NCBI GenBank assembly: GCA_963674945.2
Contig: CAXXWQ010000001.1
Span: 256,001 to 320,000 of the forward strand
Origin: an uncultured Desulfosarcina sp.
GTDB taxonomy: Bacteria; Desulfobacterota; Desulfobacteria; Desulfobacterales; Desulfosarcinaceae
Direction: 5' to 3'
DNA length: 64,000 bases
The notes under the pieces are model-generated. The model saw only the letters and a list, made by a program, of their open reading frames with translations. It was not told where the DNA came from and made no database searches. Made by a program: the position numbers and the translations under genes. This document shows, one piece after another, positions 1 through 64,000 of the stretch; within the stretch, counting starts at the first letter, position 1, and each line of letters begins with the position of its first letter.

Positions 1-2012
1 CGTTCGATGGTTGCAATATCGGTCTTTAGTTCACCGCGGTATCCGGAAAGCAGTTTGTGGCCTTTGATGCTGCGTACCATATTTCGTGCATCGTTTCGGG
101 TCAGTGGCGCCATGCGGAAGGCGACGTCCTGAAACACCTCTACGAAGATTCCCCCGATGCCGAACATGATCAGGGGACCGAAAATAGGGTAGCGGGTCAT
201 TCCCAGGATCACTTCGTGGCCTTTGGGCGCCATTTTCTGAATCAGCACACCGGTAATTTGTGCATCGGGGGCGAAGGTTTTGGCGTTATTCACGATTGTT
301 TCATAGGCCCGAATCACCGCGTCTCGATCCCCGGGGCCGACGATGACGCCACCGGCATCGGATTTGTGGATGATTTGCGGTGATACGATTTTCATGACAA
401 CGGGATATCCCATGTCATCGGCGATGTTCCCCGCCTCCTCGGCATCGGTGGCCAGGACCGTGGGCAAGACATTGAATCCATAACATTTGAGAAGGTCGGT
501 GCCGCCCATCTCGCCGATGTGTTGTTTCCCCTCTTCCTTGGCTTCGGCAATGATTTTGGCGGCCTGCTCCTTGTCGTGTTTGAAGGAGAAAGGGGCAAGC
601 TGCTGGCGGTTGAGCCAGCGGGCGTATCGGTAAAGTGCACCGAAGGCCTTGGCCGCACTTTCCGGGAAGCGATACACGGGTATACCATTTTCCTGAAGGT
701 GCTTGACACCTGCGCTGACATCGATGATGCCCATGAAACAGCAAAGAATCGGTTTGTGGGAGCGGCGGGCGATACGTACGATGGCTTCGGCCGTTCCGAT
801 GGCATTGGTCATGCTCTGGGGGGTGAGGATCACCAGTGCGCCATCCACCCCCTCGTCCCGAATGACGGTGGTCAATGCGTTTTCGTAGCGATCCTGGGCC
901 GCGTCACCGATGACGTCCACGGGATTGTTTACATTGGCCGTCAAAGGCAAATGGCTCCGTAGGACTTCGACGGTCTCTTCTTCGAACTTGGCCAGGGTCA
1001 ATCCGGAGGTAACGGTCATGTCCGTTGCCACGATTCCGGGGCCGCCGGCGTTGGTAACGATGGCGACGCGGTTGCCCAAGGGAACTTTGCGACGCATTTT
1101 GCCCAAGGCGCTTTCGTTTTTATAGGCGAAGGCGATTCCGAAATCGAACAGTTCGTTGATGGAATCCACCCGGATAATGCCGCTTTGCGTGAAGATGGCA
1201 TCGTAGACCGCCTCGCTGCCCGCAAGGGAGCCCGTATGGGAGGCGGCGGCCTGGGCCCCTGCGCTGGTGCGACCCGATTTGATGGCCAAAACCGGCGTCG
1301 GCCGATCGCCGCCGGTGATCTTCTTGACCGCCTCGATGAATTCGTGACCCCGCTGCAGCTCTTCGATGTAGAGCATGATCACTTCGGTTTCCGGATCTGC
1401 ATGGAAATAGCGAAGCAGGTCCAGTTCATCCACGTCGGCCTTGTTTCCGATGGAGACGAACTTGGAAAATCCAAAATCCTTGTCCGCGGCAAAATCCAAC
1501 ACCGCCGTACAGAGGGCGCCGCTCTGGGAGATGAAGGAGATGTTGCCGGGTGCCGGCATTCGGTTGGAGAAACTGGCGTTGAGGCGAACGCCTGCAAGCG
1601 GGTTGATCACACCGAGGCAGTTGGGACCCACCACACGCACACCGGCCTCGCGACACATGGCGACGATGCGATTTTCGATTTCCAGTCCTTGACCACCCAC
1701 CTCCTTGAATCCGGCGGAGACGATGACCACGGCCTTGACACCTTTTTCGATGGCATGTCCGATGGCGGTCTCGGCATGAATCGGCGGCAAGATGATGATG
1801 GCCAGATCGATGGGGTCCGGGATATCGAGAATGTCCACATATGCACGAACACTGGCAATGGATTTGGTTCTGGGGTTGACCGGATAAAGGGTGCCTGTGA
1901 AGCCGCCTTTGAGGATATTCACGAAAATGTCGTGGCCCACTTTTCCCGGTGTTCCGGAGGCGCCGACAACGGCCACCGATGTGGGGTTGAACAATGCATC
2001 GAGACCTTCCAT
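1..2012 (-). CDS. Acetate--CoA ligase (ADP-forming) family acyl-CoA synthetase; 3' end runs off the window
   Basis: Not in the ORF track because it has no stop in the window. Manual translation from ATG at 2012 gives MEGLDALFNPTSVAVVGASGTPGKVGHDIFVNIL...YPVNP...VVIVSAGFKEVG...VVGPNCLG, a CoA-binding domain, followed by ASHTGSLAG (phospho-His motif). Confidence 0.88.
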   Translation of the reverse strand, partial: MEGLDALFNPTSVAVVGASGTPGKVGHDIFVNILKGGFTGTLYPVNPRTKSIASVRAYVDILDIPDPIDLAIIILPPIHAETAIGHAIEKGVKAVVIVSAGFKEVGGQGLEIENRIVAMCREAGVRVVGPNCLGVINPLAGVRLNASFSNRMPAPGNISFISQSGALCTAVLDFAADKDFGFSKFVSIGNKADVDELDLLRYFHADPETEVIMLYIEELQRGHEFIEAVKKITGGDRPTPVLAIKSGRTSAGAQAAASHTGSLAGSEAVYDAIFTQSGIIRVDSINELFDFGIAFAYKNESALGKMRRKVPLGNRVAIVTNAGGPGIVATDMTVTSGLTLAKFEEETVEVLRSHLPLTANVNNPVDVIGDAAQDRYENALTTVIRDEGVDGALVILTPQSMTNAIGTAEAIVRIARRSHKPILCCFMGIIDVSAGVKHLQENGIPVYRFPESAAKAFGALYRYARWLNRQQLAPFSFKHDKEQAAKIIAEAKEEGKQHIGEMGGTDLLKCYGFNVLPTVLATDAEEAGNIADDMGYPVVMKIVSPQIIHKSDAGGVIVGPGDRDAVIRAYETIVNNAKTFAPDAQITGVLIQKMAPKGHEVILGMTRYPIFGPLIMFGIGGIFVEVFQDVAFRMAPLTRNDARNMVRSIKGHKLLSGYRGELKTDIATIE

Positions 2013-2361
2013 AAAGAATTCCCTGTTGTTTTTTGGTTATGGTGGTTGGGTCGCTTTCGTAAGAGGCAAGGGGAAAAACCAAATTGGTTCGACCATAACG
2101 TGACCATGCCACACAAAATCAAAGCCATCAAGTACAAGCGAAGAAAAAGCTTTTCTATGCCAAATATGGCAAAACAGGATTACAAAAAAAATTCATTCTT
2201 CCATAATTTTGCCGATGGATGAAATGTGAAACGCTTTTTATAATGGGCCTCTTTTCATTTGTATTGTGGGAACTGATGTTACGGGGTGACATCAAAATCT
2301 GGGGAGACGACCTTCGAGGAAACAGATCGCCAATTCAAGAAAAATAGTATTGCAGAGATGG

Positions 2362-2394
2362 CCAGAGGGCCCGCTTTCCCGGCGGGCCCTCTGG
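2362..2394. terminator. GC-rich stem-loop just downstream of the fumarase gene (terminator or mRNA-stabilising hairpin)
   Basis: CCAGAGGGCCCGC-tttcccg-GCGGGCCCTCTGG, a perfect 13-bp stem. There is no immediate U-run on the minus strand. Confidence 0.55.
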
Positions 2395-2408
2395 AAAACG
2401 AAGGGCAT

Positions 2409-4016
2409 TTACAAAAGGTTCGCGAAGAAATCGTTACCCTTGTCGTCCACCAGAATAAAGGCCGGAAAATCCTTGACCGTGATCATATAGATGGCCTCCA
2501 TGCCCAATTCGGGGTATTCGAGTACCTCTACCGAAGTGATGCACTCTTTTCCCAGTCGCGCTGCAGGGCCACCGATGGATCCGAGGTAGAAGCCTCCGTA
2601 CTTTTTGCATGCATCCGTCACCTGTTGGCTGCGATTGCCTTTGGCCAGCATGACCATGGACGCACCTTCTGCCTGGAAAACCGGTACATAGGTGTCCATA
2701 CGACCCGCTGTGGTGGGGCCGAAGGAACCGGACGCATACCCCTCGGGGGTCTTTGCCGGCCCTGCGTAATAGATAATGTGGTCCTTCAGGTACTGGGGTA
2801 ATCCTTGGCCGCTGTCCAGCCGCTCTTTGAGCTTGGCATGGGCGATGTCCCGGCCCACGATGATTTTTCCGGACAGCTTCAGGCGGGTGGCCACCGGATA
2901 CTTGGTCAATATGGCCCGAATATCGTCCATGGGTTGGTTGAGATCGATGGCTATTGCCTCCTCTTCGCCCCCTGCCGGTGCCGGGAGAAAACGGGCCGGG
3001 TCGGTCTCCAATTTTTCCAAAAAGATCCCTTTTGCCGTTATCTTGGCCCTGATGTTGCGGTCGGCGCTGCAACTGACCCCCATGCCGATGGGGCAGGAAG
3101 CCCCGTGTCGGGGCAGGCGTACGACGCGAACATCATGACAGAAATACTTGCCACCGAATTGGGCACCGAGACCCAGTTCCCCGGAGCGTTTTAAAAGCTC
3201 TTCCTCCAGGTCAAGATCCCGGAACCCATGGCCGGTATCGCTGCCCGAAGTGGGAAGGTGGTCCAGGTAGCCGGCCGACGCCAGTTTCACGGTTTTCAGG
3301 TTGTACTCGGCAGACGTTCCCCCGATGACGAAGGCCAGGTGGTAGGGTGGACAGGCGGCGGTACCCAGCGTTTTCATTTTGGCCGTCAGGAAATCCACGA
3401 AGGTATCCGGATTGAGGACGGCCTTGGTCTCCTGAAACAGATAGGTTTTATTGGCCGATCCCCCTCCCTTTGCGATGAACAGGAACTTGTAGGCATCTCC
3501 TTCGGTGGCGTAGATTTCCACCTGGGCGGGCAGGTTGCATCCGGTGTTTTTCTCTTCGTACATGGTAAGGGGCGCGTTTTGGGAATACCGAAGATTACAT
3601 TTTGTGTACGCGTTGAAGACTCCTTTGGAGAGCGCTTTTTCATCGCAGGCACCGGTCCACACCTGTTGCCCTTTTTTCCCCATCACGATGGCGGTGCCGG
3701 TATCCTGGCACATGGGAAACTCCATTTCCGCAGAAATCACCGCGTTTTTTATCATTTCGAGTGCCACATACCGATCGTTTTCCGAACTTTCCGGGTCATT
3801 GAGGATCTTTTCCAGTTGCGCCATGTGCTTCGACCGATAAAGGTGAGACACATCTTTGAACGCTGCTTCCGCCAGAAGCGCCAATCCCTCGGGTGCGATC
3901 TTTAAAACGGGTTGCCCCTCGAATTCGGCCGTGGAGACGTAATCGGTGGTGAGCAATCGGTACTCGGTATCGTCCTCGCCCAGGGGCAGCAGTTCTTCAT
4001 ACGAAAAATCGACCAT
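2409..4016 (-). CDS. fumA: Class I (Fe-S) fumarate hydratase
   Basis: Motifs [30 protein letters not shown] and GPTTAGRMD. Start moved to MVDFSYE, which has an AGGAG RBS. Confidence 0.95.
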
Positions 4017-4289
4017 TGCATCTCTCCTTTTCCGTTGGTTATTTCGGATCCTTTTTATTATGCGTATTGCCAAGCGGTTTCCATACCGACTCGGTTTACA
4101 TTCATCCTGTATTGTCAAACCTTGCTTGCCCTTTGCATGGGATCTGTGCAGAGCATCGAAAATGCGCGAAGAGAGTCAATTTAGTGGGTATACCTCGAAG
4201 TTGTCAAGGCGTTTTGTTCAATATCCCGTTTCGAAGATGAATAACCGATGGATTCTGCGACCGCGGGATTATCGGATGGGAAACCAGCC

Positions 4290-5180
4290 TCAGCCGGCTA
4301 GCATTCGGGACAGGTGGTTATCCTTTTCGTACCACAGTCGGTTGAGCCAATTTTGAAATTCCCTTTTGAACTGCGGATCGTGAAGGTAGTCTCCCAACAG
4401 TTCATGGTCAATGGGCAGTGTCTTTACGTGAACCCTCACTTCTCTCAACCGTCCGCAGACAAAATCCCAGAAACTGGCCACGCCATGAGGGTAAGCGATG
4501 GTTACATCTACGATGTGCTGCATTTTATCACCCATGGCCGCAAGGACGAAAGCCAAACCGCCTGCCTTGGTACGAAGCAGATGGGTATAGGGGGAACGCT
4601 GCCGGGCGTGCTTCTCCGGCGTAAATCGGGTGCCTTCCACAAAATTCATCACGGATACCGGAAGTTGTCTGAATTTTCTGCAGGCACGCCTGGTGATCTC
4701 CAGATCTTTACCGATCAGGTGGGGGTTCTTTTTGAGAAATTTCCGACTATAGCGTTGCATGAAGGGAAAATCCAGCGCCCACCATGCCTGCCCGAGGACG
4801 GGGAACCAGAACAGCTCTTTTTTCAGGAAAAATTTTAAGAATGGGATTTTCCGGTAGAAAACGTTTTGCAGGACCAGGATATCCACCCAACTCTGGTGGT
4901 TTGCGACCACCAGATACCAGCCTTTGGGATCGAGGTTCTCCACACCGTTGAGGTTCCATCGAATGCGGCTGAACAAGCGTTGGTTGACGTTATTGATGGC
5001 GATCCAGTAGTCGGCAATGGCGGTTAATGCTTTTCGACACCCTGTTTGTACAAATTTTACAGGGATCAAAATCTTGAACAATGCGATAACAAAGAGAGGA
5101 ATGCAGCATACGATTGTATTGACCGTATAGAAAAGGATGGAAAAAACACCGCGCGCTCCCTGTATGAATGATTGGAACAT
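4290..5180 (-). CDS. PlsC/YihG-family acyltransferase
   Basis: NHQSWVD (HX4D), FLKKEL, FVEGTRFT and TKAGG acyltransferase blocks, with an N-terminal TM segment. Confidence 0.9.
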   Translation of the reverse strand: MFQSFIQGARGVFSILFYTVNTIVCCIPLFVIALFKILIPVKFVQTGCRKALTAIADYWIAINNVNQRLFSRIRWNLNGVENLDPKGWYLVVANHQSWVDILVLQNVFYRKIPFLKFFLKKELFWFPVLGQAWWALDFPFMQRYSRKFLKKNPHLIGKDLEITRRACRKFRQLPVSVMNFVEGTRFTPEKHARQRSPYTHLLRTKAGGLAFVLAAMGDKMQHIVDVTIAYPHGVASFWDFVCGRLREVRVHVKTLPIDHELLGDYLHDPQFKREFQNWLNRLWYEKDNHLSRMLAG

Positions 5181-5581
5181 GAGAAGTCTTTCGTTTCCTG
5201 CAATCTGCCTGTAACACACGCAGATTGCACAATATAGTAGTTTTCACCTTTACCGGCTGACTATTTTACAAAAAAGTAAGGATAGATTCTTAGTGAAAAA
5301 AGCGGTTGGAATCAACAATGGTGGGCGTTGGTGACAAAAGTTTTACATTAGCGGAATCCGCATTCGAATAAAATTACTGATCAGACTGATCAGGGTGTAT
5401 CGATTCTAGGATTACAATTGCGATGTATGAAATTTTGTAATTGATCGTGGCCTGCATTCCCTTTTTCCACACAATCAAAGGCAAAAACGAACTTTTTCAC
5501 CATGCGTTCAAATCAATGGCGAAGTGGATACCTGCCTGAAAAAGATAGAAATCGATTTTTTCCCCGTGGCATCTTTTCCGC

Positions 5582-5597
5582 TGGCATTTTTTTTGCT
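5582..5597 (+). promoter_or_regulatory. Sigma54 (-24/-12) promoter upstream of the riboswitch and large surface protein
   Basis: TGGCATTTTTTTTGCT, with GG at 5583 and GC at 5595 (canonical 12-nt offset). Confidence 0.75.
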
Positions 5598-5627
5598 TTC
5601 TAACCTTGCGATTTATTCGCAGTAGGG

Positions 5628-5737
5628 CTCGAAAATGGCAAACCATTCGAAAGGATGGGACGCAAAGCCACTGGCCTAAATCTTCTAATCCGATTTCAAT
5701 TCAAAGGATAGAAGACATGGTAGCAGGGTTGCCGAAG
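5628..5737 (+). ncRNA. Cyclic di-GMP-I (GEMM) riboswitch
   Basis: GGCAAACCATTCGAAAGGATGGGACGCAAAGCCACTGGCCTAAA...ATGGTAGCAGGGTTGCCGAA matches the Vc2-type architecture: P2 with GAAA tetraloop, GCAAAGCC, P3 with CCTAAA receptor, and GGGTT(A/G)CCG. Confidence 0.93.
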
Positions 5738-5802
5738 GCAAAAGGCTGTATCCTCCGTGGATCTACCGTTTGTCAACCGGCTCCATAACGGAGGAATACA
5801 AA

Positions 5803-8800
5803 ATGTTACTTAGATCCATCACCCGGCTCATTGCCCGTACCCTTGGGGTATTGGTTTTGGGCCTTCTTTTCTTCACGCAACCCCTTGTCCATGCCGAACG
5901 GGTAACACTTGCCTGGGATCCTACCGATCCTGCACCGGACGGATATCGACTCTATCAACGGGTTGAAGGAGAGACGTATGATTACAGCCAAGCTGCTTGG
6001 AGCGGAACCGACGCTTCGGGAATGATCGATGGTTTGGCGAGTGGTACCAACTACTATTTCGTTGTCCGTGCATATGTGGGAGACGTCGAGAGTGCCGATT
6101 CCAACGAGGTGCTTTTCAATGCGCCCTCAACCGTTTTACCTACGTATACCATCGTCTCGGCGGCGGGAAACAACGGCGGGATTTCTCCGGAAGGATCCGT
6201 TGCCGTCGATGAGGGGGCAACCCAAAGTTATCAGATCACACCGGATACCGGATACCATGTTGAAAATGTCGTGGTTGACGGCGTTTCCATGGGAGCCCTG
6301 TCTGCCTATGAATTCAGTAATATCGATGCAGACCATACCATCACTGCCAGTTTTGCGGTGGATACCTATACGATTTCTGCAGTGGCGGGCGACAATGGCA
6401 GTATTTCACCTTCCGGTATTATCAGTGTCAATCATGGCGGCGGCCAGACATTTGCCTTTGCGCCAGATACCGGTTACCACGTTTCTGATGTAACGATAGA
6501 CGGACTGTCCAAAGGCCCTCTGACTTCGTACACGTTCACCCAGGTGACGGCCAATCGATCCATCGAAGTCACCTTTTCCACGGATACGTACACCATTCCA
6601 GACACGACCCAGGCGACGCTGGCCTGGGACCCCACCGATCCCGCCCCGGATGGCTATCGACTCTACCAGCGGCAGGAAGGGCAGGAATACGATTACACCC
6701 AGCCGTGTTGGTCGGGTACCGAAACCACCGCAACCATCTACAATCTGGAGTGGGACACCACTTACCACTTTGTCGTTCGCGCCTTCGTAGGCGATGTGGA
6801 GAGTGCGGATTCCAACGAAGTCGTTTTTTCAGCAACATCGCCGACGCCCGCAACCCACACGATCTCGGTTACGGCCGGCAGCAACGGCACGGTCTCTCCG
6901 GATGGCATCGTTTCGGTGGAGAGCGGTGCGGATCAGACTTTCACCATTTCAGCCGATACCGGCTGCCATGTGGCGGAGGTGTCGGTCGATGGGGTTTCCG
7001 TCGGTGCCGTATCTTCCTATACATTTTCACAGGTCGCCGCCAATCATTCCCTCGATGTCAGCTTCGCGGTAAATACGTATACGATAGCGGCAACATCCGG
7101 TGCGAACGGCTCGATCTCACCGAGCGGCACGACAACCGTGAATCATGACGGGAATGTAACATACACGATTACGGCGGACACGGGGTATTTTGTAGCAGAT
7201 GTGCTGGTTGATGGTGTCTCCTATGGTGCTCTGTCCACCTATACCTTCAACCAGGTTGCACGCAACCACACCATCAGTGCGACATTTGCGGCCAGCACCT
7301 ATGACATTACCGCCAGTGCTGGCAGCAACGGCTCGATCTCACCGAGCGGCACGACAACCGTAAACCATGGTGAGAATTTGTCATACACGATAACGGCGGA
7401 CGCGGGATATTCGGTGGCAGACGTCCTGGTGGACGGTGTGTCCGTGGGTGCCGTGTCGGGCTATACCTTCAGCCAGATATCGGGCGGCCACACGATTAGT
7501 GCTACCTTTGTGGTCAAGACCTATGACATCACCGCCACCGCCGGTATCAACGGTGCTATATCGCCTGCCGGAACCACAACCGTGGCCCATGGCGGCAGCC
7601 AATCCTACACAATAACGGCCAGCAGCGGTTATCTGGTGGCCGATGTGCAAGTGGATGGCGCATCCATAGGACCGGTCGCTTCCTATACCTTTGTCAGCGT
7701 CGTTGCACCACATGCCATTCATGCCACATTCGAAGCGAAAGTCCACACCATCGCAACGAACACCGATGACAACGGCGTCATGGAACCTTCCGGTAATGTG
7801 GTGGTTGCCAATGGTGAAGACCAGACCTTTATTTTCACGGCATCATCGGGATTCCATATCGAGGATATTCAGGTGGACGGTCAATCCATCGGTGGGGTTC
7901 AGGAATATACATTCACCAACGTAACCGAAGACCATTCCATATCCGTTACCTTCTCTGAAAATACCCTGGTCAACGTGTGGATCGAGGCGGAAGACGGTGA
8001 TCTTCAATGGCCCATGGAAATTGCCGATGACACCAGCGCCAGTGCCGGCGGGTATGTATGGGTGCCCCAGGGAACGGGAGTGATAAGCACTCCATCGGAA
8101 GACAACGGGTATGCCCAGTTCTACTTCGAGGTTCCCGAAAACGGCACATATGCCATCTGGGGAAGCGAGGTCTCCAACGACACGGCCAGTGACTCTTTCT
8201 TCGTGGCTGTGGACGACCAGCCTTATCTGACATGGCATACCAAGTTGGGCGGCGAGGAAACCTGGACCTGGGACGTGGTCAGCCAACGGGATGTTGAAAA
8301 TTTGCAGTATACCATTGCGCCGAAAACATATTGGTTGTCTGCGGGGTCACACACGCTGACCATCATGCAACGGGAAGATGGAACCAAGCTGGACCGGATC
8401 CTTGTCACCAATGATCTCACCATCACCGATCCGGAGCCGAAGAGTATCGCGGACAGCATGGAGTTCGGGGTTGCTCAGGTCGATCACACATGGAAACGGG
8501 TAAGTTTTGGAAAATCCTTCACCAAACCGGTGGTCGTCGCAGGACCCATCAGCCTGGTTGACAAAGATCCCGCAGTTGTTCGAATCCGGAATGTCGACGA
8601 GACAGGATTTGAGATCTGTGTCCAGGAGTGGGATTATTTGGACGGTGTCCACCAGACAGAGACGGTGAATTACCTGGTCATGGAAGAGGGGGTGTATGTC
8701 CTTGACGATGGAACGAGGATCGAGGCGGGTACCATTGCCGGGACGAACGCCTTTCAGACTGTCGCCTTTACCGATGCCTTTGCCGTTCCTCCCATCGTGA

Positions 8801-9228
8801 TAAGCTCGATCAGTACTGTCAATGATCCCGTCGCCGTGACAGGGCGTGTTAACGATATCACCATAAACGGATTCGACTACGCAATGCAGGAGCAGGAAGC
8901 CAACACCCAAGATCATCTCGATGAGACGGTTTCCTATATTGCGTGGGAACCTTCCGTCGGAAGTCTGGGGGGCATGAAGTATGTGGTTCAAAAAACGGTC
9001 GATGCGGTGACACACCGAATCTTTAGCATTCAGGCCGGTGACGAATTCGCAGCGGCACCCGTATTTTTGTCCGATATGCAGACGTTTGATGGACAAGAAA
9101 CGGCCAATGTTCGCTATTATTCCATGCGGACCTCCTCTTTTGATGTGCTGATCGACGAGGAGCAATCACGGGATAGAGAAACCAATCATCCCAAAGAAGT
9201 CGTCGGATATATTCTTTTTGGTGAGTGA
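5803..9228 (+). CDS. Large secreted multidomain protein, probable adhesin or matrix protein: 2 FnIII-like domains, 7 ~74-aa InlB-B/Listeria-Bacteroides-type repeats, a CBM-like domain and C-terminal lectin-like repeats
   Basis: GGAGGA RBS and a signal peptide ending VHA-E. Duplicated TLAWDPTDPAPDGYRLYQR...FVVRAxVGDVESADSNEV; repeats YTIxAxAGxNGSISPSG...GYxVADVxVDG; WIEAEDG...REDGTKLD; PVVV...GF.I.VQE repeats. Confidence 0.85.
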   Translation: MLLRSITRLIARTLGVLVLGLLFFTQPLVHAERVTLAWDPTDPAPDGYRLYQRVEGETYDYSQAAWSGTDASGMIDGLASGTNYYFVVRAYVGDVESADSNEVLFNAPSTVLPTYTIVSAAGNNGGISPEGSVAVDEGATQSYQITPDTGYHVENVVVDGVSMGALSAYEFSNIDADHTITASFAVDTYTISAVAGDNGSISPSGIISVNHGGGQTFAFAPDTGYHVSDVTIDGLSKGPLTSYTFTQVTANRSIEVTFSTDTYTIPDTTQATLAWDPTDPAPDGYRLYQRQEGQEYDYTQPCWSGTETTATIYNLEWDTTYHFVVRAFVGDVESADSNEVVFSATSPTPATHTISVTAGSNGTVSPDGIVSVESGADQTFTISADTGCHVAEVSVDGVSVGAVSSYTFSQVAANHSLDVSFAVNTYTIAATSGANGSISPSGTTTVNHDGNVTYTITADTGYFVADVLVDGVSYGALSTYTFNQVARNHTISATFAASTYDITASAGSNGSISPSGTTTVNHGENLSYTITADAGYSVADVLVDGVSVGAVSGYTFSQISGGHTISATFVVKTYDITATAGINGAISPAGTTTVAHGGSQSYTITASSGYLVADVQVDGASIGPVASYTFVSVVAPHAIHATFEAKVHTIATNTDDNGVMEPSGNVVVANGEDQTFIFTASSGFHIEDIQVDGQSIGGVQEYTFTNVTEDHSISVTFSENTLVNVWIEAEDGDLQWPMEIADDTSASAGGYVWVPQGTGVISTPSEDNGYAQFYFEVPENGTYAIWGSEVSNDTASDSFFVAVDDQPYLTWHTKLGGEETWTWDVVSQRDVENLQYTIAPKTYWLSAGSHTLTIMQREDGTKLDRILVTNDLTITDPEPKSIADSMEFGVAQVDHTWKRVSFGKSFTKPVVVAGPISLVDKDPAVVRIRNVDETGFEICVQEWDYLDGVHQTETVNYLVMEEGVYVLDDGTRIEAGTIAGTNAFQTVAFTDAFAVPPIVISSISTVNDPVAVTGRVNDITINGFDYAMQEQEANTQDHLDETVSYIAWEPSVGSLGGMKYVVQKTVDAVTHRIFSIQAGDEFAAAPVFLSDMQTFDGQETANVRYYSMRTSSFDVLIDEEQSRDRETNHPKEVVGYILFGE

Positions 9229-9562
9229 CAGCAATCGTTTGGTTTATGTTTGCATGGAAGGTATGAAAATCATGATATAAAAGTACAATAGGATTTATTC
9301 ACGGTAAATTTCCTGTGGACATGATATGCCGACACGTAATACGATACGTATCGGCATATTTTTTTCCGGCCTCTTTGTCAGCGTCCATCCTGAATTGGTC
9401 AATTTGCCCGACATCCGCGCTGCACGAGAAATCTTATCCTTGTAATGTGTATTATCGACAATATGCCGCCGCTAAGATTTTTCGTGTGCGTTTTTGTCCC
9501 GTCTGATCCCTATCAGGGGATAACGACCAAATTTTCCTGTTTCTGGATAGACCTGTTCATTT

Positions 9563-9579
9563 CCGGCATGATCCATGCG
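9563..9579 (+). promoter_or_regulatory. Possible sigma54 promoter of the LRR gene
   Basis: CCGGCATGATCCATGCG, GG at 9565 and GC at 9577, about 40 nt before the ATG. Imperfect match to consensus. Confidence 0.4.
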
Positions 9580-9618
9580 TTTTTGGACAAAGGCCGGCAT
9601 GATGAAAGGAACGACAGG

Positions 9619-10416
9619 ATGATTCGATTGCTGTGTTGTTTCCTTGTTTTATCCTTTTCAATCATCGCGGATACAGCCAATGCCGAGATTCCAGCCGTGG
9701 AAAGGGAAGCGTTGATCATATTTTACAACAGCACCGGTGGTGATGACTGGTCCGACAACAGTGGTTGGAAAGACGGTACGCTTGAATCAGATGGATTTGC
9801 CGCGATAGGAACAGAGTGCAACTGGCATGGCATTACTTGTGAGGAAGGTCATGTTGTTGGAATCGTTCTGATGAATAACCAGCTTGCCGGCGTTCCGGAA
9901 GGGCTGGAAAATCTATCCAATCTGAAAGATCTTTACCTCAGTGAAAATTCGTTGACCGGTATCCCGGCAGCGCTGGGAAATCTCGGGGCGCTGGAGTTAC
10001 TTTACCTGGACAACAATCAACTTAGTAACATCCCTTCAGCGTTGGGAAATTTGACGAGTCTCATATCACTGTCGCTCTACCAAAACCAGATCACCACTAT
10101 TCCGGCAGGGTTGGAAAATCTGGCGAACCTTATCTATCTTTACCTCGATAATAATATGCTGACGGAAATACCAAAAGAGTTTGGCAATCTCACTGGACTT
10201 CTCGTTCTTTATTTGAATGATAACAGGCTGGCACAACTTCCTGTCGAAATGACGAACATGGAAAATTTGGATTATTTGGATATCTGTGGCAACCGTATTC
10301 GAATACGCGATGATGCACTTCGTTCCTTTGTGGATGGCGTTCAACCCGAGTGGGAGAGCTGTCAGAAAAGGTCTCTGCCCTTTATCCCCCTCCTTTTGCT
10401 TGATGAAGATCAATAA
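9619..10416 (+). CDS. Secreted leucine-rich repeat protein
   Basis: Signal peptide, plant-type LRR N-cap (EREALIIFYNSTGGDDW...CNWHGITC), about 7 23-aa LxxLxLxxNxLxxIP repeats and a hydrophobic C-terminus SLPFIPLLLLD. Confidence 0.88.
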   Translation: MIRLLCCFLVLSFSIIADTANAEIPAVEREALIIFYNSTGGDDWSDNSGWKDGTLESDGFAAIGTECNWHGITCEEGHVVGIVLMNNQLAGVPEGLENLSNLKDLYLSENSLTGIPAALGNLGALELLYLDNNQLSNIPSALGNLTSLISLSLYQNQITTIPAGLENLANLIYLYLDNNMLTEIPKEFGNLTGLLVLYLNDNRLAQLPVEMTNMENLDYLDICGNRIRIRDDALRSFVDGVQPEWESCQKRSLPFIPLLLLDEDQ

Positions 10417-10566
10417 TAGGCAATAATTTCCATCGATTTTGTTACCGTATTGCCGTAAACAACCGCTTTCGGTCTCTTATCAATTCCGGGTGCCTGTCGA
10501 TTCTGAATAGCTACGTCCAAAAAAACAGTGTCCGCATCTCTCACAACAATTCCAGGCGCCATTGTG

Positions 10567-10601
10567 TTAACCAGTTAAGTTAGCAGTTGTTAATTGGTTA
10601 A
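10567..10601. promoter_or_regulatory. Inverted repeat, candidate enhancer (UAS) for the sigma54 promoter at 10725
   Basis: TTAACCAGTTAA-N11-TTAATTGGTTAA (11/12 complementary), about 125-160 bp upstream of the -24 box. Confidence 0.45.
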
Positions 10602-10724
10602 TAGTCAATCGCGCCGAAATCCGGCCGGTCATTCTTGCCACAAGGTGCAGGCGTATTGCGATGGATGGCCGTATATAGAGGTTCTCAGCACTATTTTCCC
10701 GGCTTCATTTTCAATTTCTTAATG

Positions 10725-10740
10725 TGGCATTATCCTTGCT
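10725..10740 (+). promoter_or_regulatory. Sigma54 promoter of the YeeE/TusA/DsrE operon
   Basis: TGGCATTATCCTTGCT, a near-consensus -24/-12 element. Confidence 0.8.
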
Positions 10741-10828
10741 GTTTTGCCATTCAATTAGATTGTTTCGCGTCATGTTAACCCTTGAAAACGACAACCATGA
10801 ACAACCTATCTTACTGTGGAGTTCGACA

Positions 10829-12022
10829 ATGGCATCCGGGTCTTTGATAGCGAGTGTTAAAGAGGAAGCGCGTAAGAATTACATCGCTGTTTTCGAACAG
10901 GACTGGCCATCCTGGCTGGCAGGAATATTCATCGCAATACTGGCTCTGATGATTTTTCTATGGGACGGTCCATGGGGGATTGCCGGTGGTTACAAAAACT
11001 GGGGAAATTGGGTCCTGTATTCTCTGGGTATCAACTCGGAAAAGCCTTTTGCACCATGGCTTCACCCAATGTCCATGTCCAACTTCGGAATTTTTGCCGG
11101 AGCCTTGTTCTCGGCCATGATGAGCCGTCAGTTCAAGATTCGAAAGGCACCAGCCCTTGAGTACGGTAAAGGTATCGTGGGAGGAATTCTCATGGGCGTC
11201 GGCGCCGCTTTTGCCGGAGGATGCAATGTGGGAGGATTCTACACGGCCACGGGAATGCTTTCCATGGGTGGCATTGCCATGATGGTTGGTCTGGGCGGAG
11301 GCGCCTGGATCGGTCTGAAATACCTTTTATGGGAACTGGAGCACATGCCGGCGAAACCCTTGCGCGAAAAAGACGGGACCGGGCCGTTTCTTGGCATTCG
11401 CTGGGATAGGGTACAGCCTTACATCGGTACCGGTGTGGTGGTGGCTGTTGTGGCAGCGTTTTATGCATACTCCTCCATCGATAAGACCGTGCTTGGAGGA
11501 TTGCTGTTTCTCGGGTTTCTCATCGGCCTCGTCATGCACCGGTCCAGATTCTGTTTTGTCAGGGCCTTTCGATGTCCGTTCATGACCGGCGAGGCGGAAA
11601 TGGTCAAAGTCGTTGCCATGAGCCTGATGATTTACGGCATGGGAAGCGCCGTTATCAAGTGGGCATGGATCAAGGAACCCATGGAAGGCGTGTACCACCC
11701 CTTCTTTTTGGGAAGTCTCCTGGGTGGGCTTGTTTTCGGGGTTGGAATGATTCTGGCCGGAGGATGTGCCAGCAGTACTCTGTGGCGCGTCGGGGAGGGA
11801 CATCTTAAACTGGTCATGACCATGATCGGATTCGCGTTGTCCAACGCATTGGCAGCCAAAGTCATTGCGACCTTGCACCTGTCAGAAAAACTGGGTAAGG
11901 GCGTATTCATGCCGGAGGTGTTCAGCTGGCAAGCGACCATTCCCCTGTTTATCATTTTCTTTGTCGTGTGGGCGTTCATCGCTATCTGGAATGAGGAATC
12001 GGAAAAATTCGTCATTTTTTAA
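10829..12022 (+). CDS. YeeE/YedE (TsuA-like) sulfur-compound transporter
   Basis: Multi-TM protein with the conserved Cys motifs AGGCNVG, RSRFCF and LAGGCAS. Confidence 0.9.
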   Translation: MASGSLIASVKEEARKNYIAVFEQDWPSWLAGIFIAILALMIFLWDGPWGIAGGYKNWGNWVLYSLGINSEKPFAPWLHPMSMSNFGIFAGALFSAMMSRQFKIRKAPALEYGKGIVGGILMGVGAAFAGGCNVGGFYTATGMLSMGGIAMMVGLGGGAWIGLKYLLWELEHMPAKPLREKDGTGPFLGIRWDRVQPYIGTGVVVAVVAAFYAYSSIDKTVLGGLLFLGFLIGLVMHRSRFCFVRAFRCPFMTGEAEMVKVVAMSLMIYGMGSAVIKWAWIKEPMEGVYHPFFLGSLLGGLVFGVGMILAGGCASSTLWRVGEGHLKLVMTMIGFALSNALAAKVIATLHLSEKLGKGVFMPEVFSWQATIPLFIIFFVVWAFIAIWNEESEKFVIF

Positions 12023-12056
12023 TGTGGGTACCAACAACCAATAAAGGAGAAGATCA

Positions 12057-12302
12057 ATGGATATCGAGACCATTCAAGCCGATCAGACGTTAGACACAAG
12101 AGGGCTTGCTTGCCCTATGCCCCTGCTGAAAACCAAAAAGACATTGAAGGGCATGAAATCCACCCAGATCCTGGAGGTGCTTGGCGATGATCCGGGATCA
12201 AAGAACGACATCCCCGGGTGGGCCGGCAAAGGGGGCAACGAATTTTTGGGCATGACCGACACGGACCAGGGATATACCCGTTACTTTATCAAAAAGGGGT
12301 GA
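12057..12302 (+). CDS. tusA: TusA/SirA-family sulfur carrier
   Basis: LDTRGLACPMP (CPxP) motif, 81 aa. Confidence 0.92.
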   Translation: MDIETIQADQTLDTRGLACPMPLLKTKKTLKGMKSTQILEVLGDDPGSKNDIPGWAGKGGNEFLGMTDTDQGYTRYFIKKG

Positions 12303-12306
12303 AACC

Positions 12307-12597
12307 ATGGCAGACAGGATCGCTGTGATCGTAAAAGATGTCGAACAGCAGTACGAAGCGTTGAGAACAAGTCTGGGATTGCTGCTGGAGATGGCAGAAG
12401 TACAGATGTTCGTCATGAACCATGAAATCGCAAACATGGATGAAGCGTATTCCGAGAATATGGAGTTTCTGGACGAGATGGAAGGGGAGCGGTATACCAA
12501 CAATGCTGCGAATGCCGACAAATATGGATTCAACTTATTGGAAAATAGGGAAATTGCAGAGAAATTAAAAGAGGCTTCTCTGGTTATCCCCTTTTAG
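12307..12597 (+). CDS. DsrF/TusC-like protein
   Basis: IAVIVKD...EALRTSLGL...VIPF, a DsrE/F-fold pattern with no Cys; operon context supports the call. Confidence 0.65.
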   Translation: MADRIAVIVKDVEQQYEALRTSLGLLLEMAEVQMFVMNHEIANMDEAYSENMEFLDEMEGERYTNNAANADKYGFNLLENREIAEKLKEASLVIPF

Positions 12598-12606
12598 GAG
12601 AAGACC

Positions 12607-12777
12607 ATGCAAATACTTCATATTATGAGGACACAACCCGATGAGACGGTTGCTTCTCTCAAGGAGCTCTTTTCAGACCTGGAAGGAAAAACCGTTGTGC
12701 TGTACCAAGGGGATGTCGACTGGGAAGCCCTTATAGATGACATCTTCGCCGCAGAAAAGGTCATCTCGTGGTGGTGA
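12607..12777 (+). CDS. Small DsrH/TusB-like protein (56 aa, below the ORF-track cutoff)
   Basis: AGGAG RBS. MQILHIMRTQPD...DVDWEALIDDIFAAEKVISWW has a DsrH-like C-terminus. Confidence 0.7.
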   Translation: MQILHIMRTQPDETVASLKELFSDLEGKTVVLYQGDVDWEALIDDIFAAEKVISWW

Positions 12778-12795
12778 TACACAGGAGGAAAGATA

Positions 12796-13275
12796 ATGGA
12801 TAAGGATTTGGCATCAGCCATTATGCTCGAACGTTGCAGTTGCTATGACAGGTCATTGGAAGCCGCCAAAAAAGTTCTTGCCAAAAATTCTCCTGAAACC
12901 GACGATGCTTTCTGGGCACGGAAAATTATCCGATCCTTAGGGGAGGAGTTTATCCGGCAGCGGTTTTTGGATAAGGCCATGGAGTGTTACCATGCCCTGA
13001 CCGAATACCGGACCGAACAAACGGACTGTCCGGAATTGTACAAAAACGATGTCTTTGACGGACTGGGGCCCAATAGTATCGAAGTCGGAACCCACGTGAG
13101 CGAAGACGTTCAGGATCTTCTCAATACCATCCTCGAGACGGAGTGCAGTGCATCCAGGAGCCAGGATGAACTCCTTCGTGAAGCAGTATATCTTTTAATT
13201 CTGAAGTACGCCACACAGAAAGATGTCAGAGAGAAACTCGTCAATACCCTTTCAAAAGAAATCAAAAATGATTGA
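12796..13275 (+). CDS. Hypothetical protein with Cys-containing helical N-terminus and probable C-terminal ribbon-helix-helix domain
   Basis: AGGAGG RBS. IEVGTHVSEDVQDLLNTILE...SQDELLREAVYLLILKY fits a beta-alpha-alpha RHH pattern. Confidence 0.65.
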   Translation: MDKDLASAIMLERCSCYDRSLEAAKKVLAKNSPETDDAFWARKIIRSLGEEFIRQRFLDKAMECYHALTEYRTEQTDCPELYKNDVFDGLGPNSIEVGTHVSEDVQDLLNTILETECSASRSQDELLREAVYLLILKYATQKDVREKLVNTLSKEIKND

Positions 13276-13289
13276 TATGGAGCGTTACT

Positions 13290-13604
13290 ATGTCTGATTC
13301 ATTAGGTATTATGGTAGCATCAGATCGGCATTTGGACTATGTTGTCAATCTCACCAAGGCGGCTCACAAAAAGGGTAAAGATGTTCAGATCTTCTTTACC
13401 GGCAAAGCCGTGAGACTGGGATTTGAACCGGAATTCAGAGAACTCGTCGGCCTGGCAAAACTCTCCATTTGTGACGTAAGTTTCAGAGCCAATGGATTTC
13501 ACGGACGGGAGGATGAAGTGCCCGGGGTCGGTTTCAAGGGTTTTGCCACCCAGGCGCGCAATGCAGAGATGGCCGCGGAGTGTGACCGATACCTGGTGAT
13601 GTGA
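13290..13604 (+). CDS. DsrE/TusD-family sulfurtransferase
   Basis: AAHKKGKDVQIFFTGKAV...LSICDVSF, with the conserved DsrE Cys. Confidence 0.8.
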   Translation: MSDSLGIMVASDRHLDYVVNLTKAAHKKGKDVQIFFTGKAVRLGFEPEFRELVGLAKLSICDVSFRANGFHGREDEVPGVGFKGFATQARNAEMAAECDRYLVM

Positions 13605-13676
13605 TCCGACCACCGGGACAATTTACTTTTGTTGATCACAACCTGCCTGTCCGACAGACCGCTTTTAAAATCAATG

Positions 13677-13712
13677 AAAAGGCCAACTACCACACATGGT
13701 AGCCGGCTTTTT
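13677..13712 (+). terminator. Intrinsic terminator ending the sulfur relay operon, possibly bidirectional
   Basis: AAAAGGCCAACTACCA-cac-ATGGTAGCCGGCTTTTT. Confidence 0.6.
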
Positions 13713-13849
13713 GGTAATCCATCAATTTTCCATTATCAGGATCGGGCGTCCTATTGCTGCCCGACGTCTACTCCGTTTTCCACCCACCAACATTGAGGTT
13801 TATCTGTATACCATTCATTTGGTCGCCACATTGCCAGTTCATTGCATGC

Positions 13850-15496
13850 TCAACTCTTTTTTCGAAGGAGAAAACGCTGAATTTTTCCGGAAGGCGTCTT
13901 GGGGAGTTGTTCAACAAACTCGATTTCCCGGGGGTACTGGTGGGCAGCCAGTTGTTTCTTGACAAACCCCTTGAGTTCATCGGCCAGTTCGTCATCTCCT
14001 ATCGTACCCGGCTTCAGGGCGACATAGGCTTTAATGGTCTCGCCGCGGAGTTCATCGGGGATGCCGACAACCGCCGCTTCCGCCACCGATGGGTGTTTGA
14101 TCAAGGCACTTTCCACTTCAAACGGGCCGATGCGGTAGCCTGCACATAAAATGATATCGTCCGACCGTCCACTGAAGTAGAAAAAGCCCTCCTCGTCCTC
14201 GCTAACCGTATCCCCGGCGATACAATAGCGGCCGTTCCCGACATATTTCTCCTTCGTCCGCATTGCATCCTGCCAGTATCCGCGAAACCAGCACAAGGGC
14301 GAATTTTCGGTATCGACGGCGAAAAGGCCCTCCTTCCCAGGTCCCCGCTCGTTCCCGTTTTCATCGACCACGGTCATCCTGAAGCCCGGCATGGATGGCC
14401 CCATGGATCCCATTTTCAGCTCTTTTTTCAGGTCTGCGCGGTGATGATTGTTGGCGGCCATGCCGAGTTCGGTCTGTCCGAAATGATCATGAATGGGAAT
14501 TTTCCACAGCTTCTTGCTCCATTCGATGACTTCGGGATTCAGCGGTTCCCCTGCACTCGAAGCCACTCGCAGTTGTACCGGATACTTGGCTGCAACTTTG
14601 TCGCCAGCCGCTTTCAGTGCGCGATAGGCGGTGGGGGCGGAGGCGAAATTGGTAACCCTGTATTTGCTTAAAATCCGAAAAACATTTTCGGGACTGAATG
14701 CACCGCCGTAAAAAAGGGTCGATTTGCCCAACAGCAGCGGCCCCACCAGATTGTAATAGAGTCCGTATGCCCACCCGGGATCGGCCATGTTCCAGTACAT
14801 GTCGTCATCGCGCATATCCAGGCCGAACTCCATGTAGGCATGAAAGGACGCCAGTGCCTTGATCGGTACTTCTACTCCCTTTGGACTGCCGGTGGTTCCC
14901 GAGGTGTAAAGCATGATCATCAGATCATCGCCTGTAGCCGGCTCCGGCGTGTCCACGACCTGCCCCTTCTCCAGTTCGTGCCAGAAACTGTAGTCGCCTT
15001 TTTCGATGCCGCGGCCGCTTGTATCGGCGATGGTCACGGTACGGATCTTTCCTTTTTTGTAACATGCCGTATCCGAAATTTTGGGACGCTGGACAGCGTT
15101 GGTTACCAGAACCTTGGTGCCGCTGTCGTCTATTCGATGGTCAATGGCATCGGATCCGAACGCGGTAAACAGGGGCACGTAGGCGGCCCCCAGGCGCCAT
15201 ACCGCCAGGGTGGTAATCACCAATTCGGGCATTTTCGGAAGGAGCGCCGCTACCCGGTCACCTTTTTCGACGCCGATGGATCGGAGGAATCCGGCCATCT
15301 TCGATGAGAGTTCTTTCAGTTCCCGGAACGTCCATTTCGATGTGTTGCCATTACCGTCCTCGTAGAACAGTGCGATTTTCTCCGGAATATGGGCATGGCG
15401 GTCGCAAAGAAGAGTGGCCGCCGATATTGCTTTGCCGCCGTATGCCGCCATCCAGAGGTCGATCGCTGCCTGTGGGGTCAAGTCTGTCATTGCCAT
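13850..15496 (-). CDS. AMP-forming acyl-CoA synthetase (short/medium chain)
   Basis: YTSGTTGSPKG, FGQTE, GRSDD and LPKTPSGKIQR. AAGGAG RBS before MAMTD. Confidence 0.92.
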   Translation of the reverse strand: MAMTDLTPQAAIDLWMAAYGGKAISAATLLCDRHAHIPEKIALFYEDGNGNTSKWTFRELKELSSKMAGFLRSIGVEKGDRVAALLPKMPELVITTLAVWRLGAAYVPLFTAFGSDAIDHRIDDSGTKVLVTNAVQRPKISDTACYKKGKIRTVTIADTSGRGIEKGDYSFWHELEKGQVVDTPEPATGDDLMIMLYTSGTTGSPKGVEVPIKALASFHAYMEFGLDMRDDDMYWNMADPGWAYGLYYNLVGPLLLGKSTLFYGGAFSPENVFRILSKYRVTNFASAPTAYRALKAAGDKVAAKYPVQLRVASSAGEPLNPEVIEWSKKLWKIPIHDHFGQTELGMAANNHHRADLKKELKMGSMGPSMPGFRMTVVDENGNERGPGKEGLFAVDTENSPLCWFRGYWQDAMRTKEKYVGNGRYCIAGDTVSEDEEGFFYFSGRSDDIILCAGYRIGPFEVESALIKHPSVAEAAVVGIPDELRGETIKAYVALKPGTIGDDELADELKGFVKKQLAAHQYPREIEFVEQLPKTPSGKIQRFLLRKKS

Positions 15497-16066
15497 AGTG
15501 TCGCTCCTTTTGGGGTCAGATCGTTTCATCAGGGGATATCGAAAATGGCCGACGCAACTTACGGACGTATCCTTACAAAACGATCGTCGCAGTCGCATCG
15601 TGGCCTTTTGATCCCGGTGGTCGGAATATCGGGACCGGGATCAAGCTCGTCGATAAAAACGCAGTGAGCTATCGGGAGCACTTTTTCTGAAGCCGCTTTC
15701 GAAGTACTTACGCAGGTTCCGGTTGAGGAGGGAGGAACGATCAACGATTCCCGATCGTCATCAATAGAATGGATTGGGTGTATGGGTCAAGTACCGAATC
15801 AAGATCCGGCAATGTCAGAGTCGGCGACACCATTACAGAAATGGGGCGTAAAAATCCGTTACAAGTCGTCTCGCCGAAATAAATCATTGACGGCATGGGC
15901 GGACTCGTTCCAAACGAAAAACCGATCATTGATCTTTTGCGGAAATGACCGATCTTTCGGACGCATTCTTTTGTCGATTATTTTCTCTTACTGGTTCAAC
16001 GCATCATCCAGAACGTGCCGGATGCAACCGGATTTCGCATCAATTCGCCGGTTGAATTGGAAATTT

Positions 16067-16261
16067 TCATTTTCCATATTTTTCCAGGCCATATCGCCGG
16101 GCAAGCGCGATGCGTTTTTCGTCGGGCAGCGAGGTGATGTATTTCCTGAAGCCCGGGCACCAGCCGGTGTGCCAACGCCAGAGACGGCCAATGAGGCTTT
16201 TCGGATTTTTTTCGTACTTTGCTTGCATACCGCAGCTTTCACATTTATGTTTCTCGGCCAT
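16067..16261 (-). CDS. Small hypothetical protein (CxxC...WHxxWC)
   Basis: AAGGAG RBS; MAEKHKCESCGMQAKYEKNPKSLIGRLWRWHTGWCPG. Confidence 0.75.
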   Translation of the reverse strand: MAEKHKCESCGMQAKYEKNPKSLIGRLWRWHTGWCPGFRKYITSLPDEKRIALARRYGLEKYGK

Positions 16262-16281
16262 TTTTAACTCCTTCCTTTTAA

Positions 16282-16324
16282 TCGTTACTGCAGAGTACTT
16301 CTATGTACGCCTCATTTTTCGGGA
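16282..16324 (+). repeat. Remnant of the REP/MITE-like element found at 30885 and 49872
   Basis: TCGTTACTGCAGAGTACTTCTATGTACGCCTCATTTTTCGGG matches the internal part of those copies. Confidence 0.6.
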
Positions 16325-16364
16325 TGGAACATGAATGTTCGCCGTAAGGATGAAAATCAATTGC

Positions 16365-18422
16365 CTATTGCTCGCGTACCGCCGCGCTGGGCCGCCCCAC
16401 AACACTGAAGGTAAGTTCGGTGCCTAAATAGAGCCCTTTTCCCCGACCCATTGGGTCCCCACTCTTGTTATCGACGCGGTCCATCTGTACCTGGGCATGG
16501 GAAGTGCCCACTTCACGGGCAAGTCCCTCCATCCATGGCACCATCAGCTCGCGTGCATAGTCTACCGCGTGTGTCAGCCTGTCAAAGTCTTTCACTCCTC
16601 TGGGCAGGTGAAGGCGGAAGTGATCGGTATCCTTCAACGGCGTGATCAGCACCTGCTGGCGCAGCACCACGCTGCCCACTGCCGCCCCGACGGCGTTGGC
16701 TACCTCAGAGTGGGGAGGGATCACAAGGCCGGTGTGAAGCATATCGGCCATGCGGGGCATATACGCCTCCACCGGCGCTCCGATGGCCACCACCGGCCTG
16801 CGAAGAACCATCGAACAGGCCAACTCGCTCTGCATTCCTGTATTGTTTGCAGGGTTGCCGCCATTGCCATTGCTGAGCGCCCGCTCCAGCAAAAGGGCCG
16901 CCGTTGGTTCTTGATTCCAATTTGGCAGCGGGATCTCATCGGCCAGGGCTTTGCTGACGATCGCCTGGGCCGCTCCCTTTGACACGCCCTCGATCACATC
17001 CCGGCATAGCTCCTCCACTCCGCAGCAACGCTTTGCGGCCAGGACCTGGGCTCCCAACCGCGCAGCCTCGACGTTCCAAAGCGTCAAGCCACCAAGGACG
17101 TGCAGGGCGTCCGTCGGGGTAAAGCCGGACCGCATTACCAGACGCTCTGCCACCAACCAATCAATCAGGCGCGGCGTCAGGATGCCATGGCGAGATCTGG
17201 GGTCTTGGCTCGCAAGCGAGGTCGGACCATCTGCCAGACGCTTCAGAATGGCTGCCTCGGTGTCGCGAAGGAGCCGCTGTGCCTGCTGGCCTTCCATCAG
17301 GAACTGTGCGGCCTCCTCATCGCGAGGCGGAGTTTCGATCTGATTCCGCAGATCTGTTATCACATCAGGGTATTGATGGGCCAACAGACTCAGCGGCACC
17401 ACCCGTTGCGGGCCGATGGTCAACCGGGAATTATGAATCACATGAACATGGCTATCGCCACCCAAGCCCACCGTATGAATGTCTACCGCCTCGACCATTG
17501 TTCGCCATCGACCTACCTGGGCTCCTTCCCTGTTCAGGTTGGGCCGGCCATCCTGCATGGAAGCGATGTCTGTGGTCGTGCCGCCAACGTCAACAGCCCA
17601 CAGCGCACCGTCACTCAATTGTTTACCTGCCAGGTTTGCCAGGTGCCAGGCCCCCACGGTGCTGGCCGCCGGTCCCGACAGAATCGTCTCGATGGGCCGC
17701 TGCACGGCCCATTCCGCACGCATCAGCGATCCGTCGCCCTTGACCACCATGAGCGGCGCGGCAATGGCGTGTTCGGCCAGGGTATTGCGCAGGGTCTGGA
17801 TCAGTTCCCGCAACAACGGCACAAGTCGTGCGTTGAGGGCCACTGTGGTTGCCCGCCTCACCGAGTTGAGGCGGGTGGTCAGATGGTGGCCGCAGGTGAC
17901 CGGCAGATCGGTCAACTCGTGGATCAGCTCCTGCGCCCGCAGTTCATGGGTCGGATTGCGCACGCTGAAGTAACCCGACACGGCAAAGGCTTCGACCCGA
18001 TCCTTGCGGTCCTGAATCGCCTTCAACAGGGCTTTTTCGTCCAGAGGGGACGCCTCATTGCCGGACATGTCATGGCCTCCCGCCACGTACACAATATCGT
18101 CGGTCACCAACTCGTCCTTATATCCGAAGTTACGGATCAGGTCGGGGTCGTAGCCGATGAGAATCAGACACACGGGGCTGCCATGTCCTTCGACGATGGC
18201 GTTGGTCGCCAGCGTAGTGGACAACCCCACAAGGTTCACCTCCGATGGATCAGGTGCATCACTTTGTCGCAAAACAGCTTCGATAGCCTCACTAATACCG
18301 ATAGACAAGTCCCGGCGCGTGGTCAGGGCCTTTGCCGAGCAAACGACCTGGCCCGTTTCGTATTCCAGCACCACTGCATCGGTGTAGGTTCCGCCGGTGT
18401 CGATACCAATTGCAAATGTCAC
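16365..18422 (-). CDS. Hydantoinase A / 5-oxoprolinase family protein
   Basis: IGIDTGGTYTDAV, STTLATNAIVEG, TILSGPAAS, DVGGTTTD and GLGGDS. Confidence 0.9.
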   Translation of the reverse strand: MTFAIGIDTGGTYTDAVVLEYETGQVVCSAKALTTRRDLSIGISEAIEAVLRQSDAPDPSEVNLVGLSTTLATNAIVEGHGSPVCLILIGYDPDLIRNFGYKDELVTDDIVYVAGGHDMSGNEASPLDEKALLKAIQDRKDRVEAFAVSGYFSVRNPTHELRAQELIHELTDLPVTCGHHLTTRLNSVRRATTVALNARLVPLLRELIQTLRNTLAEHAIAAPLMVVKGDGSLMRAEWAVQRPIETILSGPAASTVGAWHLANLAGKQLSDGALWAVDVGGTTTDIASMQDGRPNLNREGAQVGRWRTMVEAVDIHTVGLGGDSHVHVIHNSRLTIGPQRVVPLSLLAHQYPDVITDLRNQIETPPRDEEAAQFLMEGQQAQRLLRDTEAAILKRLADGPTSLASQDPRSRHGILTPRLIDWLVAERLVMRSGFTPTDALHVLGGLTLWNVEAARLGAQVLAAKRCCGVEELCRDVIEGVSKGAAQAIVSKALADEIPLPNWNQEPTAALLLERALSNGNGGNPANNTGMQSELACSMVLRRPVVAIGAPVEAYMPRMADMLHTGLVIPPHSEVANAVGAAVGSVVLRQQVLITPLKDTDHFRLHLPRGVKDFDRLTHAVDYARELMVPWMEGLAREVGTSHAQVQMDRVDNKSGDPMGRGKGLYLGTELTFSVVGRPSAAVREQ

Positions 18423-18627
18423 TGCAGACTCCTTTTCAAAAATGCCAGTTCATAGGGCTAATCTTTGGCAATTTATTATCATTTTTTGTTTTTTCTCACC
18501 ATTATTGAAACGGCATCTACATACTATTTTGTTGGCATATCTTCAAGCGGATAAAAAATTAAAGTGAGCATGCGTGCAAAAGTGTGTCGAATCGCAATGT
18601 AAACGGTCATCTCGATCAAGCGCCCAT

Positions 18628-18666
18628 AAAAAAAGGACCTACAAGCAAAATCGCCTGTAAATCCTT
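18628..18666 (-). terminator. Probable terminator downstream of tRNA-Val
   Basis: Imperfect hairpin AAGGA.TACAAGC/GCCTGTA.TCCTT followed by a U-run on the minus strand. Confidence 0.5.
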
Positions 18667-18674
18667 GGTGTGTC

Positions 18675-18749
18675 TGGTGGGCGATACTGGATTTGAACCA
18701 GTGACTTCCACCGTGTGAAGGTGGCACTCTCCCGCTGAGTTAATCGCCC
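18675..18749 (-). tRNA. tRNA-Val (anticodon CAC)
   Basis: GGGCGATTAACTCAGCGGGAGAGTGCCACCTT-CAC-ACGGTGGAAGTCACTGGTTCAAATCCAGTATCGCCCACCA folds as a cloverleaf with encoded CCA. Confidence 0.97.
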
Positions 18750-18850
18750 CGAAACAAAAATGATCCAACCATATAGAAGGGGATGATGTGGTAAGTCAAG
18801 CGTTTTTTCTTTTCGGCCGCCGAACGGCAACTCAACTTGTCCCAGTCATA

Positions 18851-19696
18851 TCAAGCACGTTTGACGATAAACCAGGGGTTGCGTAAATCCTTTTTGTTAT
18901 AGGTGAGCGGCAGCCCGTTATCGTGCCGAACCACCTGGGCACCGCTGGCGACGGCGATGGCCTGGCCGGCGGCCGTGTCCCATTCCATGGTGGGGCCCAG
19001 GCGGGGATAGACGTCGGCCCGACCCTCTGCCACCCTGCAGATCTTCAGGGAACTGCCCGCCGAAATAAAGTTCACCGTGCCATACACTTCTCGCATCTCT
19101 TCCACATACTGCGCCAGTTCCTGCGTTGCGTGGGAACGGCTGCCCATGATCGTGAAGGGGCGGTCCTCGTCCTCTTCAAGGCGTATGGGCAGTCGATTGG
19201 CCTTGTTAACCAGCGGATCGACCCCATTGAGCTCCTCCAACCACCCGTTCTCGACTCCCGCATCGCGGCAGGACTGGATCTTGAACGCGCCGGTGTTCGC
19301 ATCGGCAAAATAGAGGCTGTCGGCAACGGGTACGAAAATGACGCCCATGGTCGGCGCACCATCTTCACAAAGGGCGATGTTGACCGTGAATTCGCCGTTT
19401 CGCTTGATGAACTCCTTGGTTCCGTCCAAAGGATCGACGATCCACATCAGAGGCCAGTCGTTTCGCTGCGAGAAGGGGATATCGCGTCCTTCTTCGCTGA
19501 GTAAGGGGATGCCAAATTTTTCGATGGCGGCCTTGATGATCTTGTGGGCTCGCCGATCGGCCTGGGTAAGCGGAGAATCATCCGCCTTTTTTTCCACGTG
19601 AATCATATCCGGCGCATCGTAGACTTCGAGAATGGCCTCTCCGGCCTGAATTGCGCCTTGGATAGCACCGAGTAACCATTGGGATCGATTTTTCAT
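18851..19696 (-). CDS. cysQ: 3'(2'),5'-bisphosphate nucleotidase CysQ
   Basis: SPLTQAD, LSEE, VDPLDGTKEF, GSSLK and EWDTAAG. Confidence 0.93.
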   Translation of the reverse strand: MKNRSQWLLGAIQGAIQAGEAILEVYDAPDMIHVEKKADDSPLTQADRRAHKIIKAAIEKFGIPLLSEEGRDIPFSQRNDWPLMWIVDPLDGTKEFIKRNGEFTVNIALCEDGAPTMGVIFVPVADSLYFADANTGAFKIQSCRDAGVENGWLEELNGVDPLVNKANRLPIRLEEDEDRPFTIMGSRSHATQELAQYVEEMREVYGTVNFISAGSSLKICRVAEGRADVYPRLGPTMEWDTAAGQAIAVASGAQVVRHDNGLPLTYNKKDLRNPWFIVKRA

Positions 19697-19723
19697 CTGC
19701 TCGTCTTTCCTCGGGTTTTTGTT

Positions 19724-21451
19724 TTATTTTGACTGCGCCTCTGCTTTCTTCGAAATAACGTACAATGGTTCCATGGAATCTACACCTTTCAGCAAGGTGG
19801 CAATTTCGCGCGTGATGTCGACATCTGATTGAATGTTCTCAACAACTGATTTGGAGACGACCACCTCTCCGGCCCGGGCCTTTGCCTGGATGCGCTGTGT
19901 GATGTTGACGGCTGCACCCACGATACCGTACTTTCTTCGGGTCACGGCGCCCACATTGCCCACGACAACCAATCCGCTGTTGATCCCAATTCCCATCTGC
20001 AATAACGGCAGCTTGCGGGCCATCATCTCATGGTTGCATCGAAAGATGGCCCGATGCATTGTAAAGGCACACATGACGCAACGTTGTATGGTGTCCGCCA
20101 GGGATTCTTCAATGGGTTGGAAAAAGGCCAAAAGACCGTCGCCCACAAAATCTACGATGATGCCCCTGTGTTTTTCGATGGGAGGAATGATCGCAGAAAA
20201 ATATCCGTTCAACAACTCGATGGTATGTTCGGGAGATAGACTCTTTGCCATGGCGGTGAATCCACGGATGTCGGCCATGAGTATGGCCACCGTTTCGAGA
20301 CGGCCGCCCAACCTTCCTGACTCGGGGGATTTCAGCAGGGTGCGGGCAAAGTCCGGGTCCACATAGCGCCCGAACGTATTTTTAATCGTCTCCTTTTCCC
20401 GTAGCCCGTCGACCATGGTGTTGAAGCTTTGCGCCAGGCGGCCGATTTCATCCTCGGAGGTTACCTCGACTTTTTCTCCGAAGTCCCCTTTTGAGATGGA
20501 CCCGGCACGTCGTGAAAGTGTCTGTATGGTGTTGGAAGTGCGATTTACATTCAACCGGATGATGCCGTATACCGCTGCAAGCAGTATCGTCGCGCCAACC
20601 ATAAATCCATTTCGAAAATATATGATGGGCGACAACGCCACCTTCCCGTCGGCAACGACAACCAGGACCCACGGAATTGTTTCGAGGGCGTGAAATCCGG
20701 CTACACGTTCTGGAGGGTGGCCTTTACCCAAAATCGTGCCCCATGTTTTTTGCGCCATTTCCAACTGAATCTGATTTTCCAGTGGATCATCGGATTCACC
20801 GATGCGGGTTCTGCCTTTCATTCGACCGCTGGCCAGTATGATTTTTCCCGTCGCCCGATCGGCAATACAGGTCGTTGCATTCTGCCACCAACGATTTCCG
20901 GTAATGCCCGAAACGAGGAGGCTGAATCTGAGGACGATTTCAAGATTGCCTACGACCGTGTCGGATTCGTCCAGGAGAATCATTGCGATGGAAATCGTCT
21001 CTTCACCGACGACCTCATCGATTACCGGCAGAGAGACCCGGGCGAAACTCCCCCTGGCAAAATGCCGGAAGCGGCCCTTCGCAGAATCCATGTCGTTTCT
21101 GGAAAAGTGGTCGTGCCCGTGCGGCTTTGCATGCCAATTCAAATTAACACGGACGACTCCCGGGAGAGACTCCAACCGATAAACAATCGCTTCCAGAAGT
21201 GAGATTTTTGTCGTCTCTTTTCCGCTGCCGGAAAAGAGTTGCATCAACGCCATGGGTTTGGTCAGGTTCGTCTCCATTGCGTATGCCGCATATTCGAGCT
21301 GCATCGCGACATTCTTTTCCCACTGTCCGACCATGACGTTGCGGGCATAGAAAAATGCGCCCATCCCGGCGGCCAGCAAGATCAGAAATACCGGTACGAG
21401 CAGCAAGACGATCAATCGGGTCCGGAGGGATTTGAAACGATACACGATCAT
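19724..21451 (-). CDS. Membrane class III nucleotidyl cyclase (2 TM, periplasmic domain, HAMP, cyclase); start uncertain
   Basis: HAMP DEIGRLAQSFNTM; FGRYV; ADIRGFT; FVGD; IGINSG; VN..QRIQ. Confidence 0.88.
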   Translation of the reverse strand: MIVYRFKSLRTRLIVLLLVPVFLILLAAGMGAFFYARNVMVGQWEKNVAMQLEYAAYAMETNLTKPMALMQLFSGSGKETTKISLLEAIVYRLESLPGVVRVNLNWHAKPHGHDHFSRNDMDSAKGRFRHFARGSFARVSLPVIDEVVGEETISIAMILLDESDTVVGNLEIVLRFSLLVSGITGNRWWQNATTCIADRATGKIILASGRMKGRTRIGESDDPLENQIQLEMAQKTWGTILGKGHPPERVAGFHALETIPWVLVVVADGKVALSPIIYFRNGFMVGATILLAAVYGIIRLNVNRTSNTIQTLSRRAGSISKGDFGEKVEVTSEDEIGRLAQSFNTMVDGLREKETIKNTFGRYVDPDFARTLLKSPESGRLGGRLETVAILMADIRGFTAMAKSLSPEHTIELLNGYFSAIIPPIEKHRGIIVDFVGDGLLAFFQPIEESLADTIQRCVMCAFTMHRAIFRCNHEMMARKLPLLQMGIGINSGLVVVGNVGAVTRRKYGIVGAAVNITQRIQAKARAGEVVVSKSVVENIQSDVDITREIATLLKGVDSMEPLYVISKKAEAQSK

Positions 21452-21603
21452 GGCCACCACGGGGTTGTTGCCATCGGCGATTTCTGTGTTTCCCTTCATG
21501 CGCTGACACGCATTTTGATGCATCGACTGGCAAACTTAGGGGAAAAAGCAAATTTTTACAAGAATCGAAAAAAGATCCGCGGTACCGTTGGCTTCCGACG
21601 AGT

Positions 21604-21858
21604 TTGGGTTGTTTTGCCAAACAGACGGGATTTCCGGCTTCGTCACAAGCCGGTGTAATCAGTGCGTCGGTGCCGCTGATGGTGGCCGTGGGTGCGTGGT
21701 TCCTCCTCGCCGAGCCAATTGACCGAAACGTTTTCGTCAATCTGGTTTCGGTAATCGCAGTGATCCTCGGGTGGGTGGTCATGGGAGAGTCACTGAATGC
21801 CGTACGGTGCATTGGGGCGGCATGCGTCCTGTTCGGCGTTGCCATCAGCCAGAAATGA
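21604..21858 (+). pseudogene. Fragment of an EamA/DMT transporter
   Basis: ASSQAGVISASVPLMVAVGAWFLLAEPI is joined directly to [37 protein letters not shown], the C-terminal halves of both EamA repeats. No N-terminus or RBS. Confidence 0.6.
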
Positions 21859-21948
21859 TACGTACCGGCCGGAAAAACGAAAACACGGCAAGGTTTCAAT
21901 CGTTGTGGTCGTAACCGGGTGCATGGCACCCGGTTTGAAGACAGTCAA

Positions 21949-23913
21949 TCAGACTCTGAACTGTTTGACCATACGGTTCAATTCCTCGGCAAGATCGGAA
22001 AGTTTCCCGGAACTCTCGTTGACCTGGCCGCTGGCGTCGGTCATTTCTCCAGCGGCTTGGGTGACGTCCGCGATATCCGCCGTAATGGAGGCGGCCGCCT
22101 TGGCCCCTTCGCCGATGGTGGTGGTGACCTCGCCCACGCCTTCCGATGCCCGGGCCACATTGCCGGCGATATCCTTTGTGGTGACCGATTGCTCTTCCAC
22201 GGCTGCGGCAATGGTGGAGACCACCTCATTGACCTGTTCTACGACCTCTGCGATGCTGCCGATTTCGATCACCGTATCCTGGGTGGAGTCCTGGATACCC
22301 TGGATCTGCTGCTTAATCTCGCCGGAGGCCACCGCCGTCTGTTTGGCCAACTCCTTGATCTCGTTGGCGACAACGGCAAATCCTTTTCCCGCTTCACCGG
22401 CACGGGCCGCCTCGATGGTAGCGTTGAGGGCCAGCAGGTTGACCTGCTCCGAGATTTCGGTGATGGTTTCGATTACCCTGTCGATCTGATTCGCGGCGTT
22501 TCCCAGTTCCTCGATTTTATTGGTGGCCTGTTTGGTCTGCCCCACCGCCTTTTCTGCGATCTGCCTGCCTCTTTCCGTGTTCCCGGCAATTTCGTTAATG
22601 GTGGCGGTCATCTCTTCGGCACCGGAAGCGACGATGTTCAGGTTACTGGACGTCTCCTCCATGATTGTCGCAGCGGTGGTTATGGTTCCACTCATCTGTT
22701 CGCTGGCACCGGCCACGGTTGTGGCTTTCCCGGAGGTCTGTTCGGCACTATCGCTCAGACTGCCGGCGATGGCGGCCAATTCCCTGGAAGAGACCGTAAG
22801 ATTCTCCGCGTTTTGGGAGACGTCAGAAATAATTCGCTGGATCTTTTCGATGAACGTATTGAACCAGCGCGCCAACTCTCCGACCTCATCTTTGCCGGTG
22901 ATGTCGATCCGTTTGGTGAGGTCACCGTCCCCCTCGGCAGCGTCCCGGAGACCTGAGACGACCTGATTGATGGGCTCGACCACCGTCGACGTGATGAAAT
23001 AGATCAAGACGGCGGCTACGGCGATTACCCCGACAGCGACCAGCAGGTTGATCTGCCCCAGACTTTTTACGGGCGATAGAATTTCAGCCTCGGGAACGTT
23101 TACGGCGATGATCCAGTCCTGGCCCTCGACTGTTTGAAATGCCACCCTTTTGGTTTCGCCTTCATCGGTAAAGTCGATGAGGCCACTTTTTTGGGCAAGC
23201 ATCTGTTTGCCGAAATCAAGCTCTCCGATGTTTTCCTTCATGATTTTGGATCTGTCGGGATGGGCGATGAGCATACCGGTCCTGTCCATTGCGAAGGCAT
23301 AACCGGAGTGGCCAACCTTGATATTCTCGATAAAGTGCTCGCTGAAATGGGCAATGCTCACGACCCCGAAAAGAACGCCTTTGACCTGTTTGTTGCTCCG
23401 TACCGGCGTGGCGACAAAAAAGACGGGATTGCCAGAGTTTCGACTGGCAGAAACTTCCGACACGTAGATATCACCGGCCATGGCAGCCTTAAAGTACTCA
23501 CGGTCCGTGACATTGATTTTGCCGATAATCGTATCCGTATTCGCCGCGATAACCAGGCCATCCTCCCCGGCCAGGCAGATGTCTTCATAGTAGCCATATT
23601 CAGCCTGCAGCCGGGCCAGTTTTTCATTGGCCGAGACACGCGCCGCTTTGCCGATGATGGACGATTTTGTCGCTTTGGCATAAATTTCATCGTGGGACCA
23701 GCTTTTCAGGTCGAGTTTGCGGTCCTTGATCCAGGAATAAAGGGTTGTCGCCGTTGAATCCGCCTGTTGTTTAATATTTTCCAGCAGCGCGGCACTCAAC
23801 GCGTTCTTGGATTTGACGTAGGAGACGGTTGCGGATACACCCATCCCGACGATGATCAGCAAGACGGTAGGGAGTAAGAATTTGTTGCGAATGTTCATTG
23901 TATCTTGGTCCAT
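21949..23913 (-). CDS. Methyl-accepting chemotaxis protein with dCache and HAMP domains
   Basis: [37 protein letters not shown]; dCache [11 protein letters not shown]...LIAHPD; 2 TM segments. Confidence 0.95.
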
Positions 23914-23957
23914 TCCCTTTTTTATTAATGAAATGCAATTTGCCGTGTTTCCCTGTC

Positions 23958-24437
23958 TTATCGAAGCGTCTTGTTCAGGTCTTCGATTTTGTCCGTTTCG
24001 TTGTAGATGCCGGCGACCACGGTATACGGTGTACCCTCGACCTTGAGGGTGAAACTGACTTTGCGTGACGGTTCGGTCTCGCCCGGTTTGGGCCATTGAT
24101 ATTCGACCCACTTCCCTCCGGGGGTGTTGCCGGCAGCGCAAAGTTCTTCGTTGAAGGGGAATTTGTTCAGATCGACCCCCTTTAATTTATCCATGGCAAA
24201 GGGATGCGCCATCATCTGGCTGGGACAGTTCTGTACGAAGACGTAGGTGTCCTTATATACGAATTCACCTTTCGGGTCGTTGAATGCATCAAAAGAATCT
24301 TCCCCCAACGCCTTTACCACCTCGTATGCCTTTATCACCAATTCGTACACGTCTTCCGGGGTTGCCTTGCTTTCATCGGCGTATACCGGGGAAACGGAAA
24401 ACAGAATTATCATAGCCATCAAAAAAATGTTTTTCAT
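23958..24437 (-). CDS. Stand-alone periplasmic single-Cache domain protein
   Basis: GGAGG RBS, signal peptide, FNDPKGEFVYKDTYVFV...AHP...WVEYQWPKPG...K. Confidence 0.85.
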   Translation of the reverse strand: MKNIFLMAMIILFSVSPVYADESKATPEDVYELVIKAYEVVKALGEDSFDAFNDPKGEFVYKDTYVFVQNCPSQMMAHPFAMDKLKGVDLNKFPFNEELCAAGNTPGGKWVEYQWPKPGETEPSRKVSFTLKVEGTPYTVVAGIYNETDKIEDLNKTLR

Positions 24438-24525
24438 GAACACCTCCAAATCAGCGTAGTCGATTCGACTACCGCACACGAATAAAAAATTGAACAATAA
24501 TTACTTTTTTACTAACCGTTACTAA

Positions 24526-24552
24526 TTTTCGGACTATCCGATAGGATCTTTA
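24526..24552 (-). promoter_or_regulatory. Sigma28 (FliA)-type promoter for the Cache/MCP operon
   Basis: Minus strand reads TAAA-N15-TCCGAAAA (consensus TAAA-N15-GCCGATAA), upstream of chemotaxis genes. Confidence 0.6.
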
Positions 24553-24676
24553 GATCGGACAATAAAAAAGGGGAGGGGATTGAAAAAATCCGGAATAACA
24601 TGTCCCTCCGGGCAAGAGGAGACGTCGCAGGAAAGGTCTCGCCGAATGTATTTCAGAACTTGTCGCTCTGAACCGG

Positions 24677-25540
24677 TCACTGCTTTTTCGTGGAATTGAT
24701 CTTTTCATAGCGGCGACGCCCGATTTCCCGGGCCGCCTGGACATCCTGGCGGCATGCCTCTGCCTTGCGACCGGCCCAGTACATTGCCTCTTCCAGGTTC
24801 TTGCCGTATACGCCGCACCACATCAGGCCGGACATGGCGCCGGCACCGGCAGGATTGATGCAAAGGGAGGTAAGAAATGCGGTTTTGGCCTCCCGATAGC
24901 GCCGGTTGCGATAACACGCCCAGCCGTGGAGATCATGGGCCATGAAGGATTCCGGTGCGACGTCACATGCCTTTTCAAAGGGGAAAATGGCCAAGGATCC
25001 CTTCGCACCATAGGCGGAGAACAGATAAAATGCCTCCAACGCCCGCCCCACGGCATCCAGGCCAGCCTGGCCGATTCTTTCCGGCCAGAGGGCGGCGTTG
25101 ATCTGATTCGGCGTCATCGGACAATCCGTGGCATCGAGCATCTTTATGAATCCGAGACGAAAACCGACCAACCCATCTTCCATGGAGATGGAAATGTCAA
25201 CGGGACCATGGGTGTTATCCCTCCTCCTGGCGTCAAAAAAAGAAAGGGCCGCCGTATCATCGGCAAAGGTGCCACGGATCCAGAAACGAATCTTCTGGGT
25301 ACCGCTGATCCGGGTGAGGTCGAGATCGATCGCCGCATTACGGCAATATTTCTCAAACCGCTGTTTTTGGGGAAAGATTTTCTCGACCCGCCAACCAAAC
25401 CACATTTCTTTCAGTCCACTGTGCAGCACCAGGACGTTTCCCAGCAAAAAGTGGAGGGCAAGGCCGCTTCCCGTAAACGGATGTGAACCCTTCGGTTGAA
25501 AGGGGAGAACGATGCATTGATCGAAGGGAGTTGATGTCAT
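24677..25540 (-). CDS. Hypothetical protein with C-terminal TPR-like helices
   Basis: AAGGA RBS; AHDLHGWACYRNRRYREAKTAFLTSLCINP is TPR-like. Confidence 0.7.
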   Translation of the reverse strand: MTSTPFDQCIVLPFQPKGSHPFTGSGLALHFLLGNVLVLHSGLKEMWFGWRVEKIFPQKQRFEKYCRNAAIDLDLTRISGTQKIRFWIRGTFADDTAALSFFDARRRDNTHGPVDISISMEDGLVGFRLGFIKMLDATDCPMTPNQINAALWPERIGQAGLDAVGRALEAFYLFSAYGAKGSLAIFPFEKACDVAPESFMAHDLHGWACYRNRRYREAKTAFLTSLCINPAGAGAMSGLMWCGVYGKNLEEAMYWAGRKAEACRQDVQAAREIGRRRYEKINSTKKQ

Positions 25541-25690
25541 TGCAGATTCCTTTATGGGAATTTGGATCGTCGGATCGTCCAAAAGGCGGGGACACTGAAA
25601 ACGGATACCACATTTTGGTGCCATGCGCCATCGGTGCTTTTTCCCGTTGGTCGATTGCATCCGCCAACACTTTGTTTTATAAAAATATCC

Positions 25691-27253
25691 ATGAACACCC
25701 TATTCTTGGATAAGGATCGGCTCTCCATCGAGGAACTGGTGGACGTGGCCCGTTTCAACCGAAAGGTCGCCGTCTCCGCCGATGGAGAAAATCGCGTGGC
25801 CCGCACCAGTGCACTGATCGAGCGATGGGTCAAGGAGAAGCGCGTCATTTACGGCATCACCACCGGCTTCGGCGCGCTTTGCAACGTGACCATCTCTGCC
25901 AGGGATGCCCGGCGGCTGCAGGAGAATATCCTGATGAGCCATGCCGCGGGCACGGGGAATCCCCTGCCTGTACCGGTGGTTCGGGCGATCATGGCCTTGC
26001 GGATTCACGATCTGTGCATGGGGTATTCCGGTTGCCGCATGGAAACCATCCGATATCTGGTGGATCTGCTCAACCATCAGGTGACGCCCGTAGTGCCGGA
26101 AAAGGGGTCGGTGGGGGCCAGCGGCGATCTGGCGCCAACGGCGCATCTGGGACTGGTTCTCATCGGCAAGGGTGAGGCCTTCCAACGTGGACGGCGCATA
26201 TCCGGTACCGAGGCCCTCGACGGAATCGGGCGTCCTCCCGCAAAACTTGCTCCAGGAGAGGGGTTGGCACTGATCAACGGTACCCAGGTGATGACGGCCA
26301 TCGGTGCCCTCGTGGTCCACGATGCCGTTCGGCTTTCCAAAATTTCGGATATTGCCTGCGCCATGACCCTGGAGGTACTCATGGGGTCCAACAGCGAGTT
26401 CGACCCCCGCATCCACCAGATCCGCCCCCACCCGGGGCAGATCGTGACGGCGGACAACATGCTTCGCCTTACGGCCGACAGCCAGATCATCCATTCTCAC
26501 GAGGGGTGTGCCCGGGTTCAGGATGCCTATACCCTGCGTTGCTCTCCACAGATACACGGCGCCAGCAAGGATGCGGTGGCACATTGTCGCCGGGTGATCG
26601 ACATCGAACTCAATTCCACCACCACCAATCCGCTGATTTTTGCCGATACCGAAGAGGTACGCCTGGGAGGGAATTTCCATGGCCAGCCCGTTGCCATGGC
26701 CGCCGATTACCTTTCCATGGGATTGGCCGAGTTGGGCAGCGTCTCGGAACGGCGCATCGAGCGCATGGTCAATCCGCAGCTGAGTGAACTTCCCGCATTC
26801 CTCATCAACCAGGGCGGTATCAATTCCGGCTATATGATCGGCCAATACGCCGCTGCCGCACTGGTATCGGAAAACAAAGTGCTGTCCCATCCGGCCTGCG
26901 TGGACTCCATTCCCACCTCTGCCAACAAGGAAGACCATGTCAGCATGGGCACCATTGCCATTCGTCAAAGCGCTGAAATTCTATCGAATGTGGAAAATAT
27001 TATCGCCATGGAGTTGCTTTGCGCGGCACAGGCCTTTGATTTGCTCACCGAGATCCGACCCCTTACCGCAGGTAAAGGGACCCGTGCGGCGTACACTGTG
27101 ATTCGTCGGCATGTGCCGTACATGGACCGCGATCGGGAATTATACAGGGACATGGAGACCATGGTAACCGTGCTGCGATCCAATGAAATCCTCGATGCGG
27201 TGGAAGAGATGGTGGGACCGATACGTCTGGAGGCGCACATTAAAGATCGGTAA
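25691..27253 (+). CDS. hutH: Histidine ammonia-lyase
   Basis: YGITTGFG, ILMSHAAG (SH specificity pair), ASG MIO motif, LINGTQ, QDAYTLRC, GGNFHG and EDHVSMG. Confidence 0.93.
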   Translation: MNTLFLDKDRLSIEELVDVARFNRKVAVSADGENRVARTSALIERWVKEKRVIYGITTGFGALCNVTISARDARRLQENILMSHAAGTGNPLPVPVVRAIMALRIHDLCMGYSGCRMETIRYLVDLLNHQVTPVVPEKGSVGASGDLAPTAHLGLVLIGKGEAFQRGRRISGTEALDGIGRPPAKLAPGEGLALINGTQVMTAIGALVVHDAVRLSKISDIACAMTLEVLMGSNSEFDPRIHQIRPHPGQIVTADNMLRLTADSQIIHSHEGCARVQDAYTLRCSPQIHGASKDAVAHCRRVIDIELNSTTTNPLIFADTEEVRLGGNFHGQPVAMAADYLSMGLAELGSVSERRIERMVNPQLSELPAFLINQGGINSGYMIGQYAAAALVSENKVLSHPACVDSIPTSANKEDHVSMGTIAIRQSAEILSNVENIIAMELLCAAQAFDLLTEIRPLTAGKGTRAAYTVIRRHVPYMDRDRELYRDMETMVTVLRSNEILDAVEEMVGPIRLEAHIKDR

Positions 27254-27463
27254 CCCAATACCCGATAAGGACTCTCGGTTACGAAACGGTTGAATTGCCC
27301 CAGATGGCTTGTGCGCAGGTCTGTATACTAACATATTGACCCGTACCACCTTGATTGTTATGGGTAAATAACGAATTTTTATGGGCGCCGGCCTTGTCAC
27401 GGAAAAAGGGGACCGTTTCGATCCACGCATGCGAATCCATCTTCAGGATGAGATGAACAAAAT

Positions 27464-29257
27464 ATGGAAGATACCGATCAATCACCGTTCATTATTTCCG
27501 ACGATCCACCCAAATCCGAGAATGTCGGGGAGGGGGTTCCCAACCGATATGCCATCAAGGATCAGGGGGCGGATCGTATGCTCACCTGCAGAGATACCCC
27601 GAACTTGCAGGTCCTCATCAAACAAGGGCTCACATTCACCGCTTCCGCCGCCAAAAAATCCTCTCCGGGGACGATCTATCTGGACGGCGTCGCACAGGTT
27701 GAACCGTTTCTGGATCATGAGAAACAGGTGTACAACCTGGACCACCACGAAGGTTGTGTCCGTTCTTTCACGATGGCAACCTGCGAACAGGCATTGATTA
27801 TATGCTTGAAGGGATTGGATCTTCGAGACAGGGAGTGGAAGATTTTTGCCAACGAACCCGATCTGGATACGATCCTGTCCATCTGGATACTTCTGAATCA
27901 TCAGCGTGTCAACAACCGCGAAGCAATCAACCGTCGTTCCCTGTTCGCCCTGGTCCGATTGGAAGGCGTTATCGATGCCATAGGCCTCGAATTCAAGGAG
28001 GTCAGCGGTTTTCCCGAAGATCTTCTCAAGAAATTGATGCGGCTTATCGATCATCTTCGCAGCGAGGAGCTGGCACTGAAAAAAGCCGGCGAATGGTCCA
28101 AGGCCGATTTCCCTGAATATACGATCCGTGTGCTGAGAAAACTGGATCAGTATCTGATTAAATCCGGAGAGTTGGATGACTTCAAGGGGGTAGAGGAGCT
28201 TGCACGGATCGAACTTACCAACAACCGTATTGCCGTGGTGGTGGCTTCGGATTTGGGCATCTATGAGTTGGAACCCCACCTGGGCAAGTTGTACGGCAAT
28301 CGACTGGGATGGGTGGCGCTGCGTCGGGATGAAAACAACTACACATTGCGGCAGGTGGACATGTTCATGGCGGTCAACCTGGACGATGTGTATCAGCGGT
28401 TGAACTTCATGGACCCGGCGGTCAAGGGGCGCACGGAAGGCGCTCGCTGGGGTGGTTCCGGTGACATCGGCGGATCTCCCAGGGATATCGGTACGGGGCT
28501 GTCGCCCCAGGAAATCGTTTCGGCATGCCGGGACGCCATCGAAAAACGAAGTGACATTCGCCACATCAAGCGGTTTCTGGCCAGTACCGCAGTCACCATG
28601 TTGATCGTCATCGCTGCCATCGCCACCGGACAGAACTGGCAACCGGAGAACTGGTTCGGCCTGACGATCCTCAGTAGGTGTGCGCAGAGTACTCTTTTCG
28701 GGTTCCACACGGCGCTATTGGTGTTCACCCTGTTGATGCTCTTGGTGGTGGCCTTTCACCGTCCCTGGCAATTCGGCCTCATGCTTCCCGCCGGCAAAGA
28801 CTGGAGGCGGTTGCTGCCTTTTGCCGTCGTCTGCGGATTGACCGGGGATCTGCTGACACCCGGCTATGAAATGTTCGTTCACGATTCGAACATGGCCTGG
28901 ATGCTTGCCCTGCTCCTCATACCCGCCAGCCTGGAGTTATTGTTCCGTGGGTTGGTCCATGGCATGATGGCGCAACTGGCGACGATACAGGACAGTGAGA
29001 GCCGGTGGTTTTTTTCCGGGCCGACCATCGGTTCTTCCATTTTGTACGGCATCACCATGGGGCTCCAGATGACGATGATGTCCGGCGATCCGCTGTCCGT
29101 CTTGACCAGCGCCGCACTGATCAAATACACGGTGGTGGCCATCATCTTCGGCCTCGGTGCCGGTATGATCCGGGAACGCTCCCACAGTCTCTTTCCGGCG
29201 CTGTTATTTCACGCCATGGCCGTCGCCACTTCCTTGCTGGTCTACGGCCCGGCTTAA
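27464..29257 (+). CDS. Fusion of a cytoplasmic DHH-like domain and a C-terminal degenerate CPBP/Abi intramembrane domain
   Basis: N-terminal YLDG...LDHHEG...EPDLD...WGGSGDIGGSPR; C-terminal multi-TM region with LELLFRG...RERSHSLFPALLFHA. Confidence 0.7.
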   Translation: MEDTDQSPFIISDDPPKSENVGEGVPNRYAIKDQGADRMLTCRDTPNLQVLIKQGLTFTASAAKKSSPGTIYLDGVAQVEPFLDHEKQVYNLDHHEGCVRSFTMATCEQALIICLKGLDLRDREWKIFANEPDLDTILSIWILLNHQRVNNREAINRRSLFALVRLEGVIDAIGLEFKEVSGFPEDLLKKLMRLIDHLRSEELALKKAGEWSKADFPEYTIRVLRKLDQYLIKSGELDDFKGVEELARIELTNNRIAVVVASDLGIYELEPHLGKLYGNRLGWVALRRDENNYTLRQVDMFMAVNLDDVYQRLNFMDPAVKGRTEGARWGGSGDIGGSPRDIGTGLSPQEIVSACRDAIEKRSDIRHIKRFLASTAVTMLIVIAAIATGQNWQPENWFGLTILSRCAQSTLFGFHTALLVFTLLMLLVVAFHRPWQFGLMLPAGKDWRRLLPFAVVCGLTGDLLTPGYEMFVHDSNMAWMLALLLIPASLELLFRGLVHGMMAQLATIQDSESRWFFSGPTIGSSILYGITMGLQMTMMSGDPLSVLTSAALIKYTVVAIIFGLGAGMIRERSHSLFPALLFHAMAVATSLLVYGPA

Positions 29258-29261
29258 CAAT

Positions 29262-30875
29262 TTATTTTCCCACCGAATAGAATTCATTATGAAGTCCCTT
29301 GGTGGCCACCGCAAATCGTCCCGCGATGCACACCGCCGCCATGGCCGCGGTGCCTTGAATCATTTCGGGAAGGGAGATCTGCCGGTTGAAATCACCCAAA
29401 TGGGGTCCGCTGGTGATGAGGATATCTCTTTCTCCACGATGCAATCCCTTGATTTGCCGTTCGTCATATCCCCGCGTCTTCAAAAAAGCGGAAAATTCTT
29501 CGTCGGTTAACGCGTTCTGGTCGGTTCGGCGCAACAATTCTGTCATGTACCGGTCGACGCCCATCTCTTCGATCATGCGATCGGCGAGTCGATTAAGGTC
29601 CACAGGAGGCCTGGGAACGGTTGTTGTTTCCACGAACCCCTCATAGTAGCCGGTAAATATTTCCCGGATCATCTTTTTCAAGGTGTCCCGATCGAAAAGC
29701 CCCCTGGCATCCACGGGATTCCCCTTTTCATCGATTCCCGCGCGGGACCTGTCCCGACATCGGAAGTGACTGCCGGCAACCAGCAGCAGACTGAAAAAAT
29801 GCGTACACACATGGCGGTAGAGGTTACGGCCATGGTCGCATATGGTCGCAAGATGCTCGAAGTCCCGAAGGCCGGAGAGGCCGAAGTTAGGGAAATCACA
29901 CGATTCCAACCATTGATCCAGTCTTCCGGCACGAAACCATTGGTAACGCCCCTGGTCTTCGCGGCGCAATCGTTGGGTGCGGTTGTGAAACAAGGGGATG
30001 GGGGCGTCGTGGATGATCCCTCTGGCGGCAAGCCGTCCCAATAGAAAGGCACTTCTTCTCAGTATCTCCTTGGCAAAGGGTGTCTTCATCAAAGGATCAT
30101 TGGGGTAGACGAAATAGTCCCTGTGGGCCAAGAACCCGATGGCCAATCTTTCCGGGTGCAGTGCACTCTCCATGGGAGGGCGGATCGGAAGACGGGTGAT
30201 GCAAAAAACCATGCGGTTCTGGATTCGTATGGGGGTGGGGATGTCGAACCGGCAATCGACTGTGAAATCGGGCTTTTTGAGCATTTCCATCCATCGGATC
30301 TCGTTGGCCAGGGCAGAGATTGGTTCCGATTGCTTCGCCAGTTTGATGACCAGTACCCGGTTGGATTGCGGTATCGACGCCACCAGGCTTCGCCCCACAT
30401 AACGTGGGTTATCAGCCGAAACGAGCCCATTTGCTTTTATGAGACGCTCCCAGGAGATCGTAGGGTGCGAAGAGATGGGACCGATCGTGAGGCGTGGCCC
30501 CGTGATTCGAACCGGCAGGCTGCCCAGCGCCTCGGCGATGCCCCGATGTGCGCTGCCGTCCGTTTGCCGGAGCAGTTCGACCAACGAGGCAAGTGCTGTG
30601 GCTCCCAATCCGTCGGTCTCCGGGGAGACTGCAAGATCGGTCAGAATCTTCGCCACCTCACGGAAAAGAAAATAGGACTGGCGTGCGTTTTCATGGTCGT
30701 TTGACACCAACAGTCGCGCCGCGGTTTCGACGGTCCGTTCATCCATGACGCCCGGATGCTTTTGTGCCAATCGACGAAGGTCGGCCACGGCGTGGTATGT
30801 CGCGATAAAATCGAAACTGGGATCAAGCAGGGCCGATAGGGCCTGCTTTTTCAGGGTGTGTGCATAAGTGGGCAT
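29262..30875 (-). CDS. SidJ-related pseudokinase
   Basis: Kinase-like N-lobe LVIKL...NEIRWM, then PLFHNR...RREDQGRYQW..AGRLDQW..SCDFPNFGLSGLRDFEH, recognised as the SidJ-homologue signature. Confidence 0.75.
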   Translation of the reverse strand: MPTYAHTLKKQALSALLDPSFDFIATYHAVADLRRLAQKHPGVMDERTVETAARLLVSNDHENARQSYFLFREVAKILTDLAVSPETDGLGATALASLVELLRQTDGSAHRGIAEALGSLPVRITGPRLTIGPISSHPTISWERLIKANGLVSADNPRYVGRSLVASIPQSNRVLVIKLAKQSEPISALANEIRWMEMLKKPDFTVDCRFDIPTPIRIQNRMVFCITRLPIRPPMESALHPERLAIGFLAHRDYFVYPNDPLMKTPFAKEILRRSAFLLGRLAARGIIHDAPIPLFHNRTQRLRREDQGRYQWFRAGRLDQWLESCDFPNFGLSGLRDFEHLATICDHGRNLYRHVCTHFFSLLLVAGSHFRCRDRSRAGIDEKGNPVDARGLFDRDTLKKMIREIFTGYYEGFVETTTVPRPPVDLNRLADRMIEEMGVDRYMTELLRRTDQNALTDEEFSAFLKTRGYDERQIKGLHRGERDILITSGPHLGDFNRQISLPEMIQGTAAMAAVCIAGRFAVATKGLHNEFYSVGK

Positions 30876-30884
30876 ACAATCAAT

Positions 30885-31009
30885 GACGGCTCCGTAAAAA
30901 GTCCGATATCTGCGTTACGCTTCACCCCTCGTCACTGTAACGTATCCAACCATACGCCTCATTCCTCGGGGTTCGCAATCCTTGATCTCGAACTTTTTAC
31001 GAAGCCGTC
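30885..31009. repeat. REP/MITE-like intergenic element (family A)
   Basis: 18-bp terminal inverted repeats GACGGCTCCGTAAAAAGT/ACTTTTTACGAAGCCGTC. Internal sequence is shared with 49872-49961 and 16282-16324. Confidence 0.8.
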
Positions 31010-31078
31010 CAGAAGATGCACTTTTACGAGTTCATCAATCATTGGTTCAAACAGGAGAGACAGCACCGGAAAAGGCAC

Positions 31079-31720
31079 CTACAGCTTCAGAATCTCTCTC
31101 ATTTCCATTAGATGGTCGATATGGTGATCGGCCGCAAGGTCTTTGTTCCGGTATGCCACGAACACAACCCTGGCACCGGCGGCCGCCATTTCATCCACTT
31201 GAGAGTCACCCACGTAGACCATCTGTTCGGGTGAGATGGAAAAGTGTTCGATGATTTTTTCCAGGGCCTCGGGATGCGGTTTGGGAAATTGGACATCCCG
31301 GGCGGTAACCACAAGGTCGAACAGGTGTCCGATTTTGTTGTCGGACAGAACGCGCTCCATGGTATCGGTCCGGTTGGTGGCAACCGCCGTCTTCAGTCTT
31401 GGCCGAAGGGTCTCCAACAGAGGGACCAGTCCCGGCTCCATCTCCATGTATTGCAAAAATGGCAGATAGCCGACCTGCTTGCGGTATTCATGTGCCAGTG
31501 CACGGGTCGTTTCTTCGGGAAAGAGCCGGGTCAGCACCTCATCCACGGTATGCATGTGGGCATAGGACAGTTGATCCGGCGTCATGGCCGGTTTCCCGAA
31601 ATGTTCCAGCAGATGATTGTAATACGCTTTGTTGGCCTTGCGGGACTCGAACATTACGCCGTCACAATCAAGGGCGACGACTTTCATTTTACCGTCCAAG
31701 TTTCCAGCTTTACTACCCAT
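31079..31720 (-). CDS. HAD-superfamily hydrolase (phosphoglycolate phosphatase-like)
   Basis: LDCDGVM, ATN, KPHPE and YVGDS..D. The start overlaps the upstream stop. Confidence 0.9.
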   Translation of the reverse strand: MGSKAGNLDGKMKVVALDCDGVMFESRKANKAYYNHLLEHFGKPAMTPDQLSYAHMHTVDEVLTRLFPEETTRALAHEYRKQVGYLPFLQYMEMEPGLVPLLETLRPRLKTAVATNRTDTMERVLSDNKIGHLFDLVVTARDVQFPKPHPEALEKIIEHFSISPEQMVYVGDSQVDEMAAAGARVVFVAYRNKDLAADHHIDHLMEMREILKL

Positions 31721-32513
31721 TACCGTCGCCTTTTTGGGGCATCCAAGATCCCTGTTGGTTTGCTTTTGGGATGATCTGCCCGTATACCGGAACACGGATG
31801 GTCGGTTTGATTTTGCTGTCCGTGGTCAAAAAGATCGTGTCCGCATAGCGACCGGCCTCGGTCTTTTTATTCTTGATGGTGAGGACATACCCTTCGGCGT
31901 CCCTCCTGGTGAAGGGGGTCAGATCGAATTCGATATCCTTCCCGTTTCTCGCCTTGGCCGAAAGAATCTTGAACGGGTAGTTCTTTTCCAGCGTGATGGT
32001 GATCGTTTTCTCGACTTCGCTTCCCGCCGGACCGACCAGCCGGGCATACTTGTAATCCATTTTTAAAAATTCGATTACCTTGCCGCTGACAGACAGGGCG
32101 ATTTGGCCATTGGTCTTGTCATCGGTGAAAACGTGGATCTGTTTATTCAGCGTTCTGCCACCATAGCCGCTGGTGTTTACCTTGATGGTGATGGTTCCCT
32201 CGCCACCGGCGGGGATCTGCCTCGGGTAGGAGGCGGCCGAGCACCCTCAACCGGTTTTGACGCGGGTGATGGCCAGGGGGCCATCGCCCGTGTTCTTAAT
32301 CGAAAAATCGTGGCTGATCTGGGTGCCGTCCACCACCGGGTCGAAAACGAATTTCGGTTCCGGTATGATTGCCTTGGGTGCTTTGGCGATTTCCTCTATG
32401 GCGGGGGCTTTTGCGGCGATGTGCTCATTTTCCGCCGCCGCTATAATGCCGTACGTGCACCCCAGCAACGCGATCACCGTCGCGATTAGAACAATATAGG
32501 GCCTCATTGTCAT
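31713..32513 (-). CDS. DUF1573-type Ig-fold exported protein with an in-frame UGA (probable selenocysteine) at 32247-32249
   Basis: Track ORFs 32247..32513 and 31713..32060 are in the same frame, with only the TGA between them. Readthrough gives FSIKNTGDGPLAITRVKTG-U-GCSAASYPRQIPAGGEGTITIKVNT, aligning to the DUF1573 V.xSCGCT motif. Confidence 0.85.
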
Positions 32514-32642
32514 TTTCTCCTGTTATCGATTGTGTCGAACTTCGTGGCGCCAGATCGGTGCCCGTCCTTCGACAATGGTCTTACAGACCTTTCATCGGCC
32601 TAACAGACCTATCTCTTAAGGACAGCTTGGGTCTATGTCAAG

Positions 32643-35084
32643 CTACATTAGAAAAAACGGGTCCACGTCGACGGCCACCCTGACCTGCCCACCGGTGGAC
32701 CGGCTTTGTTTTTCTTCAAATACCCGGCGAAAGAAGCCCCGAAGGGTGCCGACATCCGGGCTCATGACCAGAATCTGCCATCGATAGTGGTTGGCAATGC
32801 GTGCCAGTGGTGCTTCGATGGGGCCCATGACCTTGATTCTGTTTCGGTTCGGGGCCATGGCTCCCTTCAGCTCACGGAAGCGCTCGCCCAGTCCATGGGC
32901 ATGCCCTGCGGTCTGCTCGGGATTTTTACCCGAGATGCGAACTGCCACCATGCGGGTAAACGGCGGATATCCCAGCATCCGTCGAAAACCGATCTCTTCT
33001 TTAAAAAAGTCCATGAAATTCTGCTTCTTCGCCGAGAGGATGGAAAAGTGGTTCGGGTTGTAGGTCTGAAGGATCACCTTCCCCGGACGTTTTCCCCGCC
33101 CCGCCCGACCGGCCACCTGCGCCAGAAGCTGGAAGGTCCGCTCTCCGGAACGGAAATCGGGGAAGTTCAAGGTCAGGTCGGCGCAGATGATGCCCACCAG
33201 CGTGATGCCCGAAAAGTCGTGACCCTTGGCCACCATTTGTGTGCCCACGAGGATGTCGATTCGTCTCTGTTTCAGATCCTTTAACAGTTTTACCATCGAT
33301 CCTTTGCGGGCCATGGTGTCCTTGTCCATGCGGGCCACCCGGGCACCGGGAAACAGATTTTCCAGCGCTTCCTGGATTTTTTCGGTCCCCACACCCAACA
33401 ACCTGATTTTGTCGGAACCGCAAGACGGGCAATTGGAAGAGGCGGCCCTTGTAAATCCGCAATAATGACAAAGAAATGCGTTGATCCGCTTGTGCAGGGT
33501 CAAGGAGATGTCACAATTTTTACACCGGATGGGATTGCCGCAGTGGCCACAGACGGGAGATGCTGAAAATCCCCTTCGATTCAGAAATATCAGGGCCTGA
33601 TCGCCCTTGGCCAGAGTTTCGCGGATGGCCGTTTTCAAAGGAGGCGTGATGAACCGGTCGATTCCGCGATCATCGCGGCTTTGGGACAGATCAACGGTTT
33701 GTATGGCCGGCAGCGGGTGGCGGTTGATGCGTTGTGTAAGATGTATTGATTTATACTTTCCAACGGTTACATTGTGCCAGGACTGGACCGATGGCGTGGC
33801 CGATCCCAACACCACCAGGGCATCGTGGTGACGGGCCAAGACGACGGCCAGGTCCCGGGCATTATAATGGAGTCCCCCTTCCTGTTTGTAGGAAGGGTCG
33901 TGTTCCTCGTCCACGACGATCAGGCCGAGGTCGTCGAAGGGCGCGAAAATGGAAGATCGAACCCCTACGGCGATGCGTGCTTCCCCTTTTGCGATGCGTT
34001 GCCATTGATCGTATCGCTCTCCTTTGGAAAGGCCGCTGTGGAGAACGGCCACCGTTTCTCCGAACCGGGCACGGAAGCGACGTTCGGTCTGGGAAATGAG
34101 GGCGATTTCCGGCACCAATACCAACACCCGCAGGTCTTTGTTCATGGCTGTTTCTGCAAGTCGCAGATAAACCTCTGTTTTCCCGCTGCCGGTAACCCCG
34201 GCCAAAAGGACCGTTTCAAACCCTTTTCCCAAAAGATGCGCCATGGTGTCAACGGCAACGCACTGCTCATCGGTGAGCGTCGGCGGCGTGTCCGGCGCGA
34301 TGGGGTCACCGAAGGGATCGCGGCAAACGATTGTTTCATGGACGGTAACCTGGCCGGCCTTTTCCATGGCACGAACCAGTGCCGGGGCCGTATGGATGTT
34401 TTCCGACAGGGAGGCAACACTGAGATCGCCCTCGGTCTTCAGTCGATCCAGGATGGTCTGGCGTTTCGCACTGAGGCGGCCGATGATGGGTTCGTCGGTG
34501 CGGGCCGATACCATTTTTACGGTCTTCGGTCGGATCTGACGTTCCCTGATCCGTCTCTCCATCCGTATCCAGCCTTTTTTTTGCATTCGATGCAAGAGCA
34601 CCCGTGAAACGGGTTGGCCCATGGCCTTTTTCAACTGCCCGATGGAGGAGGGCGTCCTGACAAGGGCGTCGAGAACGCGCTTTTCAATGGGCGACGGTCC
34701 TTGGGAACCAAGCGCCGTCGTACCACCGTCGTCGATACGGACAACGGCCATATCAGTCAGATTCAAGCCGGCCGGAAGGGCGGTGTGAATCACCATTCCC
34801 AAGGGATGCATATAGTAGTCGGCGATCCATCGGAAAAAGGGGATCATTGCCGCCGGAAAGATGGGGGTATCGTCCAATACGTCCAGGATGTGTCGGAGCT
34901 GTGGAAGATCCGTTTGATCTCCCGGTCCCAACAGGTATCCGGTGACGGTCCGTTTTCCGAACGGAACCAATACCCTTTTCCCTGCGATGGCCTGGTGTAC
35001 CAGGTGGTCCGGAACGCTGTAACAATAGGTTTCGTGAAGGGGAAGGGCCACCGCAATAGTTACGATCTGTTCCTTACAACCCAT
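32643..35084 (-). CDS. priA: Primosomal protein N' (replication restart helicase); start uncertain
   Basis: GVTGSGKTEVY, LVPEIAL, DEEHD.SYKQ, GSATPS, four CxxC Zn motifs and QVAGRAGR. Confidence 0.96.
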   Translation of the reverse strand: MGCKEQIVTIAVALPLHETYCYSVPDHLVHQAIAGKRVLVPFGKRTVTGYLLGPGDQTDLPQLRHILDVLDDTPIFPAAMIPFFRWIADYYMHPLGMVIHTALPAGLNLTDMAVVRIDDGGTTALGSQGPSPIEKRVLDALVRTPSSIGQLKKAMGQPVSRVLLHRMQKKGWIRMERRIRERQIRPKTVKMVSARTDEPIIGRLSAKRQTILDRLKTEGDLSVASLSENIHTAPALVRAMEKAGQVTVHETIVCRDPFGDPIAPDTPPTLTDEQCVAVDTMAHLLGKGFETVLLAGVTGSGKTEVYLRLAETAMNKDLRVLVLVPEIALISQTERRFRARFGETVAVLHSGLSKGERYDQWQRIAKGEARIAVGVRSSIFAPFDDLGLIVVDEEHDPSYKQEGGLHYNARDLAVVLARHHDALVVLGSATPSVQSWHNVTVGKYKSIHLTQRINRHPLPAIQTVDLSQSRDDRGIDRFITPPLKTAIRETLAKGDQALIFLNRRGFSASPVCGHCGNPIRCKNCDISLTLHKRINAFLCHYCGFTRAASSNCPSCGSDKIRLLGVGTEKIQEALENLFPGARVARMDKDTMARKGSMVKLLKDLKQRRIDILVGTQMVAKGHDFSGITLVGIICADLTLNFPDFRSGERTFQLLAQVAGRAGRGKRPGKVILQTYNPNHFSILSAKKQNFMDFFKEEIGFRRMLGYPPFTRMVAVRISGKNPEQTAGHAHGLGERFRELKGAMAPNRNRIKVMGPIEAPLARIANHYRWQILVMSPDVGTLRGFFRRVFEEKQSRSTGGQVRVAVDVDPFFLM

Positions 35085-35398
35085 TTTGCCGTAGTTGTCA
35101 TTGGGGACGCCAGCCATTGGATTCCAGATATCGGTGCTTTTGGACCGCTTTTTACTTTTCAATGGGTTGTACACTCAGGTGGAAGGGGTACAGCCGGATG
35201 ATGGCAGCCGAAATAACAATATAATATAGCCCCAGGTGGTTGTGGTTTCAACCCTGCATTTTTGCCTTTCTCCTTCAAATACGGTTACCCTGATTGCGAA
35301 CGGCTGCAATACCTGATACAAAGAAAAGAAGAAACATCCGCTACGGGCGGTTTATATCTGTCGGAAATTATCCATATACAAATCGATGGAGGTGTAAG

Positions 35399-35701
35399 AT
35401 GCGCAGCAATCATTGTAAAGGCCTTTTCATTTTCATGGTCGCCTTTGCGTTTTTGTCGGTTCCTTGCACGAGTGCACTTGCCCAGAGCCTGGAACAGGAC
35501 AGTGATATCATTGCGGGAAAGATGACAGGTGATGCACTGATTCTCAGACCATTGAGCCTCGCAGCAACCGTGGTTGGCAGTGCCGTCTTTATCGTGTCCC
35601 TGCCGTTTTCCGCCTTGGGGAGAAATACCGGTTCCGCATTCGACTTCCTGGTGGCCGACCCGTTTCTGTTTACGTTCAGTCGGCCCCTGGGCGAGTTCTA
35701 A
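35399..35701 (+). CDS. Small exported or membrane hypothetical protein
   Basis: GGAGG RBS, signal peptide, DALILRPLSLAATVVG...FTFSRPLG. Confidence 0.75.
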   Translation: MRSNHCKGLFIFMVAFAFLSVPCTSALAQSLEQDSDIIAGKMTGDALILRPLSLAATVVGSAVFIVSLPFSALGRNTGSAFDFLVADPFLFTFSRPLGEF

Positions 35702-35778
35702 CCGTCCGAATCACTTTTTTCCAAATTATTCGTATTCATGGACCGGTGTGATCCGCCGGCAGCAAGCAGGAGGTCTGC

Positions 35779-36405
35779 GTGCCCGTACATTTAGTGAAAC
35801 ACCCGTTGATCCGGCATAAGCTCGGACTCATGCGCATGCACGATGTGTCCATCAAACAGTTCAGAGAGCTTGCCAACGAACTGGCCACGCTGCTCACCTA
35901 TGAGGCGACCAAAGATCTGGAAACGGAAACCATAACCATCCAGGGCTGGGCGGGAGATGTGGTCGTCGAAAACATCAAGGGAAAGAAGATTACCGTGGTG
36001 CCGATATTGCGTGCCGGTCTCGGGATGATGGACGGCGTGTTGAATCTCATCCCCTCCGCCCGGGTAAGTGTCGTGGGGCTGTACCGCAACGAAGAGACCC
36101 TGGAGCCGGTGCGATATTACGTGAAGATGACCAGCAATATCAAAGAGCGGATTGCCTTGATACTGGATCCCATGCTGGCAACGGGCGGAACCCTGGTCGC
36201 CACCATCGATCTGCTCAAGGAAGCCGGTTGCCGGCAGATCCGGGGCCTGTTTCTCGTTGCCGCACCCGAAGGACTGGAACGTTTGAAAAAGGCCCATCCG
36301 GACGTGGATGTGTACGTCGCGGCAATCGATGAAAAACTAAACGATATCGGATACATTATTCCGGGGCTGGGCGACGCGGGCGATAAGATCTTCGGTACCA
36401 AGTAA
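35779..36405 (+). CDS. upp: Uracil phosphoribosyltransferase
   Basis: [18 protein letters not shown] and [11 protein letters not shown]. Confidence 0.96.
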
Positions 36406-36513
36406 ATCTTTTCTCTCTGGACGCGAAGTCAACATCGATGGTGAATTCGTTGGCAAAAATCCAAGTCACCCGCCATGCGGGTGGCGTTGACTCGGAAACG
36501 ACATGATTTTTAC

Positions 36514-37746
36514 ATGAAACGCGCCGTCATCGTCGTGGGCCGTGTATTTTTCCCCTTTGCCGCCGGCTATTTTCTCTCCTATCTCTATCGCGTGGTCAAC
36601 GCCGTCATCGCAACGGACCTGGTTGCTGACCTTGGAATCGGTCCGTCCTCCCTGGGGCTCTTGACATCCACCTATTTCATCGCTTTCGCTTCGTTTCAGT
36701 TGCCGCTCGGTGTGTTGCTCGATCGATTTGGCCCCCGGAAGGTGGAGGGAATTCTGCTCCTTTTTGCGGCGGCGGGTGCCTTTGTTTTCTCCCGTTCAGA
36801 CTCACTGGCAGGGTTGGTGGTTGGAAGGGCCCTCATCGGATTTGGCGTTTCGTCATGCCTGATGGCCGCTTTTAAGGCGTATACGCTTTGGTTTGCCATG
36901 GAGAGATGGCCCCTGGTCAACGGATTTCAGATGGCTGCCGGCGGCCTGGGGGCACTTGCCGCTACCGCCCCGGTACAGACGGCTCTTACTGTGACCGACT
37001 GGCGCGGTGTATTTCTGGTGCTGGCCATTTTTACCGTCGTGGTCGCCGTGATCGTCGTTCTCGCAGTGCCCGAAAAATCCACCGCAGATTCATACGAGCG
37101 CCTGAGGGACCAGGTACGGGGTGTGAAGACGGTTTTTACCAGTATGGCGTTCTGGCGGACGGCGCCGCTGACCACCATGTCCCAGGCATCTTTTCTCTCC
37201 ATTCAGGGATTGTGGGCCGGTCCATGGCTCAAGGATGTGGCGGGTTTGAGTCGTGAGGCGATGGCCGGCGTCCTTTTCTGGGTTGCCGTGGCCATGATCG
37301 TGGGGTTTATCTCCCTGGGGTTTCTGGCAGGCCGCCTCAGCCGTCTGGGGTTGGGTGTGCTGACAACGGCTGTTACGGGAATGGGGGCCTTCATGGGGAT
37401 TCAATTTTTGATCGTGGTTGCACCTGCAGCCTGGAATCGATTTCTGTGGATACTCTTCGGTTTTTTCGGCACATCCGGAATCATTGCGTATGCCGCCATG
37501 TCTCAACGGTTCCCGCGCCGTCTGTCCGGGCGTGTGACCACGGCCATCAACCTGCTGGTGTTTTTGGCGGCCTTTGCCGGTCAGTGGGCCATCGGTGCCA
37601 TCATCGGATGTTGGCCCGTGGGCGTTGATGGAGGCTATTCCCAATCGGGTTACCAGGCGGGTTTTCTATCCATGTTAGTGCTTCAGGTGGTCGCGTTGAT
37701 CTGGTTTTTCGTGGCCGGTCGAATGATGGCCCGGAAGAAATCATGA
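36514..37746 (+). CDS. MFS transporter
   Basis: About 12 TM segments; motif A GVLLDRFGPRKV. Confidence 0.9.
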   Translation: MKRAVIVVGRVFFPFAAGYFLSYLYRVVNAVIATDLVADLGIGPSSLGLLTSTYFIAFASFQLPLGVLLDRFGPRKVEGILLLFAAAGAFVFSRSDSLAGLVVGRALIGFGVSSCLMAAFKAYTLWFAMERWPLVNGFQMAAGGLGALAATAPVQTALTVTDWRGVFLVLAIFTVVVAVIVVLAVPEKSTADSYERLRDQVRGVKTVFTSMAFWRTAPLTTMSQASFLSIQGLWAGPWLKDVAGLSREAMAGVLFWVAVAMIVGFISLGFLAGRLSRLGLGVLTTAVTGMGAFMGIQFLIVVAPAAWNRFLWILFGFFGTSGIIAYAAMSQRFPRRLSGRVTTAINLLVFLAAFAGQWAIGAIIGCWPVGVDGGYSQSGYQAGFLSMLVLQVVALIWFFVAGRMMARKKS

Positions 37747-37769
37747 AATAAACGAGATAGGCGAGGTGC

Positions 37770-38342
37770 ATGAAGATCTATACAAAGACAGGAGATGGGG
37801 GGAAAACCAGTCTGTTTAGCGGAGAGCGGGTATCCAAGACGAGTATGCGCATCGAAGCTTACGGCGATCTGGATGAACTGAATTCGATCATCGGCGCGGT
37901 TACCGCGGCCATGGGGAAACACGAAAGTGAGCAAAAGGCTGTACTTCAACAGATCCAGGGGCTCTTGCTGAATATCGGGGCATGGCTGGCCACCACGCCC
38001 GGGGCCGATTCCGTCCGGTTTTTGACGTCATTTCCCGAAGATTCGATTCAACTGTTGGAATCAAAGATCGACCAAATGAACGAACTCCTTGTCCCCCTAC
38101 GGCAGTTCGTGCTGCCCGGCGGTCACCCTTCCGCCGCGCTGGCACACGTGGCCCGAACGGTCTGCCGCAGGACCGAGCGACGCGTCATCGCGATGGTGGA
38201 GAGGGAAGACGGGCCGGAGGATACTTCCGAAACCATGAAAGAGATCCTGATTTTTTTGAATCGTCTCTCCGATTACTTCTTCGTGTTGGCCCGCTATTGC
38301 AATCATCTCACGAAAACCCTGGAAGTTACGTGGAACGGGTAG
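37770..38342 (+). CDS. PduO-type ATP:cob(I)alamin adenosyltransferase
   Basis: KIYTKTGDGG, YGDLDELNS, FVLPGG, ARTVCRRTER and NRLSDYFF. Confidence 0.93.
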   Translation: MKIYTKTGDGGKTSLFSGERVSKTSMRIEAYGDLDELNSIIGAVTAAMGKHESEQKAVLQQIQGLLLNIGAWLATTPGADSVRFLTSFPEDSIQLLESKIDQMNELLVPLRQFVLPGGHPSAALAHVARTVCRRTERRVIAMVEREDGPEDTSETMKEILIFLNRLSDYFFVLARYCNHLTKTLEVTWNG

Positions 38343-39004
38343 GGGAAAAGAACGCCCACCTATTGGAAATGGTGGCCAGAAATATTCTTGCTCTGGGTAT
38401 TTGCGAGGTCCGATTCCGCCGTCCCCCGCAATTGACCTTCGTTCCCGGTCAGTTCATGGAGTTCGTTGTCGGAGATATTACGCGGGACTACACCATGGTT
38501 TCTGCGCCGCAAGACCCGACCCTGGATTTTTGCATCGGCATCGTGCCCGGTGGAAGGTTTTCCGAGACGATCCAACGCGCAATAATCGGTTCCCGTTTTC
38601 AATTGTTCGGACCAAGCGGCCATTTCATTTTTCATCGGGCCAAGAATCCAGCCGTTTTCGTCGCAACGGGAACCGGGGTGGCGCCCTTCGTGGCCTTCTG
38701 CCGCAGCGGAGTGAAAGAGGCCCTCCTGCTTCACGGAGCGGGCAGCCCGGACCGGCTGGTTTACGGGGAGACGCTGCGCTCCGGCGTTTCGCGGTATGTG
38801 CCTTGTATCAGTCGTCTTTCGGAGAAGGAACGGGAAACCATCGATTGTCATCCCGGGCGGGTAACCGACTTTTTGGAAAAGGAACTACCGGTCGGCGCTT
38901 ATGACTTTTATCTTTGCGGCCGACGCGACATGATCCGGGACGCAACGGCCATCATCGACCGGCGGTTCGACGGGTCAAGGCTGTTTGTCGAGCCATACGA
39001 TTAG
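38330..39004 (+). CDS. FAD/NAD(P)-binding oxidoreductase (ferredoxin reductase-like)
   Basis: FVPGQF, RDYT, GPSGHF, ATGTGVAPF and YLCG. A GTG start overlapping the pduO stop is inferred. Confidence 0.85.
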   Translation: MERVGEKNAHLLEMVARNILALGICEVRFRRPPQLTFVPGQFMEFVVGDITRDYTMVSAPQDPTLDFCIGIVPGGRFSETIQRAIIGSRFQLFGPSGHFIFHRAKNPAVFVATGTGVAPFVAFCRSGVKEALLLHGAGSPDRLVYGETLRSGVSRYVPCISRLSEKERETIDCHPGRVTDFLEKELPVGAYDFYLCGRRDMIRDATAIIDRRFDGSRLFVEPYD

Positions 39005-39011
39005 GTAGTGT

Positions 39012-39200
39012 CTAAACCGGTTGGAACACCATCTTCTTCTGACTATTATTATAGAGAACCATCCTGGCCTTGAGGATGCGTTCCTCTCCGAAGATATTGA
39101 CCATCCGCATGCCGTCGGCCGTCTCTTCGATGACATCCACATTTTCCAACACTTTCTCTTCCACTTGATTATTGAGAATAAATACATTGACGTCACACAT
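39012..39200 (-). CDS. cooT: CooT-family nickel-binding protein
   Basis: MC at the N-terminus (MCDVNVF), VLENVD...NIFGEERIL, about 62 aa. Confidence 0.8.
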   Translation of the reverse strand: MCDVNVFILNNQVEEKVLENVDVIEETADGMRMVNIFGEERILKARMVLYNNSQKKMVFQPV

Positions 39201-39534
39201 GGTCATGCTCCCTTCGATGGTTGTTGAATCGCCTTTTCGTTCATCTTGACGGCACCGGATTGACAGACGATATGCAAAGGATTGATTTTTGATCTGCCAT
39301 TTTGAATAATCCAGGCACCGAATGCAATACCTGAATCGGCTGTCGCGATTTTTTTTGCCATGCAGCTACAAAACCGGCGCATCATTGATTCAGGCCTTTG
39401 ACTGGGAGCGATCATGATTGAAAAACACTTGACCCCCATGAAAATTGCAGGCACATTTCTGAAAATGTGAACATCTCCGGTGCGGGGGAGTCACTTTGAA
39501 ACGTGGAACATGCAAAGAGAAAATCGAAGAAAAG

Positions 39535-40014
39535 ATGATCCGACAGGCAACAAAAGAGGCACTCTTTCTCATCCTGATTTCCATCGGCCTGGCAATACTG
39601 GTGTATGCGGTCAGGTCCGATAAAGTGACGCTGCCGACGGTTGCGGGAATCGATGATTCTGCTACCGCAGTCACCCCAAAAAGCGTCGGCCCGTCAGAGA
39701 TCACCATTGAACAGGCACAACGCCTGTTCGAAAGTGATGCCGCTCTCTTTGCCGATGCCCGTAACCCAATCGACTTCGATGCGGGACATATCCGAGGGGC
39801 CGTTAACCTCTATGCGTTGGAGCCCGATGCATGGTTGCCCGATTTTTTCGTTACGACAGAACCGACGACTGTCATCGTCACCTATTGCGACGGCGAAGAT
39901 TGTCACCTGGCAAAGGATCTTGCCGTGATTCTGTTTAACAACGGTTTCGATCGGGTGCATCACTTGAAGGACGGTTGGGGGCAATGGAAAAGCCGGGGAT
40001 TGCCAATGGAATGA
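39535..40014 (+). CDS. Membrane-anchored rhodanese-like protein
   Basis: DAR...FDAGHIRGAVN, YCDGEDC and LKDGWGQW. Confidence 0.88.
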   Translation: MIRQATKEALFLILISIGLAILVYAVRSDKVTLPTVAGIDDSATAVTPKSVGPSEITIEQAQRLFESDAALFADARNPIDFDAGHIRGAVNLYALEPDAWLPDFFVTTEPTTVIVTYCDGEDCHLAKDLAVILFNNGFDRVHHLKDGWGQWKSRGLPME

Positions 40015-40103
40015 TGAGACGGTCGGTATCTCATTTCGCAGATTGATTCCGGTTTTTTGGCGACTGGGCGAAAGAAGTCATACAAACTTTTATCAACGAA
40101 GCA

Positions 40104-41522
40104 TTACCCCGTTTCGGGCTGCTGCTGTCGATAGGGCTGGGCCGTGATACCATAGCGACGCATGATTTGCTGCAATGCCTGGCGTTCGAGCCCGCAGGCG
40201 CGGGCCGCATGGGTCACATTTCCATTGTTTTGTGACAGCACATTGCCGATATATGCGGCGTTGAATCTTTTAAGATTGCTTTCCTTGGCGTCCTTATAGG
40301 GAAGATCGAGAAACGGCGTCATCTCCACCATGCCCAAGGGGGGAACCTTTGGCTCCAGTCCCACGTCTTTCAATGAGATTTCCTCTCCGGTGGAAAAGAG
40401 GATTCCTTGCAGGATCATGTTCTCCATTTCCCGTACGTTTCCCTCCCAGCGCCTGCCGACGAAAGCGCATATCAGTTCCTCCGAGAATTTTTTCAAAGGT
40501 TTTTTCAATTTGACACAATGCTTTTCGAGAAGGTGGTTTGCGATCAAAGGGATATCCTCGGGCCGCTCTCTAAGGGGTGGAAGCCGGATGGGAAGTACAT
40601 TGAGGCGGTAATAGAAATCTTCTCTGAACTCACCGGTTCTGATCTTCTGCTGCAGGTCCTGATTGGTGGAGGCAATGATACGAACATCCACGCGGATAGG
40701 ACGAGAATCCCCCAGCGGTTTGAGTTCCTTCTCCTGGAGCACCCGAAGCAGTTTGGTCTGGATGGTCGGCGTGATGTCTCCGATTTCATCCAGAAAGATG
40801 GTACCTGTATGGGCCTCCTGGAACATTCCCTTTCTGTTTCGGGTGGCGTGGGTAAACGCCCCCTTTTTGTAACCGAATAGTTCACTCTCCAAAATATGTT
40901 CCGGAACGGTGGGACAGTTTACGGCGATGAAGGGTCGTTTGCTGCGATTGCTCAAGGCATGAACCGCACGGGCGGTCAGATCCTTTCCCGTCCCTGATTC
41001 ACCTGTGATGAGGACGGTCAAATCGTTTTTGGCCACCATCCGGACGGTTTCGTAGACCCGCTGCATGGACCGGCTTTTTCCGACCATCTCCTGGAACATG
41101 TCGGTGGAGCTGCACTCGTGGTGAAGGCGTATATTTTCTTTGAGAAGACGACTGCGTTCGAAGGCTTTCTCCAGCCGCATCACCAACGCATCGTGGTCGA
41201 AGGGTTTGGTAATGAAATCGTAGGCACCACGTTTCATGGCCTCCACGGCCATATCGATGTGACCGAAAGCGGTCATCATGACAACGGTAATTTCTTCTCC
41301 CCTGTCCGATTTTATTCTTTCCAGCAGATCGAGGCCGCTGATGCCGGGCATTTTGATGTCGGCGAGTACCAGGTCGTAATCGGTGGCATTTATCATGGCC
41401 AGGGCGACTTCGCCCGAAGAAGCCGTGTCCACTTCACATCTCAGTTCCGGTGCCAGGCTGCGTTTGAGCAGGTTAAGCATGTCCGGTTCGTCATCGACAA
41501 TGAGAAGGTGCTGTACCGTCAT
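40104..41522 (-). CDS. Sigma54-dependent response regulator (REC, AAA+, Fis HTH)
   Basis: IVDDE, DIKMP, GESGTGKD, ESELFGYKKGAFTHA, LDEIGD and WEGNVREMEN. Confidence 0.95.
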   Translation of the reverse strand: MTVQHLLIVDDEPDMLNLLKRSLAPELRCEVDTASSGEVALAMINATDYDLVLADIKMPGISGLDLLERIKSDRGEEITVVMMTAFGHIDMAVEAMKRGAYDFITKPFDHDALVMRLEKAFERSRLLKENIRLHHECSSTDMFQEMVGKSRSMQRVYETVRMVAKNDLTVLITGESGTGKDLTARAVHALSNRSKRPFIAVNCPTVPEHILESELFGYKKGAFTHATRNRKGMFQEAHTGTIFLDEIGDITPTIQTKLLRVLQEKELKPLGDSRPIRVDVRIIASTNQDLQQKIRTGEFREDFYYRLNVLPIRLPPLRERPEDIPLIANHLLEKHCVKLKKPLKKFSEELICAFVGRRWEGNVREMENMILQGILFSTGEEISLKDVGLEPKVPPLGMVEMTPFLDLPYKDAKESNLKRFNAAYIGNVLSQNNGNVTHAARACGLERQALQQIMRRYGITAQPYRQQQPETG

Positions 41523-43039
41523 TGTGTTTCTCCCGAAAAAGAGTGTGTTATGGGCAAAGACAAGGTAAACGAGGCACCGTGGCCGGGTGTGCTTCTGACG
41601 GTGATGTTGCCGCCATGGCTTTTAATGATGCCATAGCTGACCGACAGTCCAAGGCCGGTTCCTTCGCCTGTGGGCTTGGTGGTGAAAAAGGGGTCGAAAA
41701 TACGGGGCAAATTCTCTTTTACGATACCATGGCCCGTATCCGAGAATTCCACCGTAACACGACTGCCCGCCTCGTTCTGCCCGGTGGCAATCCTGATGGT
41801 TCCTTTCGGCCTCACGGCATGAATGGCATTCATCAGCAAATTGATGAGCACCTGTTTGATTTTCTTCTCATCCATGAGGATTGAAGGCAGATTCTGTGAG
41901 AAATCAGTCTCGATTCGGATGTTCTCCAGGTTGCTATGGTGGCGCACGAATCCGATTACCTCCTCGATAACCGTTTGAATATACAGGTTTTCCTTTTCCG
42001 GACTCGATGTCCGCGCAAAGTTGAGCAGGTCCTCCACGATCGCCTTGCACGTCTTGACGTGTTTTTCGATGGTTCTCAGGTCATCGTACCGGTCCGAACT
42101 TTCATCTTCCCCCCGCAAAAGCAGTTGGGTATACCCTAAAATGATGCCCAGCGGGTTGTTGATTTCATGGGCGATACCCGAAGAGAGCTCACCGATGGAT
42201 GCCAGCTTGTCCGCCTGGGCCATCTGTTTTTGCATCAAACGACGCTGTTCGATGTCCTTGATCAGAAAGTGTATGGTCCCTCCTTCTTCCAGGGGTGTCT
42301 TGGCAAGGCTGCCCGACAGCAGCACCCGGCGCCGTGTACCGTCTTTTATTACGAGGTCGAACTCCTCGCTGGAGATGAAACCACGATCCTCGATGTGCCG
42401 TCTGATGGCCTCCCAATCCCTTGTGTCGGATAGAAACTCCGTAAAACGGTGTCCCTCGATGCTTTCTCCATCGGAAAGGCAAAGTCCCACCATCATTTTC
42501 CCGGCCGGGTTCAGGTTGAGAATTCGTCCGCAGGTGGTGGTCACCATGATCATGTCTTTGGATACCTCGAAGATCCGCCGGTATTTCTGTTCTGAAATCG
42601 CCAGTGCCTCGGTGCGTTTCTCCACCAATTGTTCCAGATTCTGATTCAGATACAAAAGCTCTTCATGTGCGGTCTGAAGGGCCTGTCGATCTTTTAGAAT
42701 CGTTTTGTAGATGGTCCATGTGCGTTCGAAATATAGGGTTACCGACGCCACGACGATAAAAGTGAATGTGTTGATGGCACCGGAAAAGGGTTGAATCTTT
42801 GCCCAAACATCCTGACGGTCCGACAAGAGGAGGAGCTGCTTGAGCAGGTGGCCGGCAGATCGGGAAATGGCGAAGACGGACAGTGCGAGGCACACCCACA
42901 GCAGATAGGCGACGATGATGTCATTGGGTGCCTTTTTCTTAAGGCGACGGCTTAATCCGAAGCCGAGAAAGGCGAATACGATCATCAGGATGGAGCCCAC
43001 CACATCGACGATCCAGATGGGAATGAGCGTTACGTTCAT
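41519..43039 (-). CDS. Membrane PAS sensor histidine kinase
   Basis: AHEINNPL, NLLMNA, DTGHG and FFTTKPTGEGTGLGL. ATGA overlap with both neighbours. Confidence 0.93.
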   Translation of the reverse strand: MNVTLIPIWIVDVVGSILMIVFAFLGFGLSRRLKKKAPNDIIVAYLLWVCLALSVFAISRSAGHLLKQLLLLSDRQDVWAKIQPFSGAINTFTFIVVASVTLYFERTWTIYKTILKDRQALQTAHEELLYLNQNLEQLVEKRTEALAISEQKYRRIFEVSKDMIMVTTTCGRILNLNPAGKMMVGLCLSDGESIEGHRFTEFLSDTRDWEAIRRHIEDRGFISSEEFDLVIKDGTRRRVLLSGSLAKTPLEEGGTIHFLIKDIEQRRLMQKQMAQADKLASIGELSSGIAHEINNPLGIILGYTQLLLRGEDESSDRYDDLRTIEKHVKTCKAIVEDLLNFARTSSPEKENLYIQTVIEEVIGFVRHHSNLENIRIETDFSQNLPSILMDEKKIKQVLINLLMNAIHAVRPKGTIRIATGQNEAGSRVTVEFSDTGHGIVKENLPRIFDPFFTTKPTGEGTGLGLSVSYGIIKSHGGNITVRSTPGHGASFTLSLPITHSFSGETQ

Positions 43040-43539
43040 CGGCGGATATCCTCGGAGGCCTGGCCCAAAGGATGTTTTTTCAGCATATGGCGCAGGCCCA
43101 GCCACAGGCAGATCATTGCCGGTACGCAGAGCAGATGGTCCAGTTTCGCCAGGTAGTAGGTGCGTGCCAGCCAGTCTCGATTGCCGGTCGTGGTGAGGCG
43201 AATATGCCAGTCGTCCAGGGTTTTCACGCCAACGGCCAGCATCTGCTCATCGAGAAAATGTACCAAAATGGTATCGATATTCCAGAAAATGAAAAACAGG
43301 GCAGCGTATTGGATGTATCGCCATCCGGGTTCTCTGACCAGATCGGCCCGCCTGAGCCAGTAGATCAAAAGAACCATGGAGAAGAGAAAGAACAGATGGG
43401 CGATCTGATGCACCCATACACCCTCGATGCCACCGTGGCCCTGGGTGGCGAGCACGGGCATGCCATTGAGCATGATTAGGAAAAAACAAGCAGCTGGAGG
43501 CGTGAAACGGTAAAAATGGTCCTTGAGAATTCTAATCAT
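43036..43539 (-). CDS. Hypothetical membrane protein, translationally coupled to the kinase
   Basis: ATQGHGGIEGVWVHQIAH with several TM segments; its stop overlaps the kinase start. Confidence 0.75.
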   Translation of the reverse strand: MIRILKDHFYRFTPPAACFFLIMLNGMPVLATQGHGGIEGVWVHQIAHLFFLFSMVLLIYWLRRADLVREPGWRYIQYAALFFIFWNIDTILVHFLDEQMLAVGVKTLDDWHIRLTTTGNRDWLARTYYLAKLDHLLCVPAMICLWLGLRHMLKKHPLGQASEDIRR

Positions 43540-43634
43540 TTGCCAACTTGCACCAATGGATTCTGGATCGTAATTGCCGGTTGTACTCCAAGCCGTGATG
43601 GCTGCCGGCTTATAAGGGGATGGTTCGCATTTTC

Positions 43635-44198
43635 TTAGCTGGAGGATTTTTCAGCTTCGTCCAGCATTTTTTGAACGCCATTGAAATAGGGTAGATAGGG
43701 TCGCATATACTTAAATAGAATACGGCTGAGAATATACATGGGGATGAAGGAAAACATGCATCCCACGCCTTCTTTAAAAACAATGGAAAAAGGTGGCGCG
43801 ATGAGGAAATTGACATCTGCGAACCGCGTATTCAACCACCCCATGGCAAAGGGAAGAGGCCATAGGATGCCTGCGCTATGGGCTACCATGGTGAAAAAAT
43901 TTTTCCCCCAGGCATCGGTAGCCTCTTTGTTCAGGGCCTTGTAACTCTTCTTGTCCCCCGACTTATAGGCGACCAGTGAGAGGCGTTCTTTTTCCAGCAT
44001 CTCCGCCGTCATCTGATCAACATAGCGTTTGTTGAACTTCAGGGCCAGGGATATGGAAAGCTCCCCGATGATCACACACAAGAAGGATAAAACAAAGGTG
44101 CCGATCAGGTAATTGATAATCGGGATGCCTGTCAACCGGTAGAAGAAGATTAAAAAAGCATCGGAAATCAGATAAAGCTGATGCAAGAAAGTTTCCAT
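43635..44198 (-). CDS. Hypothetical membrane protein
   Basis: About 3 TM segments; KSYKALNKEATDAWGK...LWPLPFAMGW. Confidence 0.75.
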   Translation of the reverse strand: METFLHQLYLISDAFLIFFYRLTGIPIINYLIGTFVLSFLCVIIGELSISLALKFNKRYVDQMTAEMLEKERLSLVAYKSGDKKSYKALNKEATDAWGKNFFTMVAHSAGILWPLPFAMGWLNTRFADVNFLIAPPFSIVFKEGVGCMFSFIPMYILSRILFKYMRPYLPYFNGVQKMLDEAEKSSS

Positions 44199-44214
44199 AG
44201 TCCAGTAAGTAAGT

Positions 44215-44254
44215 AAAACCGGTGCCGGTGCATGGGTGGCCGGCACCGGTTTTT
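44215..44254. terminator. Intra-operon terminator-like hairpin after tauE
   Basis: AAAACCGGTGCCGG-N11-CCGGCACCGGTTTT, with U-runs on both strands. Confidence 0.7.
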
Positions 44255-44281
44255 ATCGTTCAATGACGCGTCTAGTTGCGA

Positions 44282-45430
44282 CTACAGCATTGCAATTCCG
44301 AAAAAGCCTCGCAAGGTGTACCGCAGGCCGATATAGAAAGCCAGAACGAGGAAGATCCACTTGAGAACCCTCTCCGGGATGTATTTGCCGGTGCGCGGTC
44401 CGATCATGGAACCCACGAAAATACCAACTAGTTCTGCACCGATCATGGGCCAGTAGACCATGACGCCCTTTAGCACCATGAAGTTAAAAATAGAGAAGAT
44501 CATTCCGATCAATACGGACAGAGCTGATGTCCCCGCCACCACGAACATGGGCAAGCCAACGACGCTGGTGAGGAAGGGCACGTAGAGAAAACCGCCGCCA
44601 ACGCCGATGAAGGAGGCCAAGGCCGAGATCAGAAAGCCGCCCACAAAAGCCCATATGGGGCTAAAGGAGAATGTCTGTCCGAAAAAGGAAATTTCAGTTT
44701 TGGCAAGGCTCCATTTTAGGGTTTTGACACCCTGTGCTGTGATATCACCACCGGCTTTCATGGTATCCTCGAAAGCCTTTGCGGCTGCCTTGGCCGCTTT
44801 CTTGGAGGCCTGTCCCTTGGGACTCATCTCGTAAATCATGAAAGCCGCGATTAGAAAAACGACGAGCCCGAAGAATCCCTGATACTGAGAAAATTTAATT
44901 TTGCCGGCGGTGGTGAAGACGACCAGCAGGGTTGCAAAAAGGGCACCGATGCCAAGGAAAAAGCCCAGGGCCGGTACCAACCGTTTTTGTTTATAGTAGT
45001 TGAAGCTGGAAACCAGAGCGGAAAGTCCAACCAACCACTGGTTGGATACGCGGATGCTGTCGGTGACGAATTTGTTCAGCCCCGGAGCGGTCTCTTTGAA
45101 AGTTTTGGCATAGGCACCCAACCCGTAAATGGTGATGTGCCCGACACCGGCCATGATCCCGCCGAACGCACCGACGGTGGAGAAGATCCAGCCCACCCAG
45201 ATGGCCCAGAAGAAAGCCCCTATCAGGTTGACATTGGGGGCGCCGGGAATACCGAAGATACCTGGTTTGGCATTGGGGTCGATATGACCTTTTTCAGTTC
45301 CCTGAGGCACTTTGGCAATGGCTTCCTCCAGGCTGGCGGCCGTCGCATTACCGGCAGTGAGCATTACCGGTGCAACCACAACCGAAAACAGTAACAACAT
45401 TACAATGGGCAAAATACACTTTTTTTTCAT
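44282..45430 (-). CDS. TauE/SafE-family (TSUP) transporter with N-terminal extension
   Basis: VGAFGGIMAG, FIGVGGGFLYVP and VAGTSA; GGAGG RBS. Confidence 0.88.
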   Translation of the reverse strand: MKKKCILPIVMLLLFSVVVAPVMLTAGNATAASLEEAIAKVPQGTEKGHIDPNAKPGIFGIPGAPNVNLIGAFFWAIWVGWIFSTVGAFGGIMAGVGHITIYGLGAYAKTFKETAPGLNKFVTDSIRVSNQWLVGLSALVSSFNYYKQKRLVPALGFFLGIGALFATLLVVFTTAGKIKFSQYQGFFGLVVFLIAAFMIYEMSPKGQASKKAAKAAAKAFEDTMKAGGDITAQGVKTLKWSLAKTEISFFGQTFSFSPIWAFVGGFLISALASFIGVGGGFLYVPFLTSVVGLPMFVVAGTSALSVLIGMIFSIFNFMVLKGVMVYWPMIGAELVGIFVGSMIGPRTGKYIPERVLKWIFLVLAFYIGLRYTLRGFFGIAML

Positions 45431-45587
45431 GGATAACCTCCCGGGTGTGAATTATATTGACCGAACTCCTTTTGGCCTTGGCCATCATTGCTTGTCTGGA
45501 AAATGATGTCTCTCCACTTACGCGATTCATCGCTTTGTTTTCCTACTATCACCTCCTGTCTCACCATTAAAAAGTTGTTTGATGAAG

Positions 45588-45603
45588 AGCAACTTACATG
45601 CCA
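45588..45603 (-). promoter_or_regulatory. Sigma54 promoter of the tauE operon
   Basis: Minus strand reads TGGCATGTAAGTTGCT. Confidence 0.8.
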
Positions 45604-45927
45604 GCCGGGTATTGATCGGGCAAATGCCGAGAGCGTTTGAAAATCCTGTCTTAACAGAACGATATGCTTATCTGGAATCGGTTATGGAAGTTATGGCGAT
45701 CGTTGAAGTGCCGCGCAACAATTTTATTGTGCAATATATTTTTTTCATTTCATCCATTTTGTTGATTATACTATATTTTCAAAAAGCATTTAAACGCAAT
45801 AATAATATTTCACTGCCAATAATAGTTTGCGTTTATTGGTGTCATTCTATCGATCCCGCATCCAATGGATTACCGCAACTCAGCTTATCAACTTATATCT
45901 GTCTGAATTAATGGTATATTTTTCCTA

Positions 45928-45955
45928 TTGCGGTATTCCCTTGCTTGCCTATAAT
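45928..45955 (+). promoter_or_regulatory. Possible sigma70 promoter of the Fe-S oxidoreductase genes
   Basis: TTGCGG-N16-TATAAT. Confidence 0.4.
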
Positions 45956-46091
45956 GAAGGTATATGATGGTATATCATTTGCTTGTTTTTTAACGTTTCA
46001 ATGAAATGTTCATTCAACGGGATGCCGGTTACCAAGGCTTGTCGGAGCCATTGGCCAGCGACGGCAATCGGTCAATCAGGATGCGAGGATC

Positions 46092-46610
46092 ATGAGTAAA
46101 TATTACTTGTTTCAGGACACCAAGAAATGCATCGGATGTCATGCCTGTGAAGTGCAGTGCAAGGCCAACAAGAACCTGCCCATCGGACCGAGATTGTGTC
46201 AGATTATTCAGGTGGGCCCAAAGATGATCGGTGGGCTCCCAAGGGCGGCCTACATTTTCATGCCCTGTTTCCACTGCGAGAATCCCTGGTGTGTCGCCGC
46301 TTGTCCCACCGGTGCCATGCAGCAACGCAGTCAAGACGGAATCGTTTTCGTGGATCAAAGCCTTTGCGTGGGCTGCAAGACCTGCATCTCCGCTTGCCCC
46401 TGGGGGGCGCCCCAGTGGAATCCGGAAACGGGAAAGGTGGTCAAATGCGACTACTGCATCGATCGTGTGGACCGGGGGCTGGAGCCCGCATGCGTGACCA
46501 CCTGTACGACCCATTGTCTGAAGTTCGGCAAGGTGGAGGAGATGACGCAGATCCGACGCGAACGTCATGCCCAGACCGTTGCATCTTTGGAGCACACTGC
46601 CTTTTCGTAA
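46092..46610 (+). CDS. 4x[4Fe-4S] electron-transfer protein (DmsB/PsrB/CooF type)
   Basis: CIGCHACEVQC, CFHCENPWCVAAC, CVGCKTCISAC and KCDYC...PACVTTC. Confidence 0.92.
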   Translation: MSKYYLFQDTKKCIGCHACEVQCKANKNLPIGPRLCQIIQVGPKMIGGLPRAAYIFMPCFHCENPWCVAACPTGAMQQRSQDGIVFVDQSLCVGCKTCISACPWGAPQWNPETGKVVKCDYCIDRVDRGLEPACVTTCTTHCLKFGKVEEMTQIRRERHAQTVASLEHTAFS

Positions 46611-46624
46611 CTTAGGGGGCTTTC

Positions 46625-48781
46625 ATGTCTTCAACCCAATGTCCGGTAACACAATGCATCCATTATATTGATGACCAGATCTCAGGTGGGGCAATCAAGA
46701 TACCCAAAAGCCGGAGATTGGCCGAAGAGATTCATAGCCTCTTAAATGATGTGGCCTGGGGAAGGGCCGGAAACGATCACCTGTCTGCCATTCATAAGTT
46801 AATTCAGGATTTGCACAATGATCGCGATGAAGAGCAAGGTTTTCGACTGGGTCAATATCTTCATGGAATGGTGACGGAGAATGGGGAAGTTTTCGAAAGC
46901 CATGTGAAGACCCACAACTGTCCCAGCGGAACCTGTGAATGGTTGACGCCGGCGCCTTGCCAGATGGCCTGCCCGGCGGGGATCGATGTGCCCACCTACG
47001 TGACGTTGATCGGCCAGGGAAAGGATGCCGAGGCCATTGACGTGATCCGAAAGGACAATCCCTTTCCATGGGTTTGTGGATTGGTCTGTACGCGGCCCTG
47101 CGAGTTCATGTGCGTTCGCGGGCGTATGGATACGGCTGTCTCCATTAAATTTCTCAAGGGGTTCGCCGCCGAACGGGCCATGTCCGAAGGCAGTTATCGG
47201 AATCCCGACAAGGAACACGAAAACGGAAAACGCGTCTGCATCGTCGGAGCCGGGCCGGGGGGCCTAAGTGCGGCCTATTACCTGGCGCTCAAAGGATACG
47301 CCGTGCACGTCGTGGAAGCACTACCCATGGCCGGTGGTATGATCATGGTGGGCATCCCCCGTTATCGGCTCCCCAGAGAGGTGATCGACAGGGAAGTTGC
47401 CATGTTGGAGGATTTGGGCGTTACCTTCTCCTTTAATACGCGGTTCGGCCGGGATGTCACCCTCGATGATTTGAAACGAAAGGGATACGAGGCCTTCTTC
47501 TTCGCCATCGGTGCCCATAAGGCCTATACCCTGGGGATCGAAGGAGAGAAAACCTATCCCCAAACCATTGAAGCCATTGACCTTTTGCGCCGGGTTGCCT
47601 TGGGTGATCGTCGAATCCCCGGCAAACATGTGGTCGTGGTGGGTGGCGGAAACGTGGCCATCGACGCTGCCCGAACCTGCCTTCGATTGGGTTGCCCGGA
47701 AGTGACCATCGCCTACCGGCGTACCCGGCACGAAATGCCGGCAGACGAGGAGGAGGTGGAACAGGCCGAGGAAGAGGGCGTTCGTTTCTCCTTCCTTACC
47801 ATACCCGGCGAGATCGAAGGAGAGAACGGTTGCCTCACCGGGCTCAAGTGTGTCCGCGCCCAGTTGGTCAAGCGGGAGGGAAGCAGCCGCATGTCACCCG
47901 TACCCGTATTGGGCAGTGAATACGTAATGGATGCCGACGTGGTGATCAGTGCCATCGGCCAGAAGGTGGACCAGCATGCGCTGGCGGAAATGAAGGAATT
48001 GGGGTGGACCCGGCGCGGTACCATCGATGTGAACATGGTCACCATGGAGACTTCCATCCCTGGCGTGTTCGCGGCCGGTGACGCGGTCACCGGACCCGCG
48101 ACGGTGATCGAAGCCATCGGTGGCGGAAAGCGGGCGGCAGAGGCCATCGACCGTTATATGCTCGGTATCCCCCAACCCCAGATGCCGCCGGTTCCCGTTC
48201 GTCGGCGAAGGGAACCCTGCATCGAGGTGCCGGCAAGCACGAAAACGGTCATCAAGCGTCCCGTCATGGACATGTTGAATCTGGATCGCCGCCGAACCAC
48301 TTTCCAGCAGGTGGAGTTGGGATACACGGAGAACATGGTCCGGGAGGAGGCCAGACGGTGCCTGCGGTGTGATATCTGCCGCCGGTGTGGCCGATGTGTG
48401 GAGATCTGCCGTGACAAGATGGGAATCAGCGCCCTCGAACTGGGGTATCTGGAATTCGATAATCCCGGAAAAACGGATCTCCGTATTACCGAGGAGCGTT
48501 GTATCGCCTGTGGTGCATGTGCCGCCAATTGCCCCACGGGGGCCATGCGTATCGAGGATCGGGGCGATGAACGGTTGTTGATTTTGTGTGGAACGATTCT
48601 AAATCGGCAGAAACTGGTCTTTTGCGATTCCTGTGGAAAGGCCATGGGGCCGAAAAAGTATTTGGATTTCATTAAAAACCGTGTGAAGCCGGTGGGGCAG
48701 GTTGCCGCGGATACACTGATCTGCGAGGCGTGTGCCAGAAACCAGTCGGCACGGTTCGGGGCCGATACGATGCCGGTTTAG
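46625..48781 (+). CDS. GltD/NfnB/SfrB-like FAD- and NADPH-dependent oxidoreductase with extra Fe-S domains
   Basis: PCQMACPAG...CGLVC..PCE..C; GAGPGG; GGGNVAIDAAR...YRRT; EARRCLRC; two C-terminal ferredoxin motifs. Confidence 0.9.
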   Translation: MSSTQCPVTQCIHYIDDQISGGAIKIPKSRRLAEEIHSLLNDVAWGRAGNDHLSAIHKLIQDLHNDRDEEQGFRLGQYLHGMVTENGEVFESHVKTHNCPSGTCEWLTPAPCQMACPAGIDVPTYVTLIGQGKDAEAIDVIRKDNPFPWVCGLVCTRPCEFMCVRGRMDTAVSIKFLKGFAAERAMSEGSYRNPDKEHENGKRVCIVGAGPGGLSAAYYLALKGYAVHVVEALPMAGGMIMVGIPRYRLPREVIDREVAMLEDLGVTFSFNTRFGRDVTLDDLKRKGYEAFFFAIGAHKAYTLGIEGEKTYPQTIEAIDLLRRVALGDRRIPGKHVVVVGGGNVAIDAARTCLRLGCPEVTIAYRRTRHEMPADEEEVEQAEEEGVRFSFLTIPGEIEGENGCLTGLKCVRAQLVKREGSSRMSPVPVLGSEYVMDADVVISAIGQKVDQHALAEMKELGWTRRGTIDVNMVTMETSIPGVFAAGDAVTGPATVIEAIGGGKRAAEAIDRYMLGIPQPQMPPVPVRRRREPCIEVPASTKTVIKRPVMDMLNLDRRRTTFQQVELGYTENMVREEARRCLRCDICRRCGRCVEICRDKMGISALELGYLEFDNPGKTDLRITEERCIACGACAANCPTGAMRIEDRGDERLLILCGTILNRQKLVFCDSCGKAMGPKKYLDFIKNRVKPVGQVAADTLICEACARNQSARFGADTMPV

Positions 48782-48981
48782 GCGCTACAATATCTGCTGT
48801 GTTCTTGACGATATGGTGTTCTGAGACTTCTAAAGAACTCGTTGGTCAATACAAATGAATAGATGCTTTTTATAAAAAGCTTTTCCCGTTCAGTCAGTCG
48901 GCAAAGAAATGGAAGAATGCGTTTCTTTCGAAATGCTGTTTGGCCATCTTTGGCCTGGAAACGCTTTTTAAGGAGGCGGTA

Positions 48982-49194
48982 ATGATTTTTCGCAAAGGCC
49001 AAAAGGTCGAAGTATTCAAACGAAGCCAGGACGAAAGCTGGGAAGCCTACATGGACTGTTTCATCGGCTTGCATGGCATCATCACCGATCCGGATACGGC
49101 CATTAACGACCCGGATGCATTGATTGAAGTGAGCCTGGACGGAAAGGGAACCCACCGACTTCCCCAGGATTGTCTGAAGCCCCTGGACGACTGA
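48982..49194 (+). CDS. Small hypothetical protein (SH3-like pattern)
   Basis: AAGGAGG RBS; MIFRKGQKVEVF...HRLPQDCL. Confidence 0.75.
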   Translation: MIFRKGQKVEVFKRSQDESWEAYMDCFIGLHGIITDPDTAINDPDALIEVSLDGKGTHRLPQDCLKPLDD

Positions 49195-49257
49195 TAAATA
49201 CAGTGCCCTTTCAGTCGGTTGCCGTTATCAATGGGTTTATAGGGCCTTTTCTATATC

Positions 49258-49400
49258 AGTGTTCATCCAGAAATGGGAAAATTTGTTCGAGATCAAGGCG
49301 CACGAAAAATTTAACCGGAGACATATGTTTGATATTTCGAGGATTAAATTTTTTGCGCAACGCCGATATCGGGCAAATTAGCCATTTCTGGATGGGCACT
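49258..49400. repeat. REP/MITE-like intergenic element (family B)
   Basis: Terminal inverted repeats AGTGTTCATCCAGAAATGG/CCATTTCTGGATGGGCACT (17/19). One end recurs at 50777-50811. Confidence 0.8.
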
Positions 49401-49423
49401 ATCTGATGAGGAGAACTTGGTCA

Positions 49424-49873
49424 ATGCATGTCAAGGACGTAATCAAACAGAAGCATCGGGTGGCCCACACCATTGTTTCGGATAAAACAGCCGAAGATGC
49501 CATCGTTCAAATGACGGAGCGACAGACCTCGGCAATTATCGTGATGGATGGCGAGGTACCCGTGGGAATTTTTACCGAAAGGGACGTCTTGCGATGCCAT
49601 GTGAGGTGGCGAGGCCGTCTCTTTCGTGAAATGCCACTTACCGAGGCCATGACCGACAAGCTGATCGTGGCCCAACCAGAAGATCTGGTGAGCAGCGCCA
49701 TGGCCATGATGATCCAGGCCGACATCCGGCATCTGCCGGTGGTGGAAAATCAGCGGATCATCGGCATTGTGACGATTTCCGATCTGGTTAAGCATCACGT
49801 GGGTGAACTTACTGCGGAACTTCACTACCTCCAGGAGTATATCACCGATCTCCAAGACGCGGTACATGATTGA
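49424..49873 (+). CDS. CBS-domain pair protein
   Basis: VGIFTERDVL...IRHLPVVE...IGIVTISDLVK. Confidence 0.92.
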   Translation: MHVKDVIKQKHRVAHTIVSDKTAEDAIVQMTERQTSAIIVMDGEVPVGIFTERDVLRCHVRWRGRLFREMPLTEAMTDKLIVAQPEDLVSSAMAMMIQADIRHLPVVENQRIIGIVTISDLVKHHVGELTAELHYLQEYITDLQDAVHD

Positions 49874-49961
49874 CGATTTCGTAAAGAACCCGATATCTGC
49901 GTTACGCCGAACCCCTCGTCAGTGCGGAGTACTTCATGTACGCCTCCTTTACGAAATCGTC
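49872..49961. repeat. Internally deleted copy of the family A element
   Basis: Perfect 15-bp TIR GACGATTTCGTAAAG/CTTTACGAAATCGTC; overlaps the TGA stop of the CBS gene. Confidence 0.8.
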
Positions 49962-49993
49962 CAACATTTTCGTTGTTTGCGAAGGACTGAATC

Positions 49994-50773
49994 ATGATCA
50001 CCATTACCATCGACGGCACGGACTACCTTTGTCAGGAGGGCCAAACCGTTCTTGCGGTAGCCCGGGAAAACGATATCGACATTCCGACCCTCTGTTTCCA
50101 CCCGGCTCTCAAACCATCCGGATCTTGCAAGCTGTGCGCGGTACAGGTCCAGGGAAGGACGAGTGGAAAGCCAATCGCCATGCTCTCTTGTATCCTGAAA
50201 GTCAAGGAGGGGCTGGAAGTCAAAACCTACGGCTCCATTGTGGATGCGGCGCGGACCGCCGCCTTTGCGAATCTGCTTCGCATGGCACCGGAATCGAAAC
50301 GGTTGCGGGAAATGGCAGCCGCCCATGGCGTCGATATGGGACCACCGCCCGACGGTTGTGTCCGCTGTCGTCTATGCATTCGGGTCTGCAAGGAAATTGT
50401 AGGGGCCGATGCATTGAAAATGAAGAAAATAGACGGGATCTCCTTCGTCGTGGCCGAACCGGATCGCTGCATCGGCTGCGGCACCTGCGCAAATATCTGT
50501 CCCACCAATGCCATTCGCATCGAAGATCAGGATAATGTGCGAACCATTTCGATCCGGGACGAAACCATCGGGAAACATCCCCTGGAGCGCTGTGAGGGAT
50601 GCGGCCGATGGTTTGCTACCACCCGGTTCATGGATTTCATTCACCAGCGAACGGAACCGCACCCCCATGTAAAAGAGGAACACCGATATTGCCACACCTG
50701 TGCCAAACTTTTTTCCGACCGGGCGCGTGCCGCTTTCGACCATACGGTGAAGACGACCATGCCCGGACACTGA
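49994..50773 (+). CDS. [2Fe-2S] + 2x[4Fe-4S] protein (NuoG/HoxU N-terminal-like)
   Basis: IPTLC...GSCKLC...LSC; CVRCRLCIRVC; CIGCGTCANIC; CEGC...CHTC. Confidence 0.88.
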   Translation: MITITIDGTDYLCQEGQTVLAVARENDIDIPTLCFHPALKPSGSCKLCAVQVQGRTSGKPIAMLSCILKVKEGLEVKTYGSIVDAARTAAFANLLRMAPESKRLREMAAAHGVDMGPPPDGCVRCRLCIRVCKEIVGADALKMKKIDGISFVVAEPDRCIGCGTCANICPTNAIRIEDQDNVRTISIRDETIGKHPLERCEGCGRWFATTRFMDFIHQRTEPHPHVKEEHRYCHTCAKLFSDRARAAFDHTVKTTMPGH

Positions 50774-50776
50774 CAG

Positions 50777-50817
50777 GTGCCCATCCATAAATGACAAATT
50801 TGCCCGATATCTACGTT
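50777..50817. repeat. Truncated family B element, inverted relative to 49258-49400
   Basis: GTGCCCATCCATAAATGACAAATTTGCCCGATATC is the reverse complement of 49365-49399 at 32/35 positions. Confidence 0.75.
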
Positions 50818-50847
50818 AGAATTAAAACTCTTATAAATTTCAAACAA

Positions 50848-50913
50848 TTAAAATCATCCCACAAAAAAAGCCCCTTCCATTGGGAAGGGGCTTTTTTTGT
50901 GGGATGATTTTAA
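50848..50913. terminator. Bidirectional terminator within a perfect 31-bp inverted repeat
   Basis: TTAAAATCATCCCACAAAAAAAGCCCCTTCC-attg-GGAAGGGGCTTTTTTTGTGGGATGATTTTAA, lying between convergent genes. Confidence 0.85.
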
Positions 50914-50914
50914 A

Positions 50915-51811
50915 CTATACGTCCAGCCAGCTATCCGAATAGAGGGTTTTTCCCATGATGACGTCCACGGTCTTGGCGTAGTCCAGCATCTCCTTGGAAA
51001 GACTAGCGCGATCGGGCTCGGTGCCGTCGAGCATGCCGTAGATCAGATCCACGATGTCCTGTCGTTCGCCCTTGGCGATGGCCGTTAGTTGCTCGTCCCG
51101 AGGATCGGAGATGACCGATTCCATGCCGCACTTTTGCAGCATGACCATGTAGGTCTGGTTCAGGATCGGACGCAGGTGTTCGGGCGGTCCGTTGGAGATA
51201 TTGGAGAGGCCGCAGGTGCTTTTGGCGCCCGGCGACATATCCGGAATCATCTTCTGGAATTCCATGAGGCTGATGGCTTGGGGCTGTTGGATGTTCACCG
51301 GGGTCACGATGCCGTCCACCCAGATCTTCTCGTTGGGGATGCCGGCTTCGTTGGCGAAGTAGAGCAATTCCACGCACAGGGCGGCGCGTTCGTTTTCGTC
51401 ACGGGGAAGGCCTTCCGGACCCCACATCAGGGCGATGAAGTCCGCATTGTATTCGGCGGCCATGGGAACCATGCGCTCATAGCGTTCGGGACGGCACATG
51501 ATGGAATTGATGATGTGGGGGGTGCCGGCGGGAACCTGCTTGATCACCTTCAAGGCCGCCTCGATGGCATCGATATTGGACGTGTCCAGGGCCAGCGGAA
51601 TGTCCGGCACCACTTCCTGCACCACCTCCACGACCCAGGGCATCAACTCGTGGCCGTCCTTTTTGGCCGGACCCAGGTTGATGTCGATGTAGTCCATCCG
51701 TTTTTCTTTCTGGAAGATGGCCTCTTCCTGGATCGGCTTGGGATCACGCTCCTTGAAGGCGCGGCCGATCTTCGTGGAAATTACATTTAGACTTTCGCCG
51801 ATGAGTAACAT
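50915..51811 (-). CDS. acsE: Methyltetrahydrofolate:corrinoid Fe-S protein methyltransferase
   Basis: Pterin-binding barrel with IGESLN, DINLG, LDTS and GLSNISNG; last gene of the acs cluster. Confidence 0.9.
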   Translation of the reverse strand: MLLIGESLNVISTKIGRAFKERDPKPIQEEAIFQKEKRMDYIDINLGPAKKDGHELMPWVVEVVQEVVPDIPLALDTSNIDAIEAALKVIKQVPAGTPHIINSIMCRPERYERMVPMAAEYNADFIALMWGPEGLPRDENERAALCVELLYFANEAGIPNEKIWVDGIVTPVNIQQPQAISLMEFQKMIPDMSPGAKSTCGLSNISNGPPEHLRPILNQTYMVMLQKCGMESVISDPRDEQLTAIAKGERQDIVDLIYGMLDGTEPDRASLSKEMLDYAKTVDVIMGKTLYSDSWLDV

Positions 51812-51972
51812 TCTCTCACATCCTTTCTTTGTTCGGCATCATGTTCCGGCCATGATGTGCAGGCCACGAATGACGCGATTGCCTATGAATGGCCGGCATA
51901 CCGGCCAGGAAACGAGGATCGGGATGGACAAAAATGTTCCAGTCCATCCCGATCCGTAAGATCAACTATCGG

Positions 51973-53310
51973 TTACGCTTTGAGGAAGCCGGGAATGTGC
52001 GCGGCTTCCCGGGGACCCACGGTGATGGTCCAGCCGGGCAACTCCTCTTCCACGTCGCCTACGATGGCGGCGGCATAGCCGGGAATGACGATTTCCTGAT
52101 GTTTGATCTTGTCGGTGATGCCGCATTTTTTCACGAACATGCCCACATCGTCGCCGGCGAACTTTCCGGCGGCCCAGGCGGTGAGGACGGAGAGACCCTC
52201 GGAGTCCTTGATGAGCAGCCAGACAGGCTCCTTGCTGGCCTCGACCTCACCGGACACGATGAAGTAGGTGAGGGCGAAGTTTGTGGTCACCAGCACCCTG
52301 GAGTTCTCGTCGGGGTTGTTGATGGGATAGATGCCCTCGGTGACGGTCATGGGCCGTTGCGGATCGGTGAAGATGTTGAGTCGCTCCAGCAGAAGCGGGA
52401 AGATCGATTCACCGGAAAAATCGGACATCACCACGATTCCGCCGTATTTTGCCACATACATGGCGCCGAGCATTGTCTCCACGTCCAGATTGGAGGCCAT
52501 CTCACAGGGAAAAGCGATGGTGGGAAAACCGACGGTGCGGTTTCCGTCCTTCAGGGCCGCACGGCGGAGGGCGATCATGTCCTGGTGAGATTGTTTGGGT
52601 TCCCGGGAGCCCGGATCCAGTACCAGGTCCTTGAGGCCCATGCCGGTGAGTTTCTCCGCCAGGGCGGGCAGGCCATCGATGGAGGCGGCTTTGACACCCA
52701 GTGGCAGATTGTTTTCTTTGGCGATGGTGCCCATGGCGTCGGCGTTGGCTTCGGTTGCACCGTACAGCAGGGGTCGCTTGAACCCGCAGGCCGCGACGCC
52801 GGCCTTCATGACCTCTGGATCCTCACTCATGAGAATCACGTTGAACTCCGAGGTCTCGGCAATCTGTTTGGCCACGGCGGCGAATGCCTCGGCGTTTCCG
52901 TTCGCATCCTTCACGGCCACCAGCTCCGGCCGCAGGTTCAGCCCCACACGTTCAAACTGCAGGGCATTCCAGGCCTTGAGTTTGGCAGTAAGGTCGGCGG
53001 CGGCGATGTCGCTGCCCACCTGGGTTGCCAGAAGGGTCGGATTGTAGAAGGTCTTTTCATGGCGATACTGAACGGTCTCACCGCCGGTCGTGGCTTTGCG
53101 CACGCCGGCACCGACCACGACGGGACGAATTGGGGGAGCCGAGGCTTCGGAAAGTTGGGCCCGGGCTTCTTCGGAAACGTATGGGCAGCTGTCCAGCTCG
53201 GCTTTGCCCGACGCCAGGTTCATGGCGAAGGCAAGGCAGGTGGGGACCCCACACTCCTTACAATTGGTCTTGGGCAACAGTTTGAAAATCTGAATACCGG
53301 TTAATGCCAT
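51973..53310 (-). CDS. acsC: Corrinoid Fe-S protein large subunit (gamma)
   Basis: LPKTNCKECGVPTCLAFAM, RHEKTF, TDPQRP and VLTAWAAGKF. Confidence 0.95.
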   Translation of the reverse strand: MALTGIQIFKLLPKTNCKECGVPTCLAFAMNLASGKAELDSCPYVSEEARAQLSEASAPPIRPVVVGAGVRKATTGGETVQYRHEKTFYNPTLLATQVGSDIAAADLTAKLKAWNALQFERVGLNLRPELVAVKDANGNAEAFAAVAKQIAETSEFNVILMSEDPEVMKAGVAACGFKRPLLYGATEANADAMGTIAKENNLPLGVKAASIDGLPALAEKLTGMGLKDLVLDPGSREPKQSHQDMIALRRAALKDGNRTVGFPTIAFPCEMASNLDVETMLGAMYVAKYGGIVVMSDFSGESIFPLLLERLNIFTDPQRPMTVTEGIYPINNPDENSRVLVTTNFALTYFIVSGEVEASKEPVWLLIKDSEGLSVLTAWAAGKFAGDDVGMFVKKCGITDKIKHQEIVIPGYAAAIVGDVEEELPGWTITVGPREAAHIPGFLKA

Positions 53311-53418
53311 ACTCTTCTCCTTGTCTGTATGGCCAATTCGCCCGGCCCGATGGGCCGGGGAATCGGTTCATCTGTTAAGTGGGCCGGGCGTGTTTTGCCC
53401 GGTCCGTCGTAAGGTCGG

Positions 53419-55635
53419 TTATCCGCCGATGAGCGGATCCATGGACAGGGCCGGATGACCTTTTTCCTGGAGGAAGGGCAGGATCTCCTCCTCGGTGATG
53501 CCCACGGTTTCATCGGCAATCATGTCGTAAAAGTTGGGAATACCCATATCTTCGCCGGCTTTGATCAGACGCTCCTTGATCTCTTCCTTGAGGATCTTGG
53601 GCATCCAGACCATGCGTTTCAGGCCACCGTCACCCTTGATGAACTTCTTCTGGGTGATATTGAACTTGGAGTGTCCCACGAAACCCGGGGACGAAGCGCC
53701 ACCGCCCATGACGCCGGCCAGGGTGGTGAACTTCATGCCGCAGGGGGTCTCCCCGGCGTAGTCACGGCCCACGGTCATGACTCCGTTGCACGAGGGCAGC
53801 ATGGCGGCGATGCACTCGCAGCAGCCGCAGGTGGTCATGGGATCGATGACCATGGAGTAAAAGTTGTAGTGGGTTACGGCGCCGCGGGAGGCCTTGTAGA
53901 CGAAGTCGTTGACGCCTTTCCACTGGCCCAGCACCGGATCGATGCACTCGCCCTTTTCGATTGGCTGGTTGGGACCGGTGGGGTTGATCTCGTAGGAGGC
54001 CTTGCAGTCCATCCAGTTGTAGGCGCCGCACAGACCGGTCCGTTCGGGGCTGACCGAACAGACGTGGTTGGGTGCGAAAGACTGGCACAGGGTGCAGGAG
54101 TAGTAGATCTCAACATCCTCGTCGGTCATCTTCTCCACACGCTCGTCGCGCATCTTGTACTCGGCACGGGCGCGTTCGGTCAGCTTGGCCACGTCGTCCT
54201 TCTTGGTCTTCAGCGTCACCTGAACCTTATCGAGGATCTTGCCGAAGTCCTGGTGGAACTTGGCATGCAGTACCACGCCGATATCCTTGAGGGTGAAACC
54301 CTTTTCCATGGCGCCCTTGCTGATGCGGATCCAGCTGATGTCGCGCTGACCGATGTGCATGATGCCCTGGATGTAGTTGACCAGGTGGTGGATCTGACGT
54401 TCCAGGATCGGTTCGAAATCCGGTTGCATCTCGCGGCCGGCCACCTGGATGAAGATGCCCAAGGGGAAGGTTTCGCCTTCCTTGAGATCGGTAATGTCCT
54501 TACCGTCGATGATGACCTTGCCGTCTTCGATTTCGTTCATCTCGGCCATCTTGACCAGTTCGGTGCATTGGGTTTTGCCGCCGCCGCATTGGGCATGCAG
54601 GTCGGCGCCGCGTACACGCTCACCCTCGTAAGCCGGACCGAAGGCCAGTGGGATATTGATGTCGGAGACGATGGTCTTCAGACCACGAACCTCGACCGAT
54701 TTCTGGCAGATTTCATCGTGGGGCACGTTGGCGACGACGTGCTCGTAAGTACAGATACCCGTTGGCAGGATCTCGGGAATGTCCGTGTCGGCCAGGGTCG
54801 GAAAACCCCAGTTGACACAGCCGGCGGCGGCCACGCCCCATTCGGTGCCGATGTCGCCAAGGGCGTTGACGAAGGCGAAGATTCGATCCTTGTTGTAGAG
54901 CAGGATCTTCTTGTAATCGCCGGGTTTCACGCCACCGAATGCCATGGCGGCGCGGTTGGCGAAACCGAGGGCGAAGACGGCGGAGCTGATGTCCGGACCA
55001 AAGGGAACGATACGGGTGTTCCATCCGATCTGGACCCCCTGATCCAGCAGCTGCTGGATCACCGAGGTGCCGTTATGATTGGCCGCACAGAAGATGTAGA
55101 GGCTTCGTTTCTGGTAATCTTCGACGATAGCCTTGGCAATCTCCGGTGTGGGTGCTGCGCCGACCACGGCGGCAAAACCGGGGGCCGAGCCGTCCACGAA
55201 CTCCACGCCGCGTTTTCGCAGGATGGTGTCGTCGGCCGGGCCCACCCAGATCTTTCCTGCATCGATGTCCGGGTCTTCTTCAGGGATGTAGAAGTCCGGT
55301 TGGTCCAGGATGCGCAGGGCTTCCATGATCTCGTAGGAGAAGATGGCAGCCATGCCGGCGTCCAGCAGGGGGCCAAGGTAGGGCAGGTGGTTTTTTCCCT
55401 TAATATGGGGGGGCAGAAGGCCCCGTGCAAAATCAAGGGGTTTTTTCAGGTCTTCCAGCGTCTCCACCTTCATGCCGGTCAGCGAATAGATCACCGGCAG
55501 GTAGTAAGCCGTATTGGGAAAACCGATCTTGGTATCGGCGTTGTAGGTGGCCAGCGCCTTTTTGTACATCCCTTCAGCGGTGGAAACCACCTTGTATCCA
55601 CCCTGAATGGCGGCAAATGCGACTAATTTAGACAT
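53419..55635 (-). CDS. acsB: Acetyl-CoA synthase
   Basis: FPNTAYYLP, YSCTLCQSFAPNHVC, GLCGA and PMTTCGCCEC A-cluster motifs. Confidence 0.96.
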   Translation of the reverse strand: MSKLVAFAAIQGGYKVVSTAEGMYKKALATYNADTKIGFPNTAYYLPVIYSLTGMKVETLEDLKKPLDFARGLLPPHIKGKNHLPYLGPLLDAGMAAIFSYEIMEALRILDQPDFYIPEEDPDIDAGKIWVGPADDTILRKRGVEFVDGSAPGFAAVVGAAPTPEIAKAIVEDYQKRSLYIFCAANHNGTSVIQQLLDQGVQIGWNTRIVPFGPDISSAVFALGFANRAAMAFGGVKPGDYKKILLYNKDRIFAFVNALGDIGTEWGVAAAGCVNWGFPTLADTDIPEILPTGICTYEHVVANVPHDEICQKSVEVRGLKTIVSDINIPLAFGPAYEGERVRGADLHAQCGGGKTQCTELVKMAEMNEIEDGKVIIDGKDITDLKEGETFPLGIFIQVAGREMQPDFEPILERQIHHLVNYIQGIMHIGQRDISWIRISKGAMEKGFTLKDIGVVLHAKFHQDFGKILDKVQVTLKTKKDDVAKLTERARAEYKMRDERVEKMTDEDVEIYYSCTLCQSFAPNHVCSVSPERTGLCGAYNWMDCKASYEINPTGPNQPIEKGECIDPVLGQWKGVNDFVYKASRGAVTHYNFYSMVIDPMTTCGCCECIAAMLPSCNGVMTVGRDYAGETPCGMKFTTLAGVMGGGASSPGFVGHSKFNITQKKFIKGDGGLKRMVWMPKILKEEIKERLIKAGEDMGIPNFYDMIADETVGITEEEILPFLQEKGHPALSMDPLIGG

Positions 55636-55675
55636 ATCGTATTCCTCCTTCGTTGAGGATATAGTTGAGAGTCAA

Positions 55676-57709
55676 TTACGCGTCCAGGGCCTGACGGTCG
55701 GCCATATCCATGAGGACGCGCTCCCTGGCCTTGTCGATGCCCAGTTCCTTGCGTTTTTTGTCGATGTGGGCGATCATCAGTTGGGCGTGTTTGATCGGAT
55801 CGGGTTCGATATCCCACATACCGCCGTAGATCTTTTCATAGTCCTTGGAGATGTGATCGTGGAACACCGGCGCACCGGAGGTGGGCAGGGTAACGCCGAA
55901 GACCGTATACACACCGGAAACAACGAAGTAATGGCCGATGGAGATGGCCTTCTCGCTCATCCATTCGGGTGCGCTGCCGGCTGCCGGCAGGTCGCAGATG
56001 TCTTTGCCCAGCCCGCCGGCCTTGACCACTTCGGTGGCCGCCAGCAGGATGCGGCTGTTGTCTACACAGGACCCCAGGTGCAGAACCGGCGGTATACCCA
56101 CGACCTCGCAGACTTCGGCCAGGCCCGGGCCACAGTGTACGGCGGCGGATTCCGGGGTCAGCAGGCCCGCCATGGCGCAGGCAATGCCGTTGCAGCCGGT
56201 AGTCAGAACGATGACGTCGTTTTTGATCAGTTCCTTGACGACCTCTATGTGAGCCTCGTTATGACGGGTACGGGCGTTGTTGCAGCCCACTACGCCGGCG
56301 ATGCCGCGGATGCGGCCGTTGATGATGTTGTCGTTGAGGGTGTAGTAGCTGCCGCGGAAGGTGCCGCCCAAATGATACTGGATCGATTCCACGCCGAAAC
56401 CGGCGATCTGGGTGCATTTGTGGCGGGGGATCATCACTTCGCTACTGCGGTTTTGGAAATTGTCGATACCCATTCGTACGATCTTTTCGGCGTCTTCCAG
56501 GGCGTAGTGCTCGTCAAATTCGATGTGGATCACATTGTCCTGCTCCATCTTGGCGATGGGGTGGGTGGTGATCAGTTTTGTGTGGAAACACTTGGCCACA
56601 TTGGCCAGGTTCTGCATGATACATTGGATGTCCACGACCATGGCATCGCAGGCGCCGGTGATGATGGCCAGTTCCTGGGACAGGAAGGTGGTGGCCGACG
56701 GGATGCCGTGGCGCTGCAGGATTTCGTTGGCCGTACAGCATATGCCGCTCAACTGGATGCCCTTGGCGCCCTTGGACTTGGCGTATTCGATGATTTCCGG
56801 TTTCTGGGACACGGCCACGATCATCTCGGAGAGTACCGGCTCATGGCCGTGGACGACGATATTGACGTGGTCTTCCTTCATGACGCCCAGGTTGGCCTCG
56901 GATTGCAGGGGGTAGGGGGTGCCGAAGAGCACGTCCTGGAGGTCGGTGGCCAGCATGGAACCGCCCCAGCCGTCGGCGATGGCGGCGCGGGTCCCCTGTT
57001 TCATCAGGTTTTTATAATCCTGGTCCACGCCCATGTGGGTGCGGTGCATGATTTCGACGATTTCGCGGTCGATATTTCGCGGAATCACGCCGTTTTTCTT
57101 CCATTTTTCGTACAGCGCTGCCGGGGCGCGTTTGGCGAAGAGCAGTTCGCCTTCGTATTTGCCCCATTCATTGAGGGCCTTTTCGGCCACTTCCAGGGCG
57201 ATTTCATCGATGTCGCGGTCCTTGACCTCGCCGTTCACCTCGACGGTAGTTGCGACTTCCAGGAACGGGGCAATTTGCAGCAGCTTGTTGGTGTCTTTGA
57301 TTTTGTAGGCGTCGGTCTCCTTACGAGCGGCCGACATGAAAACCTCGGCCACGCAGCGGCCGTGGTCGGAGTGAGCGGAGGCGCCGCCGGCGATCATGCG
57401 GATGAAGTTACGCGCGGCGATTGTGTTGGCCGTGGCGCCACACAGGCCTTTGCGGGTATCTTCGCCTTCGATGCCACCCTTGGGAAGGGGCAGGCGGCAG
57501 GGACCCATCGAACAATTTTTACAGCAGATGCCCTGAACACCGATGTTACAGGGTTTCATTTGAACGGCGCGGTCGTAGACCGTATCGATGCCCAATTTCT
57601 GGGCCCGGACGATCATTTCCTGGCTGGCCGGGTCTATGGTGGCGGCGATGGGATCGGCCACTTTTGGGTCCGCGGCTTTTTTCGCGACTGGTTTTTTAAT
57701 TTCTGCCAT
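55676..57709 (-). CDS. cooS: Anaerobic Ni-Fe carbon monoxide dehydrogenase
   Basis: CCKNCSMGPC, GASAHSDH, HGHEP, GICCTANE, VGCNN, GSCVDNSR and APEWMSEKA. Confidence 0.96.
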   Translation of the reverse strand: MAEIKKPVAKKAADPKVADPIAATIDPASQEMIVRAQKLGIDTVYDRAVQMKPCNIGVQGICCKNCSMGPCRLPLPKGGIEGEDTRKGLCGATANTIAARNFIRMIAGGASAHSDHGRCVAEVFMSAARKETDAYKIKDTNKLLQIAPFLEVATTVEVNGEVKDRDIDEIALEVAEKALNEWGKYEGELLFAKRAPAALYEKWKKNGVIPRNIDREIVEIMHRTHMGVDQDYKNLMKQGTRAAIADGWGGSMLATDLQDVLFGTPYPLQSEANLGVMKEDHVNIVVHGHEPVLSEMIVAVSQKPEIIEYAKSKGAKGIQLSGICCTANEILQRHGIPSATTFLSQELAIITGACDAMVVDIQCIMQNLANVAKCFHTKLITTHPIAKMEQDNVIHIEFDEHYALEDAEKIVRMGIDNFQNRSSEVMIPRHKCTQIAGFGVESIQYHLGGTFRGSYYTLNDNIINGRIRGIAGVVGCNNARTRHNEAHIEVVKELIKNDVIVLTTGCNGIACAMAGLLTPESAAVHCGPGLAEVCEVVGIPPVLHLGSCVDNSRILLAATEVVKAGGLGKDICDLPAAGSAPEWMSEKAISIGHYFVVSGVYTVFGVTLPTSGAPVFHDHISKDYEKIYGGMWDIEPDPIKHAQLMIAHIDKKRKELGIDKARERVLMDMADRQALDA

Positions 57710-57768
57710 CAGAGGTTCCTCCTCGTATTGATTTCGGCAAAGGTTAACGATTTTTTCATAAATATAGC

Positions 57769-59334
57769 TTAGTAGAGCGGGACACGCCGGTGAACCCAGT
57801 TCAACTTTTCGATAATCTTTTCGGCTTCGGTCTTCTGCACGGCGGCGGCGGTCATGGAGATGACATTGTCGGCTTCCGTTGATTTACGCCCGGCGGCCAT
57901 TTTCTCACGCTCGGCGGCGCGTTTTTGGCGAAGTGTATCTTCTGCGGCCTGGCGTTCGGCGGCCGCTTTGGCTTCGGCCTCTTTTTCCGCCTTGACCTTT
58001 GCTTCGACGTCTGCCTTGGCCTTTGCCTCTGCGTCTGCTTTGGCCTTTGCCTCGGCGTTCGCCTTGGCCTTTGCTTCGGCCTCGGCCTTTGCTTTTGCAT
58101 CTGCTTCGGCCTTGACGGCGGCTTCGGCTTTGGCCTTTGCTTCGGCTTCGGGATCGACTGCCGGTGCGGCCGGGGCAGCGGCCGGTGCCGGTTCGGCTTT
58201 CTTCTCAACGGCCGGTGCAGCCGGTGCAGCGGGTTTTGCGGCGGCCGGTTTCGCAGCTGCCTTGGCTGCCGGTTTGGGTGCCTTTTTCTCTTCCTCAATG
58301 GTCAGGTCCGGCGCCGGTGCCAATGCGGCCAGATCCACGTTTACACCTTCCAGTTTCTTGGCGATGGGGGCAAGATCGGCCAGACTGCCACCGTCCATTG
58401 CCACGTCGATGAAGGCCTTGACCATTCGGATGGATTCCGGATGGCGCATGATGAGGATGTCGGAGCCGGCCATCAGGTAGGTGACGGCACCCACGGCTTC
58501 CATGAGAATGCCGCGTTTTTCCGGATCACCCAAGGTCGGCGCCTCGTCCACGGTTTGTTTGGCTTCCTTGCACTTCCAGACCTCGTTGGCCAGGTTATTG
58601 ATGATGGGCATCTGCAGCTTATCGTCACCCTGGGCCATGGCGGCCATTCGCAAACGTTCCATGACCGAGTAGGAGTACTCGAGACCGTAACCCAGACCAC
58701 CGGTCGTGGGGTCGATGATCACCCGATCCATGGGCATACCCAGGTTCTCCAACAGGATGTTGACCTGCTTGGCAAGGTTGACGTCGATGGGAGAGGAACT
58801 GATGATGGCATGACCGTAGCCCATGGCTGCGGCGCCGATACCCTTGTGGTTCTTGTCTTCCACCGGGCCCAGAACCAACTGGACATCCTGACAGTCCTCT
58901 GCGATCTTTTTGAGGACAGCCTCGTCCTTTTCATGGTTGGCCACACCCCAGACGACCAGGGGAACATCGATGGCAGAGAGCACCTTTTTCACCGTCGCCG
59001 ATGCATCCGCCGGACTGGCGTTGTTGCCATTGGGGTCGGTGCTCTTCAACTGGAGGACGATGATTTCGGCGCCGTACTCCTCCACGCATTTTTTTGCCCA
59101 TGCGGCCGGGTCGGAAACCACATCCTTGAACGGCTCCAATGCTGCTGCTGCCCACTCTTCGGGCTCCATGTCCCAAATTTCCATGGCGATCTTCGGTTTG
59201 TTGGGCATTTTCCCCTCAAACTGATAGAGTGGATAGCAGGTTTCGCCACCAACGGTAACAGCCTTGTCACCCGAGCCGATGGAGATTGCCTTTATCTCAC
59301 CTGCATAGGATTCTTTATAGAATTCAAAAGTCAA
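57769..59334 (-). CDS. acsD: Corrinoid Fe-S protein small subunit (delta) with a long Ala/Lys/Glu/Pro C-terminal extension
   Basis: TTG start with AAGGAGG RBS; SPIDVNLAKQ, DPTTGGLGYGLEYSY and MRHPES. Confidence 0.93.
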   Translation of the reverse strand: MTFEFYKESYAGEIKAISIGSGDKAVTVGGETCYPLYQFEGKMPNKPKIAMEIWDMEPEEWAAAALEPFKDVVSDPAAWAKKCVEEYGAEIIVLQLKSTDPNGNNASPADASATVKKVLSAIDVPLVVWGVANHEKDEAVLKKIAEDCQDVQLVLGPVEDKNHKGIGAAAMGYGHAIISSSPIDVNLAKQVNILLENLGMPMDRVIIDPTTGGLGYGLEYSYSVMERLRMAAMAQGDDKLQMPIINNLANEVWKCKEAKQTVDEAPTLGDPEKRGILMEAVGAVTYLMAGSDILIMRHPESIRMVKAFIDVAMDGGSLADLAPIAKKLEGVNVDLAALAPAPDLTIEEEKKAPKPAAKAAAKPAAAKPAAPAAPAVEKKAEPAPAAAPAAPAVDPEAEAKAKAEAAVKAEADAKAKAEAEAKAKANAEAKAKADAEAKAKADVEAKVKAEKEAEAKAAAERQAAEDTLRQKRAAEREKMAAGRKSTEADNVISMTAAAVQKTEAEKIIEKLNWVHRRVPLY

Positions 59335-59727
59335 AGTTACCTCCTTACCAATTACCGGTTAATGATTGAGGTTAGATTGTACAGTGGGATGGTGCGTTTT
59401 TCAGGTCAGAGCGCAGATATCCGACCCATAATCAAATTTCTTAGGCCCCCTTTCGGAAAAAATTTTTCTATATATTTTATATCTACAGCGGTAGATAAGA
59501 AGCCATGGTGGGATGCGTGGAGGGTATAGGATGTCGTCACGGCAGATGCGATGTCTGTATTTCATGTTCATGCAACACCTCATCGAGATTGCAATCCTCT
59601 AGCCTGCAGTGTATGACTAAATTTCTGCTTGAAAAACGGCAAGTTGTAGATAGATGACGACTGGACCATTCCGGTCGGGGTCGAGATGGTTTTGTCGCTT
59701 TTCAACGGCGCAAAATCAGGCATATTT

Positions 59728-59755
59728 CTTATATTGTGCGCTGTTTATTTGTCAA
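59728..59755 (-). promoter_or_regulatory. Possible sigma70 promoter for acsD-cooS-acsB-acsC-acsE
   Basis: Minus strand reads TTGACA-N16-TATAAG, about 390 nt upstream of acsD. Confidence 0.45.
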
Positions 59756-59972
59756 TAGATGAGTTCAATAAATCACAATTTTGTACTAAATTCCTTTCAT
59801 AAAAAATATGGGCGCCATGGATCAAAAACCGCCTTTTTGTATAGTTGTCTGTAAACCGGGTGTTTCGTCCCCGGAACCAACCCGAATGATAATGATACGG
59901 CTCTGGCGTGTTTTTGGATATCCAACCGGTAAAACGGATATCCCCCCACGGCGATACATCACATCGTTCACC

Positions 59973-61922
59973 TTACGACCCCTGCCTCCGGGAGTCCAAA
60001 CGCGCTTTCAATCTGGGAAAACGATTCATCTCCGTGTGGGGCAAAAACAGGGCCGCCACATAGCTGTCCATGTACGACGGGGTCTCGGACAGCTCGAAAT
60101 TGGTCATGCTGCGGGTCACCTCCACAACGTCCCGGCGGATGCGATTGGTCAGGCTGCTCATCTTGGCCCCCATCAGGGAGCTGTTGCCGATGAAGGTCAC
60201 CTTGTCCGGATCGATTTCGGGAAGCAGGCCGATCGTCATGGCCTTTTCCAGGTCCACGTAGCTGCCGAAACCGCCGGCCAGAATGATGCGCTCGATATCC
60301 TCCATACCCATCCCCACTTCGGTAAGAAGGGTCATGCATCCGCTGAAAATGGCCCCCTTGGCCCGGATCAGGTTTTCGATATCGATTTCGGTCAAGGCGA
60401 TATCCCGGTCGATCTGGGTTTCGTCTGCCCAGGCCAGCACGTACTCCCACACGCCATTGTCTTCCCGGATACGCTTGGTGGAAAGTTCCCGGTTAAATTT
60501 GCCAAGGTTATCGATCAGGCCCAGTTCGAACATGACGGCGGTCATGATAATGAGCCCCGAACCGCAGATTCCCTTCGGACGGATGTTGCCGATGGTCATG
60601 AGCATGGGTTCCCAGGTGACCGGATCCAGGGAGAAGTCCTCGATGGCACCCCTGGCCGCACGCATGCCGAACTTGATCCCGCCCCCCTCGAAGGCCGGGC
60701 CCGCGCTGCAGGCGGCACATGCCAGCCAGTCCCGGTTGCCGATGACGATCTCCGCATTTGTACCGATGTCCATGAACAGGGTCAGCCGCTCGTCCAGATA
60801 CATTCCCGACCCCATGACGCCGGCCACGATGTCACCCCCCACGTAGCTGGAGACCGCCGGATATACCAGTGCCGTGACGTGTTCGCCCAGCTCCAGCCCC
60901 AGGTCCACCGCCCGAATGGGAGGAAACAGGGTGGATGCCGGCACGTAGGGCGAGCGGCGGATATACCGGGGGTTGATGCGAAGCAAAAGCTGGGTCATGG
61001 TGGTGTTGCCGGCCAGGGTGATGGCAGCGATATCCTCCGTGTCCACCCTGGCGCGGTGGATGATTTTGCCGGTGATGGTGTTGATGGTTTCGGTCACCAC
61101 CTGATGGAGGCGGTCCAGTCCGCCAGCTTTCTCCGCGAAGACGATGCGGCTGATCACGTCCTCGCCGTAGCTGATTTGACCGTTGAACTCGCCGTGTTCG
61201 GAGAGCACCTCACCGCTCTTTAGATCGATGAGCTGGCCATAGATGGTTGTGGTTCCGATGTCCATGGCGATGGCGTAGAGCCGGTCGGTGGTGTCGCCGG
61301 GCTGCACGTTGATGATTTCGTTCTTTCCCGTCTCCATCACCGGACGGGCCAGCGTGGCGGTGACACGAAAACCATCCTTTCGCAAGACGTCGGGAATCTT
61401 GCGGATCACCGGCAGGCTCACCGTCAGTCGTCTTTCACCTTTGTCCAGTTGAAGATGGCTCACCAGCCGGGTAACGTCGGGGAGGTGATCCTGATTGTCC
61501 GGCTCGGGCAGCTCCAGGTAGATCTTTTCCACCGGCGGCAAGAACAGCCCCTGCTCCTTCAACCACTCGAAGTCCATCTGCCGTATGCGGGCCGTACGCC
61601 GTGGGACGGCCGACTGGCGAAGGACGCTGGCGTCAATGGCCGATTCCACCGGAACACGAACGACAACATCCTCGGTGATGGTTGACTTACATGCCAGGCG
61701 AACCCCCTTTTCCCGGTCCGCTTCGCTCACCTGCTCACTCAGTCCTCCCGTCACCCGGCCGCCTTCGATGATTACCCGGCATTTGCCGCATACACCCTCT
61801 CCGCCACACGACGCGTTGATGTGAACGCCGGCCTCCATGGCCGCACGAATCAGGTTCTCGCCGTCTTGGACCGTAACCGTGCGGTTATGAGGGAGAAATG
61901 TGATGGTGTGGGGTAAGGGCAT
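59973..61922 (-). CDS. acsV: ASKHA-type reductive activator of the corrinoid protein (RACo/AcsV) with N-terminal [2Fe-2S]
   Basis: CGGEGVCGKC..LAC; DIGTTT; YGEDVISRI; DIGTNAE; AGPAFEG; LAGGFG. Confidence 0.92.
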   Translation of the reverse strand: MPLPHTITFLPHNRTVTVQDGENLIRAAMEAGVHINASCGGEGVCGKCRVIIEGGRVTGGLSEQVSEADREKGVRLACKSTITEDVVVRVPVESAIDASVLRQSAVPRRTARIRQMDFEWLKEQGLFLPPVEKIYLELPEPDNQDHLPDVTRLVSHLQLDKGERRLTVSLPVIRKIPDVLRKDGFRVTATLARPVMETGKNEIINVQPGDTTDRLYAIAMDIGTTTIYGQLIDLKSGEVLSEHGEFNGQISYGEDVISRIVFAEKAGGLDRLHQVVTETINTITGKIIHRARVDTEDIAAITLAGNTTMTQLLLRINPRYIRRSPYVPASTLFPPIRAVDLGLELGEHVTALVYPAVSSYVGGDIVAGVMGSGMYLDERLTLFMDIGTNAEIVIGNRDWLACAACSAGPAFEGGGIKFGMRAARGAIEDFSLDPVTWEPMLMTIGNIRPKGICGSGLIIMTAVMFELGLIDNLGKFNRELSTKRIREDNGVWEYVLAWADETQIDRDIALTEIDIENLIRAKGAIFSGCMTLLTEVGMGMEDIERIILAGGFGSYVDLEKAMTIGLLPEIDPDKVTFIGNSSLMGAKMSSLTNRIRRDVVEVTRSMTNFELSETPSYMDSYVAALFLPHTEMNRFPRLKARLDSRRQGS

Positions 61923-62481
61923 GATGTAATCCTTCGGTTATCAGAGACGGCGTTTCCGGGGTTTTTCCAAACCCGAGGGGCAAGGATGATGGTTGGCGCT
62001 TTGCGCTGTCTGAGACCCTTAGGCGGTCCCGGGCAAGTGTATTTTCAAAAATAATACCCTTGGAAACGACATTGCATCTGTGAGCGAATGAGCTGCGTTG
62101 ATGTCCGGCATCCTTAGGGGCGAGTTCGCAAGGCGTCATATATCATTCTGTTCCCGGTAACAAGAATCCAGAAATTTGAATCATTAAGGTCACTGGTTTG
62201 CTTGTACCGGGGACCCTGCTCGTCATTCAACTGAGCGAATATTCATAACCGGTTGTGGATTTTTAATCAAGTAAAAGTGGCGAAAATACCGTGGCAGCTC
62301 ATTTTTTCAAAATCAATTCAATTTTTTACAATACGGTCAACGTGTTGACAATACCGACGATGTGCTATAAAAATTGATACATCCATTGTGAACCATGGTT
62401 TGCAAAAACCGAGCATTCAGAAACTGAATTCGGTTTTACAACCGGCCTTTCCATGCAGTCCAAACCATCCGGACGGTGTTC

Positions 62482-63015
62482 ATGAATACAATCCTTCGGT
62501 TTTTTTGCGATACCATCGATCGAATCAACGAAGCGGTGGGGAAAATGGTGTCATGGGTAACCTTGCTGCTCGTAACAGTGGTATTCGTCGATGTGGTCAT
62601 GCGGTACCTGTTCAAGACCAGCTTCGTGTTTACACAGGAGTTGGAGTGGCACCTGTTCGCCTTTATCTTCCTGATCGGTGCCGGCTACACCTTGCTGCAT
62701 GACGGCCATGTGCGGGTGGACATCATCTACCAGCGCCTTTCCACCAGGGGCCGGGCATGGGTGAATTTGATCGGCGTCATCTTCTTTTTGATTCCCGGGT
62801 GCTATCTGGTTATCGTAACCTCTTGGAAGTTCGTAGGCAACTCTTTTTCCATGATGGAGGGATCGCCGGATCCGGGAGGCATTCCCTATCGGTTCATCGT
62901 CAAGGGGACCATGACCGTCGGGTATGTTCTGTTATTGTTACAGGGACTTTCCTTGGGCATCCACGCCCTCTTACAGATCATCGGTGTCGAATCGGAAGAG
63001 GAGAAAAAAGCCTGA
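62482..63015 (+). CDS. dctQ: TRAP transporter small permease (DctQ)
   Basis: 4 TM segments; VVMRY, QELEWHLF and HVRVD. Confidence 0.9.
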   Translation: MNTILRFFCDTIDRINEAVGKMVSWVTLLLVTVVFVDVVMRYLFKTSFVFTQELEWHLFAFIFLIGAGYTLLHDGHVRVDIIYQRLSTRGRAWVNLIGVIFFLIPGCYLVIVTSWKFVGNSFSMMEGSPDPGGIPYRFIVKGTMTVGYVLLLLQGLSLGIHALLQIIGVESEEEKKA

Positions 63016-64000
63016 TGGAGTACTTGCCCGGTTGGATGTTTCTGGCCCTGACGATCTTGCTGATGGCCGGTTTCCCAGTTACCTTCACCCTCATGGGAAC
63101 CGCTCTTTGCTTTGGCCTCATCGGCTTCGGGTGGTCCTTTTTCAATCTGCTGCCCCTTCGGATATGGGGGGTGATGACCAACGTCACCCTCATTGCCGTT
63201 CCGTTGTTCGTCTTCATGGGCGTTATGCTGGAGCGTTCCGGTCTTGCCGAGGACCTGCTGGACACCATGGGACTGTTGTTCGGACGTCTGCGCGGCGGCA
63301 TTGCCATTTCGGTCGTGGTCGTGGGTGCCCTTCTGGGCGCTTCCACCGGGATCGTAGGGGCAACGGTGGTGACCATGGGGCTTCTGGCCGTTCCCACCAT
63401 GCTTCGTCGCGGCTACCAGAAGGAATTGGCCACCGGTACCGTCTCGGCTTCCGGCACATTGGGCCAAATCATTCCGCCGAGCATCGTGTTGGTGCTGATC
63501 GGCGACATCGTCGGTGTCTCCGTGGGGGATCTGTTCATGGGGGCCGTCTTGCCGGGATTCTTGCTGGTGGGACTGTTCATCCTCTACATCATCATCATCT
63601 CCCTTATTCGCCCAAAATGGGCACCGGCGATCCCCCGAGGGGAACTGGCCGCCATTTCTCCCCGCCAGTTGGCGGTTCGCGTGGGAAAGGCACTGGTTCC
63701 TCCGCTTTTTCTCATGGTAGCCGTGCTGGGATCCATCTTCGCCGGTATCGCCTCACCCACCGAAGCGGCTGCCGTGGGTGCCGTTGGGGCAACGGCACTG
63801 ACCGTCGTCAACAAAAAATTCTCCATGAAAATTCTCCACGAGGTGATGGAGACCACCGTTCGTCTCACCTGTATGGTCTTCATCATCCTGTGCGGCGCCG
63901 CCTCTTTTGGATTGGTGTTCAGAGGACTGGGCGGCGATGGGATGGTGCGGCATTTTCTGTGGTGGATTGCCCATACCTACAGCCATAACATGGTCCTGGC
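63015..64000 (+). CDS. dctM: TRAP transporter large permease (DctM), partial
   Basis: TGATG overlap. Manual translation gives MEYLPGWMF...GFPVTFTL...LIAVPLFVFMG...GTLGQIIPPSIV...ASPTEAAAVG. Confidence 0.9.
   Translation, partial: MEYLPGWMFLALTILLMAGFPVTFTLMGTALCFGLIGFGWSFFNLLPLRIWGVMTNVTLIAVPLFVFMGVMLERSGLAEDLLDTMGLLFGRLRGGIAISVVVVGALLGASTGIVGATVVTMGLLAVPTMLRRGYQKELATGTVSASGTLGQIIPPSIVLVLIGDIVGVSVGDLFMGAVLPGFLLVGLFILYIIIISLIRPKWAPAIPRGELAAISPRQLAVRVGKALVPPLFLMVAVLGSIFAGIASPTEAAAVGAVGATALTVVNKKFSMKILHEVMETTVRLTCMVFIILCGAASFGLVFRGLGGDGMVRHFLWWIAHTYSHNMVL

What the first reader, a model, noticed from the sequence alone, without database searches (positions are those of the whole stretch)
29262..30875. 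SidJ-related pseudokinase in a free-living anaerobe, within a housekeeping gene run
Seen: helical N-terminal repeats, VIKL...NE N-lobe, and FHNR / RxDxGxYxW / GRLDxW / PNxGxSGLRD motifs with no canonical HRD or DFG. Known: Legionella SidJ is a kinase-fold protein glutamylase activated by host calmodulin, and distant homologues exist outside Legionella with substrates unknown to me. Inference: an endogenous, host-independent protein-glutamylation or similar ligase system, since there is no signal peptide or secretion context and it follows priA, the UGA-containing DUF1573 gene and the HAD gene.
Basis: partly seen in the sequence, partly recalled or inferred. Interest (0 to 1): 0.72.

Follow-up and report, generated by a model that had tools for sequence, protein, structure and literature searches.

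The report
Host-free SidJ-type glutamate ligase candidate
This sulfate-reducing bacterium carries a single, well-conserved gene for a compact relative of the Legionella enzyme SidJ that keeps the residues of both active pockets but lacks the part that binds host calmodulin, so it likely uses ATP to attach glutamate to a still unknown target of its own cell; the family is already named in NCBI, but I found no paper that tests its activity.

Summary
Confirmed. It is a full-length member of the existing NCBIfam family NF033874 'SidJ-related pseudokinase' (620 bits, cut-off 300) and fails the SidJ effector model (31 vs 400). Its predicted structure (pLDDT 95) matches SidJ (Z 25, 440 residues) and stops before SidJ's calmodulin-binding helix. 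Twelve SidJ catalytic positions of both pockets are kept in 116 of 122 relatives (median identity 38%), including the arginine that binds donor glutamate. Best reading: a cytoplasmic, calmodulin-independent ATP-to-AMP amide ligase, likely a glutamylase; substrate unidentified. It occurs once per genome in 24 of 31 genus and 76 of 251 order genomes. The priA/selenoprotein/HAD neighbourhood holds only in the Desulfosarcina lineage (8 of 80 loci), so it names no partner. RimK and RimB co-occurrence tests failed. Papers from 2019 and 2021 already flag such homologues as untested, and this scan met the family before on other DNA (e1-7437673). Known family, open function.

The parts
29262..30875 (-). 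Gene for the 537-aa SidJ-related kinase-fold protein (P0001), NCBIfam NF033874
   Evidence: single copy in the genome
30522..30872 (-). N-terminal helical-repeat domain (residues 2-118, HEAT/armadillo-like); sits where SidJ has its substrate-selecting N-terminal domain; docking role inferred
   Evidence: model helices; Z 9.9 to a designed armadillo repeat over residues 6-121; longer relatives carry Pfam HEAT repeats
30123..30404 (-). Kinase N-lobe (residues 158-251) with R162, K178, E192 = SidJ R352, K367, E381
   Evidence: alignment; conservation 122, 121 and 122 of 122
29886..30011 (-). Catalytic loop with the long insertion that forms the second ('migrated') pocket (residues 289-330): H297, R305, Y311, R318, F328, N330 = SidJ H492, R500, Y506, R522, Y532, N534; nine residues shorter than in SidJ
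29853..29864 (-). Metal-binding motif D338-F-E-H341 (D338 = SidJ D542, the DFG aspartate)
29385..29408 (-). Invariant C-terminal motif G490-P-H-L-G-x-F496-N497; F496-N497 placed on SidJ Y732-N733 of the second pocket (inferred from a constant offset)
   Evidence: conservation; offset 236 at four range ends; Y732/N733 role from PMC8548325 passages
31079..31687 (-). Upstream HAD-family hydrolase gene, 203 bases before the start; neighbour only in the Desulfosarcina lineage, not shown to be a partner
31713..32513 (-). Upstream DUF1573 / OS_HP2 gene with one in-frame TGA (codon 89), likely selenocysteine; positional neighbour only
32643..35174 (-). priA; positional neighbour only

Best explanation
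The gene encodes a single-copy kinase-fold protein of the SidJ-related family, predicted to be cytoplasmic, that likely works as a calmodulin-independent glutamate ligase on a carboxyl group of one of the cell's own proteins. Inferred mechanism, by residue-for-residue analogy with SidJ: the kinase-like pocket (R162, K178, E192, Y257, F328, N330, D338 plus Mg) binds ATP in the flipped orientation, releases pyrophosphate and adenylates an acceptor carboxylate. The acyl-adenylate is held in the second pocket (H297, R305, Y311, N497). R318 with R305 positions free glutamate, whose amino group attacks, giving an amide bond and AMP. The N-terminal helical repeats would select the acceptor. Shown here: gene, family, fold, conservation of the residues, loss of the calmodulin-binding domain, distribution. 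Inferred: catalysis, the donor, the nature of the acceptor. Not found: the acceptor and any activator.
For: Fold: Foldseek E 5.1e-15 to SidJ, all hits listed at E<=0.001 are SidJ chains, first ordinary kinase 1.4e-3; VIA Z 25.4, 440 aligned, rmsd 5.1, next unrelated-function hit Z 14.1. Residues: 116 of 122 aligned relatives keep all 12 mapped positions at pairwise identity 29-76%, median 38%; R162, E192, Y257, H297, R305, Y311, R318, N330, D338 are 122 of 122. In SidJ the R318 equivalent is needed for the glutamate step but not for adenylation (Osinski preprint, text parts 2-3), so its invariance argues for the complete two-step reaction with an acidic donor. Host independence: the model ends at SidJ residue 773, before the IQ helix centred at I841; relatives have a median of 10 and at most 37 residues after position 521; an IQ-like pattern lies in the last 60 residues of only 3 of 122. 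Endogenous role: one copy in G000, 24 of 31 genus genomes with no stop inside, nested among Desulfosarcina orthologues (SH-aLRT 100, quick tree), dN/dS 0.14-0.26.
Against: No activity was measured, here or in the papers found (searches). The loop between Y311 and R318 is nine residues shorter than in SidJ (spacing 7 in 121 of 122), and the family has invariant residues that are not among SidJ's described catalytic set (R299, Q301, R304, W313, R337, H341, D441, E446, R449, H492), so donor or acceptor may differ. SidJ K370, a proposed AMP relay (PMC8548325 passages), is Lys in only 16 of 122. No partner gene travels with it. Co-occurrence with the known bacterial glutamylation genes was not found (RimK held-out 4 of 17 vs 47 of 172, p 1.0; RimB 13 of 47, p 0.73). 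The 122 sequences were chosen by similarity to the query, which favours conservation. The rmsd of 4-5 angstrom shows that parts, above all the N-terminal domain, differ.
Confidence: 0.5

Rival explanations
1. Same adenylate chemistry, but the acceptor is a small molecule or cofactor with a carboxyl group, or the donor is an amine other than glutamate: a metabolic amide ligase on a kinase fold.
For: The invariant set extends well beyond SidJ's catalytic residues and is rich in Arg and His around the second pocket, as expected for one fixed ligand; the pocket loop is nine residues shorter; the N-terminal domain is only moderately conserved (0.23-0.51 per 20-residue block vs 0.70-0.79 in the core); the gene sits singly among unrelated metabolic genes.
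Against: No biosynthetic gene travels with it in 100 loci; helical repeats are usually protein-binding (general knowledge); the only characterised relatives act on proteins.
Confidence: 0.25
2. It stops after the first step and is a protein AMP-transferase in the manner of SelO, or an ATP pyrophosphatase.
For: SidJ binds ATP in a SelO-like orientation and self-AMPylates; SelO is a fold neighbour at Z 9.1.
Against: R318, whose SidJ equivalent serves only the glutamate step, is invariant (122 of 122), as is the rest of the second pocket; similarity to SidJ (Z 25) far exceeds that to SelO.
Confidence: 0.1
3. It is a dead scaffold or nucleotide sensor, or an ordinary phosphotransferase.
For: Poxvirus E2, an inactivated SidJ-fold protein, is the next fold hit (Z 14.1), so the fold can lose activity; the HRD histidine and a DFE motif are kept.
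Against: Catalytic residues of both pockets are invariant and under strong selection; the catalytic-base position is Ala in 116 of 122 (Asp in 3), which argues against phosphotransfer.
Confidence: 0.07
4. It is an exported effector or an antitoxin-like regulator of a toxin or effector, as SidJ is for the SidE ligases.
For: SidJ's role; distant long forms occur inside giant multidomain proteins and beside restriction-modification genes in one genus.
Against: No type VI sheath gene in G000 (control rang in E. coli); the only injectisome-like match is flagellar FlhA; no plasmid, phage or viral match; single copy and steady inheritance within genera. Dot/Icm and SidE-type searches were negative but had no positive control.
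Confidence: 0.05
5. It forms a functional unit with the upstream HAD hydrolase or selenoprotein.
For: Same strand and order in 8 of 8 Desulfosarcina-like loci and one sister genus.
Against: 0 of the other 72 loci and 19 hold any of the three genes (59 of the 80 have over 1.5 kb upstream); the 203-base gap is not conserved; the selenoprotein is in 75 of 78 order genomes regardless; other lineages put other genes in this place, such as a deacetylase, transketolase or an inositol monophosphatase.
Confidence: 0.03

Closest known systems
NCBIfam NF033874 'SidJ-related pseudokinase' (hypothetical equivalog; annotated in Desulfosarcina, Desulfonema and other Desulfobacterota)
   Same: Full-length match, 620 bits against a cut-off of 300; 57-65% identity to named Desulfosarcina proteins, several of them carrying this family name; same length and architecture.
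   Different: Nothing of note: this is an ordinary member. The family has a name but no tested function in the papers found.
Legionella pneumophila SidJ / SdjA (calmodulin-activated protein glutamylases, NF033873)
   Same: Kinase-like fold with the catalytic-loop insertion (Z 25.4); all 12 mapped residues of the two pockets; no catalytic Asp.
   Different: 537 vs 873 aa; no C-terminal IQ/calmodulin domain; repeat-type N-terminal domain; insertion 9 residues shorter; HRD histidine and a DFE motif kept; K370 not conserved; no SidE-type gene or Dot/Icm marker found in the genome (no positive control); 16-18% structural identity.
SelO AMPylases
   Same: Pseudokinases that use ATP as an AMP donor; fold neighbour at Z 9.1.
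   Different: Far weaker match; SelO gives stable Ser/Thr/Tyr-AMP, while this family keeps SidJ's second pocket with its glutamate-binding arginine.
RimK (ATP-grasp ribosomal protein S6 glutamate ligase) with RimB
   Same: The known endogenous bacterial protein glutamylation route (PMC11957791 passages).
   Different: Unrelated fold; no co-occurrence or exclusion with this family in 250 order genomes.
Poxvirus E2/O1 inactivated SidJ-fold domains
   Same: Shared C-lobe fold (Z 14.1 and 7.3).
   Different: Their catalytic residues are replaced (preprint passage); here they are invariant.

Membership tests
NF033874 SidJ-related pseudokinase | Whole-protein score above the curated cut-off with full profile coverage | tested here: met
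   620.4 bits vs 300; positions 2-506 of 507
SidJ/SdjA effector glutamylases (NF033873) | Whole-protein score above the curated cut-off | tested here: not met
   31.2 bits vs 400
SidJ/SdjA effector glutamylases (NF033873) | Kinase-like fold with a long catalytic-loop insertion forming a second pocket | tested here: met
   Foldseek E 5e-15, VIA Z 25.4; loop spacing 39 residues in 121 of 122 vs the 48-residue insertion in SidJ
SidJ/SdjA effector glutamylases (NF033873) | Kinase-like pocket residues R352, K367, E381, Y452, Y532, N534, D542 | tested here: met
   R162, K178, E192, Y257, F328, N330, D338
SidJ/SdjA effector glutamylases (NF033873) | Second-pocket residues H492, R500, Y506, R522, N733 | tested here: met
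   H297, R305, Y311, R318 by sequence alignment; N497 by constant offset of structural range ends, not by a residue-level alignment
SidJ/SdjA effector glutamylases (NF033873) | C-terminal domain with the calmodulin-binding IQ helix | tested here: not met
   protein ends at SidJ residue 773; IQ helix centred at I841; short tails in all 122
SidJ/SdjA effector glutamylases (NF033873) | Dot/Icm secretion system and SidE-type substrate in the genome | tested here: inconclusive
   PF12293 and PF19048 not found in G000, but no control genome rang
SidJ/SdjA effector glutamylases (NF033873) | ATP-dependent glutamylation of a protein | not testable with these tools
   needs bench assay
Canonical (Hanks-type) protein kinases | Catalytic Asp of HRD | tested here: not met
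   position 291 is Ala in 116, Asp in 3, Ser in 3 of 122
Canonical (Hanks-type) protein kinases | Beta-3 Lys, helix-C Glu, catalytic-loop Asn, DFG Asp | tested here: met
   K178, E192, N330, D338
SelO AMPylases | SelO family profile and fold as best match | tested here: inconclusive
   no Pfam match at E 0.1; SelO at Z 9.1 among ordinary kinases

The most novel reading that the evidence does not exclude
This family is the ancestral, self-sufficient form of kinase-fold glutamylases: a second, RimK-independent protein glutamylation pathway native to about a third of Desulfobacterales, active without any eukaryotic cofactor and aimed at a conserved cellular protein, from which Legionella built SidJ by adding a calmodulin switch and a new docking domain.
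Probability: 0.35. Interest if true: 0.75.

Novelty: new member of a known kind. Interest (0 to 1): 0.4.

Why it matters
What SidJ-fold enzymes do outside Legionella is an explicitly open question (eLife PMC6858067 discussion; Osinski preprint discussion). This 537-aa, predicted soluble, confidently modelled protein without the calmodulin domain is a convenient test case, and close orthologues exist in cultured, fully sequenced Desulfosarcina species. If it glutamylates a host protein, it would reveal a new endogenous bacterial modification in sulfate reducers and show how a kinase fold ligates amino acids without an activator. The gene itself is not a surprise: the family is already named and annotated.

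Tried and rejected
1) Conserved partner gene: ORF clustering over 80 loci and 20 further regions (some repeat genomes of the first set) found only lineage-level synteny. 2) Replacement of RimK: a post-hoc signal in 78 genomes (1 of 29 vs 10 of 49, p 0.046; threshold chosen after seeing the scores) did not replicate in the 172 held-out genomes (4 of 17 RimK holders positive vs 47 of 172; p 1.0). 3) RimB as eraser: 13 of 47 holders positive, base rate 76 of 250, p 0.73. 4) Selenoprotein neighbour as partner: present in 75 of 78 genomes. 5) A built-in calmodulin-like element in residues 440-500: a weak match to a calcium-dependent kinase EF-hand domain (E 0.53) was not backed by fold searches with a model of residues 340-522, whose listed rows held no EF-hand protein; absence from a list does not exclude it. 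6) Mobile elements: no match in plasmids, phages or viral contigs; the viral structure library gave only weak kinase and poxvirus rows. 7) Search for longer fused forms with the alignment found none, although one search shows they exist, so that negative is a sensitivity limit. 9) Promoter scan found no sigma-70-like site on the gene's strand; upstream gap not conserved; no Rfam match in 24000-36000. 10) ESM Atlas gave only unnamed clusters for the family. 11) The tree's phylum labels were unusable because many records are titled only 'Deltaproteobacteria'; only the quick tree finished. 12) No complex prediction was run, as no candidate partner emerged. 13) Black et al. 2019 was not held; the supplement of the Osinski preprint (its figure on homologues) was not seen and may already show members of this family.

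Full report
Observation. The interval is one intact reading frame, 29262..30875 on the minus strand, 537 aa, at the GC content of its surroundings. Orthologues align from residue 1-3, which supports the start. Against the 8 Desulfosarcina-like orthologues, dN/dS is 0.14-0.21, and four closer pairs among them give 0.24-0.26; in residues 286-345 pN is 0.07-0.10 while pS is 0.57-0.79. It is a real, selected gene. Hydropathy shows no signal peptide or membrane helix.

Family. NCBIfam already has a model for it: NF033874 'SidJ-related pseudokinase', 620.4 bits against a cut-off of 300, over positions 2-506 of 507. The Legionella effector model NF033873 scores 31.2 against 400. Pfam has nothing at E 0.1. 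A word-indexed search found 762 relatives among 8000 candidates scored, the best at 57-65% identity from Desulfosarcina, some already carrying the family name; the 50%-cluster library gave 353 at E<=0.001. In a quick tree of 75 rows the protein sits inside a nine-member Desulfosarcina group with SH-aLRT 100. That Desulfosarcina are free-living sulfate-reducing anaerobes is my own knowledge.

Structure. An AlphaFold2 model from 122 sequences has mean pLDDT 95.4 and pTM 0.94: five N-terminal helices (2-118), a kinase N-lobe, and a helical C-lobe. Foldseek ranks SidJ chains first (E 5.1e-15), ordinary kinases from 1.4e-3. VIA-align gives Z 25.4, 440 residues, rmsd 5.1, model 10-537 on SidJ 150-773; next come vaccinia E2 (14.1) and small-molecule or protein kinases (11 or less). 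The protein therefore covers SidJ up to residue 773 and lacks the C-terminal domain whose IQ helix is centred at I841 (eLife section 11). Relatives have a median of 10 residues, at most 37, after position 521.

Active sites. From the printed alignment (chain index plus 95) and the residues named in the papers: R352=R162, K367=K178, E381=E192, Y452=Y257, Q486=A291, H492=H297, R500=R305, Y506=Y311, R522=R318, Y532=F328, N534=N330, D542=D338. N733=N497 is inferred from a constant offset of 236 at four structural range ends, and it puts F496-N497 on SidJ Y732-N733. Of 122 sequences (P0001, six close hits and one more distant hit, and 114 of the 117 sequences of 495-565 aa), 116 keep all 12 positions tested at a median pairwise identity of 38%. 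In SidJ, R522 binds donor glutamate and is dispensable for adenylation (Osinski preprint); here it is invariant. Differences from SidJ: the Y311-R318 loop is nine residues shorter, K370 is Lys in only 16 of 122, the HRD histidine and a D-F-E motif survive, and ten further polar residues are almost or fully invariant. The selection of sequences by similarity inflates conservation somewhat.

Distribution. Over the cut-off in 24 of 31 genus genomes, 76 of 251 order genomes, 15 of 301 phylum genomes, 0 of 14 controls; one copy in G000 and nearly always elsewhere. Presence tends to follow genera (for example 5 of 5, 4 of 4, 3 of 3, and 0 of 7 in others), which fits inheritance with losses; kin are not independent. 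No match in plasmids, phages or viral contigs. In G000 no type VI sheath gene was found, the injectisome-like match is FlhA, and Dot/Icm and SidE-type searches were negative without a positive control.

Neighbourhood. The order priA, selenoprotein gene, HAD gene, this gene holds in 8 of 80 loci, all in the Desulfosarcina group, and in 1 of 20 regions, a sister genus; 59 of the 80 have over 1.5 kb upstream. Elsewhere the neighbours are unrelated: deacetylase, transketolase, inositol monophosphatase, transporters, signalling genes. The selenoprotein gene is in 75 of 78 order genomes regardless. The context marks an inherited chromosomal position and names no substrate.

Substrate search. A possible exclusion with RimK (p 0.046, post hoc) failed on held-out genomes (p 1.0), and RimB showed no association (p 0.73). 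An EF-hand-like resemblance in residues 440-500 (E 0.53) was not supported by fold search. The acceptor and any activator stay unknown.

Mechanism. Most likely the enzyme does what SidJ does, without calmodulin: ATP is split to pyrophosphate, an acceptor carboxylate is adenylated, the acyl-adenylate is held in the second pocket, and glutamate positioned by R318 and R305 displaces AMP. I put about 0.8 on adenylating activity, and 0.5 on the full reading with glutamate as donor and a protein as acceptor; a small-molecule or other-amine ligase gets 0.25, AMP transfer only 0.1, dead or ordinary kinase 0.07, effector-linked 0.05, unit with the upstream genes 0.03. These are judgements, not computed values.

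Literature. Seen: Sulpizio et al., PMC6858067 (passages and section 11) and its preprint 10.1101/738567 (passages), which list homologues from Desulfovibrio hydrothermalis, delta proteobacterium NaphS2 and Methanosaeta, note conserved motifs and call for tests; Osinski et al., 10.1101/2021.04.13.439722 (parts 1-3 of 5 and a passage), which says homologues lack the IQ motif and SidE and probably differ in substrate and activation; Adams et al., PMC8548325 (passages); PMC12599244, PMC8120803, PMC11957791 and 10.1101/2022.11.22.517515 (passages). Black et al. 2019 was not held, and preprint supplements were not seen. Five searches found no test of a non-Legionella homologue; the library lacks most subscription papers.

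Verdict. The value is as a compact, testable entry to an open question. Novelty: new member of a known kind. Interest 0.4.

Noticed in passing
window 31713-32513 (-): DUF1573/OS_HP2 gene reads through one TGA (T-G-U-G-C). Relatives are in 75 of 78 order genomes and most listed best matches hold one in-frame TGA; two tRNA-Sec calls in the genome. The 60 bases from the TGA fold no better than shuffles (z -0.22). Probably a widespread selenoprotein that annotation splits in two.
   Followed up: partly
window 27464-29257 (+): 597-aa gene ending 4 bases from the SidJ-related stop: a soluble N-terminal domain with a D-H-H motif and no Pfam match, fused to a CAAX-protease-like membrane domain. Atlas look-alikes of the N-terminal part are unnamed clusters, many from phages, and DUF6687. 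Not beside the SidJ-related gene in any of 100 other loci.
   Followed up: partly
L101:6779-10285, L102:6097-9597, L103:41-2854: A second, longer SidJ-fold type (937-1168 aa open frames) in three genomes of one genus, followed by mutS2 and near restriction-modification genes. It has an extra insertion before the G-R-L motif like SidJ itself, so it looks intermediate between the short family and SidJ.
   Followed up: partly
P0233, P0258, P0266, P0268, P0193, P0243: The domain also occurs inside proteins of 633-2502 aa, variously with HEAT or TPR repeats, a methyltransferase, an M23 peptidase or a radical SAM domain.
   Followed up: no
L059, L083, L085, L093, L111, L112: A histone-deacetylase-fold gene lies directly upstream in the Desulfacinum/Desulfosoma group and one unrelated locus; L111 appears to repeat L083. 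Same arrangement as earlier finding e1-7437673.
   Followed up: partly
G367:C40, G370:C118, G466:C194: Short C-terminal pieces of the gene (profile positions 466-507; one with a stop) in genomes without a full copy suggest recent losses.
   Followed up: no
window 24677-25540 (-) and 25691-27253 (+): A 287-aa ORF without Pfam or NCBIfam match, divergent from a histidine ammonia-lyase gene; in other Desulfosarcina a different block (potassium channel, prfB, lnt and others) follows the SidJ-related gene.
   Followed up: no

Follow-up and report, generated by a model that had tools for sequence, protein, structure and literature searches.

An in-frame TGA in an OS_HP2/DUF1573 gene

The window, the whole stretch of DNA analyzed (64,000 nucleotides), contained a predicted OS_HP2/DUF1573 selenoprotein gene at 31713..32513 on the minus strand, the product of which consists of 266 amino acid residues when UGA89 is read through, and 88 when it acts as a stop. 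When translated, the frame from 32513 to 31713 yielded 266 residues followed by a TAG stop, and its sole break was a TGA at 32247..32249 (minus strand), codon 89 in the context RVKTG*GCSAASYPR, which is predicted to encode the selenocysteine (Sec) of a U-G-C motif. The codon of Cys91, the invariant partner in this motif (37 out of 37 aligned proteins), was located at 32241..32243 (minus strand), and a GGAG stretch 3 nt 5' of the ATG (32517..32520, minus strand) may function as a Shine-Dalgarno sequence, judging from its letters. Under translation table 11, the same region gave two open reading frames (ORFs), 32247..32513 (88 aa) and 31713..32060 (115 aa), 62 codons apart. Therefore, the original prediction of a hidden recoded gene was correct in that the two ORFs formed one frame broken only by TGA, in that ORF calling split the gene, and in that recoding is predicted; on the other hand, the gene was not new, because the read-through protein scored 141.2 bits against NCBIfam NF041425 (OS_HP2 (seleno)protein; cut-off of 100), a catalogued family.

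Other properties also agreed with those of the OS_HP2 family (NF041425 = DUF1573, PF07610). The Pfam DUF1573 domain of the read-through translation spanned the TGA (residues 53-146; E 9.6e-19), the same U-G-C motif was present inside this domain, and the UGA aligned with the Cys of Cys-containing homologues. The protein is thus an ordinary member of the catalogued OS_HP2/DUF1573 selenoprotein family, with nothing new at the protein level. Zhang and Gladyshev described OS_HP2 in 2007, together with five other new selenoprotein families (PMC1976440), and a review from 2022, citing that paper, lists a DUF1573 domain-containing protein with the motif UGC (PMC9312934); in the main text of the 2007 paper, the legend of the SECIS figure names five of the six new families and leaves out OS_HP2 (PMC1976440).

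The protein was matched in 62 of the 65 genomes of the same taxonomic family, and a set of 71 genes (the family set) was drawn from the higher-scoring part of 89 matches; at the aligned codon, 62 of them carried TGA and 9 carried TGT/TGC. At the phylum level, NF041425 matches were found in 159 of 401 genomes (34 over the cut-off), and a phylum set was assembled from 69 loci, the 29 best and 40 hand-picked, after nine alignment rows from the second domain had been set aside. In this set, 50 out of 71 genes had TGA and 21 had Cys, a ratio that is not a prevalence because the loci were partly hand-picked. Altogether, 112 of the 142 homologues examined had TGA and 30 had a Cys codon at this position, which confirmed the claim that the UGA falls on a conserved Cys, and excluded a sequencing error or a TGA unique to this strain. 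Codon 89 was read as no other letter in contigs from three runs, all from one study that is possibly the source of the window itself. In a quick tree of the 142 genes, 13 changes between Sec and Cys were needed, nine of which were forced by well-supported branches. Tandem Sec and Cys paralogues were found at three loci (L038, L116, and L117), where the Cys copy was without most of both hairpins described below. Several members (L106, L121, L125, and others) were longer (about 340-430 aa), the Sec domain being followed by an apparent third Ig-like repeat, and one Cys-type paralogue (L073; G059:C4:1520395-1521015) had an in-frame TAG inside the match.

The gene was flanked on the minus strand by priA upstream (32643..35174) and by a HAD-family hydrolase gene downstream (31079..31687), both conserved in 29 of 29 family loci. 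Since priA and the HAD gene flanked the gene in few loci beyond the family, and neighbors were not conserved beyond the order, this arrangement has the appearance of synteny and not of a pathway. MauE, a membrane protein with a CGC motif, was encoded directly upstream in only two distant loci (among 57 neighboring ORFs chosen from the 136 listed for the phylum loci), and a rhodanese gene, MauE, and DUF1573 were adjacent in one locus (L102). The only MauE of the source genome (G000) was found elsewhere (L191; G000:C4:1415478), beside ORFs that we take to be CcdA-like and thioredoxin-like from their motifs. An ORF at 39496-40014 of the window, 7 kb from the gene, presumably encodes a membrane-anchored rhodanese-like protein. 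Two genes downstream, a SidJ-related pseudokinase (29262-30875, minus strand) matched NF033874 over the cut-off, and occurred in 24 out of the 29 family loci. A scan for promoters and terminators around the gene gave no informative result on the minus strand, an Rfam scan of the gene locus found no family, and the listing of sequencing runs included no RNA run that contains it.

Predicted export, fold, and function

A signal peptide was predicted at residues 1-27 (32433..32513, minus strand), likely cleaved after A25-A26-A27, and an N-terminal signal peptide was also recognized by eye in most of the aligned homologues, in line with the earlier claim of an exported product. The lipobox-like LLGC that had been taken as a hint of a lipoprotein was present, but its Cys19 was not conserved: of the 109 TGA homologues, only three had such a motif, and two of them carried the Cys within the hydrophobic segment, at residue 9-10. 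Among these homologues, a lipobox Cys properly placed at the end of the signal peptide was confined to this gene; a cleaved signal peptide (A25-A26-A27) appears more likely than a lipoprotein, and a strain-specific lipobox is possible.

In the AlphaFold2 model (37 sequences; pLDDT 90.5), the protein consisted of two β-sandwich domains: a first Ig-like (PapD/ASH-type) domain corresponding to DUF1573/NF041425 (residues 50-146; 32076..32366, minus strand), and a second Ig-like domain without Cys (residues about 148-248; 31770..32072, minus strand). U89-G-C91 was located in the loop that joins strand 80-87 to strand 92-95. The nearest folds (Z 10-13) were PapD/ASH-type Ig domains (HYDIN, VesB, and CEP192) and 2QSV from P. 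gingivalis. Among them, VesB (4lk4) was matched with a Z score of 11.8 and an rmsd of 2.0 over 96 residues, and 2QSV was also matched by profile (E 0.00095), although the matched stretch of 2QSV was without a C-G-C motif; a PDB search with the single sequence gave no match. The original prediction of an Ig-fold protein with a U-G-C motif was in good agreement with the model and these fold matches. However, sequence identities with the PapD/ASH-type matches were only 8-17%, and no function can be transferred from these folds. The product is thus predicted to be a 29-kDa precursor with a cleaved signal peptide and two PapD/ASH-type Ig domains.

U89 and C91 were the only conserved Cys positions in the 37 aligned proteins, and the predicted Sec occupies the first position of a two-residue redox-type motif. 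These features, together with the occurrences of MauE described above, speak for our best guess, a tentative one, of a periplasmic thiol/selenol redox role, in which a U89-C91 selenenylsulfide would be formed and resolved with partner proteins; metal binding and a structural selenenylsulfide are the alternatives.

Two hairpins downstream of the TGA

Positions in the mRNA were numbered from the base after the UGA (+1, 32246 in the window). The region folded into two hairpins with a free energy of -20.9 kcal/mol. The first, H1 (+13..+28; 32219..32234, minus strand), had the stem GCCUC/GAGGC and the loop CUACCC, which contains no G, and is predicted to shorten the spacer. The second, H2 (+32..+51; 32196..32215, minus strand), is the predicted SelB-binding hairpin, with an 8-bp stem (-11.7 kcal/mol) and the loop C-GGU-G (GG at 32207-32206), that is, a loop of 3-5 nt (GGU or CGGUG) with the pattern N1-GG-N-N2.

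The foldable mRNA directly 3' of the UGA that had been pointed out in the original prediction was a different hairpin (+1..+35). It can be drawn, but was rejected as a SECIS element: its free energy was -9.9 kcal/mol, 11 kcal/mol weaker than the two-hairpin fold, and its covariation (0.128) was no better than that of slid controls (0.131 and 0.132); the conserved structure is a different one. While the UGA is being decoded, its 5' arm would sit in the mRNA channel of the ribosome. Since 85.9% of its positions were paired, above all 500 shuffles, it may be an alternative fold that exists before the ribosome arrives.

On the other hand, when H1 and H2 were mapped onto 54 family sequences, 92.4% of positions were paired and the covariation was 0.243, a value reached by none of 500 shuffles, with 0.114 for the best slid control. 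Against synonymous shuffles, the mean z values of TGA genes in the family set were -2.63 (H1) and -2.18 (H2), versus -0.22 and +0.57, respectively, in Cys genes. The phylum set gave -2.54 and -1.65 in 50 TGA genes, and -0.32 and +0.28 in 21 Cys genes; z was near 0 in the control windows of both sets. The homologues in these statistics are kin and not independent. Both hairpins reached -5 kcal/mol or better in 75 out of 107 distinct TGA sequences versus only 1 out of 30 Cys sequences, and the remaining 32 TGA sequences fell below this threshold chiefly because of H1. An additional GG hairpin at the canonical position was found in 17 of the 107. In all 12 pairs of Sec and Cys members (eight near-sisters on the tree and four looser ones), the Sec member folded both hairpins more stably, and H1 was nearly intact in one Cys partner (L065). 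RNAalifold consensus folding of the family alignment did not recover H1, and returned a weak fold that paired the UGA region together with a looser H2. At the level of sequence comparison, these results showed that both hairpins are under selection specific to UGA genes. Conservation of the GG alone proves nothing in this respect, because it is encoded by a Gly that is also invariant in Cys homologues.

The stems of H1 were wholly different between families, and its loops had no common sequence (CUACCC, AAUC, AACC, UCUUUC, and others). H1 and H2 abutted each other, with mean linkers of 1-2 nt.

Spacing and decoding of UGA89

The distance between the UGA and the GG loop of H2 was about 39 nt (38-39) in this gene; among the 78 homologues that had both hairpins, it ranged from 38 to 45 nt (39 nt in 64). 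The published bacterial SECIS model (bSECISearch, as summarized in PMC13188914) allows 16-37 nt from the UGA to the apical loop. H2 had the loop and stem of the consensus (E. coli fdhF-type) element, but its spacing was outside the range, by only 1-2 nt; furthermore, unlike the single continuous stem-loop of the consensus element, a separate, conserved, G-less hairpin was found in front. As a reference within the same genome, 24 other Sec candidates were collected by coding score and Cys-aligned paralogues, and 23 of them were kept; the rejected one (candidate 1456, C4:1003807; spacer of 48 nt) had no family match and looked non-coding. An NCBIfam scan of 16 of the 23 gave matches for 13, to families such as the MvhD-, HdrA-, FdhA-, SelD-, PrxU-, HesB-, and hydrogenase-type ones, several below the cut-off; for the other seven, the evidence consists of paralogues in the same genome that align with Cys. 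All 23 had a hairpin with a GG or GU loop 17-27 nt after the UGA, mostly at 20 or 23 nt.

When H1 was subtracted from the spacer of the OS_HP2 genes, mean values of 17.5-22.3 nt were obtained. Since this is the usual range, we infer that SelB probably binds H2 and that the surplus spacer is taken up by H1: canonical SelB would bind the GG loop of H2, and H1 would fold out about 16-19 nt, bringing this loop back within its usual reach. We give the combined reading, in which UGA is decoded as Sec by canonical SelB with H2 bound and H1 removing the excess spacer, a probability of roughly 65%. The compensation in length is not exact, because H1 was not longer in the seven genes with a 41-nt spacer (18.7 versus 19.0 nt). 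The distal layout is likely due to the protein sequence, which supplies no GG at the usual distance; the GG loop would come instead from P-x-G-G, whose invariant Gly lies 14 codons downstream, such that the nearest fixed GG would have been recruited and the gap bridged.

The strongest competitor accepts Sec insertion and regards H2 alone as a slightly distant SECIS element, with H1 either slowing the ribosome at the UGA for more read-through or acting as a mere helper. This is compatible with a spacer of 39 nt that is barely beyond the 16-37 nt of the model, with the wider occurrence of H2 (103 of the 107 TGA sequences) than of H1 (77 of 107), and with the start of H1 at about +11, the position at which a stem would come up against the entrance of the ribosome. 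However, the other Sec genes of the genome all lie at 17-27 nt, the range regained by subtracting H1, and the direct abutment of the two hairpins also speaks against this competitor. We consider the H2-alone explanation unlikely, and a requirement for H1 as a spacer-shortener rather than in another role is somewhat favored.

The decoding machinery was also examined. The source genome carried selA, selB, selC, and selD, all four genes that the original prediction had asked for; selD had its own TGA, and the tRNA-Sec was 98 nt long. In addition, there was a second selB gene, directly preceded by a second UCA tRNA (92 nt) with A1:U72 and U73, for which the sole Rfam match was tRNA-Sec (51.3 bits). 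These genes (selC* and selB*; G000:C3:570736-572793; L003, L096) were convergent with a cluster that we assume to be YedE-type. Such an arrangement of a tRNA with SelB* has been described (PMC5389517, PMC7609411), and in the selC* tRNA-Cys(UCA)/SelB*/CysRS* system of Mukai et al. (2017), which has the same A1:U72, U73, and position of the UCA tRNA directly before a second selB, UGA was suppressed with Cys in E. coli (PMC5389517). The UGA could accordingly be read as Cys in this strain, wholly or under Se shortage, and Cys works at the position of codon 89 in 30 homologues. Nevertheless, unlike in the system of Mukai et al., selC*/selB* was located elsewhere in the genome, the TGA of the gene did not track it, and a cysS* query found no match in the source genome and four congeneric genomes. 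The pairing of selC* and selB* recurred in nine of nine other loci checked, and was followed by cysS* in five, none of them in this genus.

Two selB matches were found in only 12 of the 65 family genomes at E<=1e-70, a threshold under which weaker selB* copies could fall. Moreover, the TGA form was not confined to selB* genomes: nine near-closed genomes (1-2 contigs: G012, G013, G015, G017, G031, G032, G034, G043, and G044) with one selB at E<=1e-70 carried it, for which reason Sec via canonical SelB is regarded as the route of this family. UGA89 is thus very likely decoded as Sec, and reading as Cys appears improbable; no dependence of the gene on selC*/selB* is apparent, and a Cys backup in this strain is possible.

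One genome (G018; 88% complete) had only a selB*-type gene (G018:C140:6126-8021, L094) and no match to the OS_HP2 protein. A Cys-type DUF1573 paralogue was found ~2.5 kb from selC*/selB* at one locus (L091; G022:C148:20071-25192), and was absent from the other selB* loci examined. A second CysRS was present within a 763-aa frame of the source genome (G000:C1:209660-211018; L082, L190), with the same long form in four congeners; its N-terminal part seems to resemble cysteine synthase.

It is even harder to assign SelB binding to H1, as a G-less SECIS class at an E. coli-like distance with H2 in a secondary role: H1 had the stronger mean z and starts 11-13 nt after the UGA, similar to the upper stem of fdhF, but its loops had no sequence in common, in contrast to the GG/GU loops of H2 and all 23 other candidates. 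That the UGA is a true stop or a pseudogene lesion leaving an 88-aa fragment may practically be disregarded: a second ORF could begin at a downstream Met (152), but the same codon was TGA in 112 genes across many families, the TGA splits a domain that is intact on either side, and the structure 3' of the codon was selected in TGA genes only.

What is unusual in this gene is the recoding signal; the protein itself is ordinary. According to a review from 2026, the consensus model does not fit all bacterial SECIS elements, and those outside it must belong to classes of their own (PMC13188914). The OS_HP2 signal is a well-supported candidate for such a class, with natural switches from Sec to Cys as controls. 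Whether a distinct class extends through the phylum, with a spacer hairpin of no fixed sequence where the mRNA enters the ribosome and a distal GG-loop hairpin at ~39 nt, is an evenly balanced question on the present alignments. No description of a two-hairpin or tandem SECIS was found in the open-access main text of the literature, the supplements of which could hold a drawing of the OS_HP2 SECIS. If the proposal is true, the limit between the UGA and the loop would be set by the folded distance and not by the nucleotide count; SECIS-based searches would miss selenoproteins with still more distant loops, and gene finders would need a wider rule. Engineers could then also position the SelB loop at a greater distance from the UGA, easing the coding constraint that limits recombinant selenoproteins.

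The other Sec candidates of the source genome, at least 23 in number, included five MvhD-type proteins, four HdrA, three Fe-S oxidoreductases, and four methyltransferase-like proteins, two of which were scanned and had no NCBIfam match at 1e-12. The source genome also encoded the large subunit of a [NiFe]-hydrogenase (L177; G000:C4:3305836-3307551), closest to Group 1-type models. In its N-terminal motif (C-G-V-U), the second Cys position was occupied by the TGA; a CxxC was present at the C-terminus, and the SECIS, at 23 nt, was a canonical one. Among its close family matches (>=79% identity), 30 out of 47 had one TGA in the N-terminal region, with the codon position checked in the source genome only. 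In a recent report, only two sequences with an N-terminal CXXU in Group 1 are given as previously reported (PMC13582414), and this hydrogenase merits a separate study.
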